Positions 1 through 64,000 are shown, numbered from the stretch's first letter. The stretch: 64,000 nt of DNA from Candidatus Bathyarchaeota archaeon (GCA_052246995.1 JBQPWD010000001.1:128001-192000), one strand, 5' to 3'. Numbers and translations are program-made. The notes: a model not told the origin generated them from the letters alone.

Positions 1-717
1 GAAGAGCTTAAGATTGAAGATTGTAAAATAAAGGTGCATAATTCTGGACATATTTTAGGTTCGGCGGCATTTCGGATAGATACCCCTGAAGGAGTTGTCC
101 TCTACACTGGTGACCTAAACTACACGGAGACCATTATAACGTCAGCAGCATCTCCAGTAGATTGCGACATACTCATTGTTGAATCAACCTACGGTAATGG
201 CTTTATTTTTCCTCCAAGGGAAGAAATTTACAAAAGCATGATTAAGTGGGTTATTGAAGAGATGCATGAAGGAAAAATCCCGGTTTTTTATGCTTACCCT
301 ATCGGAAAAGCTCAAGAGGTAGTTAAGCTGCTCAATACCTTTCTTAACGTTGAAGTTATTGTTCATCCTGTGATTGCTAAAATTAACAAGGTTTATGAGT
401 TTTTAGGAGTTAAGCTTAAAGCTACTTCAAGTTTTCTTTCACAAAAACATCAAGGATGTGTTGCAGTATATCCTTTTTCAATGTTCCGAAGTAGTCAAAT
501 AAAAAATGAAGCTTCAGCTCTTATAACTGGTTGGGCCTTAAATTTTAGGCGGAAAAAAGGTTTTCCCTTAAGTAGTCATGGAGATTTTAAGCAAATTTTA
601 AGGTTTATTATGGAATGTAAACCAAGAAAAGTTTACACTTGTTTCGGTTTTACTTCGCAACTTGCACATCACGTTAAAAATAGACTTGGAATTGATGCTG
701 AACCTCTCCACATCTAA
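1..717 (+). CDS. Beta-CASP/metallo-beta-lactamase RNA-processing nuclease (5' truncated by the window edge)
   Basis: Frame is open from base 1. Motifs SGHILGS, YTGD, ESTYG, GKAQE and SSHGD. Confidence 0.85.
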   Translation, partial: EELKIEDCKIKVHNSGHILGSAAFRIDTPEGVVLYTGDLNYTETIITSAASPVDCDILIVESTYGNGFIFPPREEIYKSMIKWVIEEMHEGKIPVFYAYPIGKAQEVVKLLNTFLNVEVIVHPVIAKINKVYEFLGVKLKATSSFLSQKHQGCVAVYPFSMFRSSQIKNEASALITGWALNFRRKKGFPLSSHGDFKQILRFIMECKPRKVYTCFGFTSQLAHHVKNRLGIDAEPLHI

Positions 718-881
718 ACATAGTTGAATTTAACTTTTAAAATTTAAGTTTGCGACAAAGTTCATGTAGTTTACTAGTAACGGATGATAAAAAAACAAAA
801 ACAAGGTAGAATGTAAATAGATAAATTCATATAACACTACTTTTTTACTCTTTAGTTAGAAGTTTTAAGAAGGCCCAACTT

Positions 882-1301
882 ATGGTAGCTAAAAGGTTGG
901 TTATTAGCGATGTCGACCTTTGCGTTGGATGTCAGTGTTGTATGTTTGCTTGTAATAGAAGATTTGGAGAAGCTGGTTTATCCAAGTCTGCAATCATGGT
1001 TAAATCCGCAGGTGGATTTGAACGTGGGTTCGTGGTCATCGTTTGCAGGGCATGTTTAGATCCACTATGCGTTAGGGTTTGTCCCACAAAAGCTCTAATA
1101 GCTAGGGAAGATGGCGGAGTGGTTTTAAGGGTTGATAAATGTATTGGATGTAAAAACTGTGTTTCAGCGTGCGGTGTTAATGCTATATTTTGGGATGAAG
1201 AAAACGGAAAACCAGTTGTATGCACCTATTGCGGATATTGCGTAGATTTTTGTCCATACGGTGTTTTAAAACTTGAAAGTATAGGTGAAGGAGACGGTTA
1301 A
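882..1301 (+). CDS. 4Fe-4S dicluster electron-transfer subunit of aldehyde:ferredoxin oxidoreductase
   Basis: Four Cys clusters (CVGCQCC, CRACLDPLCVRVCP, CIGCKNCVSAC, CTYCGYCVDFCP). Lies directly upstream of the AOR gene. Confidence 0.9.
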   Translation: MVAKRLVISDVDLCVGCQCCMFACNRRFGEAGLSKSAIMVKSAGGFERGFVVIVCRACLDPLCVRVCPTKALIAREDGGVVLRVDKCIGCKNCVSACGVNAIFWDEENGKPVVCTYCGYCVDFCPYGVLKLESIGEGDG

Positions 1302-3066
1302 AACTATGGTTAAAGAAGACTCTATTTCAAGAGTTTTATACGTAGACCTATCTAAAAAAAGATTTTGGGTTAAGGAAAGACAGGACCTTTTTGAGAAGTA
1401 TCTAGGTGGTAGTGGTGTTGCAATTAAGCTTCTTTTAGAGGAATGTCCCGCTGGAGTTAGCCCATTTGACCCCAAAAACCCTGTAATATTTGCTGTTGGA
1501 AGGTTTAATGCCTTCTTTCCCTTAGCATCAAAAACCGTTGTAATGTTTAAGTCTCCTCATACAGGTAATCTTGGAGAATCACATTGTGGTGGACGGACAT
1601 CAACAGCAATAAGATTGGCTGGTTATGGTGCAATTGTTATTACTGGTGCAAGTGAAATACCTGTATACGTGTCTATTCATAACGATAAGGTAAGTTTTCA
1701 TGATGCTTCTGCTTTTTGGGGTATGGGTAGCAGTTACACCGTTGGAAGGGTTATCAGAGAACTTGAACCCTCCGCAGGTTATAGAACAATTATACGTATA
1801 GGGCGTGCAGGAGAAAAGCTTGTTACTTACGCATCGGTTATAGCTGAGACGTATAGACATTTTGGAAGGTTAGGTCTTGGAGCTGTTTTTGGAAGTAAAA
1901 AACTTAAAGCAGTAGTTATTTCAGGAAAAGGTTCAGTTAAACCTGAAAACATAAAGCTTTACAGAGAGGTTTATAACGAAATTTTTAAAAAACTTACAAA
2001 GTCTCCTCTTATGAAAAAATATCATGAACTTGGTACTTCTATGAATATTAACCCTTTAAATTTGTTAAAAGGTTTGCCTACAAAAAACCTTGAAACAGCA
2101 TTTTTTGATAAGGCTGAAAATATTTCAGGTGAAGCTTTTGCTGAAAAGTTTCTTAGTAGGCGTTTAGCATGCTCCCATTGTCCTGTAAGTTGTATTCATC
2201 TTGCTGCTTTAAGGGAGCCGTATGAATCTGAACCCTACTTCTATAAAACAAAGATGATTTCTTATGATTATGAGCTTATCTACTCTTTAGGCTCAATGCT
2301 TGGAGTTTATGATCCCTCAGGTTTGCTGAGACTTATTGATGAGGTTGAAATCTTGGGGCTTGATGCTATAAGTGCTGGTGTTGTTCTTGCATGGGCTACT
2401 GAGGCACAAAATAAAGGATTAATTGGAGAGAGAGAAACTATGGGCTTAAAGCTTAAATGGGGAGATGCTGAAACCTATGTAAAAGCTATTAGGTTTATAG
2501 TTGACCAACCTAATGAATTTTTTAAAACAATAGCTCATGGGGCTGAGTACGCTGCAAAAGTTTATGGCGGCTTAGATTTTGCTTTAACTTTTGGTGGAAA
2601 CGAAATGCCTGGTTACCATACTGGGCCATCAGCCTACGTTGGATACCTTACAGGGTCAAGACATAGTCATCTCGATAGTGCAGGCTATAGCCTAGATGAG
2701 AAAGCAGCTTCTGCTGGCAAACGTTTAACTCCAACGGAGGTTGCTGAAGCTCTTTTTGAGGAAGAGTGTTGGAGACAAGTGTTATCAAGCCTTGTTGTGT
2801 GTTTTTTTGGTAGAGGCGTTTACACCCCTGATGTTGTTGCTAAGGCTTTCCAAGTTTACGGGTTAAGATTTGACGTAGAGAAACTTAAAAGCATAGGTAC
2901 TGAAATTTTGAAGGCTAAGTATAGCTTTAAGGTTAGAGAAGGCTTTAACCTTGAAAAGTTAAGGATACCTAAAAAAATTTTTGAAACACCGACACCCCAC
3001 GGAATAATCTCGGAGGAGTTTTTAAGAAGTGCAATAAAAATTTTTAAGGAGAAAATTGAAGCGTAA
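1285..3066 (+). CDS. aor: Tungsten-dependent aldehyde:ferredoxin oxidoreductase family protein
   Basis: Motifs YLGGSG, KSPHTG, GRLGLGAVFGSKKLKA, CSHCPVSC and GLDAISAG. The start may be the ATG at 1306. Confidence 0.92.
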   Translation: MKETVKTMVKEDSISRVLYVDLSKKRFWVKERQDLFEKYLGGSGVAIKLLLEECPAGVSPFDPKNPVIFAVGRFNAFFPLASKTVVMFKSPHTGNLGESHCGGRTSTAIRLAGYGAIVITGASEIPVYVSIHNDKVSFHDASAFWGMGSSYTVGRVIRELEPSAGYRTIIRIGRAGEKLVTYASVIAETYRHFGRLGLGAVFGSKKLKAVVISGKGSVKPENIKLYREVYNEIFKKLTKSPLMKKYHELGTSMNINPLNLLKGLPTKNLETAFFDKAENISGEAFAEKFLSRRLACSHCPVSCIHLAALREPYESEPYFYKTKMISYDYELIYSLGSMLGVYDPSGLLRLIDEVEILGLDAISAGVVLAWATEAQNKGLIGERETMGLKLKWGDAETYVKAIRFIVDQPNEFFKTIAHGAEYAAKVYGGLDFALTFGGNEMPGYHTGPSAYVGYLTGSRHSHLDSAGYSLDEKAASAGKRLTPTEVAEALFEEECWRQVLSSLVVCFFGRGVYTPDVVAKAFQVYGLRFDVEKLKSIGTEILKAKYSFKVREGFNLEKLRIPKKIFETPTPHGIISEEFLRSAIKIFKEKIEA

Positions 3067-3132
3067 ATAAATAGTAATAAAAGCTTAACCCGAAACATTT
3101 TTAACCTCCTTTTAACCTCTTTTTTAGTTTGG

Positions 3133-4326
3133 TTGTCTAAAATGGGCGCCTTAGATGGAGTTAAAGTTTTAGATTTAAGTTCTGCTCTTGCAGGTCCGTA
3201 TTGTACAATGATGCTCGCTGATATGGGTGCGGAGATAATAAAAGTTGAACCTCCAGAAGGAGATGTTTCAAGATCGTGGGGGCCTCCATTCATTGAAGGA
3301 GAAAGTAGCTACTTTTTAAGCATAAACCGTAACAAGAAAAGCATAGTTGTAAATTTAAAATTTGATAAGGGTAGGGAAATAGTACTTAAACTTGCAGAAA
3401 AATGTGATGTTTTTGTTGAAAACTTTAGACCAGGAGTTGCTAAAAGGTTAGGAGTTGATTATGAGGTTGTGAAAAAAGTTAATCCTAAGATAGTTTATTG
3501 TTCAATTTCAGGTTTTGGTCAAGATGGTCCTTATCGTGATTACCCAGCATTTGATCAAATTCTGCAAGGTATGGGTGGATTAATGAGTATTACGGGTGAA
3601 CCTGGTCGTCCGCCAGTAAAGGTTGGGGTACCTATAACGGATATTGCTGCTGGCATGTTTGCAGCATATGGTGTTGTTTGCGCTTTATTTTACAGGGAAA
3701 AAACAGGTAAGGGACAGTATGTTGATGTTTCTATGCTTGATTCTCAAGTTGCATGGCTTACGTACCAAGCTGGAAGGTATTTTGCAACTGGAGAAATACC
3801 TGAACCTATAGGTTCAGGTCATCCGGTAATAGTTCCATATCAAGCTTTTAAAACTAAGGATGGATACATTAATATTGCAGCAGGTAATGATAACCTTTTC
3901 CGAAGCTTATGTGAAGTTCTGGGTGTCAAGCACCTTGCTGATGATCCAAGATTTAATACAAATCCTAAAAGAGTAGAAAATCGTGAAGAACTTGTAAAAA
4001 TTTTGGAAAAAATCTTTATCCAAAAAACCACAAATGAGTGGCTGGAGCTAATTAGAAAGGCTGGTGTACCTTGCGGTCCAATATACAACATTAGAGATGT
4101 TGTTAGTGATCCTCAGGTTTTGTTTAGGAAGATGGTTGTCGAAATTAAACATCCAAAAGCTGGGATGATTAAGGTTACAGGTGTACCTGTTAAACTCTCA
4201 GAATCTCCGGGTGACATTAAACTTCCACCGCCAATGCTTGGTCAACATACAGATGAGATTTTAAGTTTTCTTGGTTACAGCAGTGGGGATATAGTTAAGC
4301 TTAAAAATGACGGAATTGTTAAATAG
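3133..4326 (+). CDS. Class III CoA-transferase (CaiB/BaiF/formyl-CoA transferase family)
   Basis: Motifs LAGPYCTMMLADMGAEIIKVE, NRNKKS and ENFRPG, with the catalytic Asp in PITDIAAG. Confidence 0.93.
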   Translation: MSKMGALDGVKVLDLSSALAGPYCTMMLADMGAEIIKVEPPEGDVSRSWGPPFIEGESSYFLSINRNKKSIVVNLKFDKGREIVLKLAEKCDVFVENFRPGVAKRLGVDYEVVKKVNPKIVYCSISGFGQDGPYRDYPAFDQILQGMGGLMSITGEPGRPPVKVGVPITDIAAGMFAAYGVVCALFYREKTGKGQYVDVSMLDSQVAWLTYQAGRYFATGEIPEPIGSGHPVIVPYQAFKTKDGYINIAAGNDNLFRSLCEVLGVKHLADDPRFNTNPKRVENREELVKILEKIFIQKTTNEWLELIRKAGVPCGPIYNIRDVVSDPQVLFRKMVVEIKHPKAGMIKVTGVPVKLSESPGDIKLPPPMLGQHTDEILSFLGYSSGDIVKLKNDGIVK

Positions 4327-4330
4327 AGCC

Positions 4331-4891
4331 CTAGCGGTCATTTGGTTGAGTTCCTACAGCATTCTTTTTAATCATTTTATCTAGCTTGTCTTGAAAAATC
4401 TTGAATGTTTCATCATCGTAAAGACAAAAAACCACTTTTTCTATTTTTGTTTCACTCTTGAGGTAGTTTACCGTTGTTTGAAGCATTATTTCTGCGCATC
4501 TATCCTTTGGAAACCCAAAAATTCCCGTGGAGATGGCTGGAAAAGCAATAGTTTTAACTTTATACTGCTCTGCAATTTTTAAACTGTTAAGTGTAGCATT
4601 TTTAAGCTTATCATCTTCGTTTCCTTCTCCATATCTAGGTCCAACGGCGTGAACTACATACTTAGCTTTTAAATTTCCAGCGCCAGTAATAACCGCACCA
4701 CCAACAGGACAATAACCTATTTTATCACATTCCTCCTGAATTTTTGGTCCACCCTTTTTCCTAATTGCGCCAGCAACACCCCCTCCGAGTTTAAGTTGAC
4801 TGTTGGCAGCGTTCACAATAGCATCTACTTCAAGGTCTGTTATATCTCCCTTAACAAGCTCAATTACGCTATTCTTAACCTTGACTTTCAA
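4331..4891 (-). CDS. Macro domain protein (ADP-ribose/O-acetyl-ADP-ribose hydrolase)
   Basis: Motifs GDIT, IVNAAN, GGGVAGAI and PAISTGIFG. Confidence 0.93.
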   Translation of the reverse strand: MKVKVKNSVIELVKGDITDLEVDAIVNAANSQLKLGGGVAGAIRKKGGPKIQEECDKIGYCPVGGAVITGAGNLKAKYVVHAVGPRYGEGNEDDKLKNATLNSLKIAEQYKVKTIAFPAISTGIFGFPKDRCAEIMLQTTVNYLKSETKIEKVVFCLYDDETFKIFQDKLDKMIKKNAVGTQPNDR

Positions 4892-5011
4892 AACTTCACC
4901 CAGACTTGAAATTTTCTGTTAACATAGAGTTTTTCTACTTCCCTTTTAATAACTTTAAGTAAAGTTAATCTCTAGTCAAACGAAAATTAACATAAATTAG
5001 GTGTTTAATCA

Positions 5012-6211
5012 TTGGCTAAAATTTCGTTTAATTCTATTTTTTCATCTATACGTGAAGCTATTAGAAGCCTTTTATCATTTAAAGTTGATAGGGTTCAGGT
5101 AATTCATCATGATGATGCTGACGGATTATGTGCCGCTTCAATAGTTAAAAGTATGCTTGAAAAAAGGGAGTTTACTGTTGAAACCATCTGTATTGAGAAA
5201 CTTTTCCCGGAAGTGATTGAGAGACTTCATTCTACTGAAGGTAAAGTCTATATTTATGCTGACATAGGTTCAGCCCATGCATCAAAAATCTCAGCTATAA
5301 ATAAGTTAAAAAATTTAACCATAATTCTCGACCATCATGATTTTGAAGAATCAACAGATCCTTTGGTTTACAATTTAAACCCCGAAGTTTATGGTGTAAG
5401 CGGTGAAGAAGAAGCTTCAGCTTCAACAGTGGCATACTTTTTTGCTAAAGAGATGGATAGGTTAAACACCAGTTTAGCTCATTTATCGGTTATAGGTGCA
5501 GCTGAAATACCCGGTTTAATTAAAGGACTAAACCTTGAAGCTTTAAAAGACGCTTTAAAAAACAATTTAGTTGAGATTGTGGAAAAGGGGGATAAAACTG
5601 ATGTTAAAGTTTTATGTTTAGGTAAACCTTTATCTTACAAAAGGATTTCAACTATGCTTACAACCTTAGGTTCGGTTGGATATTATGTTGGAGGACCTGA
5701 AAAGGGTATTAAAGCCTGCTTAGAAGGTTTTACAAGCGAGCTTGAAGAAACTACTTTAAAGCTTGAAGAAAAACGTAGACGAGTAAATAGGATGATGCTT
5801 GAAAAATTAAAAAATAAGGGTGTTATTCAGTTAAACAATGTTCAGTGGTTTCATGCGTACGACGTGTTTAACGGTATGGGTACAAAGGTTATTGGTACAT
5901 TTTGTTCTTATCTCTCATACCAAAAGATTGTACATCCTGCAAAATACCTTATTGGTATGATGAATATGTCTAAGGAAATTCCAGGATTTGGTTTGCTTAA
6001 AAAAGATTATGTTAAAATTTCTGCTAGAACTCCTAAAGTATTAACCTCCATGATTAAAGAAGGGAGAAAACCTTCACTATCTAAAATTCTTTCAGAGGCA
6101 TGTGCTCATTTTAATGGTTTTGGTGATGGACATTCCACCGCTGCCTCTGGTGTTATTGTTAAAGGGGCTGAAAAGGAGTTTATAAGTTTACTTGAAAAAC
6201 TAAGTGGGTAA
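5012..6211 (+). CDS. DHH family phosphoesterase (archaeal RecJ-like)
   Basis: Motifs HDDADG, ADIGS, LDHH and the DHHA1-like GDGHSTAASG. Confidence 0.85.
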   Translation: MAKISFNSIFSSIREAIRSLLSFKVDRVQVIHHDDADGLCAASIVKSMLEKREFTVETICIEKLFPEVIERLHSTEGKVYIYADIGSAHASKISAINKLKNLTIILDHHDFEESTDPLVYNLNPEVYGVSGEEEASASTVAYFFAKEMDRLNTSLAHLSVIGAAEIPGLIKGLNLEALKDALKNNLVEIVEKGDKTDVKVLCLGKPLSYKRISTMLTTLGSVGYYVGGPEKGIKACLEGFTSELEETTLKLEEKRRRVNRMMLEKLKNKGVIQLNNVQWFHAYDVFNGMGTKVIGTFCSYLSYQKIVHPAKYLIGMMNMSKEIPGFGLLKKDYVKISARTPKVLTSMIKEGRKPSLSKILSEACAHFNGFGDGHSTAASGVIVKGAEKEFISLLEKLSG

Positions 6212-6216
6212 AATAC

Positions 6217-6957
6217 ATGGTGAAATTAGAGGAAGATGTATTCGTAATCTTTGTTGAGCCTGAACATGAGGGAAATATCGGTTCTTTAGCGAGGTCTATG
6301 AAAAATTTTGGTTTAAAAATGCTAAGGTTAGTTAACCCAAAAACTAAGCTTGGTGAACACGTTAAAATGATGGCTGCTGGCGCGGTTGATGTCGTAAATA
6401 ATGTATCAATATTTGGAAGTTTAGATGAAGCTGTTAAGGACTTAGATGTTGCTGTTGGAACAACAGCGGTTTATGCTAAAAAACCATCAAACATTAGGAG
6501 GACAACAATATTTCCTGAGGAATTTGCATCTAAAGTTAAAAACGTATCTGGTTGTAGGCTTGGCATTGTTTTTGGTAGAGAAAGTTCAGGCTTAACAAAC
6601 AGTGAACTTGAATTATGTGATTTTGTAGTTACAATTCCCGCAAGTCAGGAATATCCCGTTTTAAATGTGGCTACTGCTGCTTCAATAATTTTTTACGAAG
6701 TCTACAAAAATGTTGTTCTTGAGGATAAAGTTAGCTACATTCCTGTAGCGTCTAAAGATGTTAGGGAGAAAGTTATCCAATACTTTACGGCTCTTATGGA
6801 TGAAACAAACCTGCAAAACCATAAAAAACGTTTAGCTTTACAATCTTTTAAAAGTGTTATTTCACGTTCATTTTTATCTGTTAAAGAAGCTTACTGTATA
6901 CTTACAGTTTTTCACCGTTTACAGCAACTTATTAAAATTTTAAAGTCTAAAACTTAG
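6217..6957 (+). CDS. trmJ: TrmJ-like SPOUT RNA methyltransferase
   Basis: Motifs GNIGSLARSMKNFG, VFGRESSGL and YPVLNVA. Confidence 0.88.
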   Translation: MVKLEEDVFVIFVEPEHEGNIGSLARSMKNFGLKMLRLVNPKTKLGEHVKMMAAGAVDVVNNVSIFGSLDEAVKDLDVAVGTTAVYAKKPSNIRRTTIFPEEFASKVKNVSGCRLGIVFGRESSGLTNSELELCDFVVTIPASQEYPVLNVATAASIIFYEVYKNVVLEDKVSYIPVASKDVREKVIQYFTALMDETNLQNHKKRLALQSFKSVISRSFLSVKEAYCILTVFHRLQQLIKILKSKT

Positions 6958-7812
6958 CTAAAACTTTTTCATCTCCTTTTTTAGGTTTATCTCTACAATT
7001 TCATTGCCTTTAACATCCGCACCTTTTAATGTTGAAACAAGCCCTAGAATTGTCCTTTTTACGACCTCGCTAGTAAACTTGTTTAAGGGTATTCTTTTTC
7101 CATCAATTTTAACTATCGCCACACCTTCCACTAAAGCTACACAACTATTCATGTTCGTACGTCCTTCATAAACTGCCTTTGCATGTTCAAAACAATTTTT
7201 AAATTCACATAAACCGCAATCAAGCTTTGGATGCCTTTTTAAGATGCTAAAAAACTTTGCCTTTTCTTCCAAAATCTCCAGTATTTCTTCGATTGCATTA
7301 AAACTTAAAATCTTGTAACCCTCCTTAATTTGTAGAGTTTCAGGTCCTATAACCCCTAAAACATTTTTAAACCCTTCTATAAATTTTAACTCGTTCTCTT
7401 CATTTATTATGATAAGTTTCGGCATTTCTTCATCATTCTTTAGAAACCTTCTAAAACCTTCAAAAATTAAAAAGTCAATATTCTCCTCTATTACAATTTT
7501 CCCTACAAGGTTGGTTAAGTTCTTAAAACTGTTATTACACTCACTACCCTTTTCAATGATTGAGATTTCTTTAGGTGATATGCAAATAACAATTTTTGCG
7601 CCAGCTTTAGCAGCTCTCCAACTATCCTTGCCTTCTTTATCCATTGTAAAGTCTGGATGGGGTATATGCTTAACATAACAAACATTAAAACCTTTATCTG
7701 TAAGTCTCTTAATAATAGCTTCAATAAGGCTTGTTTTACCAGACTTTTTCCTGCCAAAAATAGCAATTGCAGGCACGTTCAATACATTTTCAACCAACTT
7801 TTTCATCTCCAC
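6958..7812 (-). CDS. mobB: Molybdopterin-guanine dinucleotide biosynthesis protein B with C-terminal Fe-S domain
   Basis: P-loop GRKKSGKT, motifs KHIPH, GKDSWR and EGF, plus C-terminal DCGLCEFKNC. Confidence 0.88.
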   Translation of the reverse strand: MEMKKLVENVLNVPAIAIFGRKKSGKTSLIEAIIKRLTDKGFNVCYVKHIPHPDFTMDKEGKDSWRAAKAGAKIVICISPKEISIIEKGSECNNSFKNLTNLVGKIVIEENIDFLIFEGFRRFLKNDEEMPKLIIINEENELKFIEGFKNVLGVIGPETLQIKEGYKILSFNAIEEILEILEEKAKFFSILKRHPKLDCGLCEFKNCFEHAKAVYEGRTNMNSCVALVEGVAIVKIDGKRIPLNKFTSEVVKRTILGLVSTLKGADVKGNEIVEINLKKEMKKF

Positions 7813-7920
7813 GTAATAATTTCGCTTATCACTTTCAATTTTACATTTTTGTGAAATAAAACCTAGGGCTTTTCAAGCTTTTAGAATCTACTCTACTTGC
7901 TTAAGTTCTCCAAATATTAC

Positions 7921-8109
7921 TTAAAATTTTTCTTCATCAATTTCCACTACAATAGGACCGGTGTATCTACAAATGCCGCATACGTATTGGGGCGGTGTTA
8001 TCCATTCATCAAGTGGACTTAAAAAGTAGATTTTGGAGTTTCCACATTTGGGACATACTAATATCTTTTTTCTTTGAATTTCTTTTATAAACTTTCTAAT
8101 GCTTTCCAA
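7921..8109 (-). CDS. Small zinc-ribbon protein
   Basis: CPKC...CGICRYTGP in 62 aa. Lies within a run of minus-strand genes. Confidence 0.75.
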   Translation of the reverse strand: MESIRKFIKEIQRKKILVCPKCGNSKIYFLSPLDEWITPPQYVCGICRYTGPIVVEIDEEKF

Positions 8110-8118
8110 TTTTATCTT

Positions 8119-8400
8119 TTAGCCTTTTATAAATCTTAACTTTTTACCCAACTTTTTAAGAAAGCCTTCTGAGTTACTTTTACTAGCAATTTCAAACTCA
8201 GCAATTTCTTTTACAAGGTCTTCTAGGTGAACTTGTTTTTGAGTTTTTATGGCTTCTTTAATTTTTTCGCAGTTATGTTTTTCTGGAAGTCTATGGTCGG
8301 CACAAAAAGTGTCTCCACAGTAGTTACACCTGTACGGTAAAGGATAAACTTCTTTTCTACAGATTCTACATATATTGTTCTTTTTCAAATTAAACACCAT
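8119..8400 (-). CDS. AN1-type zinc finger protein
   Basis: CRIC-x9-CNYCGDTFCADHRLPEKHNC matches the AN1 pattern. Confidence 0.88.
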   Translation of the reverse strand: MVFNLKKNNICRICRKEVYPLPYRCNYCGDTFCADHRLPEKHNCEKIKEAIKTQKQVHLEDLVKEIAEFEIASKSNSEGFLKKLGKKLRFIKG

Positions 8401-8422
8401 TTTTTCATCAAAAGGTTTTAGC

Positions 8423-9202
8423 TTACACTAATCCTAAAGCCCTAAGAAATCTTGTATTAGAGTCCATGGTTGATGGTACTACCATGTAGAGTGTTAAACC
8501 TGAAATTTTTGCAGCATCATCTATGGCTGTATTAATATTGCCAACCTTGTCTGCTAAACCTATTTTCACAGCTTCATACCCGTATACAATTCTACCAGTT
8601 TTTATATCCTCGACGGCTTCAGAAGTTAGATTTCTATTTTTCTTTATATCCTCCACAATCTTGTTATATATTTTATTAACCTCAGCTTGAATACTTGCTT
8701 TTTCCTCTTCTGTTGGAGATCTCCAAGGTGCCCCAAAATCTTTTCCTTCTCCAGTACTCCAAACCCAAATTTTTATTCCTTGTTGTTCATAATATTTTGT
8801 AAGGTCAACCCATATTGCTAAAACACCAATCCCACCAGTAATAGTGTTATTGTAGGTTATAACTTCGGTTGCAAAAGATGCGATATAGTAGGCTCCAGAA
8901 GCACATTCACTGCCCATAACGACAATTAAGGGTTTTTTTTCAACAAAGCTTTTAACCTGCTCCGCTATCTCAATACAAGGATAAGCATACCCACCTGGGC
9001 TTTCAATATATAAGACCAATGCTTTAACACTAGGATCTCTTAGAGCATTGTTAAGCTCAGTTGTAACATCCTGAAAACTATATATTGGTGTGGTTATAGT
9101 TAAGACAACTATTTGGTTAAAATATCTACATAATGCAAAACTAAACCATCCTACAACAATGATTGATAGAAAAACTAAGCATAAAAACCTTTTTCTATTC
9201 AA
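8423..9202 (-). CDS. sppA: Signal peptide peptidase SppA (S49 family)
   Basis: N-terminal TM anchor, with motifs ESPGG, ASGAYYIAS, TGGIGV and GLADKVG. Confidence 0.88.
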   Translation of the reverse strand: MNRKRFLCLVFLSIIVVGWFSFALCRYFNQIVVLTITTPIYSFQDVTTELNNALRDPSVKALVLYIESPGGYAYPCIEIAEQVKSFVEKKPLIVVMGSECASGAYYIASFATEVITYNNTITGGIGVLAIWVDLTKYYEQQGIKIWVWSTGEGKDFGAPWRSPTEEEKASIQAEVNKIYNKIVEDIKKNRNLTSEAVEDIKTGRIVYGYEAVKIGLADKVGNINTAIDDAAKISGLTLYMVVPSTMDSNTRFLRALGLV

Positions 9203-9241
9203 AGGACATTTTCTCCTACATTTCTTTAACGAAACTAAGTT

Positions 9242-10420
9242 TTAGTTGCATTTTATTAATTTTTCCTTTTTTGTAGTGGTTAAAAGAGTTATTGAAACTA
9301 GGCTTAGAAGAAAACCAACCATATATGGAAATTTTTCCCCTAATTTTTCTGCCGCAAACCCCCCAACAAACGGTCCAATGCTCATCCCTGCACCAAGCAT
9401 TGTTTCAATTAAACCTATAGATGCGCCTACCTTTTCACCATCACTGATTCTTGAGGCTGTTGAAATTACTACAGGAGAGGTTATTCCCATGGCCAATCCA
9501 AGCATGATAATACCTACAATAAGTAGAATAAGTTCTCTTACGTAAACTAAAACAAGAATAGAAAATGCTTGAATAGTTAAAGCTAAAATTAAAAGACTTT
9601 TTTCTTTACATATTCTAGAAAATATGCCTGATTGCAAGAAGGTTATAGTTCTAGTTAACCCGAAAACAGTAAAAAGAAGCCCAACTTGAAATGGTGTTAT
9701 CCCAAGATTTTTAAGGTATGCAGGAAATAATGTAAAAAGTAGACTTAGAATAAATCCATAAGAAAAGTTTACAAATGCTGGCTGTATGAGCCTTGTTAAG
9801 AAAGTTAAATTTACAACATTTTTTATCATTAAAAAATTTTGAGTTCTTTTTTCTTTTCTTACCAAACTCTTTTTGAGGTTTTTTAACAAATACATTGCTG
9901 GAAATAATGCGATTAAACCTATAATTAAAGATGTGGAAAATAGGGTGGTAAATCCGTATTTTTCAAGTATAAATCCTCCTATGAATGGTCCTAAAAGGAA
10001 ACCTAAAGCCCATGAAAAACTATACTCTCCCATCACCTTTATTCTTTCCTTTGTTGAAGATGTTGTTGAGAGTATAGCCTCAACAGTAGGCCAAAGAAAA
10101 GCATAAGCAACTCCACCAAAAATTCTTACAAGAATTATGTCTGAAACGTTTGAAGATAGAAGAAACAGCGGTGCTGTAAGTACGCAGCTTGAAACCCCAA
10201 TTAGGAAAAAACTTCCCTTTCCAAGAATATCTGTTATAAACCCTACTATCCCTGCTAAAAACATGTATGGAAGCGCATAAACCATCCCAATAAATCCAAG
10301 GTCAACATAGGACGCTCCAAAACCTTCGGCGTAAAGAGGAATAAACGGGTTGTAGGTGCCTATACTGAGGGTTATAAAAAACATAGATAAGTAAATAAAA
10401 AGTAGTAATCTTCTTTCCAA
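9242..10420 (-). CDS. MFS transporter
   Basis: About 12 hydrophobic segments, an MFS motif A-like GFITDILGK, and a repeated GPFIGG/GPFVGG. Confidence 0.88.
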   Translation of the reverse strand: MERRLLLFIYLSMFFITLSIGTYNPFIPLYAEGFGASYVDLGFIGMVYALPYMFLAGIVGFITDILGKGSFFLIGVSSCVLTAPLFLLSSNVSDIILVRIFGGVAYAFLWPTVEAILSTTSSTKERIKVMGEYSFSWALGFLLGPFIGGFILEKYGFTTLFSTSLIIGLIALFPAMYLLKNLKKSLVRKEKRTQNFLMIKNVVNLTFLTRLIQPAFVNFSYGFILSLLFTLFPAYLKNLGITPFQVGLLFTVFGLTRTITFLQSGIFSRICKEKSLLILALTIQAFSILVLVYVRELILLIVGIIMLGLAMGITSPVVISTASRISDGEKVGASIGLIETMLGAGMSIGPFVGGFAAEKLGEKFPYMVGFLLSLVSITLLTTTKKEKLIKCN

Positions 10421-10467
10421 GAAGCCATAAACCTTTAAATTTTTAACCTAAGGTTTCTAAACTCCTT

Positions 10468-11160
10468 CTACTCAGGATACTGATAAACTTCAAGTTGTTT
10501 AATAATTCTAGGTTTTACTTCTTTTGTTTTTCCCACCAATATTTCAGCAAATTTTTTAAGATTTTCAGGCTTATCGGTATGGTATGGAATAGCCACTTTA
10601 GGTTTTACAAGTTCAGCAATTTCAACTCCGCTTGCTGGTGACGCTCCAGGAGCTATTCCAACAGTACAAAATGCTATATCTATACTATATTTCTTGCCTA
10701 TTTCTCTCATTTCAGGATAAGGTTTGCTATCACTTGAATGATATATCCTTATATTTTCACTTGTTGTTAGAACAAATGTAAGTGGCTGATTTGCCGGATG
10801 GCTTGAATGTTCCGCGTTAAGAATAATATCTCCAACCGAGGCTTCTTCACCGACATTTAAAGCTTTAATTTTAACTGGAGAAACTTCTTTAAGTTGCTTT
10901 GCAATGTATGGTGTTGTAACAATTGTTGCATTTGTTTGTTTCCATATTTTTACTACTGTTTTAGGATCAAAATGGTCATAGTGCTCATGAGTTATGATAA
11001 GAGCGTCTGCATTTAACACGTCTTCAGGTTTAGTATTTACAGGGTCAAAGATTGCTACCGATTTTGGAGTTTTAACAACAACTCCTGAATAGTTATTAAA
11101 CCATGCTATTGCCACTTTTTTTCCTGATACAGCTAACTCTAAAATTTTTTTAACGCTCAT
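10468..11160 (-). CDS. Metallo-beta-lactamase fold hydrolase
   Basis: Motifs THEHYDH, YHSSD and IPYH. Confidence 0.87.
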   Translation of the reverse strand: MSVKKILELAVSGKKVAIAWFNNYSGVVVKTPKSVAIFDPVNTKPEDVLNADALIITHEHYDHFDPKTVVKIWKQTNATIVTTPYIAKQLKEVSPVKIKALNVGEEASVGDIILNAEHSSHPANQPLTFVLTTSENIRIYHSSDSKPYPEMREIGKKYSIDIAFCTVGIAPGASPASGVEIAELVKPKVAIPYHTDKPENLKKFAEILVGKTKEVKPRIIKQLEVYQYPE

Positions 11161-11212
11161 TACTCATCAATAAAAGTTTAATCTAAAGAGACTTAAAAAA
11201 TTAGTTTTGTTT

Positions 11213-12154
11213 TTATAGTTTAACTATTATTTCAAGCTTATCCATAAGTTCCTTATACCTATTCCTCACGGTAACTTCTGTAACGTTTGCTATTGAGGCT
11301 ACTTCTCTCTGGGTTTTTCTTTCACCAAGTAGCATAGATGCAATGTAGGTCGCTGCAGCCGCTATACCGGTTGGGCCCCTTCCACTAGTTAAACGTAGAT
11401 TTTTAGCTATTTTTAGTATTGTTGCAGCAACGTTTTCAACTTCGCCAGTTACCTGTAACTGGTTGGAGAACTTTGAAATATACGAGGAAGGTAAAAGCGG
11501 AGGTACAAATTCTTCCAACTCTTTGGTTAAAAACCTGTAACATCTACCAATTTCCTTCTTACTTACATAGGTAGCTTGGGCAATTTCATCAAGTGTTCTT
11601 GGAACATTACACTTTCTACATGACATGTAGATTGCTGCTGCCGCAACACCCTGAATAGACCTTCCTCTTATTAAATGTTTTTTAACAGCTTTTCTGTAAA
11701 GTAGAGCTGCTGTTTCAAGAATATTTTTTGAGAGATTCAAAACTGAGGACATTTTACTCATTTCCGATAATGCAAAGGCTAAGTTCCTCTCGGAGGCATC
11801 CGCTATGCGCACTCTTCTATGCCACTTTCTTAGCGCAAACGCATGACCTGCTTGATTTGGAAGTAAACTCTTACCATAAGTATCTTGGTTATGCCAATCT
11901 ATAAGGGTTGATAATCCCTTATCATGGATAGTGTAAGTTAGTGGTGCGCCAACCCTTGTTCTTTTTGCTTTTTGTTCATTGTTAAAAGCTCGCCACTCAG
12001 GCCCTGTATTAGTTATTTTGGTATCGACAACGTAGCCACAACTCATACATACAATTTCTCCTTGTTCATAATCGTTTATTAAGCGGGAACTCCCACATTC
12101 AGGGCAGATTTTAGATTTAGTTCTTATATTCTGGGATGAGCTTTTTTTACTCAA
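11213..12154 (-). CDS. tfb: Transcription initiation factor IIB
   Basis: Zinc ribbon CPECGS...CMSCG, B-finger GPEWRAF and VTEVTVRNRYKEL. GGAGGAG SD precedes a TTG start. Confidence 0.97.
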   Translation of the reverse strand: MSKKSSSQNIRTKSKICPECGSSRLINDYEQGEIVCMSCGYVVDTKITNTGPEWRAFNNEQKAKRTRVGAPLTYTIHDKGLSTLIDWHNQDTYGKSLLPNQAGHAFALRKWHRRVRIADASERNLAFALSEMSKMSSVLNLSKNILETAALLYRKAVKKHLIRGRSIQGVAAAAIYMSCRKCNVPRTLDEIAQATYVSKKEIGRCYRFLTKELEEFVPPLLPSSYISKFSNQLQVTGEVENVAATILKIAKNLRLTSGRGPTGIAAAATYIASMLLGERKTQREVASIANVTEVTVRNRYKELMDKLEIIVKL

Positions 12155-12181
12155 ACTTTTTACTCCTCCTTTTACATTTAA

Positions 12182-12484
12182 CTACTTAAATTTTCTCACT
12201 TTTCTTTCCAAAACAAACAATGTTCTACCAGGGTTTTTCTTAAAGTATGGTGACACAGATTTTACAGAAACGTAGGGCGAATTAACAGGACCTATAACAT
12301 CAAAAACTACACCAATTTCTCCTTCTTCTCCATCAAAAACCCTTGCTCCAATTTTTGGAACAAAATCAGCCTTGACTATAATGTTTTTTGTAGTTTCTGA
12401 AACATGCAAAATTTTTCCAAGTTTTCTTAGACTATAAGATTTGTCAGGAATAGAAGTTTTCTTCATCATCCACGCAGAATCCAT
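12182..12484 (-). CDS. gar1: H/ACA RNP component Gar1/Naf1
   Basis: IGVVFDVIGPVNSPY motif and conserved position upstream of tfb. The exact start is uncertain. Confidence 0.88.
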   Translation of the reverse strand: MDSAWMMKKTSIPDKSYSLRKLGKILHVSETTKNIIVKADFVPKIGARVFDGEEGEIGVVFDVIGPVNSPYVSVKSVSPYFKKNPGRTLFVLERKVRKFK

Positions 12485-12595
12485 AAAACACCCATTAATT
12501 TAAGTTTTTCTGCTTAAATTTTGCTTTAGAAGTTAAGAGGTAACGTAAAAGTAGGTTTAATGCTGAATTGTCTTCTTAGTAAGCCTATTAAAATG

Positions 12596-12886
12596 TTATT
12601 TCCTTCTCAGCTCAAGTATTTTTTCCGCAAGCATCCTTAAGGTTTTACTTTTTGTTTCTTTCTTATCAACAACAACGTAGCCTGGTTTGCTCCACCAAGC
12701 CCTTGGATGCTTTGCCTCAGCTTTTAATTTAGCATTAAGATTTAAGGCTTCTGCAGCCTTAACAACCTCCTCAAGTTTGAGATTTTCAATTGCAAGTTTT
12801 TTTGGTATTTTCCTTCCCTCTTTTCGTGTTTTGGATATGTCAAAATATGCTAACCAGATTATACACTTATCTTCAAGCTTTCTCAT
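12596..12886 (-). CDS. srp19: Signal recognition particle protein SRP19
   Basis: Motifs IIWLAYFDISKTRKEGRKIPK and HPRAWW. Confidence 0.95.
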   Translation of the reverse strand: MRKLEDKCIIWLAYFDISKTRKEGRKIPKKLAIENLKLEEVVKAAEALNLNAKLKAEAKHPRAWWSKPGYVVVDKKETKSKTLRMLAEKILELRRK

Positions 12887-12911
12887 TATATCCCCGCATT
12901 TTAAAACAGCC

Positions 12912-13295
12912 TTATTTTTCTATTAAAACAGCATTAACAACACCATTTTGGGACGGTCTTGAAGTTACTACTGCTTTTCCTTCCTCGGTTTCGATTATAG
13001 TGCCCCTTGTGATAACTCCCCTTCTATCATAGTCTGGATTTGCGGGATTTTTAACAACCCTTAAAATTTTTACAGTTTTAGTTTTACCTGTTTTTGGGTT
13101 TGAAACTTGTGCTACATCAGTTGATACTAGACGGTTTTTAATGTTTCCCCCTCTAACCCTAATTAAAACTCTGTAGTTTTTTCCTATAATAGTTTCAGTT
13201 GCAGGCCTACCTCTTTCAAATTTTCTTTTACCCCTATATGGCCTCCTCCTTCCACCAGTAGATTTTCTTTTATGAAGGTCTGAATGCCAAGCCAT
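12912..13295 (-). CDS. rps8e: 30S ribosomal protein S8e
   Basis: Motifs KRKSTGG, RVRGGN and VTSRPSQNGVVNA. Confidence 0.97.
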   Translation of the reverse strand: MAWHSDLHKRKSTGGRRRPYRGKRKFERGRPATETIIGKNYRVLIRVRGGNIKNRLVSTDVAQVSNPKTGKTKTVKILRVVKNPANPDYDRRGVITRGTIIETEEGKAVVTSRPSQNGVVNAVLIEK

Positions 13296-13443
13296 TTTTA
13301 TTCACCAATTTTTTCCTTTCCTAAGTACCGCTTTAATTATCCTTGTTAGGATTATACCTAGTTTAATATATGCTTTTATCATGAAAGGAAAAGCTTATAC
13401 ATTACCTAGGCCTATAAAGGCTAGAAACAGGAGAAGATAAGAA

Positions 13444-13674
13444 TTGGTTGAAATTGAAAAGCTTAAAAAGTTTATTGATGACGAAATTAAGCCAGCTTTA
13501 GAAATGGAAGGAGGATTTATAGAGCTTATTGATGTTAAAGAGGGGGTTGTTTTAGTTAGGTTAGGCGGTGCTTGTGCAGGTTGTCCTATGAGCCAATTTA
13601 CACTAAAAAACTTTGTTGAGGCACTTATCAAAGAAAACTTTCCAGACGTTAAAGAGGTAGTAACCTTAGCGTAA
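13444..13674 (+). CDS. NifU/NfuA C-terminal domain Fe-S carrier
   Basis: Motifs IKPALEMEGG and LGGACAGCPMS. Confidence 0.9.
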   Translation: MVEIEKLKKFIDDEIKPALEMEGGFIELIDVKEGVVLVRLGGACAGCPMSQFTLKNFVEALIKENFPDVKEVVTLA

Positions 13675-13686
13675 ATTCTTATTCAT

Positions 13687-15159
13687 CTACCTTGTTTGAA
13701 CTTGGCATACAAGCTTTTCCCATAACTCTTTATTTCTTATGCATCCTGGGTCTGGGGCTAGATAATCTCCAAAGTATCCGTAAGCTCTTGCACGACATCC
13801 TCCACAAACATATTTAAATTTACAAACTCCGCAATTTGGTTTTAAAACCTCCCTATTACGTAACTCTTGGAAAACTTTGTTTTTTTCCCATATTTCTTCA
13901 AAGTTATCCTTTAAGATCTCACCAACTTTGAGTGGGAAAAATACGCAAGGAGTTATGCTTCCATCATGCTCAATAGCACAGTAAAACCTCCCAGCTCCGC
14001 ATCCACCAATAAACTCGCTTAAATCTACGAGTTGTCCGTATAAATGTGGATTGTAAAAGTGTGTTGGAATAATTAGTTCTTCCTTGGCCTTTTTTTCAAG
14101 TTTTTCCTCAGTTTGTAATGCAACCCTAGCATACTGGGGTGCTGTTGAAAGAACATCTGGTTTGATGTTTGACCTAAGCTTAAACCATAAACTTTCAAGA
14201 AGTTTTTCTCTTTCCTCTGGAGAGAGGTCATTTTCAATTATAAACCTTCCTCTACCAGTTGGAACAAAGTTGTACATCATCCACCAATCAACATCGAGTT
14301 TACCGCACAAGTTAACAATCTCTAAGATTTCCAAATAGTTTAGTTTTGTCGCTGTAGTTGCAACTTCAACAAATATTCCCTCCTCAACACAATTTTTAAT
14401 TCCGTTAATAGCTTTCTCGAAAACACCTGGAACGCCACGGAAGTTTTCATGAGTTTCGGGTTTAGCACCATCTAAACTTATTTGAACATAACCAATTCCC
14501 TCATGCTTTAACCTTTTAACAGTATCCTTTGACAGCAAAGTTCCGTTTGTTGCTACAGCTGTAAAAATCCCATAGCTGTTAGCTCTTTCTAAAACTTGGA
14601 AAAAATCTTTTCTTATTAATGGTTCTCCTCCTGAAAATGCTAGAATAGTTACGCCTGCATCTGCAAGCTTATCAACAACCTTTAAAGCTTCATTAGTGTT
14701 AAGCTCACCTATACTTGGTAAACCTGCCGAGGCATAGCAATGTTTACAGTGAAGATTGCATAACTGAGTAAAATTCCAAACAACAAGAAATGGTGCTCCT
14801 GGAACAAAGGGTCTTTTTACGCCGAACCTTGAAATTCCTTGTAAAACATTTATAAGACCTTTTCTCCAGTAAACATTCTCAAACTTTTCCTTAATTTTTA
14901 ACTCGTTAAGTCCAAAAGCCTCTCCTCCCTTTTTGATAGTCCACCTAACAAGAGGGTAAACGATTTTTGAACATGTCCAGCATGCCTTACTCCTCTTGTT
15001 GGCAAAAAGTTCTAATGCAACTTCAACCCTGCTTTTACCATCTTTCTTACATTTAGAGGAGAATTTTTTTAAAAGGTATCTTATAGATTTTCTGTTTATG
15101 GTTGACTTTAAAACTTCAATCGACTGGACTGTAGTATCTTCAACTTTTTCTTTAGCCAA
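13687..15159 (-). CDS. Radical SAM protein with SPASM domain (PqqE/NirJ-like)
   Basis: CNLHCKHC and SGGEP motifs, SPASM cysteines CGAG...PC...CGVCKFKYVCGGCR...C, and an N-terminal Cys-containing extension. Confidence 0.92.
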   Translation of the reverse strand: MAKEKVEDTTVQSIEVLKSTINRKSIRYLLKKFSSKCKKDGKSRVEVALELFANKRSKACWTCSKIVYPLVRWTIKKGGEAFGLNELKIKEKFENVYWRKGLINVLQGISRFGVKRPFVPGAPFLVVWNFTQLCNLHCKHCYASAGLPSIGELNTNEALKVVDKLADAGVTILAFSGGEPLIRKDFFQVLERANSYGIFTAVATNGTLLSKDTVKRLKHEGIGYVQISLDGAKPETHENFRGVPGVFEKAINGIKNCVEEGIFVEVATTATKLNYLEILEIVNLCGKLDVDWWMMYNFVPTGRGRFIIENDLSPEEREKLLESLWFKLRSNIKPDVLSTAPQYARVALQTEEKLEKKAKEELIIPTHFYNPHLYGQLVDLSEFIGGCGAGRFYCAIEHDGSITPCVFFPLKVGEILKDNFEEIWEKNKVFQELRNREVLKPNCGVCKFKYVCGGCRARAYGYFGDYLAPDPGCIRNKELWEKLVCQVQTR

Positions 15160-15225
15160 AATTTAAGCCACCTAGAGTTATATTAACTATTGGCGTTGTT
15201 TTTCAGGTGGGAGGATACTCCTTAA

Positions 15226-15240
15226 CGTAAAATATATAAT
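15226..15240 (+). promoter_or_regulatory. BRE/TATA promoter of the C/D-box sRNA candidate
   Basis: CGTAAAATATATAAT lies about 25-30 nt upstream of the box C candidate. Confidence 0.45.
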
Positions 15241-15262
15241 GTTTCGTTGTATTTTACTTTTT

Positions 15263-15336
15263 GGCGATGACGAAAGCTGGTATTACAGAGTAAGCTTACC
15301 TAACCTTATGATGAAGAATGAAACCAGGACAGAGCT
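15263..15336 (+). ncRNA. C/D-box guide sRNA candidate
   Basis: Box C-like ATGACGA (15267), D'-like CAGA (15286), C' ATGATGA (15308) and D-like CAGA (15330). The first guide, GCTGGTATTA, is antisense to the conserved archaeal 16S sequence TAATACCAGC. Confidence 0.65.
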
Positions 15337-15337
15337 T

Positions 15338-15868
15338 TTACTCTTTTTCTTCGAGGCGTGCCAGTGTAAAAAGTAGGTCTGCAACTCTGTTAAGGTAACA
15401 CCCTAACTCTAAATTTTTAACTTTTCCATCGTGAATGAGTTTATGAACTTTTCTTTCAGCTCTTCTAACAATTGTACGTGCAAAATCTAAAGTTGCTGAA
15501 ACAGGGTTCTTTCCTGGGATGACAAAGTGTTTTCCTATCTCCACTTTTTCTAGAAGTTTTTCCAGAATTTCTTCTACTTCCTCAACATGCCTTCTTGTTA
15601 ACTTAAATGGGGCTTTATCGTATGCTTCGAGAGGAGTTGAGAGTTCGGAACATATGTCATATAAAGTTTTCTGAATCTTAAGTATAGTTTCCACAACCTC
15701 TCCATTTTTTGACAATGCTTTTGCTAAACCTAAAACTGATACTGCTTCATCTATTGTGCCGTATGCTTCAACTCTCTCATCATATTTGGGTACCCTTTTA
15801 CCATCCAGTAAACTTGTATATCCATGATCTCCAGCCTTAGAAAATTTAAAAAGTTTACCTTCAACCAT
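15338..15868 (-). CDS. pduO: PduO-type ATP:cob(I)alamin adenosyltransferase
   Basis: Motifs GDHGYTSL, RVEAYGTIDE, ARTIVRRAER and YLNRVADLLF. Confidence 0.93.
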   Translation of the reverse strand: MVEGKLFKFSKAGDHGYTSLLDGKRVPKYDERVEAYGTIDEAVSVLGLAKALSKNGEVVETILKIQKTLYDICSELSTPLEAYDKAPFKLTRRHVEEVEEILEKLLEKVEIGKHFVIPGKNPVSATLDFARTIVRRAERKVHKLIHDGKVKNLELGCYLNRVADLLFTLARLEEKE

Positions 15869-16045
15869 TATCTTTTCCCCTTTAAATCTTGTATGTGTTT
15901 AATGTAACCTTAACTTTAGCGGTAGTATCAATGGTAAAGTATTTTGTTAACCTTTATCAAGAAAATTCTAGCTTAAAATGTTTTTAGCTTTACCTCTAGA
16001 GTTATAAGATAGACCATTTCTTCTTAAAATTTTTGATGAGAAAAG

Positions 16046-16987
16046 TTGAAGAATTCTGAACTTGTAGTTATTGGGCATCTTTCAATAGACCGTGTAAAAA
16101 ATAAGTGGGGTGAAAATGTTCAGCCTGGTGGTGCTGCTTTATACACTTCTCTCGGAGCCAAAGTTTTAATGGATGAAGTTAGAGTTATTTCGGTTGTTGG
16201 AAAAGATTATCGTTATCTTGACTTTATATACTCAAATTTTCCAGGTTCAATCATCAAGAAAGTTAACCTTCCATCAACATTTTTTAGGATAAGTTATGAT
16301 GAAAAGTTTAAAGCAAAATATGATGAGGTTAAGCTTGGTGCTGGTGCATTATTAAGGGTTAATGACATACCTTACCACCTCATTAAAAAGGAGAATCTTT
16401 TTCATATAGCTCCATTATCTCCAAGAAAGGCTGAACGTTTTATAGATAAAATTAAGGGTAGGTCTCCAGGTGCATGGGTTTCAATGACAACATCTCCTGA
16501 CTATATTGAAAAATCTAGTAATAGGAAAATTCTTAGAAGAATTATGAGCAAAGTTGACCTTTTTATTGTTAATGACTATGAAGCAATGCTTCTTGCTGAA
16601 ACTGAAAGCTTAATTTCAGCTGTAAGCTCTTTAAAGGCTAAAAGGCTAGCTGTAACTTTAGGTCCCGTTGGAGCGATTTTTGTTGAAAATGGAAAAATTC
16701 AGATGATTCCTGCTCTTAGTGGTTTAACGTTAAATCCTAAAGACACAACTGGTGCTGGAGATACTTGGTGTGGTTGTCTTCTTGCCTCCTACATTAAAAC
16801 TGGCGATTGGACAAAATCTGTTGTTGCAGCATGCCTTATTTCGGCTATTAAATGTTTAGATTGGGGTTTTGAAAAAATTAAGAGGCTTAGATTTAGAAAC
16901 TTGGATGATGTCATTGTTCATGTTTTAAGTCTAAGTCAAAATACAGGCCAGTTAACGTTAGAGGAGTTTTTAAGTAGAGATGTTTAA
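16046..16987 (+). CDS. PfkB/ribokinase family kinase with C-terminal PIP-box-like motif
   Basis: Motifs PGGAALY, NDYEA and DTTGAGD. The tail reads QLTLEEFL. Confidence 0.88.
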   Translation: MKNSELVVIGHLSIDRVKNKWGENVQPGGAALYTSLGAKVLMDEVRVISVVGKDYRYLDFIYSNFPGSIIKKVNLPSTFFRISYDEKFKAKYDEVKLGAGALLRVNDIPYHLIKKENLFHIAPLSPRKAERFIDKIKGRSPGAWVSMTTSPDYIEKSSNRKILRRIMSKVDLFIVNDYEAMLLAETESLISAVSSLKAKRLAVTLGPVGAIFVENGKIQMIPALSGLTLNPKDTTGAGDTWCGCLLASYIKTGDWTKSVVAACLISAIKCLDWGFEKIKRLRFRNLDDVIVHVLSLSQNTGQLTLEEFLSRDV

Positions 16988-17047
16988 CTTTAAAAGCTTT
17001 TCCAATACCCTACAATTTAAAGCTTATGTAACCACGGAGGTAGGTAA

Positions 17048-17323
17048 ATGTTTAACTTAAGAGACGTTTTAAATAGAATACGTTGGAATAAAAAGTTTAA
17101 CCCTGACGATTACGTCATCACATTTATTCATAGAGATGCTAAAAGTAACAGAAAGACAATTCCATATAGGGTTATAACTACCATAGGTAAATCTTGGTTT
17201 ACATATAAAAATAGTGAAACAGATGAGGAAACTTTTATTCCCTACCATAGAATCTTAGAAATAAGAAACGTTAAAACAGGTAAAATTTTATGGAGTAAAG
17301 TCTTAAAGCTAAAAAATAGTTAA
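17048..17323 (+). CDS. DUF504/MJ1316-like RNA-repair-associated protein
   Basis: Motifs RDVLNRIRW and FIPYHRILEI. GGAGGT SD upstream. Confidence 0.82.
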   Translation: MFNLRDVLNRIRWNKKFNPDDYVITFIHRDAKSNRKTIPYRVITTIGKSWFTYKNSETDEETFIPYHRILEIRNVKTGKILWSKVLKLKNS

Positions 17324-17712
17324 AAAATTGTGAAAATAGACACTTAGCCTTTTCTCTAAGCTATATTACTGGTTTATAGGAAGAATAAAAACCCGCCTTG
17401 AAGATTTAAAGAGAACTATGGACCAATGGGCCAGGACAAGCTCTATAAGCATGTTTCTACATTGGCTAAGGGTTCAACGATCCATCATCGGAGAATCTAA
17501 GTTCCTTCAAGGGAGAAGCTTTTCTAGATTGTTTAGTTTTAATTTTATGCTTGGTTTATAGAAATCAGTTACATGTATCCAAACTCGTTAATGCGCAAGG
17601 TTTTATGTTAAAGTGGGCATCTTATTAACTATTAACAAGGTTGTCTAATCTTACATACTGTTGATATCGGTAAAGCAACTACGCGACATCAAGTTAACGG
17701 TTACGCTTAACA

Positions 17713-18942
17713 TCAACTGAAACTGGAAATGATCCTATCCAAGTTCTTTCTCACAGCGTCTATAAACTCTTCGGTTGTTAGAACTGCTTTTATAGGTCCT
17801 TCGCATACCCTAGCTACATCTTGTGTAGTTATTCCATCTTCTATCGTAAGCTTTGTAGCTTTTTCAAGTATGTTGGCAAATTTGATTAAATCGTTTACTC
17901 CATCAATTTTACCTCTTCTTCTCAGGGCCTTGGACCACGCAAATATTATTGCTGTAGAGTTTGTGGAGGTTTTCTCGCCTTTAAGGTGTCGGTAGTAGTG
18001 CCGTTGGACAGTACCATGTGCTGCCTCGGACATATAGTAACCGCCAGGAGACATAAGCTCAGAGGTCATCATGGCAAGGCTACCTGTAAAGGCTGAAGCA
18101 ACCATGTCGGAAAGAATATCTCCATCATAGTTTTTTGTTGCCCAGACGAAACCCCCTTCAGACCTCATAACCCTAGAGTAGGCATCATCTATCAAGTAGT
18201 ACTCGTACTTTAATTTTCTCACTTCAAACAATTCCTTAAACTCCTCCTCGTAAACCTTGTAAAATATCTCCTTAAACCTAGCATCATAAACTTTTGATAT
18301 TGTTTCCTTAGCGGTAAACCAAACATCCAAGCTGTTAATTAGAGCGTACCTGAAGACCGACCGGGCAAAGGATTCTATTGACCTATCAAGATTATAGTAG
18401 GCTTGTAAAACACCTGAACCTGGAAGCTTAGGTAGCTTTACTTTGAGCTCTCTGCCTGACATAGACTTGAAGGTAACTTCAGCTTCACCTGGCTCGTCAA
18501 ACTTTAATCCTACACCGGAGTATATGTCTCCAAAAGCATGTCGAGCGACGACTATTGGTTTCTTCCAGAACCTAACCGCTGGTGTAATGTTTTTAACCAT
18601 GATTGGGGTTCTGAATATGGTTCCATCAAGTATCTCCCTTATGGTTGCATTTGGGCTTCTCCACTCCTTCTTTAAATTGTATTCCTTAACCCTCTCAGCG
18701 TTTGGTGTAATTGTGGCACACTTAACTCCAACACCCCACTTCTTAATTGCCTCAGCCGCTCTAACAGTGACCTCGTCGTTGGTTTCATCTCTAACCTTTA
18801 AGCCTAGGTCGTAGTACTCTACTTTGAGCTCCACGTAAGGCTTAATAAGTTTCTCCTTAACCCAATGCCACATAACCCTGGCCATTTCGTCCCCGTCTAT
18901 TTCAACTATAGGGTTGAGCATCACAATTTTATCCATACCCAA
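17713..18942 (-). CDS. icd: NADP-dependent isocitrate dehydrogenase, type II (eukaryote/Thermotoga-like)
   Basis: Motifs DGDEMAR, GVKCATITP, SPNATIR, KNYDGD and EAAHGTVQRHY. Confidence 0.95.
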   Translation of the reverse strand: MGMDKIVMLNPIVEIDGDEMARVMWHWVKEKLIKPYVELKVEYYDLGLKVRDETNDEVTVRAAEAIKKWGVGVKCATITPNAERVKEYNLKKEWRSPNATIREILDGTIFRTPIMVKNITPAVRFWKKPIVVARHAFGDIYSGVGLKFDEPGEAEVTFKSMSGRELKVKLPKLPGSGVLQAYYNLDRSIESFARSVFRYALINSLDVWFTAKETISKVYDARFKEIFYKVYEEEFKELFEVRKLKYEYYLIDDAYSRVMRSEGGFVWATKNYDGDILSDMVASAFTGSLAMMTSELMSPGGYYMSEAAHGTVQRHYYRHLKGEKTSTNSTAIIFAWSKALRRRGKIDGVNDLIKFANILEKATKLTIEDGITTQDVARVCEGPIKAVLTTEEFIDAVRKNLDRIISSFS

Positions 18943-19108
18943 TACACATCTAGAAGATTGAGTACAACAAGGCTATAAAAGTTGATTATTTTGCTCTGAT
19001 TTTTATCTTTCCTACTCAAAGAAGGGGTTACTTCCTCTAGAGTTTAGCTTATAGTGGAAAAGTGTAAATAATGGATGTAAACGTAAAAAGTGTAAAGGTG
19101 AATGTGAA

Positions 19109-20068
19109 TTGAATAAACCTGTAGACTTTCTTATTGCTATGGCCCTCTCAGCCATATTTACATTGGTGTTAACATTTCTAGTGTTTGAAGTTGCGAGGGT
19201 TATGAATGAATTCTTGTTAAACTTTTTCCCAGATCAAGTGCTGCTTTCGGAATGGGAGAAAACTAAGGAGGTAGTGGAATGTTTAAGACCATATGGCTAT
19301 GCTGCCTTTGGAGCAGTTTTAGGTTTAATAATTTCAGGTTTTCTTGTTAAAAAATGTTATATTTCCACAGTTGGCTCTATATTTCTGTATTTACCAGTTT
19401 TTGGTCATTTTGCTTTTACAATGTTTTTCCTTGCTGGTGTTGGTGTTATGAGGTTTTTATGGCTTCCTATGCTGGATTTATCTCCACTACTTCTACAAAT
19501 GGGTGATGTTGTCTACACACCTTATTTTCTCCTAGTGCTTCTATTTAGGGTTGTGGGTTTGGATGTAGCTGCCCCGTTAAGCCTCATAATCATGAGTGCT
19601 GGAATTCTGGTTTTCATGTCTGGGGCTTCAGCATGGCTTTATGGAAAGTTTAATAGACGTGAAATTGTTGATTTTTGGATTTACAAATATTCAAGACATC
19701 CCCAGTACCTAGGTTTTCTGTTGTGGACCTATGGTTTGCTTACTTTAACAACATCTCTTCCAACTCCTCGAGGCGGCTACTTTCCCAGTCCAAGCCTACC
19801 TTGGCTTGTTTCAGCTTTAATAGTTGTTGCCGTTGCTCTATTTGAAGAGATACAAATGGTTAAAAGTTATGGTGAAAAATATATAAAATATCGGGGTGTC
19901 ACACCATTTATGTTACCACTTCCAAGGCAACTTTCAAAGTTAACGGCAAGATTTGTAAATGTTCTGATAAAAAAGAGTCTACCTGAAAGTGGGAAGGAGG
20001 TTCTTTACATCATCACCATTTTCGGTTTTATCTTTATTTTACTGTCAATCCCATTTTTGCTAATATAA
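19109..20068 (+). CDS. Membrane protein of the isoprenylcysteine/phospholipid methyltransferase (DUF1295-like) family
   Basis: Multiple TM segments, with motifs YKYSRHPQYLG and EE...YGEKYIKY. Confidence 0.75.
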   Translation: MNKPVDFLIAMALSAIFTLVLTFLVFEVARVMNEFLLNFFPDQVLLSEWEKTKEVVECLRPYGYAAFGAVLGLIISGFLVKKCYISTVGSIFLYLPVFGHFAFTMFFLAGVGVMRFLWLPMLDLSPLLLQMGDVVYTPYFLLVLLFRVVGLDVAAPLSLIIMSAGILVFMSGASAWLYGKFNRREIVDFWIYKYSRHPQYLGFLLWTYGLLTLTTSLPTPRGGYFPSPSLPWLVSALIVVAVALFEEIQMVKSYGEKYIKYRGVTPFMLPLPRQLSKLTARFVNVLIKKSLPESGKEVLYIITIFGFIFILLSIPFLLI

Positions 20069-20204
20069 AGGCACAAACATAGTTTTATGTTTAGAACTTC
20101 CTAAAATTTTTGTGGTTTTTGGTTTTTTCCATAATATTTTTAAACTTACATAAAAAAGTTGTCAAATCTATCTTCAATGTTTCAAATAGCTTCTAGCTTT
20201 AATC

Positions 20205-20543
20205 TTAACCTCTCTCAATATGTTCAATAAATTCTTCAGGTGCGTATTGTAGGATCCCTCTAGCTTGGTATGCGAATCCGTTGGCTACAAGAACCTTTAC
20301 AACCCTGTCTACCCAAATTCGTTGCCTTAGAAGTATCTCTAAAGCTTTAGTGTAGTTTCGGTTTAGCTGTCTAACAGCCAACCTCTGTTGCTTACTAGAG
20401 AGGACGTAGTTTTTACATTCAACAAGATACGCTATACTCCCTCTAACAGCCAAAATATCGCATTTATTTTTCCGAAGCCAAACGATGTAACCTCTCCGCC
20501 TAAAGGCCTCGGCAACCCTCTCCTCAAGTTCACTACCACTCAA
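20205..20543 (-). CDS. Small PD-(D/E)XK nuclease-fold protein (Hjc/Mrr-like)
   Basis: Motifs ELEERVAEAFRRRGY, DILA and VECK. Confidence 0.78.
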   Translation of the reverse strand: MSGSELEERVAEAFRRRGYIVWLRKNKCDILAVRGSIAYLVECKNYVLSSKQQRLAVRQLNRNYTKALEILLRQRIWVDRVVKVLVANGFAYQARGILQYAPEEFIEHIERG

Positions 20544-20689
20544 CCTATACCACTTCTACAACAATCTTGTCTTTCCATCTTTAAGGTAAAATAAAACGGT
20601 GAAGTTCTTCACCTTTTCTTCAACACTTCTAGCGTTTCAGTTTAAGGTTAGTTTGTTTCTTGTAAAGCCGTGTAGGAATGTTTAGTTCT

Positions 20690-20708
20690 CTTTGTAAAAC
20701 TTACAAAG
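20690..20708 (-). terminator. Perfect 8-bp hairpin immediately 3' of tRNA-Arg(GCG)
   Basis: CTTTGTAA-AAC-TTACAAAG. A terminator or processing role is inferred, not shown. Confidence 0.35.
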
Positions 20709-20709
20709 G

Positions 20710-20788
20710 TGGCGGGCCCGGTGGGACTTGAACCCACGACCTCCGGCTCCGCAGGCCAGCGTCCTATTCCTTGCTAGACGACGGGCCC
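20710..20788 (-). tRNA. tRNA-Arg(GCG), CCA encoded, no intron
   Basis: The reverse complement GGGCCCG...CTGGC-CT-GCG-GA-GCCGG...GTTCAAGTC...CGGGCCCGCCA folds into a cloverleaf. Confidence 0.97.
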
Positions 20789-20901
20789 TTAATTTAGGTC
20801 TTGTTTAATATTGTTAGTGTGTTTTAAGACTAAATGTTTTTTGTTTATTTCAAAAAATGTTAAATTTAGCTGTGTTACATCTTAGTTGATGGTTTAATCG
20901 T

Positions 20902-22554
20902 GTGGTAGACTTGGCTACAGATGTTCATGAGGATTACTGGCTGTTTAAGATTGTTAGGGAGCTTGAAAATGTTAAAGATGAAAAAATAGTTTTTAGCACT
21001 GCTAAAACTCCAAGCGGTCCTATACATATAGGTGTTGGTAGGGAGCTTGTTTATTGTGCAGTGCTTGAAAAAGCTCTTAGAGAGGAAAGGGGAAGAAAAA
21101 CCGAGTTTCTATTTTTTGTTGATGATTTTGACTCGCTTAAAAGTTTTCCACCAAACACTCCAAAGGAGTTTAGTTCTCATAAAGAGTTTATTGGTAGACC
21201 TATGCACCTCGTTCCCTGTCCATATAATCATTGTGAAAGTTGGGGTAAACACTATGCTGAAGAGTTGATTAACAACTTTCCAGACTTCGGTTTTTATCCG
21301 AAAATTATCTGGTCTCATGAGCTTTACCAAACACCTGAAATGAAAAACATTATAAGGCTAGCTTTAAACAAGGTTGATGAAATCAGAAGCATCATGGTTG
21401 AAGTTGTAGGCCCAACTCTTAATGAAGAACAGTTTAAACGTTTTTGCAAGGATATAGAGAAATGGTATCCCTGTCTTGTTTTATGTGAAAACTGCCTAAA
21501 ACTTAAAACAACGGTTGTAACCGGGTGGTTTCCTTCTACTGACACGTTAACCTATTTTTGTGAGGCATGTGGACATAAAGGTGAGGTTAAAGTTAAAGAT
21601 TGGCCTGTAAAATTAAGGTGGAGAGTTGATTGGCCTGCAAAATGGTCTATTTTTAAGGTTACATGTGAACCTGCAGGTAAAGATCATTGCGTTAAGGGTG
21701 GGGCGTATGATACTGGGGAGCAAATAGCCTTAAAAATTTTTAATTGGAAGGGGCCATACCGTATTCCCTATGAATGGATTTTACTTGGAGAAAAAGCTAT
21801 GAAAACTCATAAAGGTATTGCGTTTACATTTTCAGAGTGGATTTCTGTTGCACCACCTGAGGTTTATCGCTACCTTATTCTTAAAGAAGATCCTAAAAAA
21901 CACATAAACTTCCAGCCTGAAAATATTCAGCAACTAATAGATGAGTTTGAGAAAATTGAGAGGATATATTTTAGTGTTGAAAAAGCTTTAAACCCTACAG
22001 AAGAAAAGATGGCTAAGCATGTCTACCCAATTTCAATGGTTTCAGGTCCACCCAAGAAACTGCCTGTTAGACTTCCATACAGATTTGCCACAATTATAGT
22101 TCAGCTTAAACCTTTACTTGGAGAGGAGAAAATTCTTGACAAGTCTTTATTTGTTGTTAAAAAGTTTTATGGTGAGGTTGATACTAGTGAAGCTGTTAAA
22201 GCCATCAGGGAAAGGTTAAAGATGGCTGAATACTGGGTTAAAAATTACGCTCCTGAATGGTTAAAAATAAACATTACCGAATCCGTAGCATCAGATGTTA
22301 AGAAAAGCTTAAGTGAAAAACAAAAAGAAGCTTTAAAAGTTTTTCTTGAAAAATTTACAAGTAAAGAATGGGACGAGGAAGCCTTACAATTTGAAGTTTT
22401 TGAAATAGGTAAAAAGCTTGGTATAGGTGCAAAAATATTTGAAACTTTCTACCTAATTTTCCTAGGCAAAAAATTTGGTCCTAGACTTGCACCATTTCTC
22501 TTATCGCTTGATAAAAACTTTGTCATTAAACGGATAGTAGAAGCCCTAAGCTAG
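20902..22554 (+). CDS. lysS: Class I lysyl-tRNA synthetase
   Basis: Motifs TPSGPIHIG, WRVDWPAKW, EPAGKDH and GPRLAPF, with zinc-binding cysteines. Confidence 0.92.
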   Translation: MVDLATDVHEDYWLFKIVRELENVKDEKIVFSTAKTPSGPIHIGVGRELVYCAVLEKALREERGRKTEFLFFVDDFDSLKSFPPNTPKEFSSHKEFIGRPMHLVPCPYNHCESWGKHYAEELINNFPDFGFYPKIIWSHELYQTPEMKNIIRLALNKVDEIRSIMVEVVGPTLNEEQFKRFCKDIEKWYPCLVLCENCLKLKTTVVTGWFPSTDTLTYFCEACGHKGEVKVKDWPVKLRWRVDWPAKWSIFKVTCEPAGKDHCVKGGAYDTGEQIALKIFNWKGPYRIPYEWILLGEKAMKTHKGIAFTFSEWISVAPPEVYRYLILKEDPKKHINFQPENIQQLIDEFEKIERIYFSVEKALNPTEEKMAKHVYPISMVSGPPKKLPVRLPYRFATIIVQLKPLLGEEKILDKSLFVVKKFYGEVDTSEAVKAIRERLKMAEYWVKNYAPEWLKINITESVASDVKKSLSEKQKEALKVFLEKFTSKEWDEEALQFEVFEIGKKLGIGAKIFETFYLIFLGKKFGPRLAPFLLSLDKNFVIKRIVEALS

Positions 22555-22694
22555 AGTTCTCCGTTTTCTGTACGTCAACATTTTTATGTTATTTTTGTTT
22601 TATATCTACTTAATCAATCCTATTGTTTAGGGTTACTGGATGTTGAAGAATAGAGCATCTTTACCCGAATAATTTTGTTAAGCGGTGGGTTTTC

Positions 22695-23261
22695 ATGAAG
22701 GAAAAAGATGTTAAAAAAGTAAGACTTACAAGAAAAAGTTATCTTGAAATTAACCTTAAGAGTGGTGAATTTTACCTTGTTAGGGATAACTTAAAACGTA
22801 GAGTTTTTATGATGCAACCTGAAACATTTCTAGGCATCATTAAAGGTTTTGAGAAAACTTTTGGTTCGGGATATTCTACTATTACTAAGGTTGGAGCCGA
22901 AAATGCTGGTAGAGAGAGTGCTTACTTAACAACAAAGAACATGAGTTTAGAGGAGAGGCTAAAGTACGTTAAAGCCGTTTTCTCAAGTGTTAGTGGATGG
23001 GGTTTTGGCGTTTATGAACTTGTAAAGTTTGAGCCTGAAAAACCTTATATAAAACTTAGAATACATAACAATGTTTTCGCTTCTAGTGTTAAAGGTAAAG
23101 ATGAAGCTGAAAGTTTTGTAGACCATTACCTGACAGGTTTTCTTCAAGGTTTTTTTTCTGAAATATTTAACAAGAAGCTTAAATGCTACGAAACTTGTTG
23201 CATGGCAAAGGATAAAACGGATTACTGTGAATTTGAACTTTCCCCTGCTGAAGAAGGTTAA
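22695..23261 (+). CDS. V4R domain (hydrocarbon/ligand-binding) protein
   Basis: Motifs GWGFG, GFLQGFFS and ETCCMAK...YCEF. Confidence 0.82.
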   Translation: MKEKDVKKVRLTRKSYLEINLKSGEFYLVRDNLKRRVFMMQPETFLGIIKGFEKTFGSGYSTITKVGAENAGRESAYLTTKNMSLEERLKYVKAVFSSVSGWGFGVYELVKFEPEKPYIKLRIHNNVFASSVKGKDEAESFVDHYLTGFLQGFFSEIFNKKLKCYETCCMAKDKTDYCEFELSPAEEG

Positions 23262-23263
23262 AA

Positions 23264-25219
23264 TTACATTTTTTCTGGTGTTTTTATTCCAAGTAGGTTT
23301 AATCCATTTTTAAGCACAATTTCAACAATTTCAACAAGTTTTAATCTGGTATCTCTTAAATACTCGTTTTCAGCTTTTAAAACTGGAAGTTTATCGTAGA
23401 ATAGGTTAAAACTGTCTGCAACATTATTCAAATATTCAGTTATCACTTCAGGTTTAAGGTTATCGGCAGCTTCACAAAAAACTTCTGGAAAACTTGCAAG
23501 CTTAATTGTAAGGTCTTTTTCTAATGGGTTTGTAAGAACTTCTGAAACTATTTTTTCAGGTTTAAAGTTAACCTTTTTAAGAATGTTTAACGCTCTTGTA
23601 TAAGCATACTGGATGTATGGACCTGCATTTGTTTCAAAGTTTAAAACTTTGCTCCATGTAAAATTAAAAGTTTTTGATGCTGAAACACTAAGCATGGCAT
23701 ATTTTACTGCCCCGATACCTACAACTTCTGCTATCTTTTTTTTCTCCTCCTCTGCTAGTTGTTGTGAACGTTGTGATACTTCCCTATAAGCCATACTTAC
23801 AGCTTCATCAATAAGCTCATTAAAGGTAACATACCTCCCCCTTCTTCTTGACATTTTATACTCTGGGAATCTTACAAGCTCATAAGCGTAATGAATTAAA
23901 TTATCTAATGCTTTATCTATCCCTAAAGCAAGTAAGGCAACTTTTAACTGAAGCTGGGCAAGCTTCTGGTCAACACCTATAACGTTTATTACTTTATCAG
24001 CAAATGCAAATTTTCTTAAATGGTATGCAACATCCCTGGTGGTGTAAAGGCTTGTACCATCACTCCTAACTAAAACCAGATTTGGTATTTCAAGTAAGCT
24101 TTCTCCAAAAAGTTTTTCTTTTACTCCTAATTTTTCAGCAACATCTTTAACATTAAAAACCATAGCTCCATTGCTTGTGAATGTAAAGTTCGTATTTCTA
24201 AGCTTTTCAACAACATCTTTAACTTCCCCACTCCAAACTAGGCTGCTTTCCCAATCCCAGCTATCAAAAAATACGTCAACTCTGCTAAGCGTTTTCTTAA
24301 AACTTTTAATACATTCATCCACAACTTTTTTGATAAGTTTTACAGTTTCCTCCTCCTTAAGCTCATAACTTTTCACAATGTCTTCTATAGCCTTATCAGG
24401 GTTGGCATCCTCGTTTACCTTGTCCCAAATCTTGTAGAAGACATCCTTATCAATGTTTTCAAGCTCAGCTGCAATTGAAACATACTCATCAAGTTTTTCC
24501 CTAATTTTTTTCTCTTCAAACTCATCCTTAACAATTTTAAGCTTTTCCTTTAAACTTTTTATCGTGATTACACAATTTACAGCTGCATAGATAAAACCAA
24601 AAAACCTATCTACATCTTCCTTTATCTCCGGTTGGTTAATGGCCTTATAACCGTAAACTGTTGTTGCAACCTGTTTTCCAACATCGTTAATGTAAAAGTG
24701 TACTTTAACATGATGTCCCCTAGCTTTAAGAATTCTTGCTAGGGCGTCTCCGAGAATTGTATTTCTTGCTGTTCCAGCATGTAAAGGTCCGCTTGGGTTT
24801 GCACTTGTATGCTCAACTATAATTTTTTCAGGTTTATGGGTTTTAATTAAACCATAATTTAACCCAACTTTATCTACAACTTCAACAAGCAACTTAAAAA
24901 GTTTTGATGTAGCAATATAAAAGTTTACATACCCATTTAACGGTTCAACTTTTTCAATAAATTTGAAATCTAACCTCCTCATTTCATTAACAACCCTTAC
25001 TGACAAAGCGTTGGGCTCCTCACCAACAACCTTTGAAACTTCAAAACATAGTGAAGATGCAAAGTTTCCAAATTTTGGTGTTGGCGGTACTGTTAAGAAA
25101 TGTTTTGGTAAAATATAATCTGGGAAAAGTTTTTTAATGGATTTTTCAAGCAAAATTCTACATTCATGTTTTACCATACCTATCGGATTTTGACTTAACT
25201 CTTCTACATTCCACATCAT
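23264..25219 (-). CDS. argS: Arginyl-tRNA synthetase
   Basis: Motifs EHTSANP, RSDGTSLYTTRDVAYH, KMSRRRG and YIQYAYTR. Confidence 0.96.
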   Translation of the reverse strand: MMWNVEELSQNPIGMVKHECRILLEKSIKKLFPDYILPKHFLTVPPTPKFGNFASSLCFEVSKVVGEEPNALSVRVVNEMRRLDFKFIEKVEPLNGYVNFYIATSKLFKLLVEVVDKVGLNYGLIKTHKPEKIIVEHTSANPSGPLHAGTARNTILGDALARILKARGHHVKVHFYINDVGKQVATTVYGYKAINQPEIKEDVDRFFGFIYAAVNCVITIKSLKEKLKIVKDEFEEKKIREKLDEYVSIAAELENIDKDVFYKIWDKVNEDANPDKAIEDIVKSYELKEEETVKLIKKVVDECIKSFKKTLSRVDVFFDSWDWESSLVWSGEVKDVVEKLRNTNFTFTSNGAMVFNVKDVAEKLGVKEKLFGESLLEIPNLVLVRSDGTSLYTTRDVAYHLRKFAFADKVINVIGVDQKLAQLQLKVALLALGIDKALDNLIHYAYELVRFPEYKMSRRRGRYVTFNELIDEAVSMAYREVSQRSQQLAEEEKKKIAEVVGIGAVKYAMLSVSASKTFNFTWSKVLNFETNAGPYIQYAYTRALNILKKVNFKPEKIVSEVLTNPLEKDLTIKLASFPEVFCEAADNLKPEVITEYLNNVADSFNLFYDKLPVLKAENEYLRDTRLKLVEIVEIVLKNGLNLLGIKTPEKM

Positions 25220-25534
25220 AAATGTACACCAATTTTTTCATTAAACTGTTTCTTAACTCTTAACCTTAGGTGGAGTTCTTTATCCAGTTTTAAGCAACTA
25301 TTTTATTATCTTCCCGCTTGATAAGCTTAATACTAACTAAATCTGCTTAGCCTAGCTTCATAAACTTAAAGGTCAACTTTCTGTTTGTTTGGGGTGTTTT
25401 TAGCGGATACACGCTGCATAACTTGGATAAATGTTTATATGCTCCATGGGATTATCTTTACTAGACGGCATGACATAATATTTCGTGTTTTGAATTATTT
25501 TAAATTTCGAAATATTTCTACGACGGTGATTGTC

Positions 25535-27136
25535 TTGAACGGATACAAGGTTGTTCTTACTGCTGATAGAACATTGATGAGTAACTATGGAGGAGGCTTA
25601 TTTTATGGTTTTATTACAACGGCTCCATGTAAAGGCTTCTTTTTTTCACTTCCACAAATGCTTTATACCTTTATCTTTAAACCTGTTAAAGCTGATAAGT
25701 ATGGTAGGGCTCAATTAGCTCCTCATGGTTTAAGAAGGATAGAGGCTGCAATAGTTGAAAGCGGAGTTGTTTCTCCTGAAGAAATTGTTGTTTCACCACC
25801 TGAAAAGCTTAGAAGCGTTGTCGGTGAAAAAACAGCTATAATAGGTATATCAGCAAACGATCCTCTTGGAAAAGGGCCTGCATCAACAACAATTGCTGGT
25901 GAAACTGGGGTTATTCATGAGGAACCTCATACTGCTTTCCAGTTTAGGAAACTGGTTACAAGCAAGGTTGTACAGGATGCAAGGAAAAGGGGTGCTAAGG
26001 TTGTTGTTGGAGGTGCTGGTGCGTGGCAAATAGGGTTAGATGTTATGAAACGTTATGGTATAGATTTTGTTGTTGATGGTGAAGGTGAAATTGTTACGCC
26101 AAAACTTTTTAAGAAGATTTTAAACGGGGAAAAGCTTGAAACACCTAGAATAATAAAAACCAAGTTTGACGAATACCCTGATGCTGACCAAATTCCACTT
26201 TTAAGAGGTGCTACAGTTGGGGGTGTTGTTGAAGTTTCTAGGGGATGTGGACGTGGTTGCCGTTTCTGCACTCCAACTTTAAGAAGGCTTAGACATAGAA
26301 GCATGGAAAACATCATCAAAGATGTTGAAACAAACATAAGGTTTGGGCAAAATGCAATTTGTCTTCATGCTGAAGACTTTTTCAGATATGGTTCCTATGA
26401 TTATGCTGTTAAACATGACAAGGTTATAGAGCTTATTACCAAGATATTAAAACTTAAAGGTTTAAGGTCTCTTGGTCCAAGCCATATAGCTCTAGTTTCT
26501 ATTGCAACTTCACCAAAAACAGCTGAAGCTTTTTCCGAACTTATAATATCAAGGCTAAATCAACCTTGGGTTGCGTATCAAACGGGTATAGAAACAGGTA
26601 GTCCACGTTTAATTGAAATGTACATGGATAAAAAACTCTTCCCCTATAAACCTAAAGATTGGCCTGAAGTTGTGGAAAGAGCTTTTGCAGTTTCTGCGGA
26701 TTATAACCTTATTCCTTGTGCAACAGTTATTGTAAACCTACCTGGCGAAACTGAGGAGGATGTTAATAAAACAATTGAGCTTTTGGAGAAACTTAAACCA
26801 TATAAAAGCTTTATAGCTCCACTACTTTTTGTTCCAGCTAGGAGTGATTTGCACAGGTATAGGTTTATGAGGCTTATTGAGGACGCCAAACCATGGCATA
26901 TTGAGCTTTACAGAACTATTTGGAGACATGATGTAAGGTGGCTTGAATCATTAAGCATAGAATACATTAAACATAACAACCCGTTAACAAAGCTTTTTAT
27001 TAGGATGTTTGTTAAGTACGTTGTAAGCTATGCAAACAGAGTTGCTGAAAAGTTCTTTAATGAAAAACTTAAAAGCTTAGAAAGTAAGCTTCAAAAATTG
27101 GCTTCTCAACAGGTTTTTGGTGTTGTGCGTAATTAA
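25535..27136 (+). CDS. Radical SAM protein with degenerate B12-binding-like N-terminal domain
   Basis: Motifs SRGCGRGCRFC, VVGGAGAWQ, DGEGE and TGIETGS. GGTGA SD before the TTG at 25535 favours this start over 25385. Confidence 0.85.
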   Translation: MNGYKVVLTADRTLMSNYGGGLFYGFITTAPCKGFFFSLPQMLYTFIFKPVKADKYGRAQLAPHGLRRIEAAIVESGVVSPEEIVVSPPEKLRSVVGEKTAIIGISANDPLGKGPASTTIAGETGVIHEEPHTAFQFRKLVTSKVVQDARKRGAKVVVGGAGAWQIGLDVMKRYGIDFVVDGEGEIVTPKLFKKILNGEKLETPRIIKTKFDEYPDADQIPLLRGATVGGVVEVSRGCGRGCRFCTPTLRRLRHRSMENIIKDVETNIRFGQNAICLHAEDFFRYGSYDYAVKHDKVIELITKILKLKGLRSLGPSHIALVSIATSPKTAEAFSELIISRLNQPWVAYQTGIETGSPRLIEMYMDKKLFPYKPKDWPEVVERAFAVSADYNLIPCATVIVNLPGETEEDVNKTIELLEKLKPYKSFIAPLLFVPARSDLHRYRFMRLIEDAKPWHIELYRTIWRHDVRWLESLSIEYIKHNNPLTKLFIRMFVKYVVSYANRVAEKFFNEKLKSLESKLQKLASQQVFGVVRN

Positions 27137-27489
27137 CCACCTTTCCACTCTTCCTCATGTATAAGCTCTGTTATAACGTCTTTTAATGGTCTTCTGAAAA
27201 GCTCTCTTACAGAGTTAAGCAGATTTCTACCTCTTTCAGTTAAGGAGTAATATTTTGCATACCTTCTTCCACGTTTTTTCCAGTTACCCTTAATAAACTT
27301 ATCCTCCTCTAAACCATACAGAATAGGGTAAACAACACTCGTTGGAAGCTTATGGTTTGTTAGTCTTTTAATTTCCTTAACTATCTCATAACCACAGGAA
27401 GGCTTTTTGTTTAAAATCCAAAGTACAATAGAGTTTGAAAGCCCCCTTACAATACTCCTTATAAATTTACTTTGACTATTTTCAGACAT
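27133..27489 (-). CDS. PadR family transcriptional regulator
   Basis: Winged-helix motifs GYEIVKEI, VYPILYGLE and KYYSLTERG. Confidence 0.9.
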   Translation of the reverse strand: MSENSQSKFIRSIVRGLSNSIVLWILNKKPSCGYEIVKEIKRLTNHKLPTSVVYPILYGLEEDKFIKGNWKKRGRRYAKYYSLTERGRNLLNSVRELFRRPLKDVITELIHEEEWKGG

Positions 27490-27633
27490 TTTTATAGCAA
27501 CACTTCTCCTCTTACTGTGTAGTGTAATAGTGGAAAGAAAAGTTTAAGGTTTTCTATACAATAAAAGTGTTTTCCTAAAAATTCAGATATTTGTTTAAAG
27601 TTTATAGGCTTTTGTTTTTAAGTTAGGATATGT

Positions 27634-28089
27634 ATGGAAACTCCAAGCTTAGAAGCATTTCTTATCTTCCTTTTATTATCTCTTCTTCCAACAATCGAGC
27701 TTCGTGGCTCAATACCGTACGGGTTGGTTTACAACTTTAACCCGTACTTCACCGTTATACTGGCAATCATCACAAGTTCCATGGTTTTCTTTCCCATCTA
27801 CCACTTTCTGAATTTTTACCAGAAAAATATGCCTCCTTTTTGCCGAAGCATTGTCGAAAAAACAAGAATTAGGGGTCAAAAGTATGTTGATAAGTATGGT
27901 TTGCTTGGCTTAGCAATCTTTGTTGCAATACCTTTTCCTGGCTCTGGTGTGTGGAGTGGTTCTGTCATTGCATGGCTACTTGGAATTAAATGGTATAAAG
28001 CTTTTATATCAATATTCACTGGAAACATTGTTGCAGGTTTAATGGTTTTCTTGGTAGCTACGGGATTTTTAAGCTTCAAGCTTATGTAA
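27634..28089 (+). CDS. Small multi-drug export family membrane protein (COG2426-like)
   Basis: Motifs PTIELRGSIP and FVAIPFPGSGVWSG. Confidence 0.85.
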   Translation: METPSLEAFLIFLLLSLLPTIELRGSIPYGLVYNFNPYFTVILAIITSSMVFFPIYHFLNFYQKNMPPFCRSIVEKTRIRGQKYVDKYGLLGLAIFVAIPFPGSGVWSGSVIAWLLGIKWYKAFISIFTGNIVAGLMVFLVATGFLSFKLM

Positions 28090-28165
28090 CACTCATGTTT
28101 ACGTAAACTTTAATATGTTTAGACTTTTTACATAAAGTTGTACTTAAAATGGTTATTTTTAGAAG

Positions 28166-29584
28166 GTGAGTTTTACGAGGGTCCTTCTAGTTAACCCTCC
28201 ATGTTTTGATGTTGAGCTTTACTCAACAGCTGGTTTTGTTGCGCCGCCTTTAGGCCTAGCTTATCTTGCAGCTGTTCTTGAGAAGAATTGTTATAATGTT
28301 GAGATTTTAGACCTCCCAGCTTTGAATATTGGTTTGGATATCTTTAAAAAGATTATTGAAAGACGTCCACTAGATATTGTGGGTGTTACAGCAACAACAT
28401 CAACTATCAACTCAGCATATAAAATCATTAAAATTGTTAAGCAAATTTCACCTGAAACGCTTACCGTGTTAGGTGGTGCTCATGTAACATTTGTACCTGA
28501 AAGAACAATGAATGAATGTCCGCAGATTGATGTTGGATGCATAGGTGAGGGTGAATACACCTTTCTCGAGCTTGTTCAAACAGTGGAAAGCGAGGGTTGT
28601 TTGGAGAAGGTTAAAGGTATAGTTTATAGGGATAAGGATGGGTTAATTAGGAAGAACCCTCCAAGATGTTATATTGAGAATCTTGATGAACTTCCATTTC
28701 CTGCTAGACATTTACTTCCAATGGATAAATACAGGGTTTTTAATGAAAAAATGATTATTGGAACAATTTTAACTAGTAGAGGTTGTCCCTTTAACTGTAT
28801 TTTTTGCTCATCATCCCTGCTTTTTGGTAAAAAGTTTAGAGCTAGAAGCCCGGGTAATGTTGTAGACGAGATTGAACAGTTTCAGGAGGCATACAAAACA
28901 AGGTATGTTGAGTTTATAGATGATACGTTTACATTTGATAAAAAGAGGGCTGAAGAAATTTGCAGGGAAATTATTAGGAGGAGGCTTGATGTAAGCTGGG
29001 TTTGTTCATGCAGGGTTGACCTGATACATAGGGAGTTAATGAAGCTTTTAAAGAAAGCTGGGTGTAGAATGATATACTTTGGTGTTGAATCTGGTGTTCA
29101 ACGTGTATTAAATCTTATGAGAAAAGGCATCAAAGTTGAACAAGCTTACAGGGTTATTAAATGGGCTAGGGAAGTAGGTCTTGAAACCGTTGCCTCCTTT
29201 ATTCTAGGAACGCCTGGTGAAACAATGAAGGAAGCATTACAAACAATAAAATTTGCTAAAAAGCTAAATCCAGATTATGCTCAATTTTCTATAGCAACAC
29301 CTTTTCCTGGAACTGAACTTTACAAGATTGCAAAAGAGAGGGGGCTACTTCTTACAGAAGACTGGTCTAAGTACACTGTTTTAGAACCTGTTATGAGAAC
29401 AAAAGAACTTACTGTTAAGCAACTGCAAAAACTTATTAAAAAAGCCTACTTTTCATTCTACCTTCGACCTAAAACAATTTTAAGGTATGTTATTAATGGA
29501 CATTTTAAGAAGCTAATCTTAAATGTTATGAGAAATTATCTTCTCCAAAGTTTTCTAAGAAAACCATTTACATGGGAGTTGTAA
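28166..29584 (+). CDS. Cobalamin-binding radical SAM protein (class B methyltransferase-like)
   Basis: Motifs PPLGLAYLAA, GGAHVT, GEGE, SRGCPFNCIFC, GVESG and TPFPGTEL. Confidence 0.92.
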   Translation: MSFTRVLLVNPPCFDVELYSTAGFVAPPLGLAYLAAVLEKNCYNVEILDLPALNIGLDIFKKIIERRPLDIVGVTATTSTINSAYKIIKIVKQISPETLTVLGGAHVTFVPERTMNECPQIDVGCIGEGEYTFLELVQTVESEGCLEKVKGIVYRDKDGLIRKNPPRCYIENLDELPFPARHLLPMDKYRVFNEKMIIGTILTSRGCPFNCIFCSSSLLFGKKFRARSPGNVVDEIEQFQEAYKTRYVEFIDDTFTFDKKRAEEICREIIRRRLDVSWVCSCRVDLIHRELMKLLKKAGCRMIYFGVESGVQRVLNLMRKGIKVEQAYRVIKWAREVGLETVASFILGTPGETMKEALQTIKFAKKLNPDYAQFSIATPFPGTELYKIAKERGLLLTEDWSKYTVLEPVMRTKELTVKQLQKLIKKAYFSFYLRPKTILRYVINGHFKKLILNVMRNYLLQSFLRKPFTWEL

Positions 29585-29665
29585 CATAGAAACTTTTATT
29601 TGTTAAACCTTAAGATACATTTATAGCAGCCTTATTCCTTCAATTATGCGGGGTTAATAGAAAGG

Positions 29666-29983
29666 TTGAAGAAGATAGCATTAGTAGCAGATGTTGAAAC
29701 TGCAAGCTTTTTTAAGGCTTCAGGGTTAAAACTAGCTTACGGTGTTAAGGATGGTAAAGAAGCTGAAAAGATTATCTGGGATTTGGCTAAAAACCCTGAT
29801 GTGGTTATCCTCATGGTCACCGAAGCTATAGCCGACCAAGTAAAACCTGTACTTGACGAGGTTTCAAGAAAAATTTATCCAACAGTTATTGTTATACCCG
29901 GAAAGGAAGGCCCAATTGTTGGTAGAGAGTCTCCCATTCTTTCTCTTGTAAGAAAAACTATAGGTGTTGAAATTAAGATATAG
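29666..29983 (+). CDS. atpF: A/V-type ATP synthase subunit F
   Basis: Motifs KIALVAD, PTVIVIPG and VRKTIGVEI. Lies directly upstream of subunit A. Confidence 0.92.
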   Translation: MKKIALVADVETASFFKASGLKLAYGVKDGKEAEKIIWDLAKNPDVVILMVTEAIADQVKPVLDEVSRKIYPTVIVIPGKEGPIVGRESPILSLVRKTIGVEIKI

Positions 29984-30070
29984 TAGAGACTGTAATAACA
30001 GTAAAGTTTTTAATTGTTTTAAGTTTAATGTTTTACGTGGCGTGAAAATGAGTGTTTAGAGGAGGTAACC

Positions 30071-31846
30071 TTGAAGGCTAAAGGTGAAATTATCCGTATT
30101 GCAGGTCCAGCGGTTGTTGCTAAAAATATGAGTGGAAGTCAAATGTACGAGCTTGTAATGGTTGGAGCGGAAAAACTTGTAGGCGAAATTATAAAGATTG
30201 AAGGTGATAAAGCTACAATCCAAGTTTATGAGGAAACCTCAGGTCTTAAACCAGGTGAACCTGTTGAAAGAACAGGTAAACCTTTATCTGTTGAACTTGG
30301 CCCAGGAATCATAGGACAAATTTACGATGGTATCCAAAGACCTTTACCGTTAATTTCTCAGGTTGTTGGGCCATTCCTTAGACGTGGTGTTGCTGTTACC
30401 TCTCTTGATAGGAATAAAAAGTGGACCTTTACTCCTAAAGTTAAGGTTGGAGATAAGGTTGTTGGTGGAGATGTTGTTGGTGAGGTACCCGAAACACCTC
30501 TTTTAAAACATAAAATTCTTGTCCCCCCGGATGTTGGTGGTACTGTTAAAGACATAGTTAAGGAGGGAGAATACACGGTAACAGAGCATATTGCAACAAT
30601 ATCTACATCTTCTGGTGAATTTAGGCTTTCTATGATGCAAACTTGGCCTGTTAGAGTAGGCAGGCCTTACAAGCTTAAACTTCCACCAGATACTCCTCTT
30701 TTAACAGGTCAAAGAATATTTGACACATTTTTCCCCATGGCTAAGGGTGGTCAAGGAGCTATACCTGGAGGTTTTGGTACAGGCAAAACTGTTATGCTTC
30801 ACCAGCTGGCTCAGTGGGCTGACACTCATGTAGTTGTTTATATTGGTTGCGGTGAGCGTGGAAACGAGATGGCGGAGGTTCTTGAAAGATTTCCTAAACT
30901 TAAAGATCCAAGGTCAGGTAGACCCTTAATGGAGAGAACTGTTCTTATTGCTAACACCTCTAACATGCCTATTGCCGCCAGAGAGGCAAGTATCTATACT
31001 GGAATAACTATAGGTGAATACTTTAGGGATATGGGATACGACGTAGCCTTAATGGCTGACTCAACCTCAAGATGGGCTGAAGCTTTAAGAGAAATTTCAG
31101 GTAGGCTTGAAGAAATGCCTGGTGAAGAGGGTTATCCAGCCTACCTTGCCTCACGTTTAGCCGAGTTTTATGAACGAGCTGGTAGAGTTGTAACTTTAGG
31201 TTCAGAGCATAGGGTTGGTTCTGTAAGCGTTGTTGGTGCTGTATCTCCTCCAGGTGCAGATTTCTCTGAACCTGTAACTCAAAACACGTTAAGAATTATT
31301 AAGGTGTTTTGGGGTTTAGATAAGAGTTTAGCCGAAAAAAGACATTTCCCAGCTATAAACTGGCTTACAAGCTATTCCCTATATTATGAAACGCTTGAAC
31401 AATGGTATTTAAAAAATGCGGCTTTAGACTGGTCTGAGCTTAGAAGTAAGGCTTTATGGCTTCTTCAAAGAGAGGAGGAGCTTCAAGAAATAGTTAGGCT
31501 TGTTGGTCCAGATGCACTCTCTGAAGCTCAAAGAGCAATATTGGAGGCTGCAAAAATGATTAGGGAGGATTTTTTAATGCAAAGTGCATATCATCCTGTT
31601 GATACCTACTGCTCTACTGACAAATGCTACAGCATGCTTAAGGTAATCATAAAGTTTTATGACGAGATGAAGAAGGCTGTTGAAGCTGGAGTGTTAATAA
31701 GAGATATAATCGCTCTTCCAATAGTTGAAGAGATATCCAGAATTAAGTTTTTGCCAAAAGATGAGGCTACAAAAGTTTGTAAGGAGCTTGAAACAAAAAT
31801 TTCTGAACATTTTAACTCTCTCAAAACTTCAACCACTCGGAGGTAA
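30071..31846 (+). CDS. atpA: A/V-type ATP synthase subunit A (no intein)
   Basis: P-loop GGFGTGKT, with motifs [17 protein letters not shown] and [10 protein letters not shown]. Confidence 0.98.
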
Positions 31847-31852
31847 GTTTTT

Positions 31853-33256
31853 ATGAGCAAGACAATTTTAACTGGCAAGGAATATACAACTGTTAAAGAA
31901 ATAGCGGGACCTCTTCTTTTTGTTGAAAGGACAAGCGGTATAGCTTATGGTGAAGTTGTAAAGGTTTATACTCCCACAGGTGAAGAAAGAACTGGCCAAG
32001 TTTTAGAGGTTTCTGAGAATGTTGCTGTTGTTCAAGTTTTTGAGGGGACTTCAGGTCTTGATGTTACAAAAACTGTTGCAAAATTTACAGGCGAGACTTT
32101 AAAGTTTCCAGTTTCAATGGATATAGTTGGAAGAATATTTGACGGTAGCGGTAAACCAGTTGACGGAGGGCCAGAAATAATTCCAGAAGACATCCGGGAT
32201 ATTCATGGAGCTCCTATAAACCCTCATTCTAGGGCTTATCCTGCGGAGTTTATTCAAACAGGTATTTCAGCCATAGATGGAATGAATACTCTTGTTCGTG
32301 GGCAGAAGCTTCCACTGTTCTCTGGTTCAGGTTTACCTCACAATCTTATAGCAGCTCAGATAGCTAGGCAAGCTAAAGTTCTAGGTAAGGAGGAAGAGTT
32401 TGCTGTTGTTTTTGCAGCTATGGGGATAACCGCTGATGAAGCTAGATTTTTTAGGGAAGACTTTGAACGTAGGGGTGCCATGGATAGAGTTGTAATGTTT
32501 ATTAACCTTGCAGATGACCCTGCAATTGAGAGAATAATTACCCCTAGACTTGCCTTAACTGCCGCAGAATTTTTAGCATTTGAATATGATATGCATATCC
32601 TTGTAATTTTAACTGATATGACAAATTATGCTGAAGCTTTAAGGGAGATTTCAGCTGCAAGAGAGGAGGTTCCCGGTAGGAGAGGATATCCTGGATATAT
32701 GTATACTGACCTAGCTACAATCTATGAGCGTGCTGGTAGAATTCATGGTAAAAAAGGTTCAATTACGCAGATACCCATACTTACCATGCCGCATGATGAT
32801 ATAACTCATCCAATTCCAGATTTAACAGGGTATATTACTGAGGGACAAATTTATGTTGAAAGAGCCCTGCATATGAAGGGTATTTATCCACCTATCAACG
32901 TTTTACCATCACTTTCAAGACTTATGAATGAGGGTATTGGCAAAGGTAAAACTAGGGAAGAACATAGGTATGTTGCTGACCAGCTGTATTATGCTTATGC
33001 TGAAGGTAGAAGTTTAAGGGAGCTTGTTGCAGTAATAGGTGAGGAAGCTCTCACAGAGAGAGATAGAAAATACTTGGAATTTGCCGATAGGTATGAAAGG
33101 GAATTTGTAAATCAAGGACCCTACGAGGAAAGGGATATAGAAAAAACCTTAGACCTTGGCTGGGAGCTTCTTACGATGTTTCCTGAAGCTGAGCTTAAAC
33201 GTATAGATCCAGTCTTCATAAAGAAGTATCATCCAAAATATCGTGGAAAAGTTTAG
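31853..33256 (+). CDS. atpB: A/V-type ATP synthase subunit B
   Basis: Motifs [25 protein letters not shown] and [13 protein letters not shown]. Confidence 0.98.
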
Positions 33257-33273
33257 CATCGTAGGCTATTTTA

Positions 33274-33357
33274 ATGTTTGAAGTCTTAAAACCACTGATT
33301 CTTGTATTGTCTATTTTAGTTCTTATGCTAATCTTTTTTATTTTATATAGGTGGTAG
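33274..33357 (+). CDS. Putative 27-aa single-pass membrane peptide
   Basis: ATG ORF MFEVLKPLILVLSILVLMLIFFILYRW starts 17 nt after the atpB stop. It is below the ORF-track cutoff. Confidence 0.4.
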   Translation: MFEVLKPLILVLSILVLMLIFFILYRW

Positions 33358-33371
33358 GAGGTTAAAAAAGA

Positions 33372-33932
33372 ATTTTTCAACATAAAAAACTTTGCAAAAA
33401 AGTTTTTTTAACAGGTAAACCTGGAGTTGGTAAAACTACTGTTGTAGAGAAAGTTACCTCGATACTAAGAAGTAAAGGTTTTAAGGTTGGCGGAATGGTT
33501 ACGTTTGAAGTTAGAGAGGCTGGTGTGAGGAAAGGTTTTATGGTTACTGATATTTTAACTGGTAGAAAGGGAATTTTGGCATGGGTTGGTAGCTCTGAGC
33601 CTAAAATTGGAAAGTATAGTGTTAACATTAAAGAATTGGAGGAAGTTGGGGTTAATGCAATAAATGTCGCGTTGAATGATGCTGACATAATAGTTGTTGA
33701 TGAGGTTGGACCTATGGAGCTTCTTTCCAGCAAATTTAGGGATATTGTTAAAACTTTAATCAATGTTCACAAACCTGTTATTGGCGTGGTTCATTATAGG
33801 TTTAAGGACTTGTTGTTTAAGGATGTTAAGGGAATCAGCAGTGTTGAGATTTTTGAAGTTTCTGTTGATAATAGAGAAAGCTTGGCTGGAAAAGTTGTAG
33901 ATGTTCTTTTACCTAAGACAAACTTAACCTAA
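33372..33932 (+). CDS. Nucleoside-triphosphatase (THEP1/COG1618 NTPase)
   Basis: The frame extends 5' of the called ATG (33495) through Walker A LTGKPGVGKTT. Walker B is IVVDEVGPME. The start is probably ATT at 33372. Confidence 0.88.
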   Translation: MFQHKKLCKKVFLTGKPGVGKTTVVEKVTSILRSKGFKVGGMVTFEVREAGVRKGFMVTDILTGRKGILAWVGSSEPKIGKYSVNIKELEEVGVNAINVALNDADIIVVDEVGPMELLSSKFRDIVKTLINVHKPVIGVVHYRFKDLLFKDVKGISSVEIFEVSVDNRESLAGKVVDVLLPKTNLT

Positions 33933-34510
33933 AACCCTAAAATATGGAAAAAAATCAGTATTGATGCAACAATTATACCTATTGTCATCATTTTTAAACC
34001 TTGTATAACAATGTTCTCTTTTGAAACCTTCCCAAGGAATAATCCGAGCATGAAGAGTAGTGTAAGTGTTAAACCTAAAAAGCAGTAAAAAGCTTCTTCA
34101 AATGTTATCAAATTTAAGTATGTAATGAAGAATGGCGTGATTGCTATTATTATAGTAAGTACAGGAGATACTCCGTGAATAAACGCCGCTCCTATTACAG
34201 TAACCTTTGCCGCTTTGTCTAAAAAGGAGTTTTTTAGGCTTGTAAAGAGCGTAGTTTCCAAGTCCTTTAACTGTTTTACTCTTTCAGCTTTTTCACTCAT
34301 GTAAGCACCAAAGAAACCTGAAAGACTCATGGCTAAGCATGCTCCCAAACATGATCCGATAATAATGCTTGGATTTTTTACTCCAACAACATATTCTCCC
34401 ACAACCATACCTAAAATTGATAAAGCTCCATCAAACGCATTTAAAATAAAATATCTTCTTAACATCTCTTCAGCCTTTAAAGCCCTTAAATAATGTTTAA
34501 ACTTTCTCAT
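33929..34510 (-). CDS. VIT1/CCC1 family membrane protein
   Basis: Motifs RRYFILNAFDG and SGFFGAYMSEKAE, with about 5 TM segments. Confidence 0.85.
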   Translation of the reverse strand: MRKFKHYLRALKAEEMLRRYFILNAFDGALSILGMVVGEYVVGVKNPSIIIGSCLGACLAMSLSGFFGAYMSEKAERVKQLKDLETTLFTSLKNSFLDKAAKVTVIGAAFIHGVSPVLTIIIAITPFFITYLNLITFEEAFYCFLGLTLTLLFMLGLFLGKVSKENIVIQGLKMMTIGIIVASILIFFHILGF

Positions 34511-34646
34511 AACCGATTTTTCTCCAACCTAATACCCTTAAATTAGTTCTAAATCTGCTTCTTCCACTTTACTATCATTTATTTTGTAACAGCAGTGTTT
34601 AAGTTTAACGAAAACCATAAAAATTTTAGTAAAGGTTGAGGCAAAA

Positions 34647-34934
34647 ATGCCTGCAAAACTGCCTGTATTTATAAGAAGAATAGTTGTTGACTCATTAAAA
34701 CCTAGAGAAACACCAATCATAGAATTATCCAAAGCTTTATGCCATGTTGATGGAGTTGAAGAAGTTGACATAGCAGTAACAGAGGTTGATGTTAAAACTG
34801 AAACTATCAGACTTACAATCACGGGTTCAGATATAAACTACGAAAACATTGCCAAAGTTTTAAGCGAGTATGGAGTTGCAGTAAGAAGTATAGATGAAAT
34901 AAATGTAAGTAAAAAACTAGCAAAAACTCCGTAA
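34647..34934 (+). CDS. DUF211 family protein
   Basis: Motifs IRRIVVDSLKP and GVAVRSIDE. Divergent from the VIT1-like gene. Confidence 0.82.
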   Translation: MPAKLPVFIRRIVVDSLKPRETPIIELSKALCHVDGVEEVDIAVTEVDVKTETIRLTITGSDINYENIAKVLSEYGVAVRSIDEINVSKKLAKTP

Positions 34935-35457
34935 TTCATGGTTTTTTACAAAAATGGTTTAGATCCAAATTCCATTTTAGAGTGTTTAATTCAATATTCC
35001 CAAGTGAGACAAGTGCCAAAGTTCCCTTCAACTTAGGAGGTAACAAGGATATATATCTACGGTTTAAACCGTGAAGATGCAAGCTCCTCAAGCTTTTCAG
35101 AACCTGTTATACTGCAATAAAGAAGTTTGTTGAAATCAACCTCCCAAACCTCTTTGTAAGCTGGAAAAGGGTTGCTTTCAAGGCTGTGGAGGGTTAAGGA
35201 GGATAGAATTTTAACTGAAAACACGAACGACGGAAAAATATGTATCAACGAAGACCAACTCTTTATCGTGAAAACTCTACATCCCAAAAACAGTTCAGCG
35301 ATTGAACCAGGTTAGACCAAAACCTGAAGGAATATCATTATTAACTCCAAGTATCTCATCTTTAACCAGCGATGTAGGTGATTTCACTTGGTGGAGAATG
35401 TCAATAGTTACTAGGATGTTAAGGAAAAGATAAATTACCTCTTGAATTTATAATTAC

Positions 35458-35524
35458 TTGGAGCGTTGATGACTCAGAGTTAGAATGAATATAAATGTGT
35501 TAAAGGCATTTATCTGAGCTCCAA
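35458..35524 (+). ncRNA. C/D-box guide sRNA candidate
   Basis: A 7-bp terminal stem TTGGAGC/GCTCCAA encloses box C TGATGA (35467-35472) and canonical box D CTGA (35514-35517). An internal ATGA could serve as D'. Confidence 0.7.
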
Positions 35525-35582
35525 CAAAATATGGAGTGCTACTTATTGGATAATAAACCTTGAGGGGTAAGAGGGTTAATTA

Positions 35583-36410
35583 ATGGTTACTTGGAAGGAT
35601 AAGACTTTAAAATGGTTTTCTAGTGTTGCTAGGTTTTTTGTTGCAAATAAGCTTTTTATAAAGCTTTACGAGTTAATGCTGTGGCATCAAGTTAAGAATG
35701 GTGAGATTCCTAAGCATATTGCTGTGATTCTTGATGGTAACAGAAGATGGGCTTCATCAAAGGGGTTGAATGTTTTTGATGGACATCATGAAGGAGCTAA
35801 GAAGGCTGAAAGTTTTCTTGAATGGTGTCTTGAGCTAGGTAAAGTTCAAACTGTAACTCTTTATGTTTTTTCAACAGAAAACTTTAAACGTCCTAAGGAG
35901 GAGGTTGACCACATCTTTAACCTGTTAGAAGAATATCTTAGTCGGTTGCATACAGACTCAAGAATATTGGAGAAAAAAGTTAGAGTTAAAGTTTTAGGGC
36001 GAATAGAAAACCTACCTGAAAACCTTAGAAACCTCATAAGAGAGGTTGAATCTTTAACTTGGAAACATGACAACTACTATCTTAACTTGGCGGTAGCTTA
36101 TGGTGGAAGGGCTGAAATTGTTGATGCTGTAAAGTCTATAGCTTCGAAGGTTGCTGAAAAGAAGCTTTCAGTAGAAGAAATAGATGAAAAAACGATAGAA
36201 GAACACCTCTACACAAGTTTTCTACCAAATCCTTATCCAGATTTAATAATAAGAACATCTGGGGAGGAAAGGTTAAGCAACTTCTTACTGTGGCAGAGTG
36301 CTTATAGCGAGCTTTGCTTTTTAGATGTTTACTGGCCAAGCTTTAGAAAAATCGATTTTTTACGTGCTATTAGAGTTTATCAGCAAAGGCAAAGAAGGTT
36401 TGGTGCTTAA
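35583..36410 (+). CDS. uppS: cis-prenyltransferase (undecaprenyl diphosphate synthase family)
   Basis: Motifs HIAVILDGNRRWA, FSTENFKR, YGGRAEI and IRTSGEERLSNFLLWQ. Confidence 0.96.
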   Translation: MVTWKDKTLKWFSSVARFFVANKLFIKLYELMLWHQVKNGEIPKHIAVILDGNRRWASSKGLNVFDGHHEGAKKAESFLEWCLELGKVQTVTLYVFSTENFKRPKEEVDHIFNLLEEYLSRLHTDSRILEKKVRVKVLGRIENLPENLRNLIREVESLTWKHDNYYLNLAVAYGGRAEIVDAVKSIASKVAEKKLSVEEIDEKTIEEHLYTSFLPNPYPDLIIRTSGEERLSNFLLWQSAYSELCFLDVYWPSFRKIDFLRAIRVYQQRQRRFGA

Positions 36411-36415
36411 AGATG

Positions 36416-37624
36416 CTAGTGGCCTATAATCTTTAAAATTTCTTTTTCAAGCTTTTCAGCTGAAACAGGTAAGCCTATAAGTGTTGTTTTTCCACGATGT
36501 CCTTTACTTGAACTTTTTGTTGAAATAATTCCTGTTAAACTTAAACTTTTAACGTATTTCCAAAGTTGGACATGTGCTCTAGCTTTTTCCCCAAATTCTT
36601 CACAAACAACATTATACTCTTTTTCAACCTCTCCCATGGATATGTAGGCTGAAGCGTTTTCCTTTAGAAGTCTACATATTGAGAGAACTAGAAATTTTTC
36701 ATGTAAACTTAAAAGTTTAAGGTCCTCAACTTTTAGGGATGGGTGGGCATAAGCTTGGGCATTTCTAACATGCTCAGGTTTAACTTTTTCTGAGTTTTCG
36801 TTTTCAGCGTATTTTCCAGCAAGCCATAAAAGTTCAATAGCAAACCTTGCATCTCCAAATTTTCCAGACAAATCTGCAATAAGTTCAATGGTGTCAGGTA
36901 AGACGGCGTTTTCCTTGAAAGCCTCTTTAATTCTCCACTCCAGGATATCTTTAAGCTGAACTGAGGTGTACTTTTCAAGCCTTATCACGTGAAAACCTAG
37001 TGTTGAAAGTGTACTTCTGTCAATCATTTTAAAAACTTCTTCGCATTCTGGTTCTCTAAAAATGCAGATAAGAGCTATCCTTCTAGGTGTGTTTGGGGGT
37101 TTATCCTCATAAAAACGTGTAATGCTAAAAAGAGGTTCACACCCATCCTTTCTAATTAGCGATTCAAGTTCGTCTAATGTTAAAATCATAAAAATGTTGT
37201 TCTTGTTTAGAATATCGACAAGAAACCCTAAAAGCTCTTGTGCAGAGTATCCTCTTTTTGGAAAATCTTTTTTAAAGTTGCGTAGGATAATGTTTTTTAA
37301 CGCGTTGTAGAAGCTACCTTCTGCTCTACAGTTTACATGAACATACTTAACGTTAACCTTTTTTTCTAGGGCATATTTTTCAAAATCTAATCCAAAACGT
37401 TTTGATAAAGCAGTTTTACCAGTTCCAAGCTGACCTCGAATAATAACCCTGGGAAGGATCTTACCTGGAGAGCTTACCAGGGGTTTAAATGTTGTTACTA
37501 AAATTTTAAGCTCTTTTTCTCTGTGGGGTAGGTAGGGTGGCACATAGTCAAGTGAAAGTTTTCCCTCGTCCTTAAAAACGATGCTCATCCTGCTAGAATT
37601 AGTGGCCAGTTTCGTAATCACCAC
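36416..37624 (-). CDS. cdc6: Cdc6/Orc1 replication initiator
   Basis: Motif YVPPYLPHRE, Walker A GQLGTGKT, Walker B LTLDELE, sensor GDARFA and a winged-helix GHRGKT. The start may be the ATG at 37588. Confidence 0.94.
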   Translation of the reverse strand: MVITKLATNSSRMSIVFKDEGKLSLDYVPPYLPHREKELKILVTTFKPLVSSPGKILPRVIIRGQLGTGKTALSKRFGLDFEKYALEKKVNVKYVHVNCRAEGSFYNALKNIILRNFKKDFPKRGYSAQELLGFLVDILNKNNIFMILTLDELESLIRKDGCEPLFSITRFYEDKPPNTPRRIALICIFREPECEEVFKMIDRSTLSTLGFHVIRLEKYTSVQLKDILEWRIKEAFKENAVLPDTIELIADLSGKFGDARFAIELLWLAGKYAENENSEKVKPEHVRNAQAYAHPSLKVEDLKLLSLHEKFLVLSICRLLKENASAYISMGEVEKEYNVVCEEFGEKARAHVQLWKYVKSLSLTGIISTKSSSKGHRGKTTLIGLPVSAEKLEKEILKIIGH

Positions 37625-38180
37625 AAACCTTAAAAACTAATCACCAATAAAAATCTTTTTCTTCTTTCAAGTCAAAAATTTTCACTATTAGGCTAAACCT
37701 GAGAAAACAGTCGCGAGAAGAGGATTTAAAAAAACAAAAACTAGTTGTAAATTTGGAAAATTGGAAATTTGGTAATGGTTTGTCCATTCAATTTTAAAGC
37801 GTGGAGGTTGAGCTGGAGTTAGGCTAACTTTCCTTTTTTATGGTTGTTTTTCCACCCATTAAACCTATCTTTTAAATCTAAGACTATATCGACTACAAGT
37901 AGAACTGCTACGATAGTCCAAAGTATGTCAATAGGTTGCAAAGAAAACACCTCCTTTAAGGCTAAAGGTTAGTAGGTTGACTTTTAAAAATTCTTTTTTA
38001 ACTTGGATGGTTAAAACGTTTCTCGATATTGGTTGGCCCTTATAGGTTCTGGTTTAAAAAAGCTGGTTTAAACTCTCTTATATAGGTTTTTTTGCAGGAA
38101 AATGTTCATATGTAATGTATATATTTTCTAAATTTAGGTTTTTCAGCAGCAAAAATCATATTCATATCTGGCTGGTAAAC

Positions 38181-38948
38181 TTGCTTAAACTTGCAGATTC
38201 TCATGTACATCTTGACGAGCTTGAAAATCTTGAGGAAGTGTTGAAGGATTGCAGAAATGTTGGTGTTTTGGCTGTTGTTGGTGTAGGCTCAAACCAAGCC
38301 TCAAACATTTACCTAACCAACCTTCCAGCTGAGTATTATGGCGTAAAAATATACATTACGCTTGGCATCCATCCGTGGGCTGTCACCTTAGAGAAAGAGA
38401 AACCTGATTTAACGCTTAAACTGGTTGAGGAAAAAGCTGGTAAGATTGTTGGTGTAGGAGAGGTTGGCCTAGATTTTTGGCTTAAGGAGGCAAGAAAAAG
38501 CCAAGATGTTAAAGATTTACAGGTAAACGTGTTTAAGTTTTTTCTTCATGTTGCAAAAGAGCATGGAAAACCTGTAATTATTCATTCAAGAGGTGCTTGG
38601 GAAGAATGTCTAAATCTTGCTGAAAAGGTTGGTGTGGAAAAAGCAGTATTCCACTGGTTTACAGGACCACTTAACATTTTAAAAAGAATTGTGGATGATG
38701 ATTACTTTATCTCCGTAACTCCCGCAGTACGCTATAGTAAGGAGCATCAGTTAGTTGTTAAAAATACTCCGCTGGAAAACATTTTAATTGAAACAGATTC
38801 ACCTGTGAAGTATGGGGGAGTTCCAGCTAAACCTTCAGATGTGATAAGAAGTTTGGAGGGTGTTGTAAAAATTAAAGGTTTAAGTATTGAGGAAGTTGCC
38901 AACGTTGTAGCAAAAAATTTTGAAAAAGTTTTTAATGTAAAATTGTAA
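38181..38948 (+). CDS. tatD: TatD family hydrolase
   Basis: Motifs DSHVH, GIHP, GEVGLD, IHSR, FHWF and ETDSP. The TTG at 38181 is the likely start. Confidence 0.93.
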   Translation: MLKLADSHVHLDELENLEEVLKDCRNVGVLAVVGVGSNQASNIYLTNLPAEYYGVKIYITLGIHPWAVTLEKEKPDLTLKLVEEKAGKIVGVGEVGLDFWLKEARKSQDVKDLQVNVFKFFLHVAKEHGKPVIIHSRGAWEECLNLAEKVGVEKAVFHWFTGPLNILKRIVDDDYFISVTPAVRYSKEHQLVVKNTPLENILIETDSPVKYGGVPAKPSDVIRSLEGVVKIKGLSIEEVANVVAKNFEKVFNVKL

Positions 38949-39059
38949 GCTAAAATTCCTTTTGATTATTCTTCCTCATTGTGGAAGTAGGCTTTAGGTG
39001 GTTTAGCTTATCCGTAAAAGATGCTCAACGTAACTTAATACAATTTTATAAACCCAAAT

Positions 39060-39620
39060 CTACAAATTTTTCCATAAGTTTTCCGTAACGCCCTTTATTT
39101 CAAGTTTTCCTTTCAATTTTTCTACAATTGGCTGTACATCTTTCCACTCTTCTTCCGTTAGTGGGGGGACACCTACTCTCGTAACTATTGTTTTGATCAG
39201 TTGTTTTGTGTTTGCTTCCCCAGATTCGGTTTTTGGTACAATTAGCCATATATCGTAAAACAGGGTCGACTTGAATGTTCTTGGTATTTCTGCAAGGAAT
39301 TCAAGTAAGAGACTATCTTCGGTTTCAGCTCCAGACCTGTAAAAGACTTTCTTCAATGTTGCAATGAAAATGCTAGTAGGCAGGAAGAACGCTAAAGCTA
39401 AATTTTTTATAATCTGGCTAGTTGAAATTGTTATGCCGCTTGATTCGGCAATTCTATCAATGGCTGCTTTAGCTTCATCCCTATCTAACTCCTTAAATGA
39501 GATATTCATCTTCTTAAGCATTTCAATTAAAGGTTTTCTGACGATAAAACCCAAACCGAAGGTTTTGGAAGCCTTATCTAGAAACCTTTTGCTCGTGTAC
39601 AGTACGAAGGGTTCAGACAT
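39060..39620 (-). CDS. Hypothetical protein
   Basis: 186-aa ATG ORF with an SD-like upstream sequence and globular composition. No motif recognised. Confidence 0.7.
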   Translation of the reverse strand: MSEPFVLYTSKRFLDKASKTFGLGFIVRKPLIEMLKKMNISFKELDRDEAKAAIDRIAESSGITISTSQIIKNLALAFFLPTSIFIATLKKVFYRSGAETEDSLLLEFLAEIPRTFKSTLFYDIWLIVPKTESGEANTKQLIKTIVTRVGVPPLTEEEWKDVQPIVEKLKGKLEIKGVTENLWKNL

Positions 39621-39674
39621 GGCTAAAACACCTACAATACAAATGTTCAGTTTAAAGCTTTAAAAAACTTCTTC

Positions 39675-41270
39675 TCATTTTTTTCGTTTTGTATAGTAAA
39701 GGAGTGTTGCCGCTGTCATGAATACTACAATAACTATAGCTAAAGTCCATGTTAACCCCCATTGGAATTCTGGACCGGATGGTGTTGGCAAGGATACTGG
39801 TCCCTCTCCTGTTCTGAAACGGATCTCTATGTAATGTTTTGAATGTTCATATGTAAAGTTTATGTTTACACGGTCAACGTTTTCGCTTTTGTTAAATGGT
39901 ATGGGTTTGCCGTCAAAAAGCACTTCTACTTGTCCGTCTGCAATGTTTTTTGGAATGTCAAGCTTGACAAAGCCTTTTGTTCCGCTTTTTCCTTGAACTT
40001 GGAATGACAAGGTTTGGTTTTCCAGATTATATTTGAAGTTTGATATCCCAGAGTTGGAGGTCAGTAGAACAATTTGCCCTTCAACGATGTAGCTGAAGGT
40101 CATCAAAGGAAGCTCACTTGTAGGCTCCATTAAAGGATATCTGTCAACTGCTCTCCCACTAGCCAAGTATGGTTTATCACCTATACCGTCCTTGCCAGGC
40201 TGATCTTGGTTTGTTCCGCTTTTCTCATCCACCCCGACATAATCGCTCCAGTAGTTTCCTCCGGCAGGGTAACCGTTATCCCAAACACAACGAGGCGGGT
40301 TGCCGTATGCTCGTCCATTTTCAACAAAGTTGTTATGGAAAACATGTGCAATCACATCTGTAAGGTAATCAGTTTCTATGAAAATGCTTACATTATTCTT
40401 CACGAAGTTGTTTTCAGAATCTGCACCCGTTGCACCCATTATACTGTTTCCTGATATTATGCATGACTTTGCTCCCATGAGAACTACACCCACTTGGCAG
40501 CCAACAATAGTGTTGTTAAGGATAGCTACGTTAAACACATCACTGAGAAAGATGCCATGTCTTTCATAGGATTCCAAGATAAGTGTCCATATCCCAGTAG
40601 CATGGTAAAGCTCTAAACCATCTAAGCCCCCCTCTATCCTCATTGACTTAACTGTGACATTTTCCTTGCAGGATGCTTTAGTTTGTACAACTGCTACCCC
40701 TCCCTTAAGCCTATGACCACAACCGTCAAGGATAATGTTGTCCCTTTTAATCACAATTGTAGCGTCAACGTTGTTAGTAAGGCTGTAAACCCTAAAGTCT
40801 CCGGAAACAATTAATGGTGTGAGTGGAGAGACGTATCCATCCGGATTTATGGTTATGAGGCTTCCACTTGTAGGATATGGATCATAGTAGTCGAAGATGA
40901 TGTCGCCTATCTGCATTCCACCGATGGGAAGGTTGACGACGTTGAAACCGAGGTCGTCGAACACTGAACTACCGAAGGGACATCTTCCCCAGAAGTGTTA
41001 ACTCAATCCAGTCGTTGTCAAAACGTCGATCTAACTCCGCATACGTATCGTCTGTGTTTATATACATCCAGATTTCCAAACTAATACATTTTTATTAATG
41101 TTAAATCTATATGCAGACTCATCGCCACCTTCGTAATAAACCTCCCACCAAAAAGTCTCGGATGCTTCACCATTAACCGTTGAAACAACAATCCCTGTGT
41201 AGCATGTTTGTAATAATATAAGGAGGAGAAGCAGGCCTGCCATTCTTCTTAATGAATATGTCAGTACCAT
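39675..41270 (-). pseudogene. Disrupted cell-surface NosD/CASH beta-helix protein with C-terminal membrane anchor
   Basis: The signal-peptide ORF (ATG 41270, stop 41058) is in the same frame as 40964-39675 but is separated from it by three stops. Motifs ITINPDG, LDGCG, HNNF, WDNGYPAGGNYWSDY, DGIGDKPY and DRYPL, plus a TM and KRKK tail. Confidence 0.7.
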
Positions 41271-41391
41271 AACTTTAAGTAAAGATGGGGAAGATTTTAA
41301 AAATGTTACGTAGAGGCATGTGCAGTTTTTCTTTAAAAGCCGAAACTTTTTTAAATTATTTGAGACATCCCCAAAAACAGGTGTGAATTGG

Positions 41392-42231
41392 TTGAAGAGG
41401 ATGATCATTCTTCTTGTTGCTTTAGTAGCGGTTATCAGTGCTGTAGCAGTAATATTCTACTTTTCAACACAACATGAGATAGGGCAGGGCTGGTCTGGCA
41501 CTCCGTCACGGCAAGGTCCCTACGTTTCCAATGTTGTAATAAGCAGGTTTGTTTACACAGATGAGGGTCTCTATATGAGATTAAAGATTTACGGGGAGGC
41601 GGACTTAAGGGAGCCGATGACAATTAACGGTGTTCATGGATTCTGGTTTGGGCGTGTTAGTGTAAGACTTCCAGATGGAAGGCAGGCGCAGCTTCTTGAG
41701 CCGGAGGACCATACAAAGTTTTTCACTCATTTCAATAGAATACCGGGCGAGTTGGCTGTAGATGTCTACCTGCCAACGATTTGGCATGAAAACCCATGTC
41801 TTGAGGGCATATATAATGTCACCGTGTTTCTTAAGGGGCCATACGAAAACATTACGGTGCTTTTTCATAGAGATTTTAACCTTAAAATGGCGCTTAATGC
41901 GACAGTATCTCCAAACACGTGGAAATCTTGGGAGCAAAATATCACTATAAGAATAACTAACACTGGTAATGTTCCTGTAATCCTCCAAGGTGTTGGCATG
42001 GAGATGTCTCAAACTGGAACAGTTATAGGCTGGGTTTATGCATCCACACCTGAAGATAGGATCATGGTTATCATGCCTGGAGAAAGCGTGACGTGGATTG
42101 GAACTCCAACAATGGCTGGTAACTTCAGGGAAGAGCTTGCTGGAAAAACTCTTCCAGTGGACTTTGTGTTTGATATTGCTGGAGCACGGACGCGTTTTGC
42201 AGCAACTTTGAACGTAAGATTTCCACATTAG
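41392..42231 (+). CDS. Membrane-anchored/secreted hypothetical protein with Ig-like beta-sandwich domains
   Basis: KR followed by a hydrophobic N-terminal helix, and an ITIRITNTGNVP motif. The start is uncertain (41392 or 41401). Confidence 0.7.
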   Translation: MKRMIILLVALVAVISAVAVIFYFSTQHEIGQGWSGTPSRQGPYVSNVVISRFVYTDEGLYMRLKIYGEADLREPMTINGVHGFWFGRVSVRLPDGRQAQLLEPEDHTKFFTHFNRIPGELAVDVYLPTIWHENPCLEGIYNVTVFLKGPYENITVLFHRDFNLKMALNATVSPNTWKSWEQNITIRITNTGNVPVILQGVGMEMSQTGTVIGWVYASTPEDRIMVIMPGESVTWIGTPTMAGNFREELAGKTLPVDFVFDIAGARTRFAATLNVRFPH

Positions 42232-42622
42232 AAGGCAAAATGTTTTGTTAGCAACACCAGAATCACTCTGAACACAAAGCTAGCAGAAATACTACAAGAC
42301 TGCGGAAAAAGACATTTGCGAAGTTTTCACATAACTAGGGTCATAAGAGTTGGTAGATATGTAATTTTTACTGTAAAGTTAGCAGAATTTTTCAATCTAA
42401 ACCAAATTTAAACCAGCAAAACAAATGAAATAACTTGGAAGACATAAGACCTGAAATTCCTCATTAAACGTGGAAAAGTGTTGCAATTTCTAAATCGCAA
42501 TTAAAAGTCTTGCTGATGGAGTTGGTTATAAAGCAGTAGAGCAAGTGTTTATTACGGATACGCTTGAAATAAAAGTTATTTAATGGTAGAACAATTTTGG
42601 GTAAAGAGTGTCAATAAGCCAA

Positions 42623-44677
42623 TTAAAGTGTTTGGCTAATTATTTCTGCGACGTCTCTAACTAAAATTTTGTCATCTAAGCCTTCTTCTTTGACGGCTTC
42701 TTCAAGCATAATTAAGCATGATGGACATGCCACTGCAAGAATTTCCGCACCAGTTTCATAAGCCTCTTTAACCCTTATCCTACATGGTGTAGCTTCATTT
42801 TGAATTAGTAATCCGCATCCAAAACCTGTGTAAGAGTTTCCACTTCCCCCACCACAACAAAGGGAGTTTTGCCTGTTTCTTCTCATTTCAACAAGCTTAA
42901 CCATGGGTATAGACTCTAACACATGTCTTGGAGTGTTGTACTCGCTATTCCATCTACCTAGAAAACATGGGTCATGAAATGTTATAGTTTTATCAACTTT
43001 ATTTTTAAGTTCAAACTTCCCTTTGTCAAGTAATTCCATTATTAGCTGAGTGTAATGTTTTACGGTAAACTCTCCACCATAAAACCTGTAATAATTTTTC
43101 ATAACATTGTAGGAATGCGGTGAAAACGTGACAATTTCCCTTACATTCAAAGATTTAAAAATTTGCACATTTGAATTAACAATTTCTTCAAACAAACCTG
43201 TTTCTCCAATTTCAAATGGCTCACTACCTGAACAGTTTTCAATTTCACCTAAAATTCCGAAAGAAACCTTAGCCTTAGACAGTACTTCTGCTAAGGTTTT
43301 AGCTGCTTTTTGCGCTCTTGGATGGTATGACCCCATATCCCCAACATAATAAAGAACTTGAACACTAGGCGTGTATCGTGGCACTTTCCAGTCTGCCCAC
43401 TCACCTCTTTTTGCTCTGGGTAGCCCAAAGGGATTACCATGCTTGTAAATATTTTCCAAAATTTCTTTTATCTTGGTAGGCACAATCCCCTTCTCAATGC
43501 TTTGTATCCTCATTTTCCTAGAAATTTCGGCGCTATCAACCTTAACAGGACATACTTCTTTACAAGCATTACAAAGTAGACAGAACCAAGCTAAGGGTTC
43601 AGCATTCTCCATACCTTCGGTGACTGCTGTCCACCCTACACCCATAGGACCTCCATAAACTTTCCCACCCCAAAAATTTCCATTAACTATCCAAATGGGG
43701 CATGAAACCTGGCATCGCCCACATTTAACACATCGTAGTTGTTCTTTTAACAAGTAATGCTTTGATGCTTTAAGTCTTCCACCATCATAAATTATTACAT
43801 AAACTTCTCGTGCACCATGAGCACCGTAAACTCTTTTGTATTCTATGTCTGCAGTGCTACTGACTCCTGAGATTATGTTTAGATATGTAGGGGGGTAGAG
43901 TCCAGCGTAGCCAGACTGCACCATAACCTGTAATAATGCATCTTTAAAAGTTGGTACAATTTTTTCCACACTAGCGATTATAATATGAACCGGGGGGAAG
44001 GCGAGTATATTATTGACGTTACCCTCATTATGCACTATAAAAATTGCACCCGTGTCTGCGGCTATCGCGTTTGCACCGCTTATTCCCACATCAGCCCTTA
44101 CAAACTTCTCCCTTAGAAAGCTTCTAAAAAGTAAGACAAGTTCTTCATGAGTTGAACTTTTATTTACGGATAAACCTAAACGTTGAGAAAAAAGCTCCGT
44201 AACCTGTTCTTTACTTAGGTGAAGCGCGGGAACTATAGCATGCATCGGCTTACTATTTGATATTTGAATTAAAAATTCACCTAGGTCTGTTTCATAAACT
44301 TCATGCCCAATTTCAGTAAGATGTTCTCTTAGCCTAACCTCCTCTGTAACCATGGACTTAGCTTTTACAATCAACTTCTTTCCTTTACCAATAATTCTGT
44401 CAACAATTTCTAAGACTTCTTCTGTGCTACTTGCAAGATAAGCCTGAGCTCCTGAGGCATTTATATTCTTAATGGCTTGGCTAACGTAATATTCAAGTTT
44501 CTCCAGAAATTCTTCCCGAACGCTTTTAACATGTTCAGCAACTTCAGAAAGCTCAGGATGCTTTTTCAAAATGTTATCTACAGAGCTAAGAACGTTAGCA
44601 ACCGCCCCCCTAAGACCTTTCTGCAACTCCAGATTTTTCTGGGCATTTATCATTTCCATTACAAGTATCTTTAACAT
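42623..44677 (-). CDS. LUD (LutB-like) domain fused to 4Fe-4S and CCG domains, putative lactate-oxidation Fe-S protein
   Basis: Motifs KSMVTEE, ETDLGE, NEGN, TADIE, CVKCGRCQVSCP, CLLCNACKEVCP, HDPCFLGR, CCGGG and ACPSC. Confidence 0.9.
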   Translation of the reverse strand: MLKILVMEMINAQKNLELQKGLRGAVANVLSSVDNILKKHPELSEVAEHVKSVREEFLEKLEYYVSQAIKNINASGAQAYLASSTEEVLEIVDRIIGKGKKLIVKAKSMVTEEVRLREHLTEIGHEVYETDLGEFLIQISNSKPMHAIVPALHLSKEQVTELFSQRLGLSVNKSSTHEELVLLFRSFLREKFVRADVGISGANAIAADTGAIFIVHNEGNVNNILAFPPVHIIIASVEKIVPTFKDALLQVMVQSGYAGLYPPTYLNIISGVSSTADIEYKRVYGAHGAREVYVIIYDGGRLKASKHYLLKEQLRCVKCGRCQVSCPIWIVNGNFWGGKVYGGPMGVGWTAVTEGMENAEPLAWFCLLCNACKEVCPVKVDSAEISRKMRIQSIEKGIVPTKIKEILENIYKHGNPFGLPRAKRGEWADWKVPRYTPSVQVLYYVGDMGSYHPRAQKAAKTLAEVLSKAKVSFGILGEIENCSGSEPFEIGETGLFEEIVNSNVQIFKSLNVREIVTFSPHSYNVMKNYYRFYGGEFTVKHYTQLIMELLDKGKFELKNKVDKTITFHDPCFLGRWNSEYNTPRHVLESIPMVKLVEMRRNRQNSLCCGGGSGNSYTGFGCGLLIQNEATPCRIRVKEAYETGAEILAVACPSCLIMLEEAVKEEGLDDKILVRDVAEIISQTL

Positions 44678-44835
44678 GATTTTTTCATCATAATTGACCT
44701 TAATATTTCCTTTGCTTTAAGTTACTTCCCTAAATTGATCCGGTTATTGAAATGATGAGAATGAAAGCAGTGATGGAGGAAAAGCGTATGAGAAAACTTT
44801 GAGTAAAAACTTTATATATGGTGTGATTTAAGTGA

Positions 44836-45084
44836 ATGTGTAGGTTCTGTGAAAGTGGTGAGCTTAAGGCTAAGTTTTTTGCTTTGCTTAGGGAGGATGT
44901 TGAGTTTCGTTATGCTGTTGCAGGTTTGCTTGGTTTTGAAGAAATACTTCGTAGAATGGATAAACACAAAGCAGAACTAGTAAAACTTAGAGAAGATGTA
45001 CTTCTAGATAAAAATAAACTTGAAAGGTTAAGTTGGACTCCCCACCACCTTGGCAAGCAAGTTATAAGAAAAACTGTTAATTAA
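44836..45084 (+). pseudogene. Truncated N-terminal fragment of an archaeal coiled-coil (DUF3782-like) protein
   Basis: LLREDVEFRYAVAGLLGFEEILRR is the typical N-terminus of this family. The coiled coil breaks off and no nuclease domain follows. Confidence 0.6.
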
Positions 45085-45301
45085 TTACAAACAACTAACA
45101 TTAAACGAATAGTTTAAAAAATGTAAGCCAAAAGCTTGTACGCAAGTTATAGTTAACATGCTTGAGGGTGTTGAAGGTTATCTTTGCAAGTCTAGTATTA
45201 TCCTCTAAGCTCTCCCTACGTTTCTACTTAAATCCTGTTTTCTCCTTTCTGTTTTATCAAAATTTTTAGAAAAAGCTACTTTCTCTACTTACTATGGTTA
45301 G

Positions 45302-45403
45302 CGGGCCCGGCGGGATTTGAACCCGCGACCTTTGGCTCCGGAGGCTTTCATCCAACCCTTTTTTTAGGTTGGTCAATGTCCTATCCAGCTAGACCACGGG
45401 CCC
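45302..45403 (-). tRNA. tRNA-Arg(CCG) with a 28-nt intron at position 29/30 (45346-45373), CCA not encoded
   Basis: Removing ACCAACCTAAAAAAAGGGTTGGATGAAA restores the anticodon arm TTGGC-CT-CCG-GA-GCCAA. The T-loop is GTTCAAATC. Confidence 0.93.
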
Positions 45404-45789
45404 TATCCCTTCCTGTCTTGTTTTTCTTGCTTAATTCTTGGAGAAGTTTGGTTATGGGTATATATACACTTTCAAAGAGAACACTAAATTATATGAGGGT
45501 TGCGGAGATGTTATGGTTTATTTTGACGAGTTAGCGGCTATGAGAGGTGGAAGGCTTTATATCATTTTGAACGCAGTTAAGAGTCTCCTAAGATTCTATA
45601 GAATTATGGTTCAGGAAATTTATCATTCAAGAAGGACGTTAAATATTTGAATAAAATTCTAACAAAGGAGGATATCCTGGATTTTGGCATATGAGTTATT
45701 GGTTTCTCTACTACTTTAACAGTATCTAGAATGGTTCTAGGCTGTTTTCCTAGGTTTTCTTTTAGTATGCTTTTTTAACTTATCTAGCT

Positions 45790-47172
45790 TTAACCTTTTA
45801 GAATCTCCTCTTCTGACGGAGGCTGTTTTATTAAATCATGTTTCATTAACAACTCCATTGATTCTCTAGCATTCTTAATTATTACCGAAGCCCGTTCGTA
45901 CAGTTCTTGTCTACTAAGCTTAATCCTTGCTATACCCTGTTCTATTGAGCTTAATGCGCATGCAACCGCTACTCTCGGAAAAACTTCCCATTCCTCCATC
46001 CTTGGCAAAATGTACTTTTCATGTATTCCTCTTTCTTCAGCAAATCTTGCAAGTTCCTGGGCGGCAGCTATGCATGTGTCATCTGTCACGGTTTTTGCTC
46101 TTACATCTAAGATTCCGCGGAAAATTGCTGGAAACCCTAGGCTGTTATTTACTTGGTTGTGGAAGTCACTTCTTCCCGTGGCTACGATTTTAGCGCCTGC
46201 CTCCTCCGCCTCCCACGGCCATATTTCAGGTATCGGGTTGGCGCAGGCAAACACTATAGAATCATCAGCCATACTCTCCACCCACTCCTTCTTTATTGTT
46301 CCAGGTCCTGGTTTTGAGGCTGCGACAACCGCATCTACACCTTTGAAAGCCTCTGCTATGTCTCCCATCCTATTTTCTGCGTTTGTTTTCTGAGCGAGGT
46401 CATATTTCCACGGGTCTTCTTCCTTTATTATGTCTTTTCGGTTGCGATGTACTATTCCCTTACTGTCAACAATTATTATGTTTTTCGGGTTAATTCCCCA
46501 CCTTATTAGGATGTATGCTGTTCTGATGTTGGCTGCGCCTGCTCCGAATAGAGTTATAAGGCTTTCTTTAGGGTTTTTTCCAACTATTTTGAATGCGTTT
46601 ATCAAACCTGCAAGAACGACTGTTGCTGTTCCCTGCTGGTCGTCATGCCATACTGGAATTTGCAGCCGTTCTCTAGTCTTTTCTAAAATATAGAAGCATT
46701 TCGGTTTTTCTATATCTTCTAGGTTTATTCCGCCGAAGGAAGGTTCAATAACCTCACAAACCCTTGCTATTTCTTCCAGATTTTTAGTTTTTAGACAAAT
46801 CGGGAAAGCATCCACACCACCCAAATACTTAAAAAGCAAGGCCTTTCCTTCCATAACTGGCATAGCTGCCTCAGGACCTATATCTCCTAGGCCCAGCACA
46901 CGTGTCCCGTCTGATACGACAGCAACATGATTCCATCGGCTTGTTAACTCAAAGGATTTATCAGTGTTTGCTTGAATTTCTTTGCATGGTGTTGCAACGC
47001 CAGGGGTATACCATATTGCAAAGTCTTCATAGCTTCTTATAACACATTTCGGCATAATTTGAATCTTTCCCTCGTAAAACTTGTGCATTGGAGTAGCCAG
47101 CTGGGACGGTTTCTTTGCCTTAGCTAAAAGTTCCTCCACCGTTGGCTTTCCTTTCCAGCTTGCTTGAGGCAT
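45790..47172 (-). CDS. NAD(P)-dependent malic enzyme
   Basis: Motifs YTPGVA, VLGLGDIG, MEGKALLF, INLEDI, HDDQQGTA, ANPIPE and ATGRSD. Confidence 0.95.
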   Translation of the reverse strand: MPQASWKGKPTVEELLAKAKKPSQLATPMHKFYEGKIQIMPKCVIRSYEDFAIWYTPGVATPCKEIQANTDKSFELTSRWNHVAVVSDGTRVLGLGDIGPEAAMPVMEGKALLFKYLGGVDAFPICLKTKNLEEIARVCEVIEPSFGGINLEDIEKPKCFYILEKTRERLQIPVWHDDQQGTATVVLAGLINAFKIVGKNPKESLITLFGAGAANIRTAYILIRWGINPKNIIIVDSKGIVHRNRKDIIKEEDPWKYDLAQKTNAENRMGDIAEAFKGVDAVVAASKPGPGTIKKEWVESMADDSIVFACANPIPEIWPWEAEEAGAKIVATGRSDFHNQVNNSLGFPAIFRGILDVRAKTVTDDTCIAAAQELARFAEERGIHEKYILPRMEEWEVFPRVAVACALSSIEQGIARIKLSRQELYERASVIIKNARESMELLMKHDLIKQPPSEEEILKG

Positions 47173-47596
47173 ATTTTTTCACAAAGAATTGTTATATGAT
47201 GCCAGATTTAAGTGTTAGGATTAGTTTTCAATATTCTACGTTTTAATTACGTAGTCAAATGTGGAAGTGAAAAAGTTAAAAAACTGTTTGCAATTAGAAT
47301 ATTTTATTTGTTAGAAGTAAGATGTGTTATCGATTATTATCCTTCTAAGACTTCTTTTGAAACTTTGAAAATAAGCCAAGAAAGTTTATGTCTTTAGATA
47401 GGTAGATGCTACAGAGGATGTCGTTAAGGAACTTGTAAGGGAATTTTTTGTTGATAAAGGTTGATGTGTAGCAACAAACGGCGTAAACATGGTTGGGAAG
47501 AAGTTTTTCTGCATCACATTCAAATCGGTATGTTAATGGTAAATAGATAAATTTTTCTTCATCCTAATTTCTAGTTAAGTAAATTTAGGGGTTTCT

Positions 47597-48388
47597 ATGA
47601 TGATTAATTATGAGCTTGTTAAACGTTTAGCTAAAGATATTGTTTCCTCTAGGAAAAGTGTTGCATTAACAGGTGCGGGAATTTCAACTGAAAGCGGTAT
47701 TCCAGATTTTAGAGGACCTCACGGCATCTGGAAAAAATATGATCCAAAAGATTTTACATATTCAGCCTTTATAAGTGACCCAAAAAAGTTCTGGATTTTG
47801 AGGGTTCAAAGAATGAAGGAGGGTTTTGACGTTTTAAAGGCTAAGCCTAATCCTGCTCATTATGCTTTGGCTAGACTTGAAGAGCTGGGGCTTCTCCATT
47901 GCATTATAACCCAGAATATTGATGGTTTACATCAAAAAGCTGGGAGTAAACGTGTTATAGAGTTTCATGGAGATAGTAGAAGAGCTAAGTGTATTAAATG
48001 TGGAAATTTTTACCCAATGGAAGAGGCCATAGCCAAGGTTGAGAAAGGTGAAATTCCTCCAACATGTTCCTATTGCGGCGGAGTTTTAAAACCGAATACA
48101 ATATTGTTTGAGGAACCAATACCATATGAAGCTTTAATTGAATCTCAAAGAGAAGCTAGAACATGTAATTTAATGATTGTTGCGGGAACATCAGCTGTAG
48201 TTTACCCTGCAGCAGATCTACCAAGGATAGCAAAAATGGCTGGAGCTAGGGTTGTTGAGGTTAATGCTGAACCTACACCATTAACAAGAATAACATCTGA
48301 CTACATTATTGAAGGTAAATGTGGTGAAATTCTGCCAAGGGTGGTGGATGAAGTGGAAAAAATTTTAAAAGAAAAGGGACAACTTTAA
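47597..48388 (+). CDS. cobB: Sir2-family NAD-dependent protein deacylase
   Basis: Motifs GAGISTESGIPDFRG, TQNIDGLH, HG, two CxxC pairs and GTSAVVYPAA. Confidence 0.95.
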   Translation: MMINYELVKRLAKDIVSSRKSVALTGAGISTESGIPDFRGPHGIWKKYDPKDFTYSAFISDPKKFWILRVQRMKEGFDVLKAKPNPAHYALARLEELGLLHCIITQNIDGLHQKAGSKRVIEFHGDSRRAKCIKCGNFYPMEEAIAKVEKGEIPPTCSYCGGVLKPNTILFEEPIPYEALIESQREARTCNLMIVAGTSAVVYPAADLPRIAKMAGARVVEVNAEPTPLTRITSDYIIEGKCGEILPRVVDEVEKILKEKGQL

Positions 48389-48861
48389 CCAAAAAACTTT
48401 TTAAGTCTATTATAGGTTTGATTTAGCGTTTCAGGTATAACCTTTGTATTTGCTATGACTGGCATATAGTTTGTGTCACCACCCCATCTTGGAACAATAT
48501 GGGTATGAATATGGTTTTCCACTCCAGCTCCCGCCACCTTTCCAATGTTTACTCCTATGTTAAATCCTCTGGGCTTAAAGGCTTTTTTCAGGTTTATTAT
48601 GCTTTCCCTCACAATCTTAAAATGTTCATATAATTCTTCATCAGTCAAACTTTCAAGATTTTTTACATGTTTAAATGGTGCAACCATGAGATGTCCATTA
48701 TTGTAGGGATAGTTGTTTAACACAACATAGTTCCATTTTCCTCTAAGGAGGACATAGTTTTTCTCATCTTTTTTTTCCTTTGCTATTTTACAAAAGATGC
48801 ATCCGTGTGGCTTTTTCATTAAAATGTATTTTATTCTCCATGGTGCCCAAAGATGCTTCAA
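48385..48861 (-). CDS. HIT family nucleotide hydrolase
   Basis: Motifs LWAPWR, CIFC, YPYNNGH and HIHTHIVPRW. Confidence 0.95.
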   Translation of the reverse strand: MKHLWAPWRIKYILMKKPHGCIFCKIAKEKKDEKNYVLLRGKWNYVVLNNYPYNNGHLMVAPFKHVKNLESLTDEELYEHFKIVRESIINLKKAFKPRGFNIGVNIGKVAGAGVENHIHTHIVPRWGGDTNYMPVIANTKVIPETLNQTYNRLKKFFG

Positions 48862-48920
48862 GTAACATCCCTTCTAAACAAAAATTAAATATTTCTTATA
48901 TAATTAAACCTTTTACATAG

Positions 48921-49979
<1,059 letters not shown>

Positions 49980-50080
49980 TTGATACATAGCCTTATGGAC
50001 GAATTTATTTTTTATCTACAAAAACTTAGTAGGAAAAATTAATAAGCATATTTTGTTTTAAATTTTGAAACAAAAAATGG

Positions 50081-50503
50081 TTGCGGAAAATGGCTGCATG
50101 GTTTGAACTTGGTATACTCCACTTAACTCTAGGAATGGTTATAACTTTCCTCTTTTCAATTATACTAGCCCTAGTAGTTCAAGCTACACGCTTATTTGTT
50201 GGAGTAGGTGAAAAGATAAATTCGGTCAGAAAGGCGGATAAAATGTTTAAAACATACAAGAATGAGATACTGGTTGGTGTTTTATCTTCAATACTTTACA
50301 ATTCCGAAATCCTACGAGAAGGGAAGGTTGCACCTTTTAAATCAACTTCTGTTAAGGCTAGGCCTTATAATTGTTGGAGCCTAGCTGGAAGGTTTGAGTA
50401 TACTGATTTTATAAGTTATGCTCGTAACTGGACTAACAGTTTAGGCTGGGCTTCACTATCAAAAGCTAAATTCTATAAGAGAAGGTGTAAACCATGCGCG
50501 TAA
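50081..50503 (+). CDS. Membrane-anchored gamma/delta-like subunit of a Na+-transporting decarboxylase
   Basis: Single N-terminal TM and a C-terminal WSLAGR motif. First gene of the decarboxylase operon. Confidence 0.62.
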   Translation: MRKMAAWFELGILHLTLGMVITFLFSIILALVVQATRLFVGVGEKINSVRKADKMFKTYKNEILVGVLSSILYNSEILREGKVAPFKSTSVKARPYNCWSLAGRFEYTDFISYARNWTNSLGWASLSKAKFYKRRCKPCA

Positions 50504-50988
50504 AAAGAAAAGCTAGAATTGTTTTTGAAGGCAAACCCTATGAGGTTGAAATATCCTTAGAGAATGTTCAGCAAAACCCCGTTTTGATGGAAGTTTTTCT
50601 GAACGGGAAAACCTATAAGGTTGTTGTCTCAAGAGGAGAGATTAGCCCGGACACGCATTCCTTGTTAACTCCTGCCAAGACAATGGTAGTTGAAGAGAAG
50701 AAAGTTGAGGCATCAAAACCTCCAACTTTAAAAGTGTCAGAAGAAAAGCCTAGACGTGAAGCTCTCAGAGGGTTTGTTGTTGAAAGTCCGCTACCAGGTA
50801 AGATTGTAAATGTTAAGGTTTCTCCTGGTGAAAGAGTTAATGCTGGCGACCCGCTTCTTGTTATAGATTCAATGAAGATGGAAAACGTTATCCCATCACC
50901 TAAGACGGGGGTTATCCTGGAAGTTAAGGTTTCGGTTGGACAAAGCGTACAAACAGGCACACCCTTAATAGTAATATCTGATGAGTAA
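50494..50988 (+). CDS. Biotin carboxyl carrier protein 1
   Basis: SPLPGKIV motif and biotinylation motif DSMKMEN. Confidence 0.92.
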   Translation: MRVKRKARIVFEGKPYEVEISLENVQQNPVLMEVFLNGKTYKVVVSRGEISPDTHSLLTPAKTMVVEEKKVEASKPPTLKVSEEKPRREALRGFVVESPLPGKIVNVKVSPGERVNAGDPLLVIDSMKMENVIPSPKTGVILEVKVSVGQSVQTGTPLIVISDE

Positions 50989-51026
50989 ATTGCTTCAATT
51001 AAAAAATTGTAGTTCTTGGTGAAAAA

Positions 51027-52169
51027 ATGGGATTTGAAATCGGGTTTTTGCATGAATTTTTTAAATATATAACAACTTACACAGCTTTCAACGTGATAAC
51101 CTTAGGACAAATCATCATGATGGTTTTTGCAATAACTTTGATATATCTTGCAGTAGCAAAGGAATATGAACCCTTTGTTCTTTTACCAATAGGGATTGGC
51201 TGTCTACTTTCAAACGTACCCTTAGGGCATCTCCCAGAAGTCGGAGGATTATTTTACCTAATTCGTAAATATCTGATTGATACGGAAATTCTGCCGGTAA
51301 TTGTGTTTATATGTATCGGTGCAATGACCGACTTTGGGCCTCTTCTTTCAAGGCCTTTACCGAGCTTTATTATGGCTGCTGGTGCACAGCTTGGAATATT
51401 TATAACCTTAATATTATGCTTAGTTGTTGGTTACACCCCAAGAGAAGCTGCAGCTATAGGCATAATTGGAAGTGCTGATGGTCCTACAACAATATTCACG
51501 TGTGCTAAGCTTGCGCCTGAACTGCTTGGGCCTGTTGCCGCATCTTGCTATCTGTATATGGCAATGGTACCAATAATTCAACCTCCAATAGTTTACGCGC
51601 TTACAACAAAAAAGGAAAGAGCAACCTACATGCCTCCAAAAATACGTGAAGTATCTAAGATTGAGAGAATACTTTTCCCCGTTTTCTGTCTTCTGATAGG
51701 ATGTTTACTTGTCCCTCATGCTACCCCCCTGATAGGGGCAATAGCAATAGGAAACCTTCTCAGAGAATCAGGCGTGGTTGATAGACTCGCAAAAGCCGCA
51801 GAAAATGAACTTTTAAACATTGCAACAATACTTTTAGGTTTAGGTGTAGGTGGATCTTTAACCGCGGAGGTTTTTCTAAAGCCGGAAGTGTTGCTTGTTT
51901 TTGTATTTGGTGTTGTAGGATTTGCTGGTGGAACTGTTGGTGGACTTTTACTAGGAAAATTACTCTATATAGCATCTAATGGTAAGGTTAACCCAATAAT
52001 AGGTATTGCTGGAGTTTCAGCTGTCCCCATGACCGCTAGAGTTAGTCAATATCTAGCTTCAAAAGATAACCCATCAAACTTTGTATTAATGCATGCTATG
52101 GGTCCAAATATTGGTGGTGTTATAGCTTCAGCAATTGCTGCCGGATACTTGATTAGCGTTTTTGGATAA
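51027..52169 (+). CDS. Na+-translocating decarboxylase beta subunit (OadB/MmdB/GcdB family)
   Basis: Motifs GAMTDFGPL, IIGSADGPT (catalytic Asp), YMAMVPIIQPP, GVSAVP and HAMGPN. Confidence 0.96.
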   Translation: MGFEIGFLHEFFKYITTYTAFNVITLGQIIMMVFAITLIYLAVAKEYEPFVLLPIGIGCLLSNVPLGHLPEVGGLFYLIRKYLIDTEILPVIVFICIGAMTDFGPLLSRPLPSFIMAAGAQLGIFITLILCLVVGYTPREAAAIGIIGSADGPTTIFTCAKLAPELLGPVAASCYLYMAMVPIIQPPIVYALTTKKERATYMPPKIREVSKIERILFPVFCLLIGCLLVPHATPLIGAIAIGNLLRESGVVDRLAKAAENELLNIATILLGLGVGGSLTAEVFLKPEVLLVFVFGVVGFAGGTVGGLLLGKLLYIASNGKVNPIIGIAGVSAVPMTARVSQYLASKDNPSNFVLMHAMGPNIGGVIASAIAAGYLISVFG

Positions 52170-52283
52170 GCTTTGTTAACCTCCCCTAACAAACTGTCTT
52201 TCTCTTGTAGCATCATTGGTTAACCAGTAAATTTATTACGTTCTTCAAGTTTATCCTTACCATAAACAGTTGGAGGTTAAAAT

Positions 52284-53879
52284 TTGAGCGGAAAAGGAAG
52301 TGAAGATAGAGAAGTAAAAGAAAAGTTGTTAACCATGCTTAGTGAGAGAAAAAAGAAGATTGTAGAAATGGGTGGAAGTAAAGCTATTGAAAGACAGCAT
52401 AGTCTTGGTAAGCTTACTGCTAGAGAAAGAATTGAGCTTCTACTTGACAAGGGAAGTTTTGTTGAAATAGGCATGTTTGTCAAGCATAGAGGAAAAGAGT
52501 TTGGGTTAGATAAAAGAGAAATTCCATCAGATGGTGTTGTTACAGGGTTTGGTAAAATTAACGGTAGAAAGGTGTATATAGCGTCTCAGGATTTTACAAG
52601 CGTTGGTGGAACCCTTGGTGAGATGCATGCGAGAAAGATATGTGAAGTTTTAGATAGAGCGGCAAGGGAAGGTTGCCCAGTAATAATCATAAACGATTCT
52701 GGTGGTGCAAGAATTCAGGAAGGTGTTGATGCTTTATCAGGTTACGGTCAAATATTCTACAGAAATACAAGATATTCCGGAGTTATTCCGCAAATTTGTG
52801 CAATTATTGGTCCATGTGCAGGTGGAGCTGTATACTCTCCAGCATTAATGGACTTCATATTCATGGTTGAAGGTATAAGTTATGCCTTTATTACAGGTCC
52901 AAGAGTAATTAAAGAGGTTATAGGTGAGGAAGTAAGTGAAATGGAGCTTGGCGGCGCAACAGTACAACAACAGAAATCTGGTGTTTGCCATAGGGTTGAG
53001 AAAAGCGAAGAAGAATGTTTTAAGAACATTAGAAGACTTCTGAGCTATCTTCCATCAAACAACCTTGAAGATCCACCAAGAGTTGATACTGGAGACGACC
53101 CAAATAGAATTGATGAAGGGCTCTTTGATGTTGTTCCGGCAGACCCAGCGAGACCATACGATATGTATGAAATTATTAAAAGAGTTTTTGATGTACCATT
53201 AGAAGGTGAGGAGGAAAACTTTTTTGATATATTGCCAATGTTTGCTCCAAACATTATAACGTGCTTTGCACGTTTAAACGGCTACTCTGTAGGTATAATT
53301 GCCAACCAACCGAAGTTTAAAGCTGGCTGCTTAGATATAGATGCATCAGATAAAGCTTCAAGGTTTATACGTTTTTGCAATGCATTCAACATACCTCTAA
53401 TAAACCTGGTTGATGTTCCAGGATATCTACCGGGAACGGAGCAGGAATGGGGTGGAATTATCAGACATGGAGCAAAAATGCTTTATGCATACTCTGAGGC
53501 GACAGTACCTAAGATAACCCTCATTATTCGCAAAGCTTATGGTGGCTCATACTTGGCTATGTGTAGCAAAGACCTTGGAGCAGATACAGTTTTAGCTTGG
53601 CCTACAACTGAACTTGCAGTTATGGGTCCTGAGGGGGCTGCCCAAATAATATTCAGAGATGAAATTGAAAAAGCACCAGATCCCAAAAAAGCTTTGGTTG
53701 AAAAAATTAAGCTTTACCGTGAAACATTCGCAAACCCGTGGAGAGCAGCAGAAAATCTACATATTGATGATGTTATAGATCCAGCTGAAACCAGGCCGAG
53801 ACTTATTAAGGCGTTGGAGCAAGCTTTAACCAAGCGTGACCAGCTTCCTCCAAAAAAGCATGGAATTATGCCGGTGTAA
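52284..53879 (+). CDS. Acyl-CoA carboxyltransferase (MmdA/PccB/transcarboxylase 12S-like)
   Basis: Motifs GKLTARERI, DSGGARIQEG, GPCAGGAVYSPA, RKAYGGSY and KKHGIMP. Confidence 0.95.
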   Translation: MSGKGSEDREVKEKLLTMLSERKKKIVEMGGSKAIERQHSLGKLTARERIELLLDKGSFVEIGMFVKHRGKEFGLDKREIPSDGVVTGFGKINGRKVYIASQDFTSVGGTLGEMHARKICEVLDRAAREGCPVIIINDSGGARIQEGVDALSGYGQIFYRNTRYSGVIPQICAIIGPCAGGAVYSPALMDFIFMVEGISYAFITGPRVIKEVIGEEVSEMELGGATVQQQKSGVCHRVEKSEEECFKNIRRLLSYLPSNNLEDPPRVDTGDDPNRIDEGLFDVVPADPARPYDMYEIIKRVFDVPLEGEEENFFDILPMFAPNIITCFARLNGYSVGIIANQPKFKAGCLDIDASDKASRFIRFCNAFNIPLINLVDVPGYLPGTEQEWGGIIRHGAKMLYAYSEATVPKITLIIRKAYGGSYLAMCSKDLGADTVLAWPTTELAVMGPEGAAQIIFRDEIEKAPDPKKALVEKIKLYRETFANPWRAAENLHIDDVIDPAETRPRLIKALEQALTKRDQLPPKKHGIMPV

Positions 53880-53887
53880 GGTAAAAA

Positions 53888-54331
53888 TTGTCAACAGAAC
53901 TAGAAGTTTCAAAAGAAGAAGCAGCAGTTATCTCCGCAGCTTTACTTGCATACTTAGGTAAACCTCCAGCTATTATTACACCAGCATTTACAGGCACCTC
54001 AAAAGAGGATGTTGAAAAAATAATCAAAGATTTTTATGTAAGGTTTAAGAAAGAACTGCTTGAGGAGTTAGAAGGTAGATTTAAAAAAATTGAAGACAGG
54101 TTTAACAATGTTGAAAAAAAGGTTAGTGCTCTCAAAGCAAGACTTGAAAAAGCCGTTGAAGAAGCCAAAATTGTAAAAAAGGCGGAAGTTGCAACAGTTA
54201 AGTCTTCATGGAGTCTTCCTTCAAGATACATGGGGCTTGATAGAAATCTTCTAAGATACGTTTCAAAATCTTCTTCCTTCTGGAGTTTTGTCAGTAAAAT
54301 TGAAAAGCAGGTTTATCAAGCTAGAATATAA
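53888..54331 (+). CDS. Soluble delta/epsilon-like carboxylase adaptor with coiled coil
   Basis: EEAAVISAALLAY helix, a central heptad-rich segment, and SSWSLPSR and SFWSFVSK motifs. No TM segment. Confidence 0.6.
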   Translation: MSTELEVSKEEAAVISAALLAYLGKPPAIITPAFTGTSKEDVEKIIKDFYVRFKKELLEELEGRFKKIEDRFNNVEKKVSALKARLEKAVEEAKIVKKAEVATVKSSWSLPSRYMGLDRNLLRYVSKSSSFWSFVSKIEKQVYQARI

Positions 54332-54368
54332 GGTTTAAACTAGTAAATTTCATGGTGGAGAGTAGTAA

Positions 54369-55850
54369 TTGGTTCAGATTCATGAATTAATCTTTAGGGA
54401 TGCTCACCAATCACTACTTGCAACAAGGATGAGAACGGAAGACATGTTACCAATAGCACCACTAATAGACCAAGTTGGCTTCTTTTCTTTTGAAGTTTGG
54501 GGTGGCGCAACATTTGATTCATGCCTAAGATTTTTGGCTGAAGATCCTTGGGAGAGGCTTAGAAGATTAAAGGAAGCAATGCCTAACACTCCAATGCAGA
54601 TGCTTGAAAGAGCAATGAACATTGTAGCTTATAGCAATTTTCCGGATGATATTGTAATCAAGTTTATAGAACTAGCCTACAAAAATGGTTGCGATTACTT
54701 TAGAATATTTGATGCTGTAAACGACCTAAGGAATATGGAGACCCCAATAAAAACTGTTAAGAGAATAGGTGCTCATGCTCAAGGATGTTTATGCTACACT
54801 ATAAGCCCTATACATACTGTGGACTACTATGTTGAAAACTTTAAAAAACTTGAGAAGATGGGCTGCGACTCGTTATGTATTAAAGATATGGCTGGAATAA
54901 TTTCTCCCAAACGAGCATATGACATTATATGCCGATGTAAGGAGGAGGGAATAAAGGTACCAATAGATCTTCACTCACATACAAGTAGCGGTATGACTAT
55001 GATGAGTTATATGAGTGCATGCGATGCTGGGGTTGACATAATTGATTGTGCTATTTCAGCTATATCATGGGGAACAGGTCATCCTCCAACAGAATCCGTA
55101 GTTGCGGCATTACAGGGAACTCCCTATGATCCAGGGTACGACATGGAGCTTTTGATGGAGTGTAGAAAGTATTTTTTAAAGGTCTGGGAAAAGTATGCAC
55201 ATTTACATAGAGATGAAGCAAGAATAGCCGATCCCTCAGTTACAATGCACCAGATTCCTGGAGGTATGATGACTAACCTCATAGTTCAGCTTGAGCAACA
55301 AGGTGCAATAGATAGACTACCTGAAGTTTTAGTTGAAACTGCAAGAGTGCAAAGAGATTTTGGATGGCCTCCGCTGGTTACACCAACATCCCAGATTGTT
55401 GGAACTCAAGCTGTTTTAAATGTGCTTTTTGGCAGGTATAAAAGGGTTACAAAAGAAACCGTAGAATATGTTCGGGGAATGTACGGAAAACCTCCTGGAG
55501 AAATTTCTAAAGAAGTTTATGAGGCTATCCTAGGTAAGGATTGGCAGGATAAAATTATTACATGTAGACCTGCGGACCTGCTTAAACCAATGTATAAGAA
55601 GTGTAAGGAAGAGTTGGAGAGTAAAGGTTTTTCACCTAGAGAGGAAGACGTAATTTCCTACGCTATTTATCCACTACAGACCGAAAAGTTTCTGCGGGGT
55701 GAAGCTAAACCTGAGTTTACATCCGATGAGCTTCCACTAGTAACCGAGTTAAAAGGTAGAAGATACCTGATTAAGTATGCTGGTGAACAGTATGAAGTTG
55801 CAGTTAGGAAGCTGATAAGCCAAGAAAAGGAGAAGGCGAAGAAGGGGTGA
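54369..55850 (+). CDS. Pyruvate/oxaloacetate carboxyltransferase (OadA/PycB/transcarboxylase 5S-like) without a fused biotinyl domain
   Basis: Motifs FRDAHQSL, WGGATFD, IKDMAG, HSH, HQIPGGM and PLVTPTSQIVG. Confidence 0.94.
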   Translation: MVQIHELIFRDAHQSLLATRMRTEDMLPIAPLIDQVGFFSFEVWGGATFDSCLRFLAEDPWERLRRLKEAMPNTPMQMLERAMNIVAYSNFPDDIVIKFIELAYKNGCDYFRIFDAVNDLRNMETPIKTVKRIGAHAQGCLCYTISPIHTVDYYVENFKKLEKMGCDSLCIKDMAGIISPKRAYDIICRCKEEGIKVPIDLHSHTSSGMTMMSYMSACDAGVDIIDCAISAISWGTGHPPTESVVAALQGTPYDPGYDMELLMECRKYFLKVWEKYAHLHRDEARIADPSVTMHQIPGGMMTNLIVQLEQQGAIDRLPEVLVETARVQRDFGWPPLVTPTSQIVGTQAVLNVLFGRYKRVTKETVEYVRGMYGKPPGEISKEVYEAILGKDWQDKIITCRPADLLKPMYKKCKEELESKGFSPREEDVISYAIYPLQTEKFLRGEAKPEFTSDELPLVTELKGRRYLIKYAGEQYEVAVRKLISQEKEKAKKG

Positions 55851-55856
55851 CGGAAA

Positions 55857-56324
55857 ATAGGCTTAGGGAAGAGGAAGTTTAAGCTTCTCTCAGGCTTAAA
55901 GGAGTATACTGTTGAAGTTGAGGAGGCTGACAGTAAAGGTGAAGAGGTTAAGCTTCCTTCTCAAGTCGTTGACGAAATAAACCTTATCATAGGAAGGGAT
56001 AGTTATAGTTTTAAAGTGCAGGAGGTTTTAGAACACCTACCCGCTTCCACTACAACCTTAACAGTTGAGGCTGCTAAAATTAAACCCGAGGAAAAGGTTG
56101 AAGTTGTTGAGGGAACACCTGTTAAAGCTCCTATGCGTGGAACAATAGTAAAAATTCATGTTAAAGTTGGTGATAAGGTAAGTAAAGGTCAACCTGTCTT
56201 TGCATTGGAAGCTATGAAAATGGAAAACATAATAGAGGCCCCGGTTGATGGTATAGTTAAACAAATTTATGTTTCAATTGGAAAATCTGTTGCAACAGGT
56301 GAAGTTTTAGCTGTAATAGGATAA
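55857..56324 (+). CDS. Biotin carboxyl carrier protein 2 (probable ATA start)
   Basis: APMRGTIV and EAMKMEN motifs. The frame is open from 55851, reading GLGKRKFKLLSGLKEYTVEVEE upstream of the called GTG at 56016. Confidence 0.85.
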   Translation: MGLGKRKFKLLSGLKEYTVEVEEADSKGEEVKLPSQVVDEINLIIGRDSYSFKVQEVLEHLPASTTTLTVEAAKIKPEEKVEVVEGTPVKAPMRGTIVKIHVKVGDKVSKGQPVFALEAMKMENIIEAPVDGIVKQIYVSIGKSVATGEVLAVIG

Positions 56325-56352
56325 ATTAATTGACAATTTAAATAAGTAGGGG

Positions 56353-56562
56353 GTGTTAAGTTTAATGTTAAATTTAGAAAGTTTAAGGTTTTATTGCCGT
56401 AGGTGTAAAAAACTTGTACCTGTATATGAAGGGTATAGAGAGGAGAAAGTTTTCCCTGAATTAAAACCACAATTTAACATTGTAACATGGTGTTGTAAGG
56501 AATGTCACTCACCAATAATAGAGGTTTCAGAGTTTAGTAAGGAAAAAATCGGAGGAGCGTGA
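56353..56562 (+). CDS. Small zinc-finger protein
   Basis: CRRC...CKEC. Its stop overlaps the next start (GTGA). Confidence 0.7.
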   Translation: MLSLMLNLESLRFYCRRCKKLVPVYEGYREEKVFPELKPQFNIVTWCCKECHSPIIEVSEFSKEKIGGA

Positions 56563-56930
56563 GTTTCATGCCTGAAAGAATAATCCAAAGGTCAAGAGGT
56601 TTCGCACCTGACATCTACTTTATCCTAACCTTCGACACGAAAAAACAGTTCAACGTTAAAAAGGGATGTAAAGTTGAATGTACGCTTGTAAAAGCTTTAG
56701 ATTCTAGTGGAAATGTTGTTCAGGAGCTAAATCGTAAGGTTATCTGCGAAGTTAAGGTTAGGGATGGGTGGATTCATGTTCCTCCTAACATAATTCAGGA
56801 GTTAAATCTTCCTGGAAGAGAGTACTACGAAATAATCGTTGAAAAACTTGTCTCTCCCAGTGGAGTCGAAGTTGAAATTTACCCTGGCACCATGGTTGAG
56901 AAAGAAATAAAAATACCTATTAAAAAGTAG
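56559..56930 (+). CDS. Hypothetical beta-rich protein
   Basis: GGAGGAG SD and translational coupling to the upstream ORF. No family recognised. Confidence 0.72.
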   Translation: MSFMPERIIQRSRGFAPDIYFILTFDTKKQFNVKKGCKVECTLVKALDSSGNVVQELNRKVICEVKVRDGWIHVPPNIIQELNLPGREYYEIIVEKLVSPSGVEVEIYPGTMVEKEIKIPIKK

Positions 56931-56947
56931 TTTTACGAAAAATAGCA

Positions 56948-58333
56948 CTAGCTTAACCATCCTATAACTTTAACGTCCTCAACAACAATCCAAGGTGAAA
57001 CAAGAAAACCAATTTTTCTAACATCCTTTCCAACACACGTAGCTTTCCTTAAAACATCGTAAATGTTTCCTGAGATCATTACTCCCCTAACTGGATACCG
57101 GATTTCTCCATCCCTAATATACCATGCAGGTGTTGCTACGGTGGAAAACTCTCCACTCTCAGGGTTACTACTATGAGCTCCTTGAAGATTTTGAATAAGT
57201 AAGCCATTTTTTACCTCATTTAAAAGTTCGTCTTTAGAATATTTTCCAGGCTGAATTATAAGGTTTGTAGGTTCTATTTTTAATGTTGAAGCGTAGGATG
57301 GATAAGGAACTCGATAAGCGTTACCTGTACTTTCTTTTCCTTCCTTGTCTGCGTGATACTTGTCGTAAATAAACCCTCTTAAAACACCTTTTTCAATTAA
57401 AACAGTCTTCTGGCTTGGGGTTCCTTCATCATCAAAACTCCATGTTCTAAGACCATCCTCCAATAAACCATCATCAAAAAATGTTAGATTTTCTGATGCT
57501 ACTTGCTCTCCAACTCTACCTTTTAAAGCAGACCTACCTCTTTGAACATTATCAGCTTTTAAGGAGTTAACTAACGTATAAGTTAAAAGCTCAAGTAAGA
57601 CAGGTTGCATAAGCACAACACTATAGTTTCCAGTTTCGATTTTTCTTGAACCTAAAGCTGAAACAGCCATTTTAGCTGATTCTTTCCCAACTTTTTCAGG
57701 GTCTATGTTGTAACTTCTACTTCCATCAAACTCAAAACATATAGGTGTAGTCTCATTGTTCTTTGCAATTGTTGTTAAAGAACAGCTTATACCTGTTCCT
57801 TCCTCTAAAAAGGAGACCCCGTTAGAGTTTGCAATAGCTCTTACAATCTTTACTTTTCCAGTATATCCTTTAACAACCATAACTCTTTTATCTGTTTCCA
57901 ATGCCGCGTTAATCATTAGAAAAGCGTTCTTTACAATCTCTTCCGTTGAAGTTTCATCAACTTTTTTATCGTAAATACCTCTAACCTTTAAAAGTTGTTT
58001 AGGATGGGAAAAACCTGTCCAATCATCGGTAGGTTTAACGGTTTTTGCTACATGAAATGCTTTTTTAATAACTTCCCCAATTTTTTCCTTCTTTAAAACG
58101 TTTGTGTACGAAAACCCTAAACTTTTATTGTAGGAAACTCTTACACAAAAACCCTCGTCAACACTATTAACAGCTTTAACAATTTTTCCACGTTCAACCT
58201 CAACATAAACTGTAGACGTTTGACTTAAGTATACTTCAACATCTTTAACTCCAAGCTTTAAAGCTTCTTTAACAACTTTTTCTCCAAAATCTAAAAGCTT
58301 TAGATCATTTTCCACCAACTTGAATCTCACCAA
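56948..58333 (-). CDS. tldE: TldE/PmbA protein
   Basis: Motifs FDDEGTP, STGNAYR and SGEFS. It lacks HExxxH and is paired with tldD. Confidence 0.9.
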   Translation of the reverse strand: MVRFKLVENDLKLLDFGEKVVKEALKLGVKDVEVYLSQTSTVYVEVERGKIVKAVNSVDEGFCVRVSYNKSLGFSYTNVLKKEKIGEVIKKAFHVAKTVKPTDDWTGFSHPKQLLKVRGIYDKKVDETSTEEIVKNAFLMINAALETDKRVMVVKGYTGKVKIVRAIANSNGVSFLEEGTGISCSLTTIAKNNETTPICFEFDGSRSYNIDPEKVGKESAKMAVSALGSRKIETGNYSVVLMQPVLLELLTYTLVNSLKADNVQRGRSALKGRVGEQVASENLTFFDDGLLEDGLRTWSFDDEGTPSQKTVLIEKGVLRGFIYDKYHADKEGKESTGNAYRVPYPSYASTLKIEPTNLIIQPGKYSKDELLNEVKNGLLIQNLQGAHSSNPESGEFSTVATPAWYIRDGEIRYPVRGVMISGNIYDVLRKATCVGKDVRKIGFLVSPWIVVEDVKVIGWLS

Positions 58334-59684
58334 CTCTTAATGGAGGTCCACCGTCACAAACAAATGCTGTTTGGCCTTTACCGCATCTTCCAGGCCAAAG
58401 TTTAACCTCCTTACCTATTGCCTCAACCTTCATCAAAGTTTCCAGTGTGTTTCCACTTATTGAAAGATTTCTAACTGGTTTACCTATTTTTCCATTTACA
58501 ACCTCATAGGCTTCTTGAACACCAACTTGAAATGTACCATCAAGATTTGCTTCTCCTCCACGAAAAGCTTTAAGGTAGTATCCAAACTTTATAGTTTCAA
58601 AAAGTTCATCAAAATTATAGTTTCCAGCCTTAATGTACGTGTTTCTCATCCTAACTATTGGAGTGTAACGAAAGTTTTCAGCTCTAGCATTTCCAGTAGG
58701 CTTTGCATTAAACTTTTTTGCTGTTTCACGGTTGTGCATAAGATTGATGACAACTCCATCTTTAACCAGGACCGTTTTCTGGCTTGGAACACCTTCATCA
58801 TCATACCTAAATGAACCAAAAGCTCCTTCAACAGTGCCATCGTCAATTATTGTTACAAGTTTTGAAGCAACCTGCTTGCCAACCATGTTAAGTATAACTG
58901 AGCCTGCCAATGTTAAGTCAGCTTCAGCTAAATGTCCAAAAGCTTCATGAGCAAAAACTCCAACAACATTTGAATCTAAAACTACTGGAAATATGCCGCC
59001 TTTAGCAGTCTTAGCTTTAAACTGTTTTTTGATTCTTTCAGAAATTTCTTCTGCAACCTTTTCTGGCGGGTTTTTACTGAAAATCGTAAAACCGTCAGTT
59101 ACCCCATACTCATCACTTGCGGAAGCATAAACTCCGTTTTCAACTCCTGTTGCGTAAACTCTAAACCAAACATGCACATTTTCTTCGCAGATGCTGGATC
59201 CCTCACTGTTAACGTACAATTTTACCTTTTCCATGTCAATGTAGTCAATAGTGCAGCTTTTAAGATGTGGTGTCATCTTAAACAGGTTTTTATCAATATC
59301 TAGCAAGTTTTTAGCTTTATCTTCAAATGTAACATCCCTAAGATTTACTTTTTGATTGGACTTAACTTTATCTTTTACAGGTTTAACTTCAGCAAGCTCA
59401 ACTTTCTCGTTTACCTTCTCACTTAAAGCTGAAGCAAGCTTATAAGCCGACCTAACCTCATCAAAAATTGAGAATTTATCTGCTTTGCACGTTGACGCCA
59501 CTCCCCAAGCACCTTTAACAAGAACTCTAATATTTACCCCCGTCTCAGATCCTTCTTTAACGCTCTCAATTTTACCGTCTTTAACTATGATGGCGGTTTT
59601 AAGCATGTTTTCAAATCGTATGTCAATATAATCCGATCCAAGCTTATCTCCTAACAAAATAGCATTAGCTAAAACATCCTCCAT
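58305..59684 (-). CDS. tldD: TldD metalloprotease
   Basis: Motifs HEAFGHLAEAD, YDDEG, RMRNT and CGKGQ. Confidence 0.93.
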   Translation of the reverse strand: MEDVLANAILLGDKLGSDYIDIRFENMLKTAIIVKDGKIESVKEGSETGVNIRVLVKGAWGVASTCKADKFSIFDEVRSAYKLASALSEKVNEKVELAEVKPVKDKVKSNQKVNLRDVTFEDKAKNLLDIDKNLFKMTPHLKSCTIDYIDMEKVKLYVNSEGSSICEENVHVWFRVYATGVENGVYASASDEYGVTDGFTIFSKNPPEKVAEEISERIKKQFKAKTAKGGIFPVVLDSNVVGVFAHEAFGHLAEADLTLAGSVILNMVGKQVASKLVTIIDDGTVEGAFGSFRYDDEGVPSQKTVLVKDGVVINLMHNRETAKKFNAKPTGNARAENFRYTPIVRMRNTYIKAGNYNFDELFETIKFGYYLKAFRGGEANLDGTFQVGVQEAYEVVNGKIGKPVRNLSISGNTLETLMKVEAIGKEVKLWPGRCGKGQTAFVCDGGPPLRVGEIQVGGK

Positions 59685-59695
59685 TTTTCTCTCGC

Positions 59696-61072
59696 CTAAG
59701 AAAACTTTTTTATTGTTTCTTTAACTTCATCCATAATCTTTTGTTTAATATTGTTTAGCCTCTCCTTGTTTACTGCTTCAAAACGTAAAACAAGCGCTGG
59801 TTCTGTATTTGAAGCCCTAACAAGCCCCCATCCATCTTCAAATTCAACTCTAACTCCGTCAATTGTTATAATTCTTAATCCTTCTTTCTTAAACTTTGTT
59901 TTTAAAAAGTCTACAACCTTAAATTTCTTCTCATCAGCACAAGTAATTCTTATTTCTGGTGAGGTGTAATACCTTGGAAATCTCTCCAACAACTGAGAGA
60001 ATGTTTTACCTGACTTTGAAAGAATTTCTGCAAGCTTTAAAGCAGCAAAAACTCCATCATCAAATCCATAGTAATCTTTCCCAAAGTAGTAGTGTCCACT
60101 AACTTCTCCAGCCAACGAAGCGTTTTCTTTTATTAATGTTTCATGGATGTAGGAATGTCCAACTCTAGTCATTAATGGTTTTCCTTTAAACATTTCGATA
60201 ACTTCTAAAAGAGCTTTTGAGCCTAAAACATTAAAAACTATTTTAGAATTTGGGTAGCGTTTAAGGCTTTCCTCGACAAAAAGCATAAATGCTAAATCTC
60301 CTTCTACAACTTTACCAGTTTCATCAACAAAACCAACTCTGTCCCCATCTCCATCAAAAGCTATGCCCACGTCAGCTTTTTCCTTAACAACCTCTTCGCA
60401 TAAGACTTTAAGAGTTTCGCTTTTTAATGGATCAGGAATGTGGTTTGGAAATCTACCGTCAGGTTCTTCAAACAAAACTTTAGCTTCACAACCCATTTCC
60501 TCAAATATTTTTCCAACAAATCCACACGTCCCGTTTCCAGCATCAACAACAACTTTTAACTTTTTTTCAATCTTAATTATTTTTCTTACATATTCCAAAT
60601 AGTCTGGAATTATGTTTTGACCTCCTATACTTCCAACCCTATCCCAGCTGACAATCTTAAAGTTTTTAGAGTTAAATGTTTCTTCAACGTTTCCTATACC
60701 TGTCTCATAAGAGTATGCCACCCCTCCTTTACAAAGCTTAAAACCATTATACTCTGGAGGGTTGTGTGATGCTGTAACCATAACACCTGCTTTTACACCA
60801 TAGTGTATGGTTGAAAAGTATAGTAAAGGGGTTGGTACAAGCCCAACCTCTGTACACTTATGGCCTGTAGCTGCAACCCCCGCGCTAATACAGCTTTTTA
60901 GTGCCGGACTACTAAGCCGTGAATCCCATCCAACGGTAACTTCAATATTCTCTTCAATGATGCTTCCGAATGCTAAACCAATGTTTAGGGCAGTATCCAG
61001 CGTTAACTCTTTACCATAAACTCCCCGTATATCGTAGGCTCTGAAAATCCACGTCAACCTTAAAACCTCCAA
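59696..61072 (-). CDS. Phosphomannomutase/phosphoglucomutase
   Basis: Motifs FRAYDIRG, TASHNP, DGDGDR, GEVSGH and RASNTEP. Confidence 0.95.
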   Translation of the reverse strand: MEVLRLTWIFRAYDIRGVYGKELTLDTALNIGLAFGSIIEENIEVTVGWDSRLSSPALKSCISAGVAATGHKCTEVGLVPTPLLYFSTIHYGVKAGVMVTASHNPPEYNGFKLCKGGVAYSYETGIGNVEETFNSKNFKIVSWDRVGSIGGQNIIPDYLEYVRKIIKIEKKLKVVVDAGNGTCGFVGKIFEEMGCEAKVLFEEPDGRFPNHIPDPLKSETLKVLCEEVVKEKADVGIAFDGDGDRVGFVDETGKVVEGDLAFMLFVEESLKRYPNSKIVFNVLGSKALLEVIEMFKGKPLMTRVGHSYIHETLIKENASLAGEVSGHYYFGKDYYGFDDGVFAALKLAEILSKSGKTFSQLLERFPRYYTSPEIRITCADEKKFKVVDFLKTKFKKEGLRIITIDGVRVEFEDGWGLVRASNTEPALVLRFEAVNKERLNNIKQKIMDEVKETIKKFS

Positions 61073-61116
61073 CGTGTAGCCCTAAATCGTATGGTTGTAT
61101 GTTCGAATAAGATTTT

Positions 61117-61749
61117 TTATCCCTCCATTCTATAGTTTCCCGTAAACTTTAATTTTTCGTAGTCTTCGTTGTTAATCATGCCTTTTTTAACAAGAGCCTT
61201 AAAGATCTCACTTACACTTATAAAGCTAAAAAGCGTTATCCCTTTATGCCTCAATTTTTCCAATCCTCCTTCTTCCCTATCAACTAGGACTAATGCATAA
61301 TTTACCTTGCCACCTTCACCTTCAATGCTTTCAGCAGCCTCGGTAAGGCTTTTTCCTGTTGTTACAAGGTCATCAACTAAAAGAACGTTATCTCCTCTCT
61401 TTAGAATACCTTCAAGCTTTCTTTCTCTACCCCAGCTTTTTTCTTCTTTTCTAACATATATCAACGGTTTTCTCAGCTTATATGCCAATGTTGAAGCATA
61501 GACAAGTCCTGATGTTGGTATCCCAGCAACAACATCAAATTTTTCCAACCCTATTTCCCTAGCCTTTACTAGATATGCATTAATAAATCTACGGAAAACT
61601 CTTGGGTAGCTTGGTGCAACTCTAAGGTCTATGTAGTAGAAGCTTTCTTTTCCACTTGTAAGCTTAAATTTACCAAATTTTAATGCCTCTATTTTAAGAA
61701 GGTCTTCAATAAATTTATCCTTAATCTTATCAGAGGACATCCAACTCAA
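61117..61749 (-). CDS. pyrE: Orotate phosphoribosyltransferase
   Basis: Motifs FKLTSG, YYIDLR, RKEEK and LLVDDLVTTGKS. Confidence 0.95.
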   Translation of the reverse strand: MSWMSSDKIKDKFIEDLLKIEALKFGKFKLTSGKESFYYIDLRVAPSYPRVFRRFINAYLVKAREIGLEKFDVVAGIPTSGLVYASTLAYKLRKPLIYVRKEEKSWGRERKLEGILKRGDNVLLVDDLVTTGKSLTEAAESIEGEGGKVNYALVLVDREEGGLEKLRHKGITLFSFISVSEIFKALVKKGMINNEDYEKLKFTGNYRMEG

Positions 61750-61856
61750 CTCAAGCTTTAAACTTTTAAAATGGTTATTTTTACTTGTTTTAAAGTAAAG
61801 CTTTTTTGGCTTAAATATATAGTTTTTAAGGATTAACCTTCAAGGAGAAGAACTTT

Positions 61857-63131
61857 ATGGTTGAGGTTTGGCTTCCATACGGAGAGAGCGAGGTCTGCCT
61901 AACTATCCCCCCAGAAAATCTTTTGGAAGTTGTTGAGCCAAGAACCCTTCCAAACCCTTTAGAAAATCTCTTTGAAGAGATTGGAAAGGCGTTAGAAAAC
62001 CCTTTAGGGTCATCTGCCTTAAAAAACGTTATAAAACCTGGTTGTAGAGTTTCTATTGTTGTTGATAAAGATTTGCTTGGTGGAATTGGAAGCGTTATTG
62101 TTTCTAGAATGTACGGTGAACTAAAAAGTTGCGGCATTGAAAACTCGAATATAAGCATATTTATCGGGGATGTTTTAGGAGAGAGGGTAGAGAATGATCC
62201 TAGAAAATTTCTTTCCAATATTCCTAATGATGTTTGTATCAAGTTGAATAATCCTTATGCCGAGGATAACTTTATCAAAATTGGCTTAACAAGCAATAAA
62301 ACAAGTATCTATATTGATAAGGACTTTTTAAACTCGGATGTTAAGATTCTTGTTGGAAAGATTGGTTTAAACTCTTATGCAGGTTTTAGTGGTGGAAGGC
62401 AGACAATTCTTGCTGTTTCAAGTATAAAAACAATTCAACAAAACTATGCTTTATCCATTAACCCGTTTGCCAAGGTTGGTTTGCTGGATAAAAATCCTGT
62501 ACACCTAGATTTAGCTGAAATTGTTAAAATGTGTAAGGTGGATTTTGTTTTTGATGTAGTAGAGTATAATGGTAAGCTTTTAAAGGTTTTTCATGGTAAG
62601 GTTGATGATGCATTCTATGAGGGTGTAAACTATGTTAAATCTTTATTTGATTATCCTCTTAAGAATAAAGCTGATATTGCCGTAGCAAGTGTTGGTGGCT
62701 ATCCAAACGATAAAACACTCCATAGTGCACAGGAATTCTTTCACAACGTTTCAGATGTTGTAAAGGAGTCTGGGGTGATAATTTTTGCTGTTGAGTGTTC
62801 ACAGGGATTCGGAGATAAGAATCTTTACAAATGGATGTTTGAAGTTAAGGGTATGGATGTTAAAGAGTTGAGAGAGGTTGCAAGGAAGGAGTTTATTAAA
62901 GGGCTGCATAAAGTTTTCCAGTTAAAAGTTTTAACAGAAAAGTTTAAGGTTATTGTTGTTTCAGCTTTGCCGCCTCTTTTAACATCTGAAATTTTTAAAT
63001 TTAGGGTTGCAGACTCAGTTAACGATGCATTGGAAATGGCTTTTAGAATGGTTGGAAAAGGATCTAAAGTTATTGTTTTTCGTGATATATCAAAGGTTTT
63101 ACCTTCTTTTTCACCTACCACAACACAATAG
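61857..63131 (+). CDS. LarA (lactate racemase/nickel-pincer epimerase) homologue with degenerate active site
   Basis: Scaffold motifs LPYG, ALENPLGS, AGFSGG, NPVH, GGYPND and ECSQGFG are present. The catalytic His and Lys positions are substituted. Confidence 0.85.
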   Translation: MVEVWLPYGESEVCLTIPPENLLEVVEPRTLPNPLENLFEEIGKALENPLGSSALKNVIKPGCRVSIVVDKDLLGGIGSVIVSRMYGELKSCGIENSNISIFIGDVLGERVENDPRKFLSNIPNDVCIKLNNPYAEDNFIKIGLTSNKTSIYIDKDFLNSDVKILVGKIGLNSYAGFSGGRQTILAVSSIKTIQQNYALSINPFAKVGLLDKNPVHLDLAEIVKMCKVDFVFDVVEYNGKLLKVFHGKVDDAFYEGVNYVKSLFDYPLKNKADIAVASVGGYPNDKTLHSAQEFFHNVSDVVKESGVIIFAVECSQGFGDKNLYKWMFEVKGMDVKELREVARKEFIKGLHKVFQLKVLTEKFKVIVVSALPPLLTSEIFKFRVADSVNDALEMAFRMVGKGSKVIVFRDISKVLPSFSPTTTQ

Positions 63132-63999
63132 CACTTAAAACCATCATTAAAAACGCAATAAAACCTAAAACCCTCCTAGATAAGGATAGAGGTGAAACAT
63201 CGTCTAATGGTGCTGCTCTTTTTGTCTGAAACATTAGGAAAAGTATGAGTAAACCGAAAAACCAAAAACCTGTAACAAAAGTTATGATAACGCCTATCAT
63301 TGAAGCTATAGCATGACCTCTTTCTCCAAAAATTGCTGAAGCTAGATGACCACCATCCAGTTGACCTATTGGTAGAAGATTTAAAAATGTTACTACAAAG
63401 CCGAGCCATGCTGCTAAGCCTATAGGTGGGGTTAGTAAGACATTTCCATATTCCAGTGGAAGATTAGCAAAATTAACAAGTATTATCCATGCAAGACTTA
63501 CAGGCACCGTACGTATTTCTATTCCCATCTCCTTAAGCTGCTCAATTATTCCCACATCAATTATACGTACACCTTGAATAGATATAGCTGCAACAATTAG
63601 TGTAACAATAAACCCTACAATTGGGCCACTAAATCCAAGGTCGAAAAGATGGTCACGGTTTATTGCAGGCTCTTTTTGCATTATCACAGCACCAAATGTT
63701 CCAAAACCAACCGGAAACGGAGGTCCAGGTATAAAGTATGGTAACGTTGCCTCTATACCCTTAAGCTTGCATACAGCTTTATGTCCAAGCTCATGTAATC
63801 CAACAATCCCTAGAAGAGCTACTGTAAAGTATAGTGCATGTAGAAAAACATTCTCATTAAAAATTAGTGACCATGTTAGCGAGTTTACATATCCACTTAA
63901 AAACACGGTTATCATTGTTGCTAAGAAAAGTATGATGTTAACCCTAATCTTTGAAGGCTTTATCTCAGGCTTGTTAAAAATGTAAAGTTTAATGCCTCC
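63115..63999 (-). CDS. Site-2 protease (M50 family), 5' truncated by the window edge
   Basis: Motifs HELGH, FGTFGA, GPIVG and NLLPIGQLDGGH. The frame is open to the window end. Confidence 0.93.
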   Translation of the reverse strand, partial: GGIKLYIFNKPEIKPSKIRVNIILFLATMITVFLSGYVNSLTWSLIFNENVFLHALYFTVALLGIVGLHELGHKAVCKLKGIEATLPYFIPGPPFPVGFGTFGAVIMQKEPAINRDHLFDLGFSGPIVGFIVTLIVAAISIQGVRIIDVGIIEQLKEMGIEIRTVPVSLAWIILVNFANLPLEYGNVLLTPPIGLAAWLGFVVTFLNLLPIGQLDGGHLASAIFGERGHAIASMIGVIITFVTGFWFFGLLILFLMFQTKRAAPLDDVSPLSLSRRVLGFIAFLMMVLSAIVLW

Positions 64000-64000
64000 A

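Follow-up and report, generated by a model that had tools for sequence, protein, structure and literature searches.

A Na+-pumping decarboxylase, both kinds of carboxyltransferase and a small adaptor in one gene cluster of an uncultured hot-spring archaeon

What can a gene cluster accomplish that combines a Na+-pumping decarboxylase with both kinds of carboxyltransferase, two biotin carriers and a small adaptor, in the absence of a biotin carboxylase? Such a cluster is found in an uncultured hot-spring archaeon, on a stretch of 64,000 nucleotides (the window) from a Bathyarchaeia MAG that is 100 % complete and related to Hecatellales. The seven co-oriented reading frames of the original prediction are all present on the plus strand where it had placed them, with the exception of one start (see below). 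Its observation that the window lacks a biotin carboxylase extends to the entire genome, which has 0 matches to Biotin_carb_C and 0 to Biotin_carb_N (13 of 14 control genomes were positive). Profile searches of the source genome display OAD_beta, Carboxyl_trans and PYC_OADA in one copy each, and two strong biotin carriers (BCCPs), both inside the cluster. An RNA-library run contains contigs of the cluster, possibly by DNA carry-over. The data suggest one machine, in which a carboxyl group is either spent on Na+ pumping or handed to pyruvate.

The first of the genes, p1 (50081..50503, 140 aa, alternative start ATG 50090), encodes a delta/OadG-like membrane anchor with an N-terminal hydrophobic stretch and a WSLAGR motif at residue 103 of the frame. 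Its match to TIGR01195 (oadG_fam) is weak (residues 6-43, E 5.8e-4, 20.4 bits, cut-off 36.05) and recurs in 6 of 6 orthologues; in every related cluster p1 occupies the delta slot adjoining BCCP and beta. BCCP1 (50494..50988, 164 aa, Biotin_lipoyl E 3e-20), the biotin carrier of the pump module, has SMKM as its biotinylation site and is extended by a hairpin at the N-terminus. Beta (51027..52169, 380 aa, OAD_beta 452 bits), a carboxybiotin decarboxylase and Na+ channel, forms together with BCCP the constant core of the Bathyarchaeia beta loci examined; it scores above the cut-off of TIGR01109 (431 bits) and matches Salmonella OadB (6IVA) with 340 bits (E 2e-100). The GSADGPT and GPN strings, predicted to be intact, are both visible in the translation. 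Residues E48, D151, R253, N260, S331 and N361 align with E40, D203, R304, N311, S382 and N412 of OadB, which are reported as essential in excerpts of PMC7274780.

The 12S-type acyl-CoA carboxyltransferase (MmdA / PccB / 12S family; 52284..53879, 531 aa, Carboxyl_trans 635 bits) is related to the structures 1VRG, 1X0U and 1ON3 (E 1e-178 to 1e-195) and remains under the mmdA cut-off of TIGR01117 (834.9 vs 998.8 bits). As the sole 12S of the source genome it must serve whatever uses 12S, and three relatives with the same gene set, referred to as hybrids (G001, G006, G007), have exactly one Carboxyl_trans each. The pyruvate-oxaloacetate carboxyltransferase of the 5S/OadA/PycB type (54369..55850, 493 aa, PYC_OADA and HMGL-like domains) has intact metal-site motifs and no fused biotin domain. 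PycB 5KS8, OadA 2NX9 (E 8e-135) and 5S 1RQB are about equally near to it; among NCBIfam models the PycB domain model NF006761 fits it best (689 bits), and it stays below the cut-offs of the oadA model (626 vs 756.5 bits) and of the 5S model NF008984 (539 vs 827 bits). In a quick tree the hybrid 5S clade is sister to seven beta-adjacent Oad-type 5S (joint support 100) and widely separated from the 12S-adjacent 5S clade, which points to descent from a pump alpha rather than from a transcarboxylase subunit. Close 5S relatives in Thermoplasmatota and Methanothrix adjoin a biotin carboxylase.

BCCP2 (55857..56324, ~155 aa) consists of an AMKM biotin domain (Biotin_lipoyl E 2e-21 on 56016-56324) and an N-terminal two-hairpin extension. 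The GTG at 56016, with which the original prediction began this protein (102 aa), turned out to be internal, the real start lying near 55857. The frame is open from 55851, right behind the TGA of 5S and in the same frame, and the 53 codons before 56016 are kept in relatives (residues 3-157 are 80 % identical in a same-genus genome), at a dN/dS of 0.14 (20 synonymous and 21 non-synonymous differences). Relatives start at an ATG or GTG overlapping the 5S stop; in the window the sole in-frame option is the non-canonical ATA 55857, 6 nt behind GGGGTGA, a candidate start codon. For contigs from two runs of one study, probably the source, no indel is listed at the 5S-BCCP2 junction; the same goes for a run from a second study covering the bin. 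The structure model is confident for the biotin domain, and its pLDDT stays <50 in the N-terminal part. Behind BCCP2, orf69 (56353..56562, plus strand), encoding a small CxxC...CxxC protein, keeps its place in Bathyarchaeia hybrids (L024-L028, identity 62-89 %) and matches DUF6487 below threshold only. The conserved final cassette gene orf123 (56559..56930, plus strand) follows in five of the six other hybrid genomes (G001, G009, G011, G007, G294), with no full-length copy listed for G006; it has no family match, and its model (pLDDT 81) displays an internally duplicated beta-alpha-beta fold whose best match, 2GLW (PhS018), reaches an E of 0.011 only.

Between the two carboxyltransferases lies p5 (53888..54331, 147 aa), a lineage-restricted adaptor in which a conserved helix (EEAAVISAALLAYLGKP) at the N-terminus is joined by a coiled coil and a W-x-L-x-x-R motif; Pfam and NCBIfam yield no family for it. 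A word-indexed search returned only 6 relatives; when 1.84 billion representatives were searched with a profile, 4 short forms and about 13 full-length copies of the long form emerged. Among 151 Bathyarchaeia the full-length p5 occurs in six, which are exactly the six hybrids, and it is also present in G294. Eight Oad-type loci, free of 12S over the stretch examined, encode short forms of 74-82 aa immediately ahead of 5S; these are alike in helix and coiled coil and devoid of the W-motif. The view of p5 as a soluble delta-like subunit holds for two shared short motifs only and finds no backing in alignment (nothing by BLASTP, an hhalign probability of 7 %); at E <= 0.001 the p5 profile search found no delta and no 5S tails. 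Homology of p5 with delta or with 5S tails is statistically unsupported and rests on short motifs, which counts against the reading favoured below.

In the form W-x-L-A-G-R, the motif occurs beyond p5 in delta anchors, in tails of 12S-adjacent 5S and in tails of biotin carboxylases, all partners of 12S. Hybrids carry it in delta and in p5 in 7 of 7 genomes each; it is found in four of six Mmd-type loci (absent from two) and at the C-terminal end of 5S in 17 of 20 beta-less 12S-5S loci (absent from three), and in 4 loci the biotin carboxylase frame carries it C-terminally. Scanning of small ORFs and 5S tails gave 0 of 9 for Oad-type loci, and one or two of six beta-only loci without assigned carboxyltransferase are positive. 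The gaps in Mmd-type and 12S-5S loci and the presence in beta-only loci again speak against the favoured reading. The motif content of p5 argues for a physical link between 12S and 5S, in which the W-motif may dock on 12S and p5 would bridge 5S and BCCP2 to it.

The hybrid composite proposed from this one locus proved real and recurrent in a survey of operons. All seven parts occur in 6 of 151 sampled Bathyarchaeia (the source genome, G001, G006, G009, G011 and G007), and the parts are also present in G294, from another family of the phylum, in sum displaying four gene arrangements and three beta types. The beta module lies collinear with the cassette, divergent from it or ~9 kb off, and in G294 and genus g6 the two are separate transcription units. 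The genes for 12S, p5, 5S and BCCP2 form a tight co-directional block in 7 of 7 hybrid genomes, with gaps in the window of 8 nt (12S-p5), 37 nt (p5-5S) and 6 nt (5S-BCCP2). Identity to the window amounts to 84-86 % for 12S, 84-90 % for 5S and 74-76 % for the neighbouring GAPDH; beta, at 51-52 % in G006 and G009 and 34-35 % in G011 and G007, is far more diverged; the pump module was thus exchanged, yet kept beside the cassette. Sixteen Bathyarchaeia have a 5S-type gene, eight of them with beta only, six with biotin carboxylase only, two with neither and 0 with both.

As to metabolic context, birA, the epimerase and two copies of methylmalonyl-CoA mutase were all found in the source genome, along with succinyl-CoA synthetase and a FrdAB-like (fumarate reductase-like) pair. 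In G294 the fumarate reductase-like pair adjoins the pump genes, and mutase, epimerase and succinyl-CoA synthetase come directly after the cassette. The hybrids tested (the source genome G000, and G001, G006 and G007) have no PEPCK_GTP, no archaeal PEP carboxylase and nothing over cut-off for PEPCK_ATP, and bacterial PEP carboxylase is absent from G000. Three of five 5S-less family members have at least one PEP carboxylase or PEPCK enzyme and one has a biotin carboxylase, a contrast drawn from nine related, non-independent genomes. A malic enzyme gene 3 kb upstream of the cluster could yield C4 acids without transcarboxylation, which likewise counts against the favoured reading.

Several known systems resemble the cluster in part. 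The epsilon subunit of the Mmd pump resembles delta; in the present cluster the 147-aa p5 replaces this short epsilon, a 5S-type carboxyltransferase and a second carrier are added, and 12S is under the mmdA cut-off (see above). Shared with the Mmd pump (MmdABCDE of Veillonella parvula, MmdABCD of Propionigenium modestum; subunits as in excerpts of PMC11575231 and PMC8085960) are a 12S-type alpha, a separate carrier, beta, an OadG-like anchor, an additional small gene immediately behind alpha and a methylmalonyl-CoA pathway context. Kinship with the Oad pump (OadABG of Klebsiella, Vibrio and Salmonella; 6IVA) is seen in beta, with all six essential residues conserved, and in 5S, with its match to OadA 2NX9 and its archaeal beta-adjacent sisters; however, alpha is split here into carboxyltransferase and carrier and falls below the oadA cut-off, a 12S is included and the anchor matches the OadG family weakly. 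The Propionibacterium transcarboxylase (12S, 5S, 1.3S; PDB relatives 1ON3 and 1RQB) and the Pelotomaculum mmc cluster (mmcH alpha, mmcI epsilon, mmcJ gamma, mmcL 5S) likewise combine 12S, 5S and a small, N-terminally extended carrier without biotin carboxylase, with a small protein encoded behind 12S, as outlined in excerpts of PMC8892533. In contrast to both, the membrane beta and anchor belong to the set here, and 5S lies outside the 12S-adjacent clade and below the NF008984 cut-off.

Within Bathyarchaeia, 12S-5S-BCCP modules (G020, G073, G077, G110, G117 and 15 of 80 metagenome loci) have the order 12S-5S-carrier and the W-motif, often with mutase next; unlike here, they carry the motif in the C-terminal tail of a 504-514-aa 5S and lack p5, and beta is either missing or encoded at another place in the genome. 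A biotin carboxylase is present in four of these 15 metagenome loci, and in G020 and G077. Split Oad-type clusters (L035-L038, L137, L138, L179) share a separate carrier, a short p5-like protein, beta and a 5S (486 aa) ending in the same hairpin, but have no 12S in the locus, no W-motif in p5 and no delta-like anchor that could be seen. The split Oad of Archaeoglobus fulgidus, which Dahinden and Dimroth reportedly expressed in part in 2004, presumably belongs with them. The claim that no archaeal example has been characterised needs qualifying in view of this enzyme, and simple Oad-type and Mmd-type clusters are common in Bathyarchaeia. In the two-locus Mmd of the bacterium Xylanibacter ruminicola, one carrier gene lies by beta and one by alpha, a 50-aa ORF follows mmdA, and no 5S-type enzyme is named as a part in excerpts of PMC11575231.

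Based on this dataset, we hypothesize, with about an even chance of being right, a branched biotin-dependent system in which the single 12S acts as hub, leading either to beta and Na+ export or, via p5, BCCP2 and 5S, to pyruvate. In the direction of flux that we infer, the mutase and epimerase, whose genes lie outside the cluster, would convert succinyl-CoA to (S)-methylmalonyl-CoA, and 12S would transfer its carboxyl group to biotin. On an Mmd-type route p1, as delta, would hold BCCP1 at the pump, where the sole beta would decarboxylate carboxybiotin and export Na+; on a transcarboxylase route p5 would hold BCCP2 and 5S at the same 12S, and the carboxyl group would pass to pyruvate, giving oxaloacetate. 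Judging from the descent of 5S from an Oad-pump alpha, oxaloacetate can probably serve as an additional input to beta.

A pump with two inputs and nothing else is possible, though we consider it rather doubtful: an Mmd-type set (delta, BCCP1, 12S) and a split Oad-type alpha (5S, BCCP2, p5) would both load one beta, so that decarboxylation of methylmalonyl-CoA or oxaloacetate exports Na+ without physiologically relevant carboxyl transfer between substrates. The sister position of the hybrid 5S to seven beta-adjacent 5S, the separate BCCP and short p5-like gene already present in Oad-type loci, the single beta of the genome, a CitMHS di/tricarboxylate transporter within cluster L027, which fits catabolism of C4-C6 acids, and the nearby malic enzyme favour it. 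However, it leaves unexplained why the gain of the W-motif by p5 coincides exactly with the presence of 12S, and why hybrids, unlike their 5S-less relatives, are without every standard C3-carboxylating enzyme. In the known transcarboxylase and in Oad/Mmd, each of the two carboxyltransferase half-reactions can run either way, so that carriers with access to both sites could hardly fail to allow exchange. A cluster working mainly in reverse, as a carboxylase driven by the Na+ gradient and adding CO2/bicarbonate to pyruvate (oxaloacetate) and/or propionyl-CoA (methylmalonyl-CoA), appears unlikely. It would suit a Wood-Ljungdahl acetyl-CoA maker or a propionate oxidiser, and the missing biotin carboxylase, PEP carboxylase and PEP carboxykinase agree with it. 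But it requires a large Na+ gradient, and the ATP synthase c subunit has no Ser/Thr after the carboxylate (FIEAIAIY), which by the motif rule that we take to apply suggests H+ coupling; nor does it require two carboxyltransferases per cassette or a 12S-docking motif in p5, and transcarboxylation gives the same product with the gradient unspent. In its favour, too, Oad and Mmd have been reported to run in reverse (Dimroth and Hilpert 1984, cited in excerpts of PMC13147460), and parts of PMC9635834 portray Hecatellales as mixotrophs that use the Wood-Ljungdahl pathway and Mrp/Mbh-type ion translocation.

The separate transcription units of G294 and genus g6 would agree with a standard Mmd pump beside an unrelated soluble enzyme, with 5S, BCCP2 and p5 interacting with neither 12S nor beta and co-located for regulation. 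This we regard as improbable, since 5S and its carrier need a second biotin-directed partner for turnover, for which 12S and beta are the sole candidates in the genome, and since the 12S-p5-5S-BCCP2 block is tight and co-directional throughout the hybrids. An ordinary two-subunit pyruvate carboxylase, with PycB here and PycA elsewhere, next to a standard Mmd pump might be read from the NF006761 match and from the Thermoplasmatota and Methanothrix relatives. This scenario, which the original prediction had set against itself, is refuted and of negligible probability: the complete genome has no biotin carboxylase, none is found in G001, G006, G007, G009, G011 and G294, and none of the 16 Bathyarchaeia with a 5S-type gene combines beta with a biotin carboxylase.

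If the branched system is real, its transcarboxylase route would provide this archaeon with C4 acids without pyruvate carboxylase, PEP carboxylase or PEP carboxykinase, and would close a succinate-propionate cycle.

The genome that carries the window (1.53 Mb in 17 contigs, rated 100 % complete; the window is part of its contig C1) contains the tight, co-directional run of seven genes named in the original prediction, with families assigned by Pfam and NCBIfam, weakly for the first gene and not at all for the fifth. The run starts with p1 (50081-50503), a delta/OadG-like anchor whose match to TIGR01195 (E 5.8e-4; 20.4 bits) lies below the cut-off of 36.05 and whose match to Pfam OAD_gamma is weak (E 0.1); the same weak TIGR01195 match is displayed by all six orthologues, and the position beside a biotin carrier and beta is conserved. 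It continues with the biotin carrier BCCP1 (50494-50988), the carboxybiotin decarboxylase/Na+ channel subunit beta (51027-52169; PF03977 452 bits, TIGR01109 431 bits against a cut-off of 190.6), a 12S-type acyl-CoA carboxyltransferase (12S, 52284-53879), a protein of 147 amino acids termed p5 (53888-54331) with no match in Pfam or NCBIfam, a carboxyltransferase of the 5S/OadA/PycB type (5S, 54369-55850), and a second carrier, BCCP2, ending at 56324. We refer to delta-BCCP1-beta as the pump module and to 12S-p5-5S-BCCP2 as the cassette.

About 3 kb upstream of the cluster lies a malic enzyme gene (45790-47172, minus strand), separated from it by Sir2-like, HIT-like and GAPDH genes, all named by reading their sequences; GAPDH adjoins the cluster also in the related genomes G001, G006 and G009. 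BCCP2 is followed, here and in related clusters, by orf69, a CxxC...CxxC protein, and orf123 (within 56353-56930). The latter has no family in Pfam or NCBIfam, relaxed thresholds included, and its predicted structure is a confident model of an internally duplicated beta-alpha-beta fold, for which Foldseek returned no match at E <= 0.001, the best, weak one being PhS018 of Pyrococcus horikoshii (2GLW). orf123 could be a regulator or a further subunit. It follows BCCP2 also in G294, a genome from another family of the phylum (45 % identity); among the listed matches there is no full-length copy for G006.

OAD_beta, Carboxyl_trans and PYC_OADA each occur once in the genome, and its two strong biotin carriers both lie inside the cluster. 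The absence of a biotin carboxylase, originally noted for the window, extends to the complete genome, which has no match to Biotin_carb_C or Biotin_carb_N (13 of 14 control genomes were positive). This excludes an ordinary PycAB pyruvate carboxylase with PycB encoded here and PycA elsewhere, although the 5S protein does pass the PycB-type domain model NF006761 (689 bits against a cut-off of 402). Methylmalonyl-CoA mutase (two loci), epimerase (one) and BirA, which adjoins a BioY-like gene, were looked for genome-wide and all found. Succinyl-CoA synthetase is also encoded, as is a flavoprotein of the succinate dehydrogenase/fumarate reductase type with a 527-aa iron-sulfur/CCG-type subunit behind it. 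No PEPCK_GTP and no archaeal or bacterial PEP carboxylase was found in the genome, and no PEPCK_ATP above cut-off. The second mutase locus (C1:34754-44425) comprises MeaB-like, mutase, B12 subunit, thiolase-like, 153-aa, 495-aa and 510-aa ORFs and adjoins BirA and the BioY-like gene; except for mutase and BirA, these names come from sequence reading.

The catalytic residues of the pump subunit are intact. Beta aligns with Salmonella OadB (6IVA) at E 2e-100, its E48, D151, R253, N260, S331 and N361 corresponding to E40, D203, R304, N311, S382 and N412, which are reported as essential in OadB, three of them binding Na+ (PMC7274780). The structural residues Y229, N373 and G377 are likewise conserved. 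In alignments to 5KS8, 2NX9 and 1RQB, the 5S protein keeps the strings RDAHQS, KDMAG and HxH, which we take to be metal ligands. By overall sequence it is about equally near to PycB, OadA and 5S; similarly, the 12S protein is near to PccB, a putative MmdA and 12S.

The second carrier predicted originally is present; its start at 56016 is not supported, as conserved codons extend upstream. The 5S gene and BCCP2 share one frame with a single TGA between them (55848-55850), and the frame is open from 55851, with the GTG at 56016 as first canonical in-frame start. The 53 codons before it are conserved in relatives and are under purifying selection (dN/dS of 0.14 against a same-genus genome). Since this stretch is conserved, BCCP2 is predicted to measure about 155 aa and to have, like BCCP1, an N-terminal extension; in the AlphaFold model this extension has a pLDDT below 50. 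In four relatives, the BCCP2 start codon (ATG or GTG) and the 5S stop overlap in different frames, and the same-genus genome starts BCCP2 at a GTG four codons past a TAG. Compared with the latter genome, the GTG overlapping the 5S stop in the window is shifted out of frame by one base, and the only nearby in-frame candidate is an ATA at 55857, six bases behind GGGGTGA. Initiation at this ATA, re-initiation or frameshifting are all possible. Read-through of the TGA into a 5S-BCCP2 fusion is not favoured, given the TAG plus in-frame GTG of the same-genus relative and the overlapping starts in another frame in the other relatives. Nor is a frameshift in the assembly, as contigs from two runs of a single study, probably the source, span the junction gap-free, and the listing for another study's run covering the bin shows no indel.

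The genome survey of this architecture covered archaea. Of 151 Bathyarchaeia genomes sampled, 24 contain beta above cut-off, 16 a 5S-type gene and 20 biotin carboxylase. Among the 16 genomes with 5S, eight have beta without the carboxylase (G000, which is the window's own genome, G001, G006, G007, G009, G011, G096, G110), six have the carboxylase without beta, two have neither (G073, G117), and none has both. Four locus types are seen: Mmd-type loci (after the methylmalonyl-CoA decarboxylase pump) with BCCP-beta and an adjoining 12S (6 loci); Oad-type loci (oxaloacetate decarboxylase) with BCCP, a short p5, 5S and beta; 12S-5S-BCCP loci lacking a nearby beta, with mutase in many cases and, in certain genomes, with biotin carboxylase, epimerase and BirA; and the full hybrid, found in six genomes of the window's family (G000, G001, G006, G007, G009, G011). 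G110 has a Mmd-type locus with its own 12S and a separate 12S-5S-BCCP module. The hybrids G000, G001, G006 and G007 encode one Carboxyl_trans protein each; therefore, the single 12S must serve every biotin-dependent route. A metagenome scan with a 5S alignment found no further beta plus 12S pair in 80 loci, many of them on short contigs and perhaps without the window's very near relatives. Probably a further hybrid is L034, a contig titled 'Thermoplasmatota archaeon' and possibly mis-binned, at whose very end lie a 5S (92 % identity to the window's) and a BCCP2 (80 %). In the window's family, the nearly complete genomes G002 (L110) and G003 (L111) have a BCCP-beta pair and no Carboxyl_trans or PYC_OADA genome-wide. 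In L029 (G020, 13669-15481), a PCC-alpha-like gene with biotin carboxylase, BT and biotin domains is split over three frames, which could reflect a pseudogene or assembly frameshifts.

Between genera, the cassette genes are highly similar to those of the window (12S 84-86 % and 5S 84-90 % identity, against 74-76 % for the neighbouring GAPDH). Identity drops to 51-52 % for beta in genus g6, to 34-35 % for beta in G007 and G011, and to 24-30 % for delta. By these identities, the cassette is stable among the hybrids and the pump module was replaced. The window and G001 have the beta module collinear with the cassette, G006 and G009 have it divergent, and in G011 and G007 it is again collinear, with a different beta type. 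That a replaced pump module stays beside the cassette argues for a functional link between the two. G011 has a CitMHS transporter gene inserted between beta and 12S (L027, 6802-8097), a hint at di- or tricarboxylate uptake.

The same system occurs in a second lineage. G294 contains a full-length p5 by p5 profile, matched over its whole length, save for the reading of the start codon, by an NCBI protein of 'Candidatus Nezhaarchaeales archaeon', and has one beta and no biotin carboxylase. Its contig carries delta-BCCP1-beta, a divergent fumarate reductase-like pair, five ORFs and then the cassette (12S 80 % and 5S 75 % identical to the window's) in the order 12S, p5, 5S, BCCP2 and the orf123 homologue, followed by B12-binding subunit, mutase, epimerase, and succinyl-CoA synthetase beta and alpha. 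This gene order places the system in the succinate-propionate pathway.

An N-terminal helix (consensus EEAAV.SAA..AYL.KP) and a coiled coil are common to all forms of p5; to these the long form adds W-[SV]-L-[AT]-G-R-x-E once or twice (W-x-L-A-G-R, here called the W-motif). A word-indexed search returned six relatives; a profile search of 1.84 billion representatives returned about 13 long forms (including the distant P0009-P0012, P0015, P0017, P0018 and P0025) and 4 short ones, the rest of the 88 hits being matches to coiled coils. Pfam and NCBIfam at relaxed thresholds gave coiled-coil noise only, and a protein atlas search no usable match. In 8 Oad-type loci without 12S, a short p5 immediately precedes 5S; full-length long p5 is present in exactly the six hybrids among the 151 genomes, and in G294. 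In 12S-5S modules without beta, 5S carries both p5 elements in its C-terminal tail.

A regular-expression scan near anchor genes found the W-motif in delta and in p5 of all seven hybrid genomes, in 4 of 6 Mmd-type loci, at the C-terminus of the 5S frame in 17 of 20 12S-5S loci, and in beta-only loci once clearly and once in atypical form (of 6). In the small ORFs and 5S tails of the 9 Oad-type loci it was not found, the one match lying inside an unrelated 559-aa frame. As SLWKLAGR..., it ends the biotin carboxylase frames of four loci of 12S-5S clusters (L126 4718-6265, L159 4841-6382, L029 14178-14660, L157 3-716). We infer from this distribution that the W-motif may be a peptide that docks partner modules on 12S, and that p5 may tether the Oad-derived 5S/BCCP2 module to it; the scan further suggests a docking peptide for 12S shared among archaeal biotin enzymes, biotin carboxylases included. 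Pairwise comparison, profile comparison and profile search found no significant homology between p5, p1/delta and the 5S tails. A complex prediction of 12S (single chain) with BCCP2 and p5, p5 being the partner, scored 0.02, which speaks neither for nor against binding.

How the hybrid relates to the named enzyme classes depends on the part considered. As in the Na+-translocating biotin decarboxylases (EC 7.2.4.x), its beta belongs to the OAD_beta family and retains the essential residues. The genome encodes the substrate supply of a Mmd, mutase and epimerase, but 12S stays below the mmdA cut-off (TIGR01117, 834.9 against 998.8 bits). OadABG fuses carboxyltransferase, association and biotin domains in its alpha subunit, whereas carboxyltransferase and carrier are separate genes in the window and all relatives, and 5S is below the oadA cut-off (TIGR01108, 626 against 756.5 bits). 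With transcarboxylase (EC 2.1.3.1), the window shares 12S, 5S and a small carrier encoded together and no biotin carboxylase; however, 5S falls short of the 5S equivalog cut-off (NF008984, 539 against 827 bits), and transcarboxylase is soluble, without membrane subunit, whereas all 7 hybrid genomes encode beta and delta next to the cassette or no more than 9 kb away. Unlike PycAB, the PycB-type carboxyltransferase has no PycA biotin carboxylase in the genome.

Based on this dataset, we hypothesize that the single 12S serves as the hub of a branched system, in which a Mmd-type Na+ pump is combined with a transcarboxylase-like branch and entry of oxaloacetate is probable too; we give this reading about an even chance. 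Its main rival, a Na+ pump with two inputs and nothing else, is rather doubtful and has its main argument in the 5S tree (63 rows, quick IQ-TREE, SH-aLRT support). There, the six hybrid 5S of Bathyarchaeia cluster together (support 100), with seven beta-adjacent 5S as their sister group (joint support 100), and sixteen 12S-adjacent 5S form a distant clade (support 100), so that the 5S of the window groups apart from the 12S-linked 5S proteins which it would join as a transcarboxylase. Because of this placement, the hybrid resembles the product of an Oad-type alpha module joining a Mmd-type pump, and descent from the common 12S-5S module is disfavoured. For the branched system, the genomic context of C4 metabolism offers a hint that the 5S route may supply oxaloacetate: PEPCK and PEP carboxylase are absent in four hybrids tested within the family, whereas at least one of them occurs in each of G002, G003 and G004, which have beta and no 5S, and G005 encodes biotin carboxylase. 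As these genomes are few and related, the contrast is only a hint, and malic enzyme is an alternative source of C4 acids.

RNA-library run X5 of another study has contigs over much of the cluster (delta/BCCP1, beta, 12S, p5-5S and 5S), a weak hint of expression that is no proof of transcription; parts uncovered in that run are uninformative. The c subunit of the ATP synthase (C1:31892-32251, L135) reads FIEAIAIY in helix 2, with Ala and no Ser/Thr after the ion-binding Glu. Such a motif presumably points to H+ rather than Na+ coupling. This suggests an H+-coupled ATP synthase, so that a Na+ gradient would need conversion by antiporters.

A single physical megacomplex, in which the 12S hexamer is the docking hub and its W-x-L-A-G-R sites are shared by delta (leading to beta) and p5 (leading to 5S and BCCP2), is quite unlikely. 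If it were true, each methylmalonyl-CoA carboxyl could be partitioned between Na+ export and oxaloacetate synthesis, a Na+ gradient could drive fixation of CO2 into oxaloacetate in archaea without any known C3-carboxylase, and the docking peptide, recruiting biotin carboxylase in related archaea as well, would be a general modular plug of archaeal biotin enzymes.

All individual parts have known families. Their combination, the sharing of one 12S, the adaptor p5 and the proposed docking motif are not described in the main texts of the papers searched. That search found no paper on Bathyarchaeia with Mmd plus Oad or on Nezhaarchaeales with methylmalonyl-CoA, and the words decarboxylase, transcarboxylase, methylmalonyl and propion- are all absent from the main text of a Hecatellales paper (PMC9635834). 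Decarboxylation-driven Na+ pumps and transcarboxylase are described as alternatives for the same step of propionate metabolism (PMC11575231, PMC8085960). A conserved system with both sets of parts and a shared 12S would display a choice between energy and carbon conservation for each carboxyl, with p5 as adaptor and the W-motif as docking peptide providing concrete experimental handles. Such a system would also account for the formation of C4 acids in these Bathyarchaeia and in a Nezhaarchaeales-like archaeon in the absence of pyruvate carboxylase, PEP carboxylase and PEPCK.
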